In this document: piece by piece, positions 1 to 9,250 of the stretch | Position numbering within the stretch: the stretch's first letter is position 1 | Layout: every line of letters begins with the position of its first letter | Source: an uncultured archaeon | Lineage (GTDB): Archaea > Iainarchaeota > Iainarchaeia > Iainarchaeales > CSSED10-239 | Reading direction: 5' to 3' | Length of the DNA: 9,250 nt | Assembly (NCBI GenBank): GCA_964468895.1 | Contig: CAYXWT010000031.1 | Location: 1 to 9,250, forward strand | Position numbers and translations under genes: made by a program | Notes under the pieces: model-generated | Told to the model about the DNA's origin: nothing | Databases searched by the model: none | What the model saw: the letters and a program-made list of their open reading frames with translations, nothing else

Positions 1-2
1 CT

Positions 3-1235
3 GAATTAGATGTTGAGTATGATAATTTTGTAGTTACTTCAAGTGCTAATCATCATTTAGGTGTTAAGAAAATTTGGAACAAATTAGTAGAATCAGGAGA
101 TATTTACAAAAAACAATATAAAGGTTTATATTGTGTTGGCTGTGAGAGTTATAAAACTGAAAAAGAGTTAGTAGATGGTAAATGTCCAGATCACCCAACT
201 AAAGATATAGAAATTTTTGAAGAAGAAAACTATTTTTTTAAATTATCTAAATATAAAGATGAAATATTTAAATTAATTTCAAATAATACTTATGAAATTG
301 TTCCAGAATCTAGAAAAAATGAAATTTTAGAATTTTTAAAAAATGCAAATGATATTAGTTTTTCTAGACCTATAACTAAATTACCTCATGGTGTTGTAGT
401 TCCTAATGATCCAGAACATATTATTTATGTTTGGTGTGATGCTTTATCTAATTATCTTACAGGTATTGGTTATGGTCAAGATTCTAAAGATTATAAAGAA
501 TTGTGGCCAGCAGATGCTCATATTGTAGGTAAAGATATTTTAAGATTTCATGCTGCTTATTGGCCAGCTATATTATTATCAGCTGGTATTGAACTTCCTA
601 AAAAACTTTTTGTTCATGGTTGGCTTTTAACAAATGGTCAAAAAATGAGTAAATCTACTGGTAATGCTATAGATCCTTTTGAAGAAATAAAAGCTTTTGG
701 AAAAGACATCTTTAGATTTTATTTATTAGGTTGTATGTCTTTAGGTAGAGATGGAGATTATACTAGAGATTTACTTAAAGATAAAATTAATTCTGAACTA
801 GTTAGTAATTTTTCTAATTTTTGTTATAGAACTTTATCTTTTATAGAAAAAAAATATAGTTCTAATGTCACTACTCTACATAACGATGTTGATTTAATTA
901 AAAAAATAAAAGATAAAGAAGAAATAATAAAAGAATTATATAATAATTTTAAATTTAAAAAAGTATTAGAGGAAATTCTAAATATTTCTCAATTAGGAAA
1001 TCAATATTTTCAAAGTAATGAACCTTGGAAGGAAAATCCTAAATCTATAATGGTTCTTACTACTTGTGTTAATATTATTAAAGATCTATGTATATTACTT
1101 AAACCAATTATACCTTCTGCTTGTGATAAATTAGAAAAGCAGTTAAATCTTAAAAATTTAAAGTGGAAGGATTTGGGTTTTAATTTAGAAAATCATAAAC
1201 TTAATAAATCTGAGATTTTATTTAAAAAAATATGA
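3..1235 (+). CDS. metG: Methionyl-tRNA synthetase (class I), 5'-truncated by the window edge; C-terminal 410 aa present
   Basis: Frame 3 is open from base 3. My own translation of 3-500 reads ELDVEYDNFVVTSSANHH..YKGLYCVGCESYKTEKELVDGKCPDH..YVWCDALSNYLTG. The ORF track only starts at an internal TTG (501). KMSKS signature at 642-656. Zinc-knuckle-like CVGC (132-143) and CPDH (183-194) lie in the connective peptide. A helical anticodon-binding-type C-terminus follows. The protein stops (TGA, 1233-1235) without an appended Trbp111/EMAPII-like domain. Confidence 0.93.
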   Translation, partial: ELDVEYDNFVVTSSANHHLGVKKIWNKLVESGDIYKKQYKGLYCVGCESYKTEKELVDGKCPDHPTKDIEIFEEENYFFKLSKYKDEIFKLISNNTYEIVPESRKNEILEFLKNANDISFSRPITKLPHGVVVPNDPEHIIYVWCDALSNYLTGIGYGQDSKDYKELWPADAHIVGKDILRFHAAYWPAILLSAGIELPKKLFVHGWLLTNGQKMSKSTGNAIDPFEEIKAFGKDIFRFYLLGCMSLGRDGDYTRDLLKDKINSELVSNFSNFCYRTLSFIEKKYSSNVTTLHNDVDLIKKIKDKEEIIKELYNNFKFKKVLEEILNISQLGNQYFQSNEPWKENPKSIMVLTTCVNIIKDLCILLKPIIPSACDKLEKQLNLKNLKWKDLGFNLENHKLNKSEILFKKI

Positions 1236-1328
1236 TGTATATATAAATAAAATCTAATTTTATATAAAGATAAATATTTTTTTAGGGGTGTTTTTTAAAT
1301 ATTAATAATTAAATAATAAAGTAAAAGG

Positions 1329-2006
1329 GTGATTACTATAAGTTTAATTAAACAATATGATAAAGTTGCAGAAGATTATTTTAGACTTAAAACTCAATTT
1401 TTTAAAGAAAAAGAAGATCGTGCTACAAAGTATTTATTTAAAGCTTTACCTAATTTAGAAAATAAAGTTGTTTTAGATTTTGGTTGTGGTTTTGGGTATA
1501 CTATTAAAAAGCTAGAAAGAAGAAAAGCAAAAAAGATATATGGTATAGATACTTCTAAAGTTATGCTAAATAAAGCAAAAGAAGTTCTAAAAAATTCTAA
1601 CAACTTATTTTTAGAAAATATTGAAAAAACTCATTTTAAAGATAATACTTTTGAGATAATTTATTCTAGATTTTCTTTACATTATTTAAAAAGTTTTACC
1701 AAAGCATATAATGAAATACATAGAATTCTAAAAAAGAAAGGAGTTTTAGTATTAGTTGTTTCGCACCCAATAATGAATTTACTTAATAAAAAAGAATTAA
1801 ATTATTTTGATCAAGAAATATTTGATACAAAAGTATATCATAACAAAATGACTGTTAAATTTCCATCTCATACTTTTAAAGATTATTTTTCTAAAACTTT
1901 TTTTAAAAATTTTAGATTAATAGATTTAATGGAATCTACTTTAACTTCTATTGGTTCTAAAAGTAATTTGCCAGGGGTTTTAGTTATAAAAGCAAAGATG
2001 ATGTAA
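1329..2006 (+). CDS. Class I SAM-dependent methyltransferase (Methyltransf_11/25-like), substrate unknown
   Basis: Motif I VLDFGCGFG at 1470-1496. Downstream acidic/hydrophobic strands (KIYGIDTS, IIYSRFSLHYL, LKKKGVLVLVV) are typical of the Rossmann-like MTase fold. The start is uncertain: the GTG at 1329 lies inside a GGGTGAT Shine-Dalgarno-like string (1327-1333), so the true start could be a few codons downstream. Confidence 0.8.
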   Translation: MITISLIKQYDKVAEDYFRLKTQFFKEKEDRATKYLFKALPNLENKVVLDFGCGFGYTIKKLERRKAKKIYGIDTSKVMLNKAKEVLKNSNNLFLENIEKTHFKDNTFEIIYSRFSLHYLKSFTKAYNEIHRILKKKGVLVLVVSHPIMNLLNKKELNYFDQEIFDTKVYHNKMTVKFPSHTFKDYFSKTFFKNFRLIDLMESTLTSIGSKSNLPGVLVIKAKMM

Positions 2007-2116
2007 AAATATTAATAATGATTGTTTATTATTATTTATAGAGTCCTTTTATAATATTAATTTTTCAACAGTATACTTGTATTTTGTATGTTTTCTTAAA
2101 AAATAGAGGTTTACTT

Positions 2117-2173
2117 TGTATTACTCATTAATCTGTATTACTCATCATATTTATAAACATTTTGAGTAATACA
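2117..2173. promoter_or_regulatory. Operator-like repeat set upstream of the Fic gene: TGTATTACTCAT x2 direct, plus one inverted copy
   Basis: Exact 12-mer tgtattactcat at 2117-2128 and 2134-2145 (17-bp register). Exact reverse complement of its first 11 nt (tgagtaataca) at 2163-2173, 5 bp before the ATG. Additional TTGTAT half-sites at 2077-2082 and 2084-2089. The motif contains G/C positions, so it is improbable by chance in this composition. Confidence 0.6.
2150..2157 (+). promoter_or_regulatory. TATA-box-like element (TTTATAAA) positioned for a leaderless Fic transcript
   Basis: TTTATAAA is centred about 26 nt upstream of the ATG at 2179. There is no Shine-Dalgarno sequence between them. 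It is flanked by the repeat copies above. TATA-like strings are common in DNA this AT-rich, so this is only suggestive. Confidence 0.35.
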
Positions 2174-2178
2174 TATAT

Positions 2179-3108
2179 ATGACTTATTTATCTAAACTTA
2201 AAAGAAATAATAAAACCTATTATTATCTTGTAGAAAACATCCCAATTTCAAAAGGCAAAAGAAAACAGATAAGAAAGTATATTGGTACAATTAAACCCAG
2301 TGAGAAAAAGTTATCTTTGGAAATGTCTAAATTTGAAAAAGATATTATATCTAAAAGAAAAGAATTACAAGGATTTTTTTATTTAACTAAAGACGAAGTA
2401 CAAGAAATAGAAATCATAAATTCAAATTTTTGGAAAAAATATACTAAACTTACAAAAACTCAAAGAAGTATTTTTTGGAATAATTTTGTTAATGTTTTTG
2501 TATATAATATTAATTCAATAGAAGGTTCTACTTTAACTTTTAGAGAAGTTGAATTATTATTATCAGATAATATTTCTCCAAATAGACCACTTGAAGATGT
2601 TTTAGAAACAAAATCTGCAAAAAAAGCTATAGATTATATTTTAAATTATAAAAAAGATTTATCTATAGATTTAATTACAAGTATTCATAAAATTTATTTT
2701 AAAGATAGTTTTCCAGATATTGCTGGTAAATTTAAAAGATTAAATAATAGAATAAGAGGATCTAAGTTTAATACTACTCCTAAAGAATTAGTATTAACAG
2801 ATTTAAAAATATTTATAAAAGAATATAATAAATTAAGAACAGAATTACATCCTATAGAATTAGCTTCTTGGGTTCATTGGTTTTTTGTTAAAATCCATCC
2901 ATTTCAAGATGGAAATGGAAGAATATCAAGATTACTTATGAATTTTATATTATATAAAAATAAATTTGCATTAATTGATATTAAAACTAAGGAAAAGCAA
3001 GTTTATTTTAATGCACTTGAAAGATGTAATTATTTAAATAATGCAAAACCATTAGTTCAAAGATTTGTTAGAAGATTTAAAAAACAATATAAAAATATAG
3101 AATTATAA
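2179..3108 (+). CDS. Fic-domain protein (probable AMPylase / nucleotidyl- or phospho-transferase) with an uncharacterised basic N-terminal region of about 100 aa
   Basis: Canonical Fic active-site motif HPFQDGNGR (residues 240-248, nt 2896-2922), matching HxFx(D/E)GNGRxxR and followed by ISRLL. An upstream helix carries NSIEG (nt 2512-2526), resembling the class II inhibitory (S/T)xxxE(G/N) helix. Confidence 0.9.
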   Translation: MTYLSKLKRNNKTYYYLVENIPISKGKRKQIRKYIGTIKPSEKKLSLEMSKFEKDIISKRKELQGFFYLTKDEVQEIEIINSNFWKKYTKLTKTQRSIFWNNFVNVFVYNINSIEGSTLTFREVELLLSDNISPNRPLEDVLETKSAKKAIDYILNYKKDLSIDLITSIHKIYFKDSFPDIAGKFKRLNNRIRGSKFNTTPKELVLTDLKIFIKEYNKLRTELHPIELASWVHWFFVKIHPFQDGNGRISRLLMNFILYKNKFALIDIKTKEKQVYFNALERCNYLNNAKPLVQRFVRRFKKQYKNIEL

Positions 3109-3563
3109 TTATTTTAAGGTTGTTATAGGATTAATATTCTTTGGGATTATTAGTTATTTTAAAAAACGACTTTTTTATGGAAGAGATAATTATAATTAAT
3201 TATTAAGTTTAAATTATTTTTTAAGGAATCTTTTCTTATTTAACTTTGAAGTAAAGATTTATATCTTAGAAATATATAAACATAATTTTAGAACTAATTA
3301 TATTGTACTATTATACCTATGGGTTTTCTAGATGATTTTTTAAATGGTTTTTATGGAAAGTGCAATAGTATTTATTGATAATAATTATTTGGAACTAATT
3401 TTCAGATAATTTGGTAATTTTAAGGTAGATATAAAAGAATTATCTGTACTGCTATGTAAAAAATTAGATTTTTGGTGTGATTCTATTTATTTGTATGATG
3501 TTCCTCTATATCAAAATATAAATTCTAAGATTAACAGAGTTAGGAAAAGAAGACATAATTGGT

Positions 3564-3941
3564 TTATTTTTTCTTATAACCAAATTTTTTATTATGATTT
3601 TTATGATTCATCAAATCAAAAATTAAAGATACAATTTCAATATTATTTCCTTTTATTGTATAAATCATTCTCCAGGAATTTGAAAGATTTATTTTCCATA
3701 AATTATTTACATCGTAATCTATAATATATATTTTAGAAATTCTATTTTTTGGTATGTTGATACCATATTCAGGATTTACTCTAAGTAAATCTATTTTTTG
3801 TTTAATTGATTTTAGTAATGTTTGATAATTACTACTAGTAATTCCTTTTTTTATTTCTTGACCTACAGTTTTATTTAAATCATCAAATTCTTCTTTGGCT
3901 TTTCCTGTTATAACTACTTTTATTGGTTTTTCTTTAAACAT
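3564..3941 (-). CDS. RelE/ParE-superfamily-like toxin candidate (125 aa)
   Basis: Pattern typical of RelE/ParE folds. N-terminal helical hairpin (KAKEEFDDLNK..LLKSIKQKIDLLRVNPEYG). Then beta strands LWKINLSNSWRMIYTI..IEIVSLIFDL (the aromatic-R-hydrophobic-I-Y signature). Basic C-terminal tail HKNHNKKFGYKKK. It is the second gene of a 1-nt overlapping pair. Assignment is from remembered family patterns, not a search. Confidence 0.55.
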   Translation of the reverse strand: MFKEKPIKVVITGKAKEEFDDLNKTVGQEIKKGITSSNYQTLLKSIKQKIDLLRVNPEYGINIPKNRISKIYIIDYDVNNLWKINLSNSWRMIYTIKGNNIEIVSLIFDLMNHKNHNKKFGYKKK

Positions 3942-4219
3942 TATAACTTAATTCCGTCTTTTATTGCTTTATTGAGTTTAGAGCTTTGGTTGTAAATCCA
4001 TAATATTCCTTTTCTACCATCTAATATTTTCCCTGAATTTTCTAAATATTCTAGTATTACATTTAAAGTCTGATGCATTATTTTATTTGGTAATCTTTTT
4101 TTGATATCTTCTCTTGTTATAAGGTGGTTTGCCTTCTTTAAAACTGTCTCTACTGTTAATACAGTTTTTAAGGTTGGATAATGAATTATTTCTACTTTTG
4201 TTCTTTGCATTTTCATCAC
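3941..4219 (-). CDS. Small winged-helix DNA-binding protein, candidate antitoxin/autorepressor (92 aa)
   Basis: ITREDIKKRLPNKIMHQTLNVILEYLENSGKILDGRKGILWIY reads as helix-turn-helix plus a beta-hairpin wing. Its stop TAA shares one base (3941) with the ATG of the downstream 125-aa gene (TAATG on the minus strand). Start is GTG 4219, with alternative ATGs at 4216 and 4210. Confidence 0.5.
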   Translation of the reverse strand: MMKMQRTKVEIIHYPTLKTVLTVETVLKKANHLITREDIKKRLPNKIMHQTLNVILEYLENSGKILDGRKGILWIYNQSSKLNKAIKDGIKL

Positions 4220-4393
4220 ATCTATATATTTATATATAATTATATGTATAGACTTATATATATTTGTTTTGGTTAGGTGTTTTTTATTAGTTATTTTACT
4301 AATTGATTTTATTATGTTTAAAGAATAGCTTTTTAATTTTTATTATATAATAATTATATAGTAATTAGATATTAATTGTGTGGTTAAATTTGT

Positions 4394-5059
4394 ATGTTTG
4401 AAGTGAAAGATTTTCCAAAATTAGAGTCACCATTTTCTAGAGAACTGATTAATAATAACTTTATTTTAACTTCTAAATTTAATTCTGATTATAAGTGGAT
4501 TTTTGATAAAGAAAAAGTTATTGCTTCTGAAAAATTAGATGGAACTAATGTTTCTGTAATAGTAGAAAAAGGAAAAGTAATTGGTATATATAATCGTAAA
4601 AATAAAATTGAAATTCTAAGTAATAAAAAAGATTTTAGATTTATTGAAGGTATTAATCATTCTATTTATAAAGAAAGATTTAGAACTAATAAATCTGGAC
4701 AATTTTTTGGAGAATTAATAGGCCCTTCTATTCAAAAGAATGCTTATAAAGAAGAAAAAAATATTTGGATACCTTTTTCTTATTTATTAGAAAAATGTAG
4801 TTATAAGTTTTGGTTTAAATTTATTGAAGAAAATATTGAAAATAATAAATTTGATGAAAAAGATATTTTTAATAAAATAAATGACATATTTAAAGATCTT
4901 TGGAGTCTTTATTATAGAAGAAAAACTGGAGACAAAATATTTGCAGAAGGTATTGTTTTTCATAATAAAGAAACTGGTAAAATGTGTAAACTAAGAAGAG
5001 ATATGTTTTCTTGGTATAAAGGAGATTCACATGATTTTTATAAAACTAAAATGTCTTAA
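4394..5059 (+). CDS. Minimal ATP-dependent RNA ligase family protein (Rnl2-like / PF09414-like nucleotidyltransferase domain only, 221 aa)
   Basis: Covalent nucleotidyltransferase motifs in the right order. Motif I EKLDGTN (Lys47, nt 4532-4534). Motif III FFGELIGPSIQ (res 104-114). Motif IV EGIVF (res 185-189, from nt 4946). Motif V-like GKMCKLRR (res 195-202). No extra N- or C-terminal domain. Confidence 0.72.
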   Translation: MFEVKDFPKLESPFSRELINNNFILTSKFNSDYKWIFDKEKVIASEKLDGTNVSVIVEKGKVIGIYNRKNKIEILSNKKDFRFIEGINHSIYKERFRTNKSGQFFGELIGPSIQKNAYKEEKNIWIPFSYLLEKCSYKFWFKFIEENIENNKFDEKDIFNKINDIFKDLWSLYYRRKTGDKIFAEGIVFHNKETGKMCKLRRDMFSWYKGDSHDFYKTKMS

Positions 5060-5371
5060 TTTTAATAAAAGTATAGTGTTATTATAAATGGTATAATTTT
5101 AATTTTTTTAAACAAAAATGTTCTTATTTTTAAGTAGAGAAATAATCTTGTGTTTTTAACTTTTTATTTAATTAATATCAGAAGCTCTTTTTAAATATTT
5201 CAAATTAACTTATTTTTGTGACTCTAGAAGAGAATCTTTAGGTAATACTACTAAATATAAGTATCCTTCTTTTATGTTTATTAAAGCAGAAAACTGTAGT
5301 TTTACAAAAAACTAAATTTAAAAATATTTATAAGAACAATGTTTGCTAATTATTATATAACAATTGTTATT

Positions 5372-5376
5372 AGGAG
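5372..5376 (+). promoter_or_regulatory. Shine-Dalgarno (AGGAG) for the racemase gene
   Basis: AGGAG lies 8 nt upstream of the in-frame GTG at 5385. This argues the real start is 5385 rather than the TTG at 5364 used by the ORF track. Confidence 0.5.
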
Positions 5377-5384
5377 TCTGTGTT

Positions 5385-6473
5385 GTGAGTAAATTAATAG
5401 TAGATACAAAAAAAATTATTGAAAATATAAAAAAGGTTAATGATATATTAAGCCAAAAAGATATAAAATTTACACTAGTTACAAAAATATTATCTGGCAA
5501 TAAAAAAATATTAACTAAAATTTTAAAAGATCCAATTATTAAAAAAGTACATTCAATTGGAGATTCAAGATTTTCTAATCTTAGAATTATTAAAGAAATA
5601 AATCCAAAAATTATAACAATGTACATTAAGCCTCCTTCTATTAAAGATATTAAAAAAGTAGTTCAATATGCTGATATTTCTTTAAATACTTCTCTAGAAA
5701 CTATTAAAGAAATAAATAAAGAAGCAAAACTTCAAAATAAAATTCATAAAATTATAATTATGTTAGAATTAGGTGAATTAAGAGAAGGAGTATTAGGTAA
5801 AAACTTAATTAAATTTTATACTAATTGTTTTAAACTTAAAAATGTAAAAATTCTTGGAATTGGTGCAAATTTAGGTTGTATGTATGGTATTGAACCTACT
5901 TATGATAAAATGATTCAATTATCTTTATATTCTCAATTATTAGAAGCTAAATTTAAAACTAAATTTAAATTTATTTCTGGTGGTACTTCTATTACATTGC
6001 CTTTAGTTAATAAAGGGTTGCCCAAAAAAATAAATCATTTTAGAATTGGAGAATCTGTGTTTTTAGGTACTAATCCTATGACTGGAAAAAAATTTAAAAA
6101 TTTATCTACTAGTGTTTTTAGTTATGAGGCAACAATTATTGAACTTAAAAGGAAAAGAAATATACCTGATGGAAAAATGGGTGAAGCTAGTATTGGGCAT
6201 ACTTCTGAAGTCAGTAAAGATCTTAAAAAAAGTTATAGAGCAATTTTAGATTATGGTGTTTTAGATGTAGATTCAAAAGAGATTACTCCAATTAATAAAA
6301 GTATTTCTTTTGTTGGTACTACTTCAGATATAAGTGTTTTTGATTTAGGTGAAAATGAACCTCAAAAAAATGTAATTGATAAAAAAATTGGTTCTAAAGT
6401 AAAATTTAAAGTAACATATATGGGTGTTGCAAGATTACTTCATTCAAGATACACAGAAATTAAAATTAAATAA
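5385..6473 (+). CDS. PLP-dependent amino-acid racemase, alanine/ornithine racemase family (COG3457 / YhfX-Orr-like)
   Basis: Family-typical blocks: FTLVTK (candidate PLP lysine at nt 5484-5486), IGDSRFSNL, MLELGELREG, FISGGTSITLPLV, INHFRIGESVFLG. Start moved to GTG 5385 on RBS grounds; the ORF track gives 5364. Confidence 0.8.
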   Translation: MSKLIVDTKKIIENIKKVNDILSQKDIKFTLVTKILSGNKKILTKILKDPIIKKVHSIGDSRFSNLRIIKEINPKIITMYIKPPSIKDIKKVVQYADISLNTSLETIKEINKEAKLQNKIHKIIIMLELGELREGVLGKNLIKFYTNCFKLKNVKILGIGANLGCMYGIEPTYDKMIQLSLYSQLLEAKFKTKFKFISGGTSITLPLVNKGLPKKINHFRIGESVFLGTNPMTGKKFKNLSTSVFSYEATIIELKRKRNIPDGKMGEASIGHTSEVSKDLKKSYRAILDYGVLDVDSKEITPINKSISFVGTTSDISVFDLGENEPQKNVIDKKIGSKVKFKVTYMGVARLLHSRYTEIKIK

Positions 6474-6646
6474 AATTTAGATTTTTGTATTTATGTTATA
6501 ATTAGATTTCTTTTGAAATTTATTTTTTTCTATTTTTTAAAAATAAAAAATTAATTTCTAAAATGGGAAGGCATTATAAAAACAAATCAAGAAGAAGAAC
6601 TTAAAGCTAAAATATGTTTTACATTAAATCTTAAAAAAAAATAAGT

Positions 6647-6671
6647 AAAACTAGAAAAAAATTCTAGTTTT
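6647..6671. terminator. Bidirectional hairpin between the convergent racemase and RuBisCO genes
   Basis: Perfect 10-bp stem aaaactagaa (6647-6656) / ttctagtttt (6662-6671) with a 5-nt A loop. T-runs follow it on both strands. It lies 19 nt past the RuBisCO stop (6690-6692). The stem is AT-rich, so stability is modest. Confidence 0.5.
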
Positions 6672-6689
6672 TTAGATTTTAAGTTTGTT

Positions 6690-8114
6690 TTATTTTTGTG
6701 AAAAGAATTCTATTGCTTTAGCTAGTTCAGCATGATCTTTTGCATATTCTTCTATACTTATTCCTTTTTTGTAAGCTTCACAAGATTGTACTAATGCTTT
6801 AGCTCCTGCTTGAGTTCCATCTGGATGTGCATGACAACCTGCACCCATTGTTGTAATAAAATCAACTCCACCCATAATATCTATAAATGGTTTAAGAAGT
6901 GTTGGATTTAGGCCACCAGAAACTATTGGACAACATTTTTTCACACCTCTCCATTCATCATCTTCTAGTATTACATGATGTGCTTGATCTTCTTGAACTA
7001 ATCTAATTGCATCTTTATCTTTTTCTGGAATTTTTGACCAACTTTGAGTAAAGAAGTGTCCATTAGCTTTAAAATCATCTATACCTTTAGCAGCAGTAAT
7101 ATCAGTATTAGGTGTTCCTTCCATTTTTCCTACTCCAGCAGTACCAGTATGAATCCCACTAGCTCCTGCTAATCTTGCAAATTTAGAAAGAACTAATACA
7201 CTAAAACCAAAAGCATTTTCTGGTCTAGTAAAAGCTCCGTGAGCTGCTCTGTGGAAATGAATAAAAACACTAGGGTATCTTCTTCTAAGAGTTTGTACTG
7301 CCATCCAACCAGCGGTTATTCCATCTATTAAGAATGCATAACTTCCTGGTTCAAAACCAGCATTTATAATAAGTTCACATCTTCTAATCATTTCATCAAA
7401 ATCTGCGGCTGAAACATTAAAGGAATGAACTTTTTTATTTCCAGTTTCTTTTACTGCTTTATCCATAGCATGTTTTACATGTAGTACCATTTTTTCATAA
7501 GGACAAAAATCTTGATCTGCTTGAGGTTCATCATTTTTTACAAAATCTCCTCCTCCAGCCCAGAAATCATAACATACTTCTGCATATTCAGCACTAGTAA
7601 GACCCATTTTTGGTTTTACAATTGTTCCTAATATTGGTCTTTTGTATATATTTAGATATTTTCTCATATCATCTATTGTATAACTAGGTCCATCATATTG
7701 TTCTAACATTGCTGGTGGAAACCACATATCTAATAGTTTTAAAGCATTAACTTCTTTCATACCTAATACATTTCCAACTACATAAGTTAGAATATTTTGT
7801 ATGTTTCCACCTCTATCAAATAATCTCCAAGGGTAAGCTATCCAAACTAATTCTTTTTCTAAATCTATTTTATAAACAAGTCCATTCATTTCTCTTGAAA
7901 ATGCTGTTTCTGTTTGTACTTTAAAATTAGTTCCTGTTGAAGATTCTGCTGCAATTTCAGCAGCTGCTTGAAGTGTGTTTAGGTCTTTACCAGGTAAAAA
8001 GTGAAAAATACAAAGTAAATATTCTCCATTTTTTACATTTGGTATATTAAAATTAATATATGCTTTTTGTTTGTCATTAAGTGTATTATATAATTTTTCT
8101 TCTTCGTTGTTCAT
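6690..8114 (-). CDS. rbcL: Ribulose-1,5-bisphosphate carboxylase/oxygenase large subunit, form II/III type (474 aa)
   Basis: Near-complete set of RuBisCO signatures. AAESSTGTN. GTIVKPKMGL. GGDFVKNDEPQ (carbamylated-Lys equivalent K193 at nt 7536-7538, Mg ligands D195/E196). IHFHRAAHGA. ARLAGASGIHTGTAGVGKMEG. PIVSGGLN. MGAGCHAHPDG. Sequence blocks match form II (Rhodospirillum rubrum CbbM as I remember it), but with 36 instead of 7 residues between QSW and PIVSGG. GAGGT RBS sits 7 nt upstream of the ATG. Confidence 0.95.
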   Translation of the reverse strand: MNNEEEKLYNTLNDKQKAYINFNIPNVKNGEYLLCIFHFLPGKDLNTLQAAAEIAAESSTGTNFKVQTETAFSREMNGLVYKIDLEKELVWIAYPWRLFDRGGNIQNILTYVVGNVLGMKEVNALKLLDMWFPPAMLEQYDGPSYTIDDMRKYLNIYKRPILGTIVKPKMGLTSAEYAEVCYDFWAGGGDFVKNDEPQADQDFCPYEKMVLHVKHAMDKAVKETGNKKVHSFNVSAADFDEMIRRCELIINAGFEPGSYAFLIDGITAGWMAVQTLRRRYPSVFIHFHRAAHGAFTRPENAFGFSVLVLSKFARLAGASGIHTGTAGVGKMEGTPNTDITAAKGIDDFKANGHFFTQSWSKIPEKDKDAIRLVQEDQAHHVILEDDEWRGVKKCCPIVSGGLNPTLLKPFIDIMGGVDFITTMGAGCHAHPDGTQAGAKALVQSCEAYKKGISIEEYAKDHAELAKAIEFFSQK

Positions 8115-8121
8115 AATTCTT

Positions 8122-8126
8122 ACCTC
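8122..8126 (-). promoter_or_regulatory. Shine-Dalgarno (GAGGT) for RuBisCO
   Basis: Minus strand reads GAGGTAAGAATTATG, a 7-nt spacer to the ATG at 8114. Confidence 0.5.
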
Positions 8127-8361
8127 TAACTATGTATAGATTATATTTAATTAGTATTATTATAATAAAAGAATATAATATTTATATATATATGTTATTT
8201 TCTTATATTTTCAAGTATTTAATAATATGTTATAAATTGTGATTAATCTAATTTTATTAGAACTTATTTCTTAATACTATTTATTAAAATTAATTTAATA
8301 TATAATGTTTTCGTTTATTAATTATATTAGTATTATATTAAATAAATAAATAAAAAGATTT

Positions 8362-8365
8362 GGAG
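8362..8365 (+). promoter_or_regulatory. Shine-Dalgarno (GGAG) for the FKBP gene
   Basis: GGAG lies 8 nt upstream of the TTG start at 8374. The N-terminus produced (MTKVKINDWVAVEYTGKLEDNTVFDS) matches the usual start of SlyD-like FKBPs. Confidence 0.5.
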
Positions 8366-8373
8366 TTGATATT

Positions 8374-8883
8374 TTGACAAAAGTAAAAATAAATGACTGG
8401 GTTGCAGTAGAATATACTGGGAAATTAGAAGATAATACTGTTTTTGATAGTAATAAAGGAAAAGAGCCACTTAATTTTCAAGTTGGAAAAGGAATGGTTA
8501 TTCCTGGTTTTGATAGTGCTTTAATAGATATGGAAATAAATCAAGAAAAAGAAATTACTATTAAATCTGAACAAGCATATGGATCTAAAACAGATAAAGT
8601 TATAGAAATACCAAAAACAGCTTTTCAAAGTTTAGAAAAGTTCGAAATTGGTAAAGAATTAACTATGAATACAAGTTTAGGGCCTATGGTAATAGAAATT
8701 AAAGAAATATTAGATGATAAAATTAAAGTTATATTAAACCATCCATTAGCAGGAAAAGTTTTAAAATTTAATATTAAGTTAATTAAAGTATTAAATGAAG
8801 AAGAAGTTAAAGAGTATCTTGCAAAATATCAATCTGATTCTTGTGATGGTAACTGTTCTGGTTGTTCAGAATGTTCTAATTAA
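8374..8883 (+). CDS. FKBP-type peptidyl-prolyl cis-trans isomerase, SlyD-like (with insert-in-flap chaperone domain) and a C-terminal Cys4 tail
   Basis: FKBP core blocks VEYTGKLEDNTVFDS, FQVGKGMVIPGFDSAL and NHPLAGKVLKFNIKLIKV. They are split by an insertion of about 50 aa (IEIPKTAFQS..MVIEIKEI), as in SlyD and archaeal short FKBPs. The tail is CDGNCSGCSEC (CX3CX2CX2C, nt 8842-8874). Confidence 0.85.
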   Translation: MTKVKINDWVAVEYTGKLEDNTVFDSNKGKEPLNFQVGKGMVIPGFDSALIDMEINQEKEITIKSEQAYGSKTDKVIEIPKTAFQSLEKFEIGKELTMNTSLGPMVIEIKEILDDKIKVILNHPLAGKVLKFNIKLIKVLNEEEVKEYLAKYQSDSCDGNCSGCSECSN

Positions 8884-8897
8884 TAAGATTAATTTTT

Positions 8898-8923
8898 AAT
8901 TTTATTTTTTAATTTTATTTTTT
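8898..8923 (+). repeat. Tandem 13-bp repeat AATTTTATTTTTT x2 in a T-rich tract downstream of the FKBP gene
   Basis: Exact copies at 8898-8910 and 8911-8923, followed by further T-runs (8931-8938). They could act as oligo-T termination signals. Low-complexity sequence. Confidence 0.4.
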
Positions 8924-9186
8924 GGTTTTAATTTTTTTAAGTTAGTATGTGGTTTTAATTGTTAATTAAATATTGTTTTTTTTTTAATATTTTTAAACAA
9001 GTTCTTTTATAAAGAGAAATAACTACATATACTTACAAATAATTCTTTTTTTCAAAAATATTTTAATAATATTTATTCAACGGCAATTTTGTTAGATTGG
9101 GATGTGTTTCGCAATTTTTTTTGAAAAGGTTATATGTGTTTTTTTAATTTATTTAAATTTTTATATAATATTTTTCTTGATTATTC

Positions 9187-9250
9187 ATGTCTTTAATTAA
9201 TACGTCTAATAATATAAATTCATCTAATAAATATTCTTATTTATTTATAA
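9187..9250 (+). CDS. Possible 5' end of a CDS running off the window (MSLINTSNNINSSNKYSYLFI...)
   Basis: ATG at 9187 is followed by 20 further stop-free codons to the window edge, in DNA where stops are frequent. TTTATATAA at 9160-9168 is centred about 23 nt upstream and there is no SD, similar geometry to the Fic start. The segment is too short to assign any function. Confidence 0.25.
   Translation, partial: MSLINTSNNINSSNKYSYLFI

Follow-up and report, generated by a model that had tools for sequence, protein, structure and literature searches.

The window, that is, the whole stretch of 9,250 nucleotides analysed here, has a GC content of ~20% and comes from a member of the Iainarchaeota (DPANN). 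Inspection of the sequence reveals accessory, conflict-type genes set amid housekeeping genes, with MetRS and a class I SAM methyltransferase on one flank and an Orr-like PLP racemase, a form II/III RuBisCO and an FKBP on the other. This general idea and the gene identifications had been put forward in an initial annotation of the locus, and both hold. All four genes lie where it had placed them, with the sequence features it had described, and its spacer lengths (172, 455, 174 and 325 bp) agree with the start codons it had chosen. The features are the following.

2117..2173, plus strand: candidate promoter/operator of the Fic gene, with TGTATTACTCA repeats around a TATA-like TTTATAAA
2179-3108, plus strand: Fic protein, 309 aa, class II-like (Pfam Fic, 68.2 bits, E 1.2e-18)
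3109..3563, no strand: 455-bp spacer with no detectable feature and no ORF of at least 50 aa wholly inside
3564-3941, minus strand: RelE/YoeB-like protein of 125 aa, predicted toxin in a type II toxin-antitoxin pair (ParE_toxin 23.7 bits, RelE_StbE 2.9e-5)
3941..4210, minus strand: predicted antitoxin partner, 89 aa, ATG at 4210 (the ORF reaches a GTG at 4219)
4211..4270, minus strand: candidate promoter/operator cassette of the pair, ~60 bp, conserved in loci of other genomes
4394-5059, plus strand: predicted ATP-dependent RNA ligase, stand-alone, 221 aa, consisting of the adenylyltransferase domain (Pfam RNA_ligase, 38.7 bits, cutoff 27)

Searches of the window returned no tRNA or Rfam RNA and no repeats marking an element boundary, and no Hen1-type partner or AbiE gene is encoded in it. 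The 455-bp spacer gave no Rfam or tRNA match and no match by blastx or blastn against all fetched loci; its RNA folding z-scores are -0.10 and -0.26.

The Fic protein carries the motif HPFQDGNGRISR, as read from the sequence. Its best solved relatives are BtFic (3cuc, 1.3e-21) and FICD (1.3e-19), in an alignment that spans NSIEGSTLT, and PADLOC assigns it to PDC-S04 (4.6e-35) and SoFic (2.1e-21). Judged by these matches, it is probably an autoinhibited, regulated protein AMPylase of the class II type. The initial annotation had counted it as a toxin; a typical toxin it is not, being apparently of class II (FICD/BtFic-like), with an internal inhibitory-helix region, a putative operator of its own and its own synteny elsewhere. 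Upstream of the gene, two direct copies of TGTATTACTCA (2117-2127 and 2134-2144) and one inverted copy (2163-2173) enclose the TATA-like element at 2150-2157. The same arrangement of repeats and TATA-like element precedes an 81%-identical Fic gene in Ca. Forterrea (L014) and ainarchaeum (L013); in front of the less closely related Fic genes of L039 and L051, other palindromes occupy that position. The repeats would serve as the Fic operator. Orthologues of ~310 aa with 52-82% identity occur Diapherotrites-wide and are conserved in several differing neighbourhoods, two of which (L172 and L174) have TK-DUF2666 synteny in common. The Fic gene is an autonomous unit: in Forterrea its repeats have been kept along with the gene, and four orthologue loci (56-82% identity) contain neither ligase nor pair within 6 kb.

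The ligase belongs to a family of ~220-aa proteins that keeps every catalytic motif. Its KxDG motif reads EKLDGTN, and K47-x-D49-G50, N67-R68, F105-G-E107, E185-G-x-x-F189 and K199-L-R201-x-D203 are invariant in 37 sequences. The AlphaFold model (pLDDT 93.5) has a predicted fold like that of Rnl2, Rnl5 and RLIG1, with Foldseek matches to Naegleria Rnl5 (E 1.9e-5), Yasminevirus C12orf29/RLIG1 (TM 0.55), T4 Rnl2, REL1 and Pab1020. Because the motif residues are all invariant and the model is confident and shows an RNA-ligase fold, the window ligase looks catalytically active. A literature search found no biochemical work on this archaeal/CPR/viral ligase family.

Gene neighbourhoods were compared across about 240 related loci. 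In the nearest long relative (L007, ligase 68% identical) the order is ligase-99aa-RuBisCO-FKBP, without Fic, pair or racemase; L009 and L011 have the ligase in other contexts. In the next-closest genomes, ainarchaeum and Forterrea (L013/L014), the ligase is followed 81-90 bp on by the 81%-identical Fic gene. Across cellular loci the ligase family is non-randomly near Fic and near AbiEi/AbiEii, and it is often found on viral contigs too. A calcineurin-like phosphoesterase follows the ligase in 7/79 cellular and 10/59 viral loci and directly adjoins it in L070, L084, L206, L210, L211 and L221; no 5'-kinase was seen in any ligase neighbourhood. This phosphoesterase could be the kind of enzyme that heals RNA 3' ends. 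The initial annotation had remarked that a healing enzyme was missing, which is correct for the window itself; the ligase family is nevertheless enriched near a phosphoesterase of that kind. The non-random proximity to Fic and to AbiEi/AbiEii, together with the nearby phosphoesterase, therefore makes a conflict or RNA-repair role plausible for the ligase at the level of the family.

The association with Fic raises the question of whether ligase and Fic form a two-gene system, in the order ligase then Fic as in Forterrea, with the toxin-antitoxin cassette and the 455-bp spacer as later insertions or rearrangements that moved the two apart in the window. The ligase precedes a same-strand Fic, with 22-97 bp between them, in Iainarchaeota (L013/L014), in Parcubacteria (L035) and also in a gammaproteobacterial MAG (L064); in Aenigmatarchaeota (L016) the two genes are divergent. 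Among 79 non-redundant ligase loci, Fic lies within 3 kb in 12 of the 13 that bear it (39% expected, p 9.7e-5), although this enrichment could reflect shared residence in accessory islands. Fic likewise occurs in 14/80 ligase loci vs 3/80 toxin loci, a comparison that loses significance for loci of at least 8 kb. Against a two-gene system, the ligase is absent from 4/4 Fic orthologue loci, Fic is absent from three of five close ligase lineages and from all 59 viral ligase loci, and Fic keeps its putative promoter/operator even downstream of the ligase. We consider such a system unlikely, and some functional link between ligase and Fic may exist.

The remaining two genes form the minus-strand pair. 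Their 1-nt overlap, reported by the initial annotation, is confirmed: one base is common to both ORFs (3564-3941 and 3941-4219), within TAATG on the coding strand. The upstream ORF of 92 aa (3941-4219) that it had listed exists, but by alignment with 55 related loci the protein begins with the ATG at 4210 and has 89 aa; the gene caller also used this start. The divergent spacer towards the ligase is then 183 bp (vs 174 bp). The 125-aa protein matches Pfam ParE_toxin marginally (23.7 bits, cutoff 23) and scores under the model cutoff for TIGR02385 RelE_StbE. ParE_toxin matches were obtained for 25/31 close and 21/99 diverse relatives, and others match YoeB or HigB. A profile built from 99 toxin-family sequences matches YoeB structures over almost the whole domain (E 0.0025-0.0036), and R91, H113, F120 and Y122 are nearly invariant in the family. 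The AlphaFold model (pLDDT 51.6) is too poor for judging the fold; by its profile matches the protein is assigned to the RelE/ParE superfamily. For the antitoxin partner, every match is sub-threshold and points to a winged-helix family (SelB-wing_2, TBPIP, TFIIE_beta, WH_Rok), and no related solved structure was found. It is probably a winged-helix protein outside the described families.

In 62/73 loci bearing the toxin family, the gene immediately upstream, in the same orientation, is the partner, and the context past the pair differs between loci. In coding-strand order, the ~60-bp block at 4211..4270 contains a BRE/TATA-like AAATATATATAAGT, TATATAA-like repeats and a GTGAT Shine-Dalgarno, and would act as both promoter and operator of the pair. 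In other genomes the block is 82-89% conserved at 10 or more loci, all without the ligase, and it is alignable in 55 loci, where the sequence further upstream is unrelated. Because the partner so regularly accompanies the toxin and this upstream block is conserved beside unrelated sequence, the pair is a self-contained, autonomous cassette that includes its candidate promoter, probably of type II and spreading horizontally.

Several properties of the 125-aa protein would suit a conserved RelE-fold protein that plays a part in the cell biology of DPANN archaea rather than a growth-arresting toxin. For a toxin it is unusually conserved (65-78% identity and a fixed length of 125-126 aa across Woese-, Aenigm- and Nanoarchaeota, with a mean column identity of 80%), PADLOC gave no match to it, and position 116 is His in the window copy vs Tyr in at least 90% of relatives. 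We regard this as very unlikely given a canonical operon of two overlapping genes, one of them for a DNA-binding-type partner, a varied genomic context with many other toxin-antitoxin genes (MNT/HEPN, another RelE), a pair promoter whose nucleotide-level conservation across phyla suggests recent transfer, and an Arg and C-terminal His/Tyr conserved as in YoeB.

The initial annotation had proposed that a RelE-type toxin is wired to the ligase, with both served by a shared control region. Pair and ligase do stand side by side in divergent orientation, both in the window and in each of the five other same-population contigs that show both sides of the spacer, with back-to-back promoters within 183 bp that make local cross-regulation possible; however, the ~60 bp beside the partner gene, the conserved part of the spacer, belong to the pair alone. 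The 125-aa family lies at most 10 kb from the ligase in 2/80 ligase-centred loci (pair relatives 0.6-2.0 kb away in L062 and L065), never adjacent, and the ligase is found in 0/80 toxin-centred loci. This comes close to the outcome, homologues that never co-occur, which the initial annotation had named as refuting its proposal. Three closer ligase relatives (68-71% identity) also lack the pair. RelE-type cleavage leaves 2',3'-cyclic phosphate and 5'-OH ends, which mismatch a 5'-P/3'-OH ligase, and the window encodes no kinase or phosphoesterase. A damage-and-repair module of toxin and ligase, co-regulated from the divergent spacer and with Fic as a further toxin, is therefore extremely improbable.

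Fic, the toxin-antitoxin cassette and the ligase are three independent units that are together in this lineage only. The interval is thus likely to lie in a variable part of the chromosome and to be a lineage-specific mosaic of three units, each transcribed on its own, rather than one co-evolved system. In this mosaic, Fic would be transcribed from its own repeat-flanked promoter and act as a regulated protein AMPylase. The probable winged-helix antitoxin would bind its own promoter at the TATATAA repeats and neutralise the toxin, which would cleave ribosome-bound mRNA via Arg91 and the C-terminal His113/Tyr122. The ligase would self-adenylylate on Lys47 and then seal 5'-phosphate/3'-OH RNA breaks, probably in the repair of tRNA or other RNA; its nearest relatives stand next to that RuBisCO-FKBP block too, with neither Fic nor pair.

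Each unit resembles known systems in part. Like the class II Fic AMPylases (human FICD/HYPE, Bacteroides BtFic 3cuc, the SoFic defence protein), the window Fic has the canonical HxFx(D/E)GNGRxxR, and it aligns with 3cuc and FICD through the inhibitory-helix region. In contrast to them, its inhibitory motif is N-S-I-E-G, with Ser/Thr off the canonical -4 position, and it has an additional ~80-aa N-terminal region (KTYYYL...); it also falls far under the equivalog cutoffs of the NCBIfam Fic models. The pair shares with YefM-YoeB/RelBE systems an upstream antitoxin gene overlapping the toxin gene by one base, repeats in the promoter region, toxin-family matches to the ParE_toxin, YoeB_toxin and HigB_toxin models and to YoeB structures, and the conserved central-strand Arg and C-terminal His/Tyr. 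It differs in a toxin ~40 aa longer than YoeB/RelE that ends in a basic KKFGYKKK tail, in an antitoxin that is probably a winged helix with no Pfam family, unlike the Phd/YefM or RelB ribbon-helix-helix antitoxins, and in its exceptional conservation across DPANN phyla.

The ligase shares the KxDG lysine and motifs Ia, III, IV and V with the 5'-P/3'-OH ligases T4 Rnl2, Naegleria Rnl5 and RLIG1 (C12orf29), and its family profile matches the Rnl2 adenylyltransferase domain (E 2e-5). In contrast to these enzymes, its motif V is K-L-R, not K-x-K, TM-scores of its model are just 0.4-0.55, it lacks the Rnl2 C-terminal and Rnl5 N-terminal domains, and it scores far under the cutoffs of TIGR02307 (Rnl2) and TIGR02306 (DRB0094). 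It is of the minimal single-module type (220-240 aa), as is RLIG1, whose homologues seal tRNA anticodon-loop breaks and are also present in viruses (PMC11071452); the window copy has no PF17720 match at E <=1, and some family members clear the Pfam RLIG1 cutoff. Unlike RNA-repair cassettes (T4 Pnkp + Rnl1, bacterial Pnkp/Hen1, RlaP-associated ligase operons), the window contains no phosphoesterase, kinase, Hen1-type partner or AbiE. At the family level there is a likeness: in some loci the ligase is followed by a phosphoesterase, and it adjoins Pol-beta-fold NTases (AbiEii), reminiscent of the link between RNA ligases and RlaP NTases that PMC12776372 describes with reference to Burroughs and Aravind 2016.

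The initial annotation had read the interval 2007-5384 as a damage-and-repair module in which an RNA-cleaving toxin is wired to an RNA ligase, with a Fic toxin adjacent. As a conserved system, this toxin-ligase module is not real. The sequence signatures claimed for it (HPFQDGNGR, EKLDGTN, a one-base overlap and a RelE/ParE-like match) are all present, and the corresponding Pfam searches returned Fic, RNA_ligase and, marginally, ParE_toxin among the nine genes of the window:

to 1235, plus strand: MetRS
1329-2006, plus strand: class I SAM methyltransferase
2179-3108, plus strand: Fic protein (Pfam Fic 68.2 bits, E 1.2e-18; HPFQDGNGR)
3564-3941, minus strand: 125-aa protein (ParE_toxin 23.7 bits against a cutoff of 23, marginal; RelE_StbE sub-threshold)
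3941-4219, minus strand: 92-aa protein, overlapping the 125-aa gene by one base (TAATG)
4394-5059, plus strand: RNA ligase (Pfam RNA_ligase 38.7 bits against a cutoff of 27; EKLDGTN)
5364/5385-6473, plus strand: Orr-like PLP racemase
6690-8114, minus strand: form II/III RuBisCO
8374-8883, plus strand: FKBP

The window has a GC content of ~20%, and no tRNA, Rfam RNA or meaningful repeat was found in it. Gene order is identical in the 18.8-kb source contig (L001) and in five further contigs of the same population; the closest genomes are those of Iainarchaeota/Diapherotrites (DPANN), the complete genome of Ca. Forterrea multitransposorum among them.

Profiles built from the ligase and toxin families were run against two sets of loci. 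One comprises 80 loci around the ligase, taken from species-representative genomes (L012-L091, 1.07 Mb); the other, from metagenomes, comprises 80 loci around members of the 125-aa family (L092-L171, 0.57 Mb). Of the 80 ligase loci, 2 have a member of the 125-aa family no farther than 10 kb from the ligase (2.0 kb away in L062 and 0.6 kb in L065) and none has one adjacent to it, and the ligase occurs in 0 of the 80 toxin-centred loci. Failure of the homologues to co-occur elsewhere had been set beforehand as the outcome that would refute the module, and essentially this was found. The combination is also absent from the closest relatives: a locus whose ligase is 68% identical to that of the window (L007) has the order ligase, 99-aa protein, RuBisCO, FKBP, which repeats the downstream block of the window without Fic, the pair or the racemase, and ligases of 70% (L009) and 71% (L011) identity sit in unrelated contexts. 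RelE-type cleavage leaves 2',3'-cyclic phosphate and 5'-OH ends, which are not substrates for 5'-P/3'-OH ligases, and neither a kinase nor a phosphoesterase is found among the nine window genes; the caveat about a missing healing enzyme, raised together with the module, was well placed.

The pair, that is, the 125-aa toxin gene and its candidate antitoxin partner, instead travels as a unit of its own. In 62 of 73 toxin-family loci the gene immediately 5' of the toxin, read in the same direction, encodes a homologue of the ~90-aa partner; the context beyond the partner gene is variable and often holds other toxin-antitoxin genes (HTH-MNT, HEPN-like, another RelE). The alignment fixes the partner start at 4210, giving a protein of 89 aa. 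Immediately 5' of this ATG, ~60 bp (4211-4270) are alignable in 55 loci, with 82-89% nucleotide identity in at least 10, and the sequence upstream of the block is unrelated between the 55. Read on the coding strand, the block comprises a BRE/TATA-like GAAAG-ATATTTATATAAGT, then 3-4 TATATAA-like repeats and then a GGTGAT Shine-Dalgarno sequence 6-8 nt ahead of the partner ATG. The argument from a divergent control region shared by the ligase and the pair is accordingly weakened: the genes do stand back to back, but the conservation of this block elsewhere marks half of the region as the pair's own putative promoter/operator, which occurs without the ligase. We regard the pair as an autonomous, portable cassette spreading among DPANN archaea with its own promoter; it was absent from the viral contigs on which it was sought.

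Inspection of the toxin family points to RelE-like proteins. The ParE_toxin model is matched by 25 of 31 close relatives and by 21 of 99 diverse relatives of the 125-aa toxin, and the diverse relatives also match the ParE_like, YoeB_toxin and HigB_toxin models. Searched against the PDB, a profile of the broad alignment of 99 sequences reached several independent YoeB structures over nearly the whole domain (E 0.0025-0.0036), whereas the narrow profile, from a shallow alignment of the family, gave no meaningful match. Judged by these matches, the 125-aa protein is a putative member of the RelE/ParE superfamily, the window protein's own score being marginal. An AlphaFold model from the shallow alignment had a pLDDT of 51.6, unusable for fold search, with an order of secondary-structure elements compatible with RelE, whose fold runs beta-alpha-alpha into a sheet of 3-4 strands; hhalign of the same alignment against one canonical archaeal RelE returned an uninformative probability of 1%. 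The family is held to 125-126 aa and 65-78% identity across Woese-, Aenigm- and Nanoarchaeota, with a mean column identity of 80%, and an exhaustive search yielded 690 representatives at 50% clustering. Near-invariant residues in the 99-sequence alignment are G60, L86, W90, R91, Y94, H113, Y116, F120 and Y122, and the C-terminal segment H-x-x-Y-x-x-x-F-x-Y, which spans residue 116, probably carries the catalytic residues. Residue 116 of the window toxin is His (codon 3594-3596, minus strand), where at least 90% of the 99 diverse relatives have Tyr. The partner's matches are all sub-threshold and every one is to a winged-helix family; its profile found no solved relative in the PDB. It is probably a winged-helix protein of an undescribed antitoxin family.

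The Fic gene likewise forms its own transcription unit, as indicated by a repeat-flanked promoter of its own and by orthologue loci free of ligase and pair. Upstream of it (2117-2173), TGTATTACTCA occurs as two direct copies and one inverted copy around a TATA-like box, an arrangement kept upstream of the 81%-identical Forterrea orthologue. Neither ligase nor pair was found within 6 kb of Fic in four orthologue loci (82, 80, 58 and 56% identity), two of which (L172, L174) have TK-DUF2666 synteny in common. More distant Fic genes have different inverted repeats at the same position around a TATA-like box, TATCGGATA in L039 (1919-2040) and TACCCCTACA/TGTAGGGGTA in L051 (12786-12900), which suggests that each subfamily of these archaeal Fic genes generally has operators of its own. 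The family comprises proteins of ~310 aa with 52-82% identity across Diapherotrites. The window protein has the active-site motif HxFx(D/E)GNGRxxR as HPFQDGNGRISR (residues 240-251); its closest solved relatives are BtFic 3cuc (1.3e-21) and human FICD (1.3e-19), in alignments that span the inhibitory-helix region NSIEGSTLT, and PADLOC assigned it to the candidate single-gene system PDC-S04 (4.6e-35) and also to SoFic. Class II Fic proteins are defined by an N-terminal inhibitory helix of the form (S/T)xxxE(G/N). Here YNINSIEGSTLT aligns to YNSNHLEGNTLT of 3cuc with Glu-Gly kept, but with the Ser displaced to -2 rather than -4. The identification as Fic holds, but the protein is not a typical toxin: with its own operator and this putative helix, it resembles a regulated class II AMPylase more closely than it does a toxin that relies on a separate antitoxin.

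Further Fic loci differ in their surroundings. In another Diapherotrites genome (L176:6001-10061) the gene directly behind a Fic orthologue is a 348-aa RuBisCO-like ORF, which matches the window RuBisCO at E 1.4e-13, and a further Fic gene stands 2 kb beyond. The window, L007 and L037 have RuBisCO no more than 3 kb from the ligase. These arrangements may be traces of an old neighbourhood of Fic, ligase and RuBisCO, or may be coincidental. In Ca. Haladaptatiplasma (L081:2386-5047) the Fic adjoining AbiEi and ligase is broken into five ORF fragments and is apparently a pseudogene.

Variability extends to the wider region: just 5' of MetRS on the source contig (L001:787-4886) lie genes for an AAA_14/DUF4143 ATPase, an uncharacterised protein of 410 aa and a protein of 467 aa that matches a DDE transposase faintly. 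The transposase-like gene sits outside the interval 2007-5384, around which a search for mobile-element boundaries returned chance AT-rich repeats only and no tRNA. The unusually long 455-bp spacer 3109-3563, which lies 3' of both the Fic and toxin genes, contains no ORF, no Rfam match and no folding signal, and blastx and blastn against the fetched loci matched nothing in it; it may be debris of the rearrangement that joined the units. A suspected NYN-like remnant (ESAIVFIDNNYLELI) within it gained no support from these searches. The methyltransferase at 1329-2006 was considered as a Hen1-like partner in repair and rejected: none of the other ligases has a homologue of it nearby, and it resembles a generic enzyme of the BioC/UbiE type. 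A 77-aa TTG ORF (3491-3724, plus strand) antisense to the 3' end of the toxin gene is of low complexity, has no homologue and is probably spurious.

What remains of the proposed coupling concerns the neighbours of the ligase family, which comprises at least 756 proteins of ~200-245 aa in DPANN, Thermoplasmatota and Asgard archaea, in CPR and other bacteria, and in viruses. All genes in the ligase loci were clustered, and genes up to 3 kb from the ligase, a zone that takes up 39% of the surveyed bases, were compared with genes farther away. The lineages are not fully independent.

Neighbours of the ligase family in 79 ligase loci
Fic: 13 loci; nearest copy within 3 kb in 12 (p 9.7e-5); 4 within 300 bp, 3 of them on the same strand
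AbiEi: 19 loci; nearest copy within 3 kb in 15 (p 4.3e-4); 8 within 300 bp
AbiEii: 17 loci; nearest copy within 3 kb in 13 (p 1.8e-3); 3 within 300 bp
Calcineurin-like phosphoesterase: 7 loci; nearest copy within 3 kb in 7 (p 1.3e-3); 2 within 300 bp

The test is not trivially biased, since AAA_14/DUF4143 genes (which recur in 10 of 80 ligase loci, with no enrichment close to the ligase) and MNT genes show no proximity skew. The copies of Fic within 300 bp come from four lineages (Iainarchaeota, Aenigmatarchaeota, Parcubacteria and a gammaproteobacterial MAG). The ligase and AbiEi/AbiEii often form a contiguous run, as in L037, L043, L062, L066, L071, L075 and L083. When Fic, AbiE, phosphoesterase, MNT and the 125-aa family are taken together, 30 of 79 loci have one or more of them no farther than 3 kb from the ligase. 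Among 59 viral ligase loci the phosphoesterase is the sole shared neighbour (10 of 59; directly downstream in L206, L210, L211 and L221), and none holds Fic, AbiE or a RelE-like gene. Ligase and toxin loci compared directly give 14/80 versus 3/80 for Fic and 19/80 versus 2/80 for AbiEi, differences that are not significant for loci of at least 8 kb. Separately, eight Woese-, Pace- and Nanoarchaeota ligase loci (L045, L050, L052, L056, L057, L060, L065, L073) have a lineage-specific block in common: a protein of ~74 aa and a coiled-coil protein of ~115 aa directly 5' of the ligase (7 loci each, all proximal), a ~73-aa Cys-rich protein directly 3', and RadC (JAB) on the opposite strand. In L037 and L041 the ligase gene is broken into two ORFs.

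Residence in the same accessory islands, without functional coupling, could produce such a skew. The Fic-ligase link is the most credible remnant of the earlier idea, because the window Fic is orthologous to the Fic that comes after the ligase in Forterrea; a functional link between the two is nonetheless improbable. A wider proposal, which we rate slightly lower still, makes the ~220-aa ligase family a dedicated accessory of nucleotide-transferring toxin systems (AbiEii NTases, Fic), redeployed in viruses with the phosphoesterase, with the window Fic and ligase as the remains of a two-gene system split by insertion of the toxin-antitoxin pair. The ligase might then mend, rejoin or in some other way process RNAs that the toxin systems, on firing, have damaged or modified at the 3' end, and with the phosphoesterase it would form a counter-defence RNA-repair cassette in viruses. 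According to the passage of PMC12776372 that cites them, RNA-ligase-associated NTases (RlaP) were defined by Burroughs and Aravind (2016). In the literature searched, neither this ligase family nor a connection of the ligase with AbiE or Fic was the subject of any paper found.

We favor three independent units, the pair, the ligase and Fic, whose activities are all predicted. The pair would act as a canonical type II system: the antitoxin would keep the toxin sequestered and shut down the promoter from which it is itself expressed, and the freed toxin would cleave mRNA bound to the ribosome. The ligase would adenylylate Lys47 and seal 5'-P/3'-OH breaks, most likely in tRNA or another stable RNA; 3'-end healing would be supplied by the phosphoesterase in other loci, not in the window. 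Fic would be an autoinhibited AMPylase under its own operator. The interval shows that neighbouring accessory genes of a small, AT-rich DPANN genome may resemble a designed module without being one.

By itself the window is of little consequence, and the by-products are more useful. The ligase family lends itself to study as a candidate for RNA repair in prokaryotes and viruses by virtue of its size, its range, its recurrent phosphoesterase partner and its non-random place beside AbiE and Fic. Its associations are a modestly interesting lead, as is the seemingly undescribed antitoxin family with its unusually conserved RelE/YoeB-like toxin; the operator-like repeats 5' of archaeal Fic genes are a third useful by-product.

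Each gene of the interval belongs to an already known kind, the ligase included. Its motifs, assigned by position and by alignment to T4 Rnl2, are all present: motif I is EK47LDGTN, with K47, D49 and G50 invariant in 37 family members (41-73% identity), and motifs Ia (N67-R68), III (F105-G106-E107), IV (E185-G186-x-x-F189) and V (K199-L200-R201, K-x-R rather than K-x-K) are likewise invariant, as is D203. The AlphaFold model has a pLDDT of 93.5, and its top 31 Foldseek matches in the PDB are all RNA ligases, including Naegleria Rnl5 (E 1.9e-5), T4 Rnl2, REL1, Pab1020 and Yasminevirus C12orf29/RLIG1, the last with the best mutual coverage (TM 0.55/0.51). The family profile matches the T4 Rnl2 adenylyltransferase domain (2e-5). 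These features, together with relatives that match RLIG1, lead us to infer an active minimal 5'-P/3'-OH RNA ligase. The protein does not fall in Rnl2 proper, since it lacks the C-terminal domain, ending ~20 aa past motif V (221 aa), and scores 19.1 bits against the TIGR02307 cutoff of 197. Against RLIG1 (PF17720, cutoff 25) the window ligase has no match at E ≤1, whereas its relatives P0051, P0108 and P0105 score 33.3, 27.5 and 25.5 bits. [quoted passage not shown]

Follow-up and report, generated by a model that had tools for sequence, protein, structure and literature searches.

Type II toxin-antitoxin (TA) systems are modular. Within the RelE/ParE superfamily of toxins, the RNases RelE, YoeB, YafQ, and HigB share a pattern in which strand 2 has a lysine, strand 3 has an arginine, and the C terminus has a histidine and aromatic residues, whereas ParE proteins lack these RNase-type residues and are not RNases. 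The ParE antitoxins ParD and PaaA2 are ribbon-helix-helix (RHH) proteins or helical peptides rather than winged-helix proteins, and the archaeal antitoxin aRelB, which is small and wrapped around its toxin, contains no winged helix. The defense and TA content of DPANN genomes is poorly described. Makarova et al. (2009) list partners of RelE, and no winged-helix family is among them. A winged-helix DNA-binding module is known from the antitoxin AbiEi, where it acts in autoregulation via inverted repeats (PMC7319586), and Makarova et al. (2019) described an MNT-HEPN module that is conserved in DPANN archaea and apparently kept for a cellular role (PMC6393860). Our literature searches returned no description of a pair consisting of a winged-helix protein and a RelE-like protein.

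Here, we analyzed such a pair from an uncultured archaeon of the Iainarchaeota (contig CAYXWT010000031.1). The window, i.e., the whole stretch of DNA that was analyzed, is 9,250 nucleotides long and carries on its minus strand a self-contained two-gene unit of about 720 bp (∼3564 to 4274), referred to here as the cassette. As in TA modules, its two small genes are codirectional and coupled and form one operon, with the gene for a winged-helix (wH) protein placed directly before the gene for the predicted toxin (Table 1).

Table 1. Features of the cassette, with positions given in window coordinates
Feature	Position	Strand	Description	Basis
Toxin gene (predicted)	3564..3941	−	125 aa; RelE/ParE-superfamily fold, as modeled	ORF list and sequence
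wH gene	3941..4210	−	89 aa from ATG 4210; predicted antitoxin and autorepressor	
TAATG stop/start overlap	3939..3943	−	TAA 3943-3941 and ATG 3941-3939, one base in common	Sequence
Shine-Dalgarno-like TGTGAT	4215..4220	−	4 nt upstream of ATG 4210; aligns with GGTGA(T) conserved in homologs; putative role	
Operator candidate O2	4223..4238	−	Window TATATATAAATATATA; family consensus is a perfect palindrome, TATATAAATTTATATA	43-locus upstream alignment
Operator candidate O1	4245..4260	−	Window TATATAAGTCTATACA; consensus TATATAA-GT-TTATATA	Best window match, 2 mismatches
A-rich stretch AACCAAAACAAATA	4261..4274	−	Upstream of O1; corresponds to conserved (C)GAAAGA of homologs; may be a BRE	Alignment
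T-rich run TCTTCTTTTCCT	3542..3553	−	11 nt past the toxin stop; possible oligo-T terminator of the archaeal type, marking the cassette end	Sequence; low confidence

An earlier sequence-only reading of this DNA had pointed to a one-base overlap of the two genes, and both the ORF list and the sequence bear this out, indicating translational coupling. The overlap is conserved rather than due to chance, since 48 of 64 intact homologous pairs overlap by either 4 nt (32 pairs) or 1 nt (16 pairs). The same reading had taken the upstream gene as a protein of 92 amino acids starting at GTG 4219, which is the maximal ORF (3941..4219, minus strand) in the ORF list. The two-gene arrangement stands, but this start does not: GTG 4219 falls within the Shine-Dalgarno-like sequence, and most homologs, as well as the gene call on an identical contig, start at the equivalent of ATG 4210 (89 amino acids, MQRT...), which is most likely the true start codon. 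Downstream of the toxin stop codon, no conservation at the DNA level was found across the loci compared, and neither an integron-cassette attC site nor a small-RNA component was found at this end. No convincing inverted repeat was found at 3100-3563, and there were no Rfam or tRNA matches within the window. A scan for bacterial σ70 promoters was uninformative (15 found versus 12.7 expected), with 0 terminators.

To characterize the upstream gene product, we predicted its structure with AF2 (pLDDT 80.7). The model shows helices at residues 16 to 29, 35 to 41, and 48 to 61, a β hairpin (64 to 66 and 72 to 75), and a C-terminal helix (79 to 86), i.e., the three-helix bundle followed by a β-hairpin wing that defines a winged helix. 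The 50 best Foldseek matches of this model are mostly winged-helix proteins or domains, including Rpa2-WH, LmrR/PadR, MarR, Rpc34, and Z-alpha (probabilities of 0.9 to 1.0), in agreement with the helix-turn-helix-plus-wing pattern noted earlier from the sequence; no antitoxin, and no aRelB-like chain in particular, is found among these 50. The wH protein belongs to no Pfam or NCBIfam family, and its Pfam matches (TBPIP, SelB-wing, and RPA_C) are weak. Neither the window protein nor its 126 relatives matched RHH (RelB/ParD), Phd/YefM, AbrB/MazE, or Xre/HigA families in Pfam and NCBIfam, as the earlier view of an atypical partner had anticipated. The profile search for the wH family collected 629 clusters at 50% identity, and wherever a source names the family, it is annotated as “hypothetical.”

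The wH protein has some sequence similarity to the antitoxin AbiEi of the type IV AbiE system, but this similarity is marginal and confined to the wH core: the PADLOC AbiEi model matches with an E value of 0.005 over 46 residues of its 265-position profile, corresponding to the N-terminal winged helix-turn-helix, and 7 of the 126 relatives match as well. AbiEi has two domains, the C-terminal one of which is absent from the wH protein, and its toxin is a nucleotidyltransferase. Whereas classical antitoxins have long disordered toxin-binding regions, the tails of the compact wH protein are short. Provided that the pair is a TA module, which we consider probable, the wH protein is predicted to represent a new, uncatalogued family of antitoxins and repressors.

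The downstream gene product is a member of the RelE/ParE superfamily, with borderline family profile scores. It matches PF05016 over profile positions 1 to 81 of 89 (E = 7.4e-5) with 23.7 bits, a margin of only 0.7 bit over the cutoff of 23, and TIGR02385 (RelE_StbE) with 24.5 bits, which is under the cutoff of 27.9. Among 63 diverse relatives, RelE_StbE is matched by 42 and PF05016 by 32 at an E value of <0.01, YoeB models by 4 to 6, and PF24732 (ParE_like) by 7, and some family members have already been named RelE/ParE toxins by automatic annotation. In profile-profile comparison, the toxin profile aligned with YoeB (hhalign probability of 85%, E = 6.6e-6, against a YoeB profile of three sequences), but not significantly with the single E. 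coli RelE sequence (probability of 1.4%); the sequences used for YoeB and RelE were confirmed in the PDB. The link to the fold rests on AF2 and Foldseek, since PDB sequence searches with both proteins and their profiles gave chance-level matches only.

The AF2 model of the toxin (pLDDT 79.6) comprises strands at residues 8 to 11, 61 to 63, 81 to 85, 90 to 97, and 100 to 108 and helices at residues 13 to 31, 38 to 55, and 70 to 76. It thus contains the N-terminal strand, two-helix hairpin, and three- to four-stranded antiparallel sheet of the RelE/ParE fold, in the topology β-α-α-β-[inserted helix]-β-β-β, followed by a conserved basic His/Tyr-rich C-terminal tail. The top Foldseek matches in the PDB are PfiT, ParE3, YoeB, ParE2, PrpT, RelK, HigB, and YafQ, with TM-scores of up to 0.76 on the target and modest best E values (4e-4 to 1e-2). 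RelE/ParE-fold proteins, including HP0892/HP0894 and the RelE domain of Cami1, make up 48 of the 50 best matches, the exceptions being PfiA (chain 9w3a_B) and Txp40. The archaeal RelE of M. jannaschii (3bpq_B) appears at rank 42 with a weak TM-score of 0.34 to 0.46; as in the archaeal aRelE-aRelB pairs of P. horikoshii and M. jannaschii, the gene of the predicted antitoxin precedes that of the RelE-fold toxin in the DPANN cassette. The toxin is 30 to 40 residues longer than RelBE-type toxins because of longer α1 and α2 helices, an insertion of ∼15 residues (66 to 80, with the helix at 70 to 76), and a 16-residue C-terminal tail. The longer N-terminal helical region reported by the sequence-only reading therefore explains the additional residues only in part, since the insertion and the tail contribute the others.

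Residue conservation agrees with the strand signature and the basic tail that had been recognized in the sequence. N80, L81, W82, L86, W90, R91, and Y94 are invariant among the 63 relatives, H113 of the tail is invariant as well, and Y116, K118, F120, and Y122 are kept in at least 90% of the relatives. The invariant or near-invariant set K83, W90, R91, Y94, H113, Y116, F120, and Y122 includes the strand 2 lysine and the C-terminal histidine and aromatic residues that are conserved in RelE, YoeB, YafQ, and HigB, and R91 aligns in hhalign with the catalytic R65 of YoeB. The tail with its candidate catalytic His and Tyr residues has a pLDDT of <50 and aligned to no solved toxin, so its placement relative to the sheet is uncertain. 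The copy in the window deviates from the family at five conserved positions, among them position 116, with a histidine instead of a tyrosine, and may therefore be attenuated.

Conservation also extends to the DNA in front of the cassette. In an alignment of 43 loci, about 60 nt upstream of the wH gene are conserved across unrelated genomic contexts and lineages. This stretch, which lies in the region (4220-4393) that had been singled out as a binding target, holds a conserved operator candidate made of two 16-bp palindromes, O1 and O2, 22 bp apart from center to center. O1 overlaps the TATA-box-like sequence TTTATATA, and the assignment of the A-rich stretch at 4261-4274 as a possible BRE follows the archaeal promoter consensus. 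Direct and inverted repeats span 4215-4262, with palindrome matches clustering at O2. The degenerate 17-mer TTATATAARTYYATATA occurs at 31 loci, always just upstream of the wH gene. Of ∼101 near-matches in 751 kb, 81 map to the start of a wH gene, and the majority of the others are located upstream of wH genes outside our list of pairs. In Micrarchaeota, a variant of the recognition helix (MRST) pairs with a different operator. The wH protein is probably a repressor of its own promoter with the conserved palindromes, although part of the conservation of these TA-rich sequences could stem not from repressor binding but from promoter function, given the overlap with the TATA box.

The two genes are found together, as one unit, in at least 80 species of DPANN archaea from the Woesearchaeota, Nanoarchaeota, Aenigmatarchaeota, Iainarchaeota, Undinarchaeota, and Micrarchaeota, with the wH gene directly upstream of the toxin gene in 81 of 86 loci. 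The distribution is patchy: in 185,579 species representatives, the toxin family has at least 115 matches, a minimum given that the scan relied on specific peptide patterns. Toxin and partner are strictly co-inherited, and their pairwise distances correlate (Mantel rho of 0.80, reached by 0 of 500 permutations). By contrast, the surroundings of the cassette are unrelated between genomes: the 609 flanking ORFs fall into 552 similarity clusters, including 510 singletons, and the most frequent cluster is present at 6 of 79 loci. The cassette shows no synteny and is mobile. Divergent tandem or multiple copies are found at three loci (L022, L057, and L075), and at least six loci (L061, L080, L076, L057, L058, and L017) carry a toxin gene broken by a stop, a frameshift, or a lost start next to an intact wH gene. 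A patchy and mobile distribution, a variable context, and multiple or decayed copies are what is expected of TA modules.

The cassette is at the same time under strong purifying selection (pS of ∼0.79, pN of ∼0.16, and dN/dS of ∼0.08), with saturated synonymous sites and a conserved protein. Mean column identity is 86% among 51 relatives and falls off by lineage, and many relatives share 65 to 78% protein identity, which is unusually high for a TA pair. Such identities could be those of a housekeeping operon, but this is unlikely since no flanking gene family is common to more than 6 of the 79 loci. No relatives were found in the viral, plasmid, and phage collections IMG/VR, PLSDB, and INPHARED, so carriage of the cassette by plasmids or viruses is unsupported; this is a weak negative, because DPANN mobile elements are scarce in these collections.

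Taken together, we interpret the pair as a type II TA module of DPANN archaea, a reading that we regard as probable and in which an RNase-type toxin is favored, with binding and neutralization assigned by analogy. The correlated inheritance of the two proteins, the unrelated surroundings, and the inactivation of toxins beside an intact partner all support the TA character proposed by the sequence-only reading. The 89-residue wH protein would be made first and the 125-residue toxin by translational coupling. The two palindromes, two helical turns apart, would then be bound by the wH protein, which is probably dimeric; given that O1 and O2 overlap the BRE/TATA region and the likely transcription start, we propose that the operon represses itself. 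The wH protein would also bind and neutralize the toxin, the likeliest contact being its short C-terminal amphipathic helix (PSxKLxKAIxxGxEL), which is less confidently modeled. Free toxin would most likely cleave mRNA in a ribosome-dependent manner, as do endonucleases of the RelE/YoeB/YafQ type, with K83, R91, and the C-terminal H113, Y116, F120, and Y122 as a candidate catalytic set. DNA binding by the wH protein, its binding and neutralization of the toxin, toxicity, and RNase chemistry are all inferred.

In this interpretation, the cassette is a new combination of known parts and not a system of a new kind. It resembles RelBE, YefM-YoeB, and DinJ-YafQ in having the antitoxin gene first, coupled to the gene of a RelE/ParE-fold toxin, and RelBE-type systems in its palindromic operator candidate for autorepression. 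It differs in that the partner is a winged-helix protein instead of an RHH, Phd/YefM, AbrB, or Xre protein, in that the family as found here is limited to DPANN archaea, and in that both its proteins and its operator are conserved far above what is usual for such systems.

With the same architecture, the toxin could be ParE-like, in which case it would act as a poison of a type II topoisomerase (gyrase or a related enzyme) and not on mRNA at the ribosome. ParE toxins of ParDE systems (PaaA2-ParE2 and PfiAT) are its best structural matches, four of the six best Foldseek matches being of the ParE type (PfiT 9w3a, ParE3 5ceg, ParE2 5czf, and the chimeric ParE 6x0a). PF05016 is named ParE_toxin and the ParE_like model also finds relatives, and the example of PfiT shows that functional C-terminal extensions do occur in toxins of the ParE type (PMC13048266). 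However, PF05016 spans RelE as well as ParE, RelE_StbE is the most frequent match and YoeB models match too, and the alignment of the invariant R91 with the catalytic arginine of YoeB, together with the strand 2 lysine, the strand 3 arginine, and the invariant C-terminal histidine with its aromatic residues, forms the RNase pattern that ParE lacks. We thus regard topoisomerase poisoning as quite improbable.

It is likewise unlikely that the operon is one of regulator and effector, in which the wH protein is a transcription factor only and the RelE-fold protein is a regulated RNA-binding protein or RNase, not intrinsically toxic, that was recruited by DPANN archaea to a physiological or defense role; the pair would then be no addiction module with neutralization through direct contact. 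Such an operon would fit the strong conservation, the spread over many DPANN lineages with identity declining by lineage, the absence from viral, plasmid, and phage collections, and the compact wH protein without a long disordered tail. It would also fit the fusion described below, in which the wH domain is clearly just the DNA-binding part, the seemingly cellular role of the DPANN MNT-HEPN module (PMC6393860), and a neighbor in the window that is a candidate defense gene (Fic). Yet the genomic context is unconserved, the distribution is patchy, and cassettes occur in tandem or multiple copies; the stop/start overlaps, a usual trait of stoichiometric pairs, are strictly maintained, and toxin genes decay next to intact partners. 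As for the two ORFs being chance frames or functionless decayed remnants, the window is very AT rich and spurious ORFs do occur, e.g., 3491..3724 (plus strand) inside the toxin gene. This notion has a negligible probability and is refuted by hundreds of homologs of the same length and by saturated synonymous sites with a conserved protein; the structure models are confident, too.

The wH domain is also found outside the RelE-fold pair. At one locus (L087), it is fused to an MNT antitoxin and followed by a HepT toxin, with the same BRE/TATA palindrome upstream, and NTP_transf_2 fusions account for 5 of the 126 wH relatives. The cassette therefore shares its wH domain and upstream palindrome with an HEPN-MNT (HepT-MntA) system, but the module in the window has neither MNT nor HEPN, and a stand-alone wH protein is the sole partner of the RelE-fold toxin. 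One could speculate that the wH domain and its double-palindrome promoter are a portable autoregulatory unit of DPANN archaea, providing several unrelated toxins (RelE fold and MNT/HepT) with their DNA-binding and antitoxin component and neutralizing the RelE-fold toxin via a compact winged helix rather than a disordered tail. We offer this only tentatively; if true, it would amount to a previously undescribed antitoxin family and mode of neutralization.

Since type II TA systems are modular, a new partner of RelE/ParE toxins extends the catalogue and leaves the concept unchanged. What is new is the conserved double palindrome upstream and the reuse of the wH domain and operator with MNT/HepT. 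Naming the wH family would improve the annotation of DPANN genomes, given that this partner has no counterpart in Pfam, NCBIfam, or the PDB. The strong conservation of proteins and operator might mean that these host-dependent archaea have retained the module for a cellular role and not as a purely selfish element. The long purifying selection on a “toxin” and its lineage-tracking divergence echo the MNT-HEPN module of DPANN archaea, and one may ask whether modules of this kind contribute to the biology of DPANN symbionts. To our knowledge, few cis-regulatory elements have been defined for DPANN archaea, and the exceptionally conserved promoter/operator (BRE/TATA and two palindromes), with its small, covarying candidate repressor, is a possible genetic tool.

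Elsewhere in the window, the candidate defense gene (Fic) is a neighbor of the cassette. An apparent MetRS sub-ORF at 501..1235 was considered as a pseudogene and rejected, because its frame is open from base 3 and the gene simply runs off the window.

Our analysis supports the sequence-only reading of the two genes as a type II toxin-antitoxin (TA) pair: a predicted toxin of the RelE/ParE fold is encoded behind a winged-helix protein (wH here) from a new partner family, and the two genes overlap and are paired across genomes. The one-base overlap described before is present, with the stop codon TAA (3943-3941) of the wH gene and the ATG (3941-3939) of the toxin gene sharing one base. The proposed wH start at GTG 4219 had to be revised, since this codon falls inside a Shine-Dalgarno-like element. 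Given that this element aligns with that of the homologs, that most homologs start with MQ-K-L-E-V-I-H-Y-P, and that the gene call on an identical contig yields a protein of 89 aa, the true start of wH is most likely ATG 4210.

Features of the window and of three other loci
Feature	Position	Strand	Details
Toxin ORF	3564..3941	-	125 aa (ORF listing)
wH ORF, maximal	3941..4219	-	92 aa, GTG start (ORF listing)
Shine-Dalgarno-like TGTGAT	4215-4220	-	aligns with GGTGA(T) of homologs (upstream-region alignment)
O2 candidate operator	4223-4238	-	second palindrome of the upstream consensus
O1 candidate operator	4245-4260	-	2 mismatches to the consensus
Fic-domain gene	2179-3108	+	309 aa; converges on the pair
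RNA_ligase-domain gene	4394-5059	+	221 aa; divergent from the cassette; PF09414, E=1.5e-9
RuBisCO large-subunit homolog	6690-8114	-	474 aa; RuBisCO_large_N and RuBisCO_large (gene call, identical contig)
P0277 wH-MNT and HepT-like gene	L087 1630-2538		Logan SRR22387766 contig
P0300 and 51-aa ORF	L089 125-581, L090 151-607		two short contigs

The RelE-like identity suggested for the 125-aa protein was borne out by sequence models and predicted structure. PF05016 (RelE/ParE) matched with 23.7 bits (cut-off 23) over 81 of its 89 profile positions, and the NCBIfam model RelE_StbE gave 24.5 bits, under its cut-off of 27.9. Among 63 diverse relatives from genomes, 32 matched PF05016, 42 matched RelE_StbE and 4 to 6 matched YoeB models; sequence searches of the PDB with the toxin gave no match. 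The AF2 model of the toxin (pLDDT 79.6 overall, <50 for residues 110-125) shows the order strand, two long helices, strand, short helix and three strands. Its top 50 Foldseek matches in the PDB were almost solely RelE/ParE-fold toxins: PfiT, ParE3, YoeB (TM-score of 0.76 on the target), ParE2, PrpT, RelK, HP0892/0894, HigB, YafQ and the RelE domain of Cami1.

For the residue comparison, the sequences of E. coli YoeB and RelE were confirmed against the PDB. Profile-profile alignment with YoeB (E=6.6e-6) places the invariant R91 of the toxin on the catalytic R65 of YoeB and leaves a 15-residue insertion (66-80) in the toxin. L22, N80, L81, W82, L86, W90, R91, Y94 and H113 are invariant across the toxin family, and at least 90% of its members keep K83, Y116, K118, F120 and Y122. 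The RNase members RelE, YoeB, YafQ and HigB share a strand-2 Lys, a strand-3 Arg and a C-terminal His with aromatic residues, all absent in ParE. Because the toxin shows the residue pattern of these RNases, we favor an mRNase, as a preference only, given that its tail is poorly modelled and that the comparison was partly made by eye. A ParE-like mechanism appears less likely. Five changes in the window toxin (H62N, P69S, L108F, I110L and Y116H) fall on positions kept by at least 90% of members, compared to a family median of one such deviation and five or more in 13% of members. P0003, a close relative with 98% identity, lacks three residues of the same C-terminal tail. Judging from these changes, the toxin of the window lineage may be attenuated.

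The helix-turn-helix and wing recognized earlier in the upstream protein reappear in the AF2 model of wH (pLDDT 80.7), which consists of a three-helix bundle, a beta-hairpin wing and a short C-terminal helix. Foldseek agrees, with mostly winged-helix proteins or domains (Rpa2-WH, LmrR/PadR, MarR, Rpc34 and Z-alpha) among its top 50 matches. No antitoxin was among these matches, and neither the window protein nor its 126 distant relatives were assigned to a Pfam or NCBIfam family, in line with the notion that the partner lies outside the usual antitoxin types; the AbiEi wHTH matched wH only marginally (E=0.005), with hits in 7 of the 126 relatives. When 1.84 billion representative proteins were searched with the profile, 629 clusters were retrieved (E<=1e-3), making wH a sizeable family that has no name. 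Conservation is highest in the N-terminal (V/I)-H-Y-P-x-L-K-T-V-L, the helix-3 start M-H-Q-T-L-N and the wing D-G-R-K-G-I-L-W, a pattern that agrees with a conserved, predicted DNA-binding surface. The C-terminal helix (PSxKLxKAIxxGxEL), modelled at lower pLDDT, is our candidate for the predicted toxin-binding element.

Across DPANN archaea the cassette is widespread, and it includes a promoter/operator candidate with two conserved palindromes. Screening a single genome for each GTDB species gave 115 toxin relatives, of which 80 were kept, from Woese-, Nano-, Aenigmat-, Iain-, Undin- and Micrarchaeota, with toxin identity declining roughly by lineage from ∼75% to ∼43%. At 81 of 86 loci, the toxin gene is immediately preceded by a wH gene on its own strand, and the 64 intact pairs overlap by 4 nt in 32 cases and by 1 nt in 16. 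Toxin and partner are co-inherited: their pairwise identities are strongly correlated (Spearman 0.80), a value reached by none of 500 permutations. The surroundings vary: 609 flanking ORFs fell into 552 similarity clusters, with 510 ORFs as singletons, and the commonest flanking family, an AAA-ATPase, occurs at only 6 of 79 loci, and an integrase-like family occurs at 4. Individual contexts include other TA genes, a TIR gene and transposases; viral, plasmid and phage collections contained no relatives. Synonymous sites are saturated (pS ∼0.79), with pN of ∼0.16 and dN/dS of ∼0.08. Stops, frameshifts or a lost start affect the toxin gene next to an intact wH gene in six loci (L061, L080, L076, L057, L058 and L017), whereas a disrupted wH gene was seen once only (L085, a 3.5-kb insertion). 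Some of these lesions may be assembly errors. The bias toward toxin genes is as expected for a downstream protein that would do harm when its partner is missing.

Several loci depart from this layout. In L085 (Micrarchaeota; 2190-2279 and 5799-5990), wH is apparently split, with its N-terminal 30 codons 3.5 kb upstream of the remainder, and the toxin ORF is intact. L067 (1499-2205) is permuted: an intact toxin gene (1499-1876) without an upstream wH gene is followed by the operator candidate (∼1894-1910) and an intact wH gene (1936-2205), with no toxin gene beyond. This order may stem from a rearrangement or be a vestige of a circular intermediate. Two divergent cassette copies are found in L022, L057 and L075. 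Those of L022 (3602-4251 and 5723-6375) are in tandem on the same strand, ∼1.5 kb apart, and come from subfamilies that have diverged (46% versus 66% identity of the toxin to that of the window; wH N-terminal motif HSP versus HYP), each with its own operator candidate.

The promoter/operator candidate is new relative to the sequence-only reading. DNA-level conservation covers the 60 to 70 nt upstream of wH, and all further out differs. The consensus, AAAAnCnnAAnATAT-TTATATAAGTTTATATA-TnTAnT-TATATAAATTTATATA-AAnnGGTGAnTnAAA-ATG, contains two 16-bp palindromes, TATATAA-GT-TTATATA and TATATAAA|TTTATATA, spaced 22 bp (about two helical turns) from centre to centre. The first overlaps a TATA-box-like TTTATATA, and an A-rich, BRE-like stretch precedes it. 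An independent repeat search found direct and inverted repeats at 4215-4267. Allowing up to 3 mismatches, the window contains 11 matches versus 3.3 expected (0 of 200 shuffles reach 11), 6 of which cluster at 4221-4260. We found the degenerate 17-mer TTATATAARTYYATATA in 31 loci, each time a short distance ahead of the wH gene. Near-matches number ∼100 in 751 kb of locus DNA, almost all of them at the start of a wH gene. No DNA beyond the toxin stop is conserved across loci, and the cassette therefore covers ∼720 bp, bounded by the BRE-like stretch and the toxin stop codon. In Micrarchaeota, the recognition helix starts with M-R-S-T rather than M-H-Q-T and the upstream repeat differs too, which agrees with co-variation of protein and operator and may reflect a single evolutionary event. 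The TA-rich element overlaps the promoter, and some of its conservation could be due to promoter function alone.

The closest known systems, RelBE, YefM-YoeB, DinJ-YafQ and ParDE, resemble the cassette in gene order, coupling, toxin fold and probable autoregulation but differ in the partner protein. In a comprehensive survey of type II systems, the partners recorded for RelE are Xre, RHH, StbD/Phd and MJ1172-like proteins, and ArsR-COG3832 is given as the sole stable pair with a non-Xre HTH (PMC2701414). Neither a wH-RelE pair nor the present DPANN family was described in the literature we searched. Automatic pipelines name some toxin members "RelE/ParE family toxin" or "mRNA-degrading endonuclease RelE," and wH, where named at all, is a "hypothetical protein." The strong constraint on the cassette is paralleled by the DPANN-conserved MNT-HEPN module, whose unusual conservation was noted earlier (PMC6393860).

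The wH domain also occurs with other partners. In five of 126 family members, a nucleotidyltransferase (MNT) domain follows at the C terminus. The gene for one of them, the 178-aa fusion P0277, overlaps a downstream HepT-like (HEPN) gene by 4 nt and is preceded by CGAAAGATTTATATATAAGTTTATATA, the same BRE/TATA palindrome as in wH-RelE cassettes. Because the fusion reuses both, wH and the candidate operator would constitute a portable, predicted DNA-binding and autoregulatory unit in TA contexts. Antitoxin activity in the fusion would come from the MNT domain, while in the window the stand-alone wH would have to supply it, if wH is the antitoxin. Behind the distant wH P0300 (98 aa), at a spacing of 4 nt, a 51-aa ORF takes the place of the RelE-fold gene; this ORF may be a different partner, the contigs being too short to judge.

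In the window, the pair is surrounded by unrelated genes. The Fic protein matches the PADLOC candidate-defence families PDC-S04 (E=4.6e-35) and SoFic (E=2e-21), the latter being enriched in DPANN archaea according to a 2026 survey (PMC12988326). Within a few kilobases, an identical, longer contig also contains genes for a DDE transposase and an AAA-ATPase/DUF4143 protein. A small islet of defence or TA genes is one possible reading of the window. The RNA_ligase protein shows weak Rnl2/DRB0094 similarity, and its gene is not conserved beside the cassette in the flanking-ORF comparison of other genomes. Between the convergent Fic and toxin genes lies a 455-nt AT-rich gap (3109-3563) with no ORF of at least 40 aa on the relevant strands, no Rfam or tRNA match and no convincing inverted repeat. 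Given how compact DPANN genomes are, the gap is unusually long and may be a decayed gene. The window is AT-rich and differs from an ENA metagenome contig by 24 mismatches in 7,805 nt. Relatives of its genes bear DPANN labels such as Woesearchaeota, Nanoarchaeota and Aenigmatarchaeota, and the contig, in which the RuBisCO homolog adjoins an alanine-racemase-N-domain protein and an FKBP-type isomerase, is DPANN-like.

Follow-up and report, generated by a model that had tools for sequence, protein, structure and literature searches.

RLIG1 (C12orf29; PF17720) is the one family of RNA ligases for which activity in the absence of an added RNA-binding domain has been shown, a design recognised only in 2023-24, in the human protein and a giant-virus homologue. 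The structures of Yasminevirus RLIG1 (9c6l and 9c6m) were published as a 'minimal' ligase fold devoid of an RNA-binding domain, and mutating K73, D75, R89, E174, E240 or K253 lowered both adenylylation and ligation, with R89 binding the ribose 3'-OH (PMC11071452). RLIG1 and its homologues join RNA with 5'-P and 3'-OH ends, as well as breaks in the tRNA anticodon loop, without such a domain; RLIG1 joins RNA and not nicked DNA. Bacterial and phage homologues have also been assayed, and are named only 'R. bacterium' and 'C. phage' (PMC11494293).

Here we analyse a stretch of 9,250 nucleotides from a DPANN archaeon (Iainarchaeota), hereafter the window, which contains a gene for a protein of comparable simplicity. 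It is a real and intact RNA ligase gene, but it does not encode a new kind of enzyme: the product is a member of a compact clade of about 200-250 aa, formally within PF09414. Taken together, the analysis suggests a 5'-P/3'-OH RNA ligase as the most likely function. We put forward, as the probable reading, that the protein acts on its own as an ATP-dependent polynucleotide ligase of the RNA branch, has no domain besides the nucleotidyltransferase domain and is likely to serve in RNA (possibly tRNA) repair.

A complete gene in a compact family

The 221-aa product (table 1) matches the Pfam profile PF09414 (RNA_ligase) over residues 41-193, with an E-value of 1.5e-9 and 38.7 bits where the gathering score is 27, and the PHROG family phrog_548, 'RNA ligase', over profile positions 3-223 of 341 (E 2.2e-13). 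A homologue search retrieved 756 relatives at E<=1e-3, and matches of this kind far exceed what chance would produce. Approximately 105 of the best 120 carry a precomputed PF09414 label, and the NCBI name of the homologues, 'RNA ligase family protein', is adequate for annotating the gene. All six motifs of the covalent nucleotidyltransferase (ligase/capping) superfamily are found in order, and the motif I lysine is conserved. A sequence-only reading of the locus had reported motifs I, III, IV and a V-like motif in canonical order; all four lie where it placed them, and motifs Ia and IIIa are found in addition. Its broader proposal, a full-length RNA-ligase-family protein with nothing beyond the nucleotidyltransferase core, is upheld by profile searches, family lengths, a confident model and fold searches alike. 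Computational examination placed the protein neither in a non-ligase family nor as a fragment of a longer gene, the two computational outcomes named in advance as refuting that proposal.

The second of these outcomes deserves closer consideration. The open reading frame might be what truncation or decay into a pseudogene has left of a longer, two-domain RNA ligase, as it is shorter than Rnl1, Rnl2, Rnl3 and Rnl5 and covers only part of phrog_548. However, hundreds of homologues agree with it in length and termini (median 223 aa among the best 120 of the 756, with 108 of these 120 measuring 200-239 aa), and both ends of the protein align with the ends of its homologues. Comparison with Iainarchaeota orthologues yields a dN/dS of 0.21-0.40. 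Furthermore, the region 3' of the stop codon (5060-5363) is non-coding and has no ligase-like coding potential, the next gene being a racemase, and the predicted model is compact and confident. Homologue lengths, conserved and aligned termini and dN/dS thus effectively refute a fragment or pseudogene, to which we assign a negligible probability.

Single-domain length is general in the family, and the features flagged as unusual in this gene are normal there. The missing accessory domain and the K-L-R form of motif V are both real, but neither is peculiar to this gene, as both are invariant in 26 of 26 homologues. A few members do carry extra modules: DUF4286 is fused to the ligase in P0157, and P0126 is extended by 185 aa at its C-terminus. 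In some homologues an intein sits exactly between G50 and T51, within motif I; functionally critical sites are the usual location of inteins.

Table 1. Features of the ligase gene and of the adjoining region (window coordinates; residue numbers refer to the 221-aa product).
Feature	Position	Strand	Basis
RelE/ParE toxin gene	3564-3941	-	ParE_toxin, 23.7 bits against a cut-off of 23
Upstream gene of the toxin-antitoxin-like pair	3941-4219	-	no family match
Divergent AT-rich intergenic region, 174 bp, between toxin-antitoxin operon (-) and ligase (+)	4220-4393	.	sequence
Ligase coding sequence, complete, 221 aa, single domain	4394-5059	+	ATG start, stop 5057-5059; ORF listing
N-terminal family-specific element DFPKLESPFSR, residues 6-16	4409-4441	+	alignment
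Motif I EKLDGTN, residues 46-52	4529-4549	+	K47, D49, G50, T51 invariant
Motif Ia YNRK, residues 66-69	4589-4600	+	N67, R68 invariant
Motif III FFGELIGPSIQ, residues 104-114	4703-4735	+	alignment
Motif IIIa IWIPF, residues 124-128	4763-4777	+	W125 invariant; P127, F128 at least 90%
Insert of four predicted helices separating motifs IIIa and IV, residues 128-178	4775-4927	+	DSSP on model
Motif IV EGIVF, residues 185-189	4946-4960	+	E185, G186, V188, F189 invariant
Motif V KMCKLRR, residues 196-202	4979-4999	+	K199, L200, R201, D203 invariant
Short C-terminal tail, residues 203-221	5000-5056	+	ORF, alignment, model
Possible archaeal oligo-T terminator, T7 run, 44 nt past the stop	5103-5109	+	read from sequence; inference

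Motifs, predicted fold and activity

Conservation was assessed in a 26-sequence alignment of homologues sharing 40-73% identity. K47, D49, G50, T51, R68, E107, E185, G186, K199 and R201 are invariant in all 26. Within motif I, which aligns to EKIHGTN of T4 Rnl2 and has K73 and D75 as counterparts in Yasminevirus RLIG1, K47 (codon AAA, 4532-4534) is the predicted AMP-accepting lysine. R68 of motif Ia is the predicted ATP ribose contact and counterpart of Yasminevirus R89, while the glutamate E107 is predicted to bind ribose and metal; the motif III region further contains the invariant residues Q103, F105, G106, G110 and N116. By its position relative to T4 Rnl2, IWIPF is predicted to be the adenine-stacking element. 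Motif IV aligns with EGIVW of RLIG1 and EGVVL of the Yasminevirus protein, and K199 and R201 of motif V are predicted phosphate contacts. The protein ends 32 residues past the last residue of motif IV and 19 past motif V, and therefore has no C-terminal domain. At the opposite end, P8 and R16 of the N-terminal element are invariant, D6, K9, L10, S12, P13 and F14 reach 90% conservation or more in the same alignment, and in the secondary structure of the model the element runs on into a predicted beta-hairpin (strands 14-19 and 22-29) ahead of motif I. This element may provide a substitute nucleic-acid or nucleotide contact.

The AlphaFold2 model is a single domain (pLDDT 93.2, pTM 0.89) with the nucleotidyltransferase (ATP-grasp-like) fold. 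Judging from the same pTM, residues 128-178, the most length-variable region of the family alignment, belong to this domain and not to a separate one. Foldseek returned 29 PDB matches at E<=1e-3, with a probability of 1.00, all of them ATP-dependent RNA ligases and among them NgrRnl, Yasminevirus c12orf29 and T4 Rnl2; REL1 (1.2e-3) and Pab1020 (1.5e-3) fall just above that threshold. The best two-way TM-score belongs to Yasminevirus c12orf29 (TMq/TMt 0.57/0.53), TM-scores against solved ligases being only 0.41-0.58 with large rmsd. The top-ranking BFVD matches are viral, ligase-like and likewise short and single-domain.

DNA ligases have this fold and these motifs too, and LigA, T4 DNA ligase and phage DNA ligases are indeed found as weak Foldseek matches (E ~1e-2). 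In an alternative scenario, the protein would thus seal nicks in DNA or DNA/RNA hybrids, and serve DNA repair or replication in reduced-genome organisms and viruses; RadC and PDDEXK nucleases among the neighbouring genes would agree with this. Nevertheless, the PDB matches at E<=1e-3 contain RNA ligases exclusively, step 1 in the known ATP-dependent DNA ligases requires an OB domain (PMC1807946), a domain that the protein does not have, and RLIG1 itself leaves nicked DNA unjoined. We thus regard a DNA ligase as very unlikely.

As an RNA ligase, and by analogy to its relatives, the protein would proceed in the three classic steps. K47 would attack ATP and yield ligase-(lysyl-N)-AMP, with D49, R68, E107, E185, K199 and R201 placing the nucleotide and metal; AMP would then pass to the 5'-phosphate end of the RNA, and the 3'-OH would attack this adenylylated end, so that a phosphodiester bond results. 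The analysis shows that the gene is intact and to which family it belongs, along with the fold, the conserved motifs, the distribution and the context. For this protein, catalysis at K47, action on RNA and a role in repair are inferred, as are activity, nucleotide specificity and substrate (single-stranded RNA, nicked duplex or DNA) for the clade as a whole. The repair of broken RNA, possibly tRNA, is the most likely biological role; that role is not tRNA splicing.

Genomic context and distribution

The toxin-antitoxin-like genes upstream of the ligase overlap by one base. Besides ParE_toxin (table 1), the gene at 3564-3941 matches RelE/StbE with an E-value of 2.9e-5 and 24.5 bits, under the cut-off of 27.9. 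The spacer, with a 25-nt imperfect AT-rich palindrome at 4220-4259, presumably holds both promoters. The head-to-head arrangement noted in the sequence-only reading is therefore real, but it is not conserved: the pair is present only in contigs with a 100% identical ligase gene (L001-L003) and missing in orthologues at 67-73% identity (L012 and L059-L061), and we reject adjacency as a conserved feature. Neither a kinase or phosphatase that could heal RNA ends, nor a tRNA gene, nor any further gene for RNA repair was found within the window, over which Rfam (E<=0.1) and ARAGORN also returned no tRNA or ncRNA. PADLOC gave no match for the ligase; for the Fic gene of the same segment, SoFic and PDC-S04 were obtained as matching defence candidates. 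In Ca. Forterrea and in a related MAG, the gene directly 3' of the ligase is an orthologue of this Fic gene (80% identity), and another Fic gene occupies the +1 position in L113. A compositional island and flanking repeats were each considered and discarded, as GC is uniform at ~0.20 throughout the Fic-toxin-antitoxin-ligase segment and the repeats are short AT-rich matches, probably due to chance.

To survey the neighbourhood, open reading frames were called at 111 loci and the neighbours clustered, and the 134 immediate neighbours at 95 non-redundant loci were scanned with Pfam. These match 151 Pfam families, none of which occurs in more than 5 of the 134, and there is therefore no conserved partner gene. 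In plain counts, families of RNA-damaging toxins or of defence genes recur, namely PIN (five times), AbiEii, Fic, MNT and Schlafen-AlbA_2. A metallophosphoesterase directly 3' of the ligase in three loci is a possible 3'-end healing enzyme. In Woese- and Pacearchaeota a conserved upstream protein of 115 aa, a Glu/Lys-rich coiled coil with no family matches, was considered as a partner and judged to reflect lineage synteny.

Could the ligase be part of a three- or four-gene conflict module with the RelE/ParE pair and/or the Fic gene, in which, for example, it might mend RNA cut by the toxin? The head-to-head layout with its 174-bp shared spacer fits such a scenario, as do the Fic genes 3' of the ligase in Ca. 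Forterrea, the related MAG and L113, the defence-candidate matches of Fic, and the recurrence of PIN, AbiEii and MNT genes beside family members. However, the restriction of the toxin-antitoxin pair to L001-L003 and the lack of a PADLOC match for the ligase speak against it. Moreover, the ends left by RelE-type cleavage are not joinable by a 5'-P/3'-OH ligase unless healing enzymes act on them, and the window has none. The toxin families also differ between loci, so that co-location in variable islands fits better than a fixed system. In this context, a dedicated module is highly improbable.

The lack of a conserved neighbour bears equally on whether the enzyme is limited to some of the steps or depends on a partner. 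It would then self-adenylylate and form App-RNA or seal pre-adenylylated ends, while full ligation may need an RNA-binding or specificity subunit in trans, or may be a non-physiological reaction. When T4 Rnl2 is deprived of its C domain, ligase-AMP is still formed and pre-adenylylated nicks are still sealed, but composite nick sealing is lost, and DraRnl without its N domain behaves similarly (PMC1807946); a protein naturally free of such domains might therefore be step-limited or in need of a partner. The modules fused in P0157 and P0126 would be compatible with this. On the other hand, RLIG1 proteins of the same architecture need no partner for any of the three steps, the 95 non-redundant loci share no conserved neighbour, and the majority of the family is single-domain. 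We thus consider dependence on a partner unlikely, and retain a ligase acting alone as the preferred reading.

The family has a patchy distribution over DPANN, Thermoplasmatota, Asgard, CPR and other bacteria and uncultivated viruses; in cultured phages, only two weak partial tblastn matches were obtained, both in Streptomyces phages. In DPANN and other archaea, as in CPR bacteria and the viruses of these organisms, it appears to serve as an accessory function that is mobile. Some viral copies reside inside tRNA gene arrays, as in L007, which has 11 tRNAs and a Ro60/TROVE gene, and three further viral loci (L010, L015 and L030) are similar to it. Overall, a tRNA lies within 3 kb at 5 of the 17 viral loci of the family, against 1 of 25 viral loci with distant ligases (p=0.03). 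In cellular genomes a tRNA lies within 1 kb at 5 of 78 loci, which is not above a rough expectation of ~11% that assumes 45 tRNAs per Mb, and tRNA linkage was rejected for these genomes.

A more ambitious reading, which we regard as rather doubtful, would make the family the smallest natural class of autonomous RNA ligase (~200-220 aa) and a horizontally mobile RNA-repair cassette, with viral copies resealing tRNAs cut by host anticodon nucleases, cellular copies reversing RNA breaks, and the hairpin recognising the substrate. In its cellular part, the DPANN and CPR copies that lie among PIN, RelE, AbiE and Fic toxin genes may act on self- or virus-inflicted breaks; in its recognition part, the DFPKLESPFxR hairpin may replace the appended domain. 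On this same reading, metazoan RLIG1 could descend from a prokaryotic or viral stock of this clade. Viral copies in tRNA arrays together with cellular copies among toxin genes offer a testable link between minimal ligases and RNA-damage conflict. If active, these proteins would extend the domain-less design beyond RLIG1 to archaea (DPANN, Thermoplasmatota and Asgard), CPR bacteria and uncultivated viruses, and would provide very small enzymes with which the recognition of RNA ends by a bare nucleotidyltransferase domain could be studied, as well as possible molecular-biology reagents.

Relation to described RNA ligase families

The designation 'Rnl2-like', proposed from the motifs, holds in part. 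Among solved structures, the adenylyltransferase domain of T4 Rnl2 (1s68, 2hvq), grouped here with kinetoplastid REL1, gives the best sequence match over motifs I-III (profile E 5.8e-6), and T4 Rnl2 likewise belongs to PF09414, has an EKxxGTN-like motif I and is matched by Foldseek at E 1.5e-4. In contrast, motifs III-V are of the RLIG1 type, motif I has Asp where Rnl2 has His, and motif V reads K-x-R instead of K-x-K. Rnl2 also needs a C-terminal alpha-helical domain for nick recognition and step 2, and the present protein has none. With this domain missing and a TIGR02307 score of 19.1 bits against a cut-off of 197.15, membership of Rnl2 is rejected.

Rnl5 (Deinococcus DraRnl and Naegleria NgrRnl; 5cot) provides the best Foldseek E-values (NgrRnl, 1.8e-5). 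One third of the target has no counterpart, however, which holds the TMt down to 0.32. The motif III of Rnl5 is similar, GE[IL]IG followed by IQGN, and DraRnl-type ligases end ~30 aa past motif IV, much as the protein does here (PMC1807946). Rnl5 has an N-terminal OB module that is absent from this protein, where the motif I lysine is K47 as opposed to K170 in NgrRnl; only 46 residues precede motif I, and PF21189 has no match. The missing module and a TIGR02306 score of 18.5 bits against 151.15 exclude the protein from Rnl5. An OB plus ligase architecture is found in P0254, the nearest multi-domain outgroup in a representative search. The archaeal Rnl3 enzymes (Pyrococcus Pab1020, MthRnl and Palaeococcus; 2vug, 8uce) share an archaeal origin, ATP dependence and a KxDG motif I, but are four-domain homodimers of ~380 aa with N-terminal, dimerisation and C-terminal domains, as against a single domain of 221 aa. 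Matches to them are weak, both in sequence (2vug, E 0.15 over 37 residues) and in fold (Foldseek TMt 0.24-0.26), and an Rnl3 architecture was discarded.

By architecture and motifs III-V, RLIG1/C12orf29 is the closest precedent. It too consists of one nucleotidyltransferase domain, with neither an OB nor an RNA-binding domain, and shares motif III ELIGxxINGNPY, motifs IV-V EGxVxHxxxGExxKLxR and an end soon after motif V. The catalytic residues correspond one-to-one with Yasminevirus K73, D75, R89, E174, E240 and K253, and motif V matches the YKLHR of this protein (K253), as read from 9c6l. A K-L-R motif V and a missing accessory domain, listed as oddities in the sequence-only reading, thus have a published precedent. 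The human sequence used for comparison is taken to be that of RLIG1, as it fits 9c6l (E 6e-15) and the K57/E195/E250 numbering. In this presumed RLIG1 sequence, LELIGTNINGNPYG matches the family consensus GELIGpkINGNPY, and IKVHR matches the motif V pattern. Profile comparison with hhalign, using a mini-profile made of the presumed human sequence and Yasminevirus fragments from 9c6l, aligned the family profile over 71 columns spanning motifs III-V (probability 93.8%, E 1.7e-7); the human sequence taken singly gave only a 17-column match at 60% probability.

At the level of primary sequence the resemblance is distant, with 13-15% identity in structural alignments. PF17720 does not match the window protein even at E<=10; three relatives exceed its gathering score of 25 (P0051, 33.3 bits; P0108, 27.5; P0105, 25.5), and only 5 of the 120 best homologues carry a precomputed PF17720 label. 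RLIG1 proteins are also longer (277 aa in Yasminevirus and 325 in human, against 221 aa), and their N-terminal region is unlike the conserved DFPKLESPFxR element and beta-hairpin seen here. The published range of RLIG1 covers metazoa, some bacteria and giant viruses, with archaea unmentioned in PMC11071452 or PMC11494293, whereas the present clade occupies DPANN and other archaea, CPR bacteria and uncultivated viruses.

The ligase gene and its predicted fold

The four motifs that a sequence-only reading had described within 221 aa (I, III, IV and V-like) are found at the residues given in the table, and motifs Ia and IIIa are additionally recognisable. The pattern is not due to chance, since the protein matches the Pfam RNA_ligase profile (PF09414) over residues 41-193 (E 1.5e-9; 38.7 bits, gathering score 27) as well as phrog_548 "RNA ligase" of PHROGs (E 2.2e-13). 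The proposed RNA-ligase-family membership is thus upheld, and the core interpretation of that reading is right and the finding real. The nearest relatives (68-71% identity) come from MAGs assigned to 'Candidatus Iainarchaeum' and from the complete Ca. Forterrea multitransposorum genome, indicating that the window (22.6% G+C) belongs to an Iainarchaeota/Diapherotrites archaeon, within DPANN.

Coordinates of features in the window, of elements of the ligase (residue numbers) and of genes at related loci
Feature	Position	Strand	Remarks
MetRS	to 1235	+	cut by window start
Class I methyltransferase	1329-2006	+	
Fic	2179-3108	+	canonical HPFQDGNGRISR motif; PADLOC defence candidates PDC-S04 (E 4.6e-35) and SoFic
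ParE/RelE-type toxin	3564-3941	-	125 aa
Putative antitoxin	3941-4219	-	92 aa (or 89 aa); zero family matches
Ligase	4394-5059	+	ATG start, 221 aa; translation read directly
Motif I, EKLDGTN	residues 46-52	+	sequence; K47 at nt 4532-4534
Motif Ia, YNRK	residues 66-69	+	sequence
Motif III, FFGELIGPSIQ	residues 104-114	+	sequence
Motif IIIa, IWIPF	residues 124-128	+	sequence
Motif IV, EGIVF	residues 185-189	+	sequence
Motif V-like, KMCKLRR	residues 196-202	+	sequence
N-terminal beta-hairpin	strands at residues 14-19 and 22-29		AlphaFold2 model
Motif I strand	residues 42-47		AlphaFold2 model
Motif III strand	residues 102-110		AlphaFold2 model
Four-helix insert	residues 128-178		AlphaFold2 model
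Motif IV strand	residues 186-191		AlphaFold2 model
Motif V strand	residues 197-201		AlphaFold2 model
C-terminal tail	20 residues		AlphaFold2 model
Orr-like PLP racemase	5364-6473	+	
RuBisCO form III large subunit	6690-8114	-	474 aa
FKBP-type isomerase	8374-8883	+	Cys-rich C-terminal tail
Metallophosphoesterase, L032	3599-4105		viral
Metallophosphoesterase, L120	1729-2301		Thermoplasmatota
Metallophosphoesterase, L135	2929-3504		Thermoplasmatota
TRM5/TYW2-type flanks of P0091, L005	5144-5872 and 6738-7565		
TROVE/Ro60-domain gene, L007	2155-3561		
Compact ligase, L007	6001-6696		flanked by tRNA-Ile (end at 5999) and tRNA-Ser (start at 6682)

The minimal length is genuine. A search of 5.8 billion proteins retrieved 756 homologues (E<=1e-3), and among the best 120 of these the median length is 223 aa, with 108 in the range 200-239 aa. 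When 1.84 billion cluster representatives were scanned exhaustively, 164 clusters came up, mostly of 200-250 aa. Both termini are aligned among 26 sequences (40-73% identity), in which the invariant residues are P8, R16, W35, A44, K47, D49, G50, T51, S54, N67, R68, Q103, F105, G106, E107, G110, N116, W125, S171, E185, G186, V188, F189, K199, L200, R201 and D203. Between the window ligase and four orthologous Iainarchaeota loci (three distinct sequences, 67-73% identical) dN/dS is 0.21-0.40, and a 100% identical copy is carried by four other metagenomic contigs. Homologue lengths, aligned termini and dN/dS together lead us to reject a fragment of a longer gene; a pseudogene is also a less likely reading.

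AlphaFold2, run on the family alignment, returned a single compact domain (mean pLDDT 93.2, pTM 0.89) with zero low-confidence segments. With 46 residues before motif I and 19 after motif V, there is no space for an OB or an Rnl1-, Rnl2- or Rnl3-type accessory domain, as had been suggested for both termini. Foldseek against the PDB gave 29 matches at E<=1e-3, all 29 to ATP-dependent RNA ligases, including Naegleria NgrRnl (Rnl5; E 1.8e-5, TMq 0.46), Yasminevirus c12orf29 (9c6l, 9c6m; E 2.2e-5, TMq <=0.58, TMt <=0.54), which has the best two-way coverage, and T4 Rnl2 (E 1.5e-4). Trypanosome REL1 (1.2e-3) and Pyrococcus Pab1020 (1.5e-3) fall just past the threshold. With moderate TM-scores and large rmsd, the modelled likeness to solved ligases is at the level of fold and not close. 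The best matches among predicted viral structures are short single-domain proteins, from Cellulophaga phage phi10:1 (166 aa), Catovirus (an RNA ligase, 228 aa), Marseillevirus (266 aa) and Yasminevirus (276 aa).

Three homologues (P0139, P0146, P0160) carry a LAGLIDADG-type intein within motif I, at a site corresponding to G50|T51 of the window ligase (nt 4543/4544). The junctions read EKLHG|C...HN|SNVSV and EKLNG|C...HN|TNVSV, and splicing would give back a KxHG or KxNG motif I; we know of no description of inteins in ATP-dependent RNA ligases. Fusions and extensions are rare: DUF4286 joined to a compact ligase (P0157), and unannotated extensions of 185 aa at the C-terminus (P0126) and 160 aa at the N-terminus (P0135).

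Distribution and gene neighbourhoods

With each GTDB species represented by one genome, relatives of the ligase are encoded in 278 stretches and have a patchy spread over archaea (DPANN phyla, Thermoplasmatota, Helarchaeota, Marsarchaeota) and bacteria (Patescibacteria/CPR, Chlamydiae, Elusimicrobia, Planctomycetota, Omnitrophota, Verrucomicrobia). IMG/VR holds 17 full-length members, and GenBank phages gave two weak partial matches and nothing else. NCBI labels family members "RNA ligase family protein"; the window ligase, which already carries a generic annotation, is an ordinary member of a sizeable family. We found no published characterisation of the compact clade in the literature, and no mention of archaea in the RLIG1 papers.

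In the window the ligase does lie head-to-head with a toxin-antitoxin-like pair, as first described, the toxin and putative antitoxin forming a two-gene operon (3564-4219, minus strand) with a one-base coding overlap. However, the pair is absent at the orthologous loci L012 and L059-L061, so the arrangement is not conserved, and it is confined to contigs 100% identical in the ligase gene; a dedicated toxin-antitoxin-ligase module is a less likely reading. A Fic orthologue (80% identical) sits directly downstream of the ligase in Ca. Forterrea multitransposorum (L061) and in a related MAG (L060), which indicates that Fic-ligase proximity outlasts rearrangement; at another locus, L113, an unrelated Fic lies at +1.

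Other features of the region were also observed. Between Fic and toxin lie 455 bp (3109-3563) with no convincing gene, long for a compact DPANN genome, where Rfam detected zero RNA families. The toxin-antitoxin cassette is flanked by imperfect direct repeats of 33 nt (82% identity; 3147-3179 and 4284-4316), which could be an insertion scar or AT-rich chance. L012, a related contig with a 90% identical RuBisCO, keeps the ligase-RuBisCO-FKBP order and lacks the PLP racemase. The racemase resembles ornithine racemase Orr, but at 260.5 bits scores far under the NCBIfam cut-off of 480, leaving its substrate uncertain.

Across 95 non-redundant loci no fixed partner emerged, the 134 immediate neighbours matching 151 Pfam families, each seen at most five times. 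PIN is the commonest (5), followed by DUF1016/YhcG nuclease, RadC, AAA_14, AbiEii, Metallophos_2 and radical SAM (3 each), and by Fic, RhuM, Schlafen-AlbA_2 and MNT nucleotidyltransferase (2 each); AbiEii toxins lie within two genes of the ligase in about six lineages. On these raw counts, the ligase looks like an accessory gene with a tendency toward variable, toxin/defence-rich regions. At three loci (L032, L120, L135) a calcineurin-type metallophosphoesterase of 168-191 aa (DTHF...GDF...GNHD...GH.H) lies directly downstream of, or overlaps, the ligase, and would suit a 3'-end healing role in a heal-and-seal pair.

Two further contexts deserve mention. In Aenigmatarchaeota (L005), TRM5/TYW2-type tRNA methyltransferase genes stand either side of the ligase P0091, with two AbiEii toxin genes slightly further upstream. 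At L014 (3822-6780) the ligase P0096 is tightly spaced, on the same strand, between MTHFR and MtrA/MtrH/ThyA, a C1/folate cluster unrelated to RNA repair.

Viral copies and tRNA genes

In three independent virus-like contigs (L007, L010, L015) the ligase starts 2-39 bp past a tRNA gene, within a tRNA cluster. L007 (positions 1-6804 of the 85-kb contig SRR23086399_31514) holds 11 tRNAs in 6.8 kb, one of which, tRNA-Ser, overlaps the 3' end of the ligase; L010 has two tRNA-Ser genes and L015 six tRNAs. In one scan of IMG/VR, a tRNA lies within 3 kb at 5 of the 17 full-length family loci versus 1 of the 25 with only a distant RNA ligase (Fisher p=0.03; p=0.004 with three look-up contigs added). 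In cellular genomes a tRNA lies within 1 kb at 5 of 78 loci, not above rough expectation. In L007, Ro60 and a minimal ligase occur together with a tRNA array. Phage RNA ligases alongside phage tRNAs and Ro60/TROVE have been read as tRNA-repair counter-defence (PMC7824862; PMC11071452).

Family placement and predicted function

The ligase had been regarded as Rnl2-like. The family profile does find T4 Rnl2 among PDB sequences (E 5.8e-6), over motifs I-III only; however, the NCBIfam equivalogs for Rnl2 (TIGR02307, 19.1 bits, cut-off 197) and DraRnl/Rnl5 (TIGR02306, 18.5 bits, cut-off 151) score so far under their cut-offs that membership of either family is ruled out. The PF17720 "RLIG1" threshold (25 bits) is passed by the homologues P0051 (33.3), P0108 (27.5) and P0105 (25.5), and not by the window ligase.

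We take the human C12orf29/RLIG1 sequence used for comparison as a lead rather than a database record; its K57, E195 and E250 agree with the published numbering, and it matches the deposited Yasminevirus "RNA ligase1" (9c6l) with E 6e-15. A mini-profile of two sequences, this one and the 9c6l fragments, aligned with the family profile from motif III through motif V (93.8% probability, E 1.7e-7). The likeness is recognisable by eye in motif III (family consensus GELIGpkINGNPYxL, human RLIG1 LELIGTNINGNPYGL) and in motifs IV-V (consensus EGIVFYNKxTGEMCKLRRDMFDWY, Yasminevirus RLIG1 EGVVLHLDNGEMYKLHRHHLDLEW). The K-L-R noted in place of K-x-K in motif V is therefore present but no anomaly, being the RLIG1 form.

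Our analysis best supports a stand-alone ATP-dependent 5'-P/3'-OH RNA ligase, predicted to repair RNA breaks; it would act through a K47-AMP intermediate, perhaps on tRNA. RLIG1 lacks both an OB and an RNA-binding domain, yet it AMPylates itself and RNA and joins 5'-P/3'-OH RNA ends; its substrates include tRNA with a broken anticodon loop, whereas nicked DNA is not sealed (PMC11071452; Yuan et al., PMC9931718). A DNA-ligase role for the compact enzyme is less likely. The domain-less architecture, although real, is thus not the oddity it first seemed: it is the family norm and has a published precedent. The leading rival, a partner-dependent or step-limited enzyme, is raised by the defects of truncated ligases: T4 Rnl2 deprived of its C domain can form ligase-AMP and join a nick that is already adenylylated, yet loses composite nick sealing, and DraRnl suffers a similar loss on removal of its N module (PMC1807946). 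The autonomy of RLIG1 and the lack of conserved neighbours of the ligase speak against this rival.

Read as stand-alone ligases, the compact proteins may represent the smallest natural RNA-ligase design, and their interest extends to the archaeal/CPR/viral distribution, the motif I inteins and the association of viral copies with tRNA arrays. K47, D49, R68, E107, E185 and K199 have as counterparts in Yasminevirus RLIG1 K73, D75, R89, E174, E240 and K253, whose mutants show lower auto-adenylylation and RNA ligation (PMC11071452). RLIG1 is longer, with 277 (Yasminevirus) and 325 aa (human) against 221 aa in the window ligase, while the DFPKLESPFxR N-terminal element is the compact clade's own.
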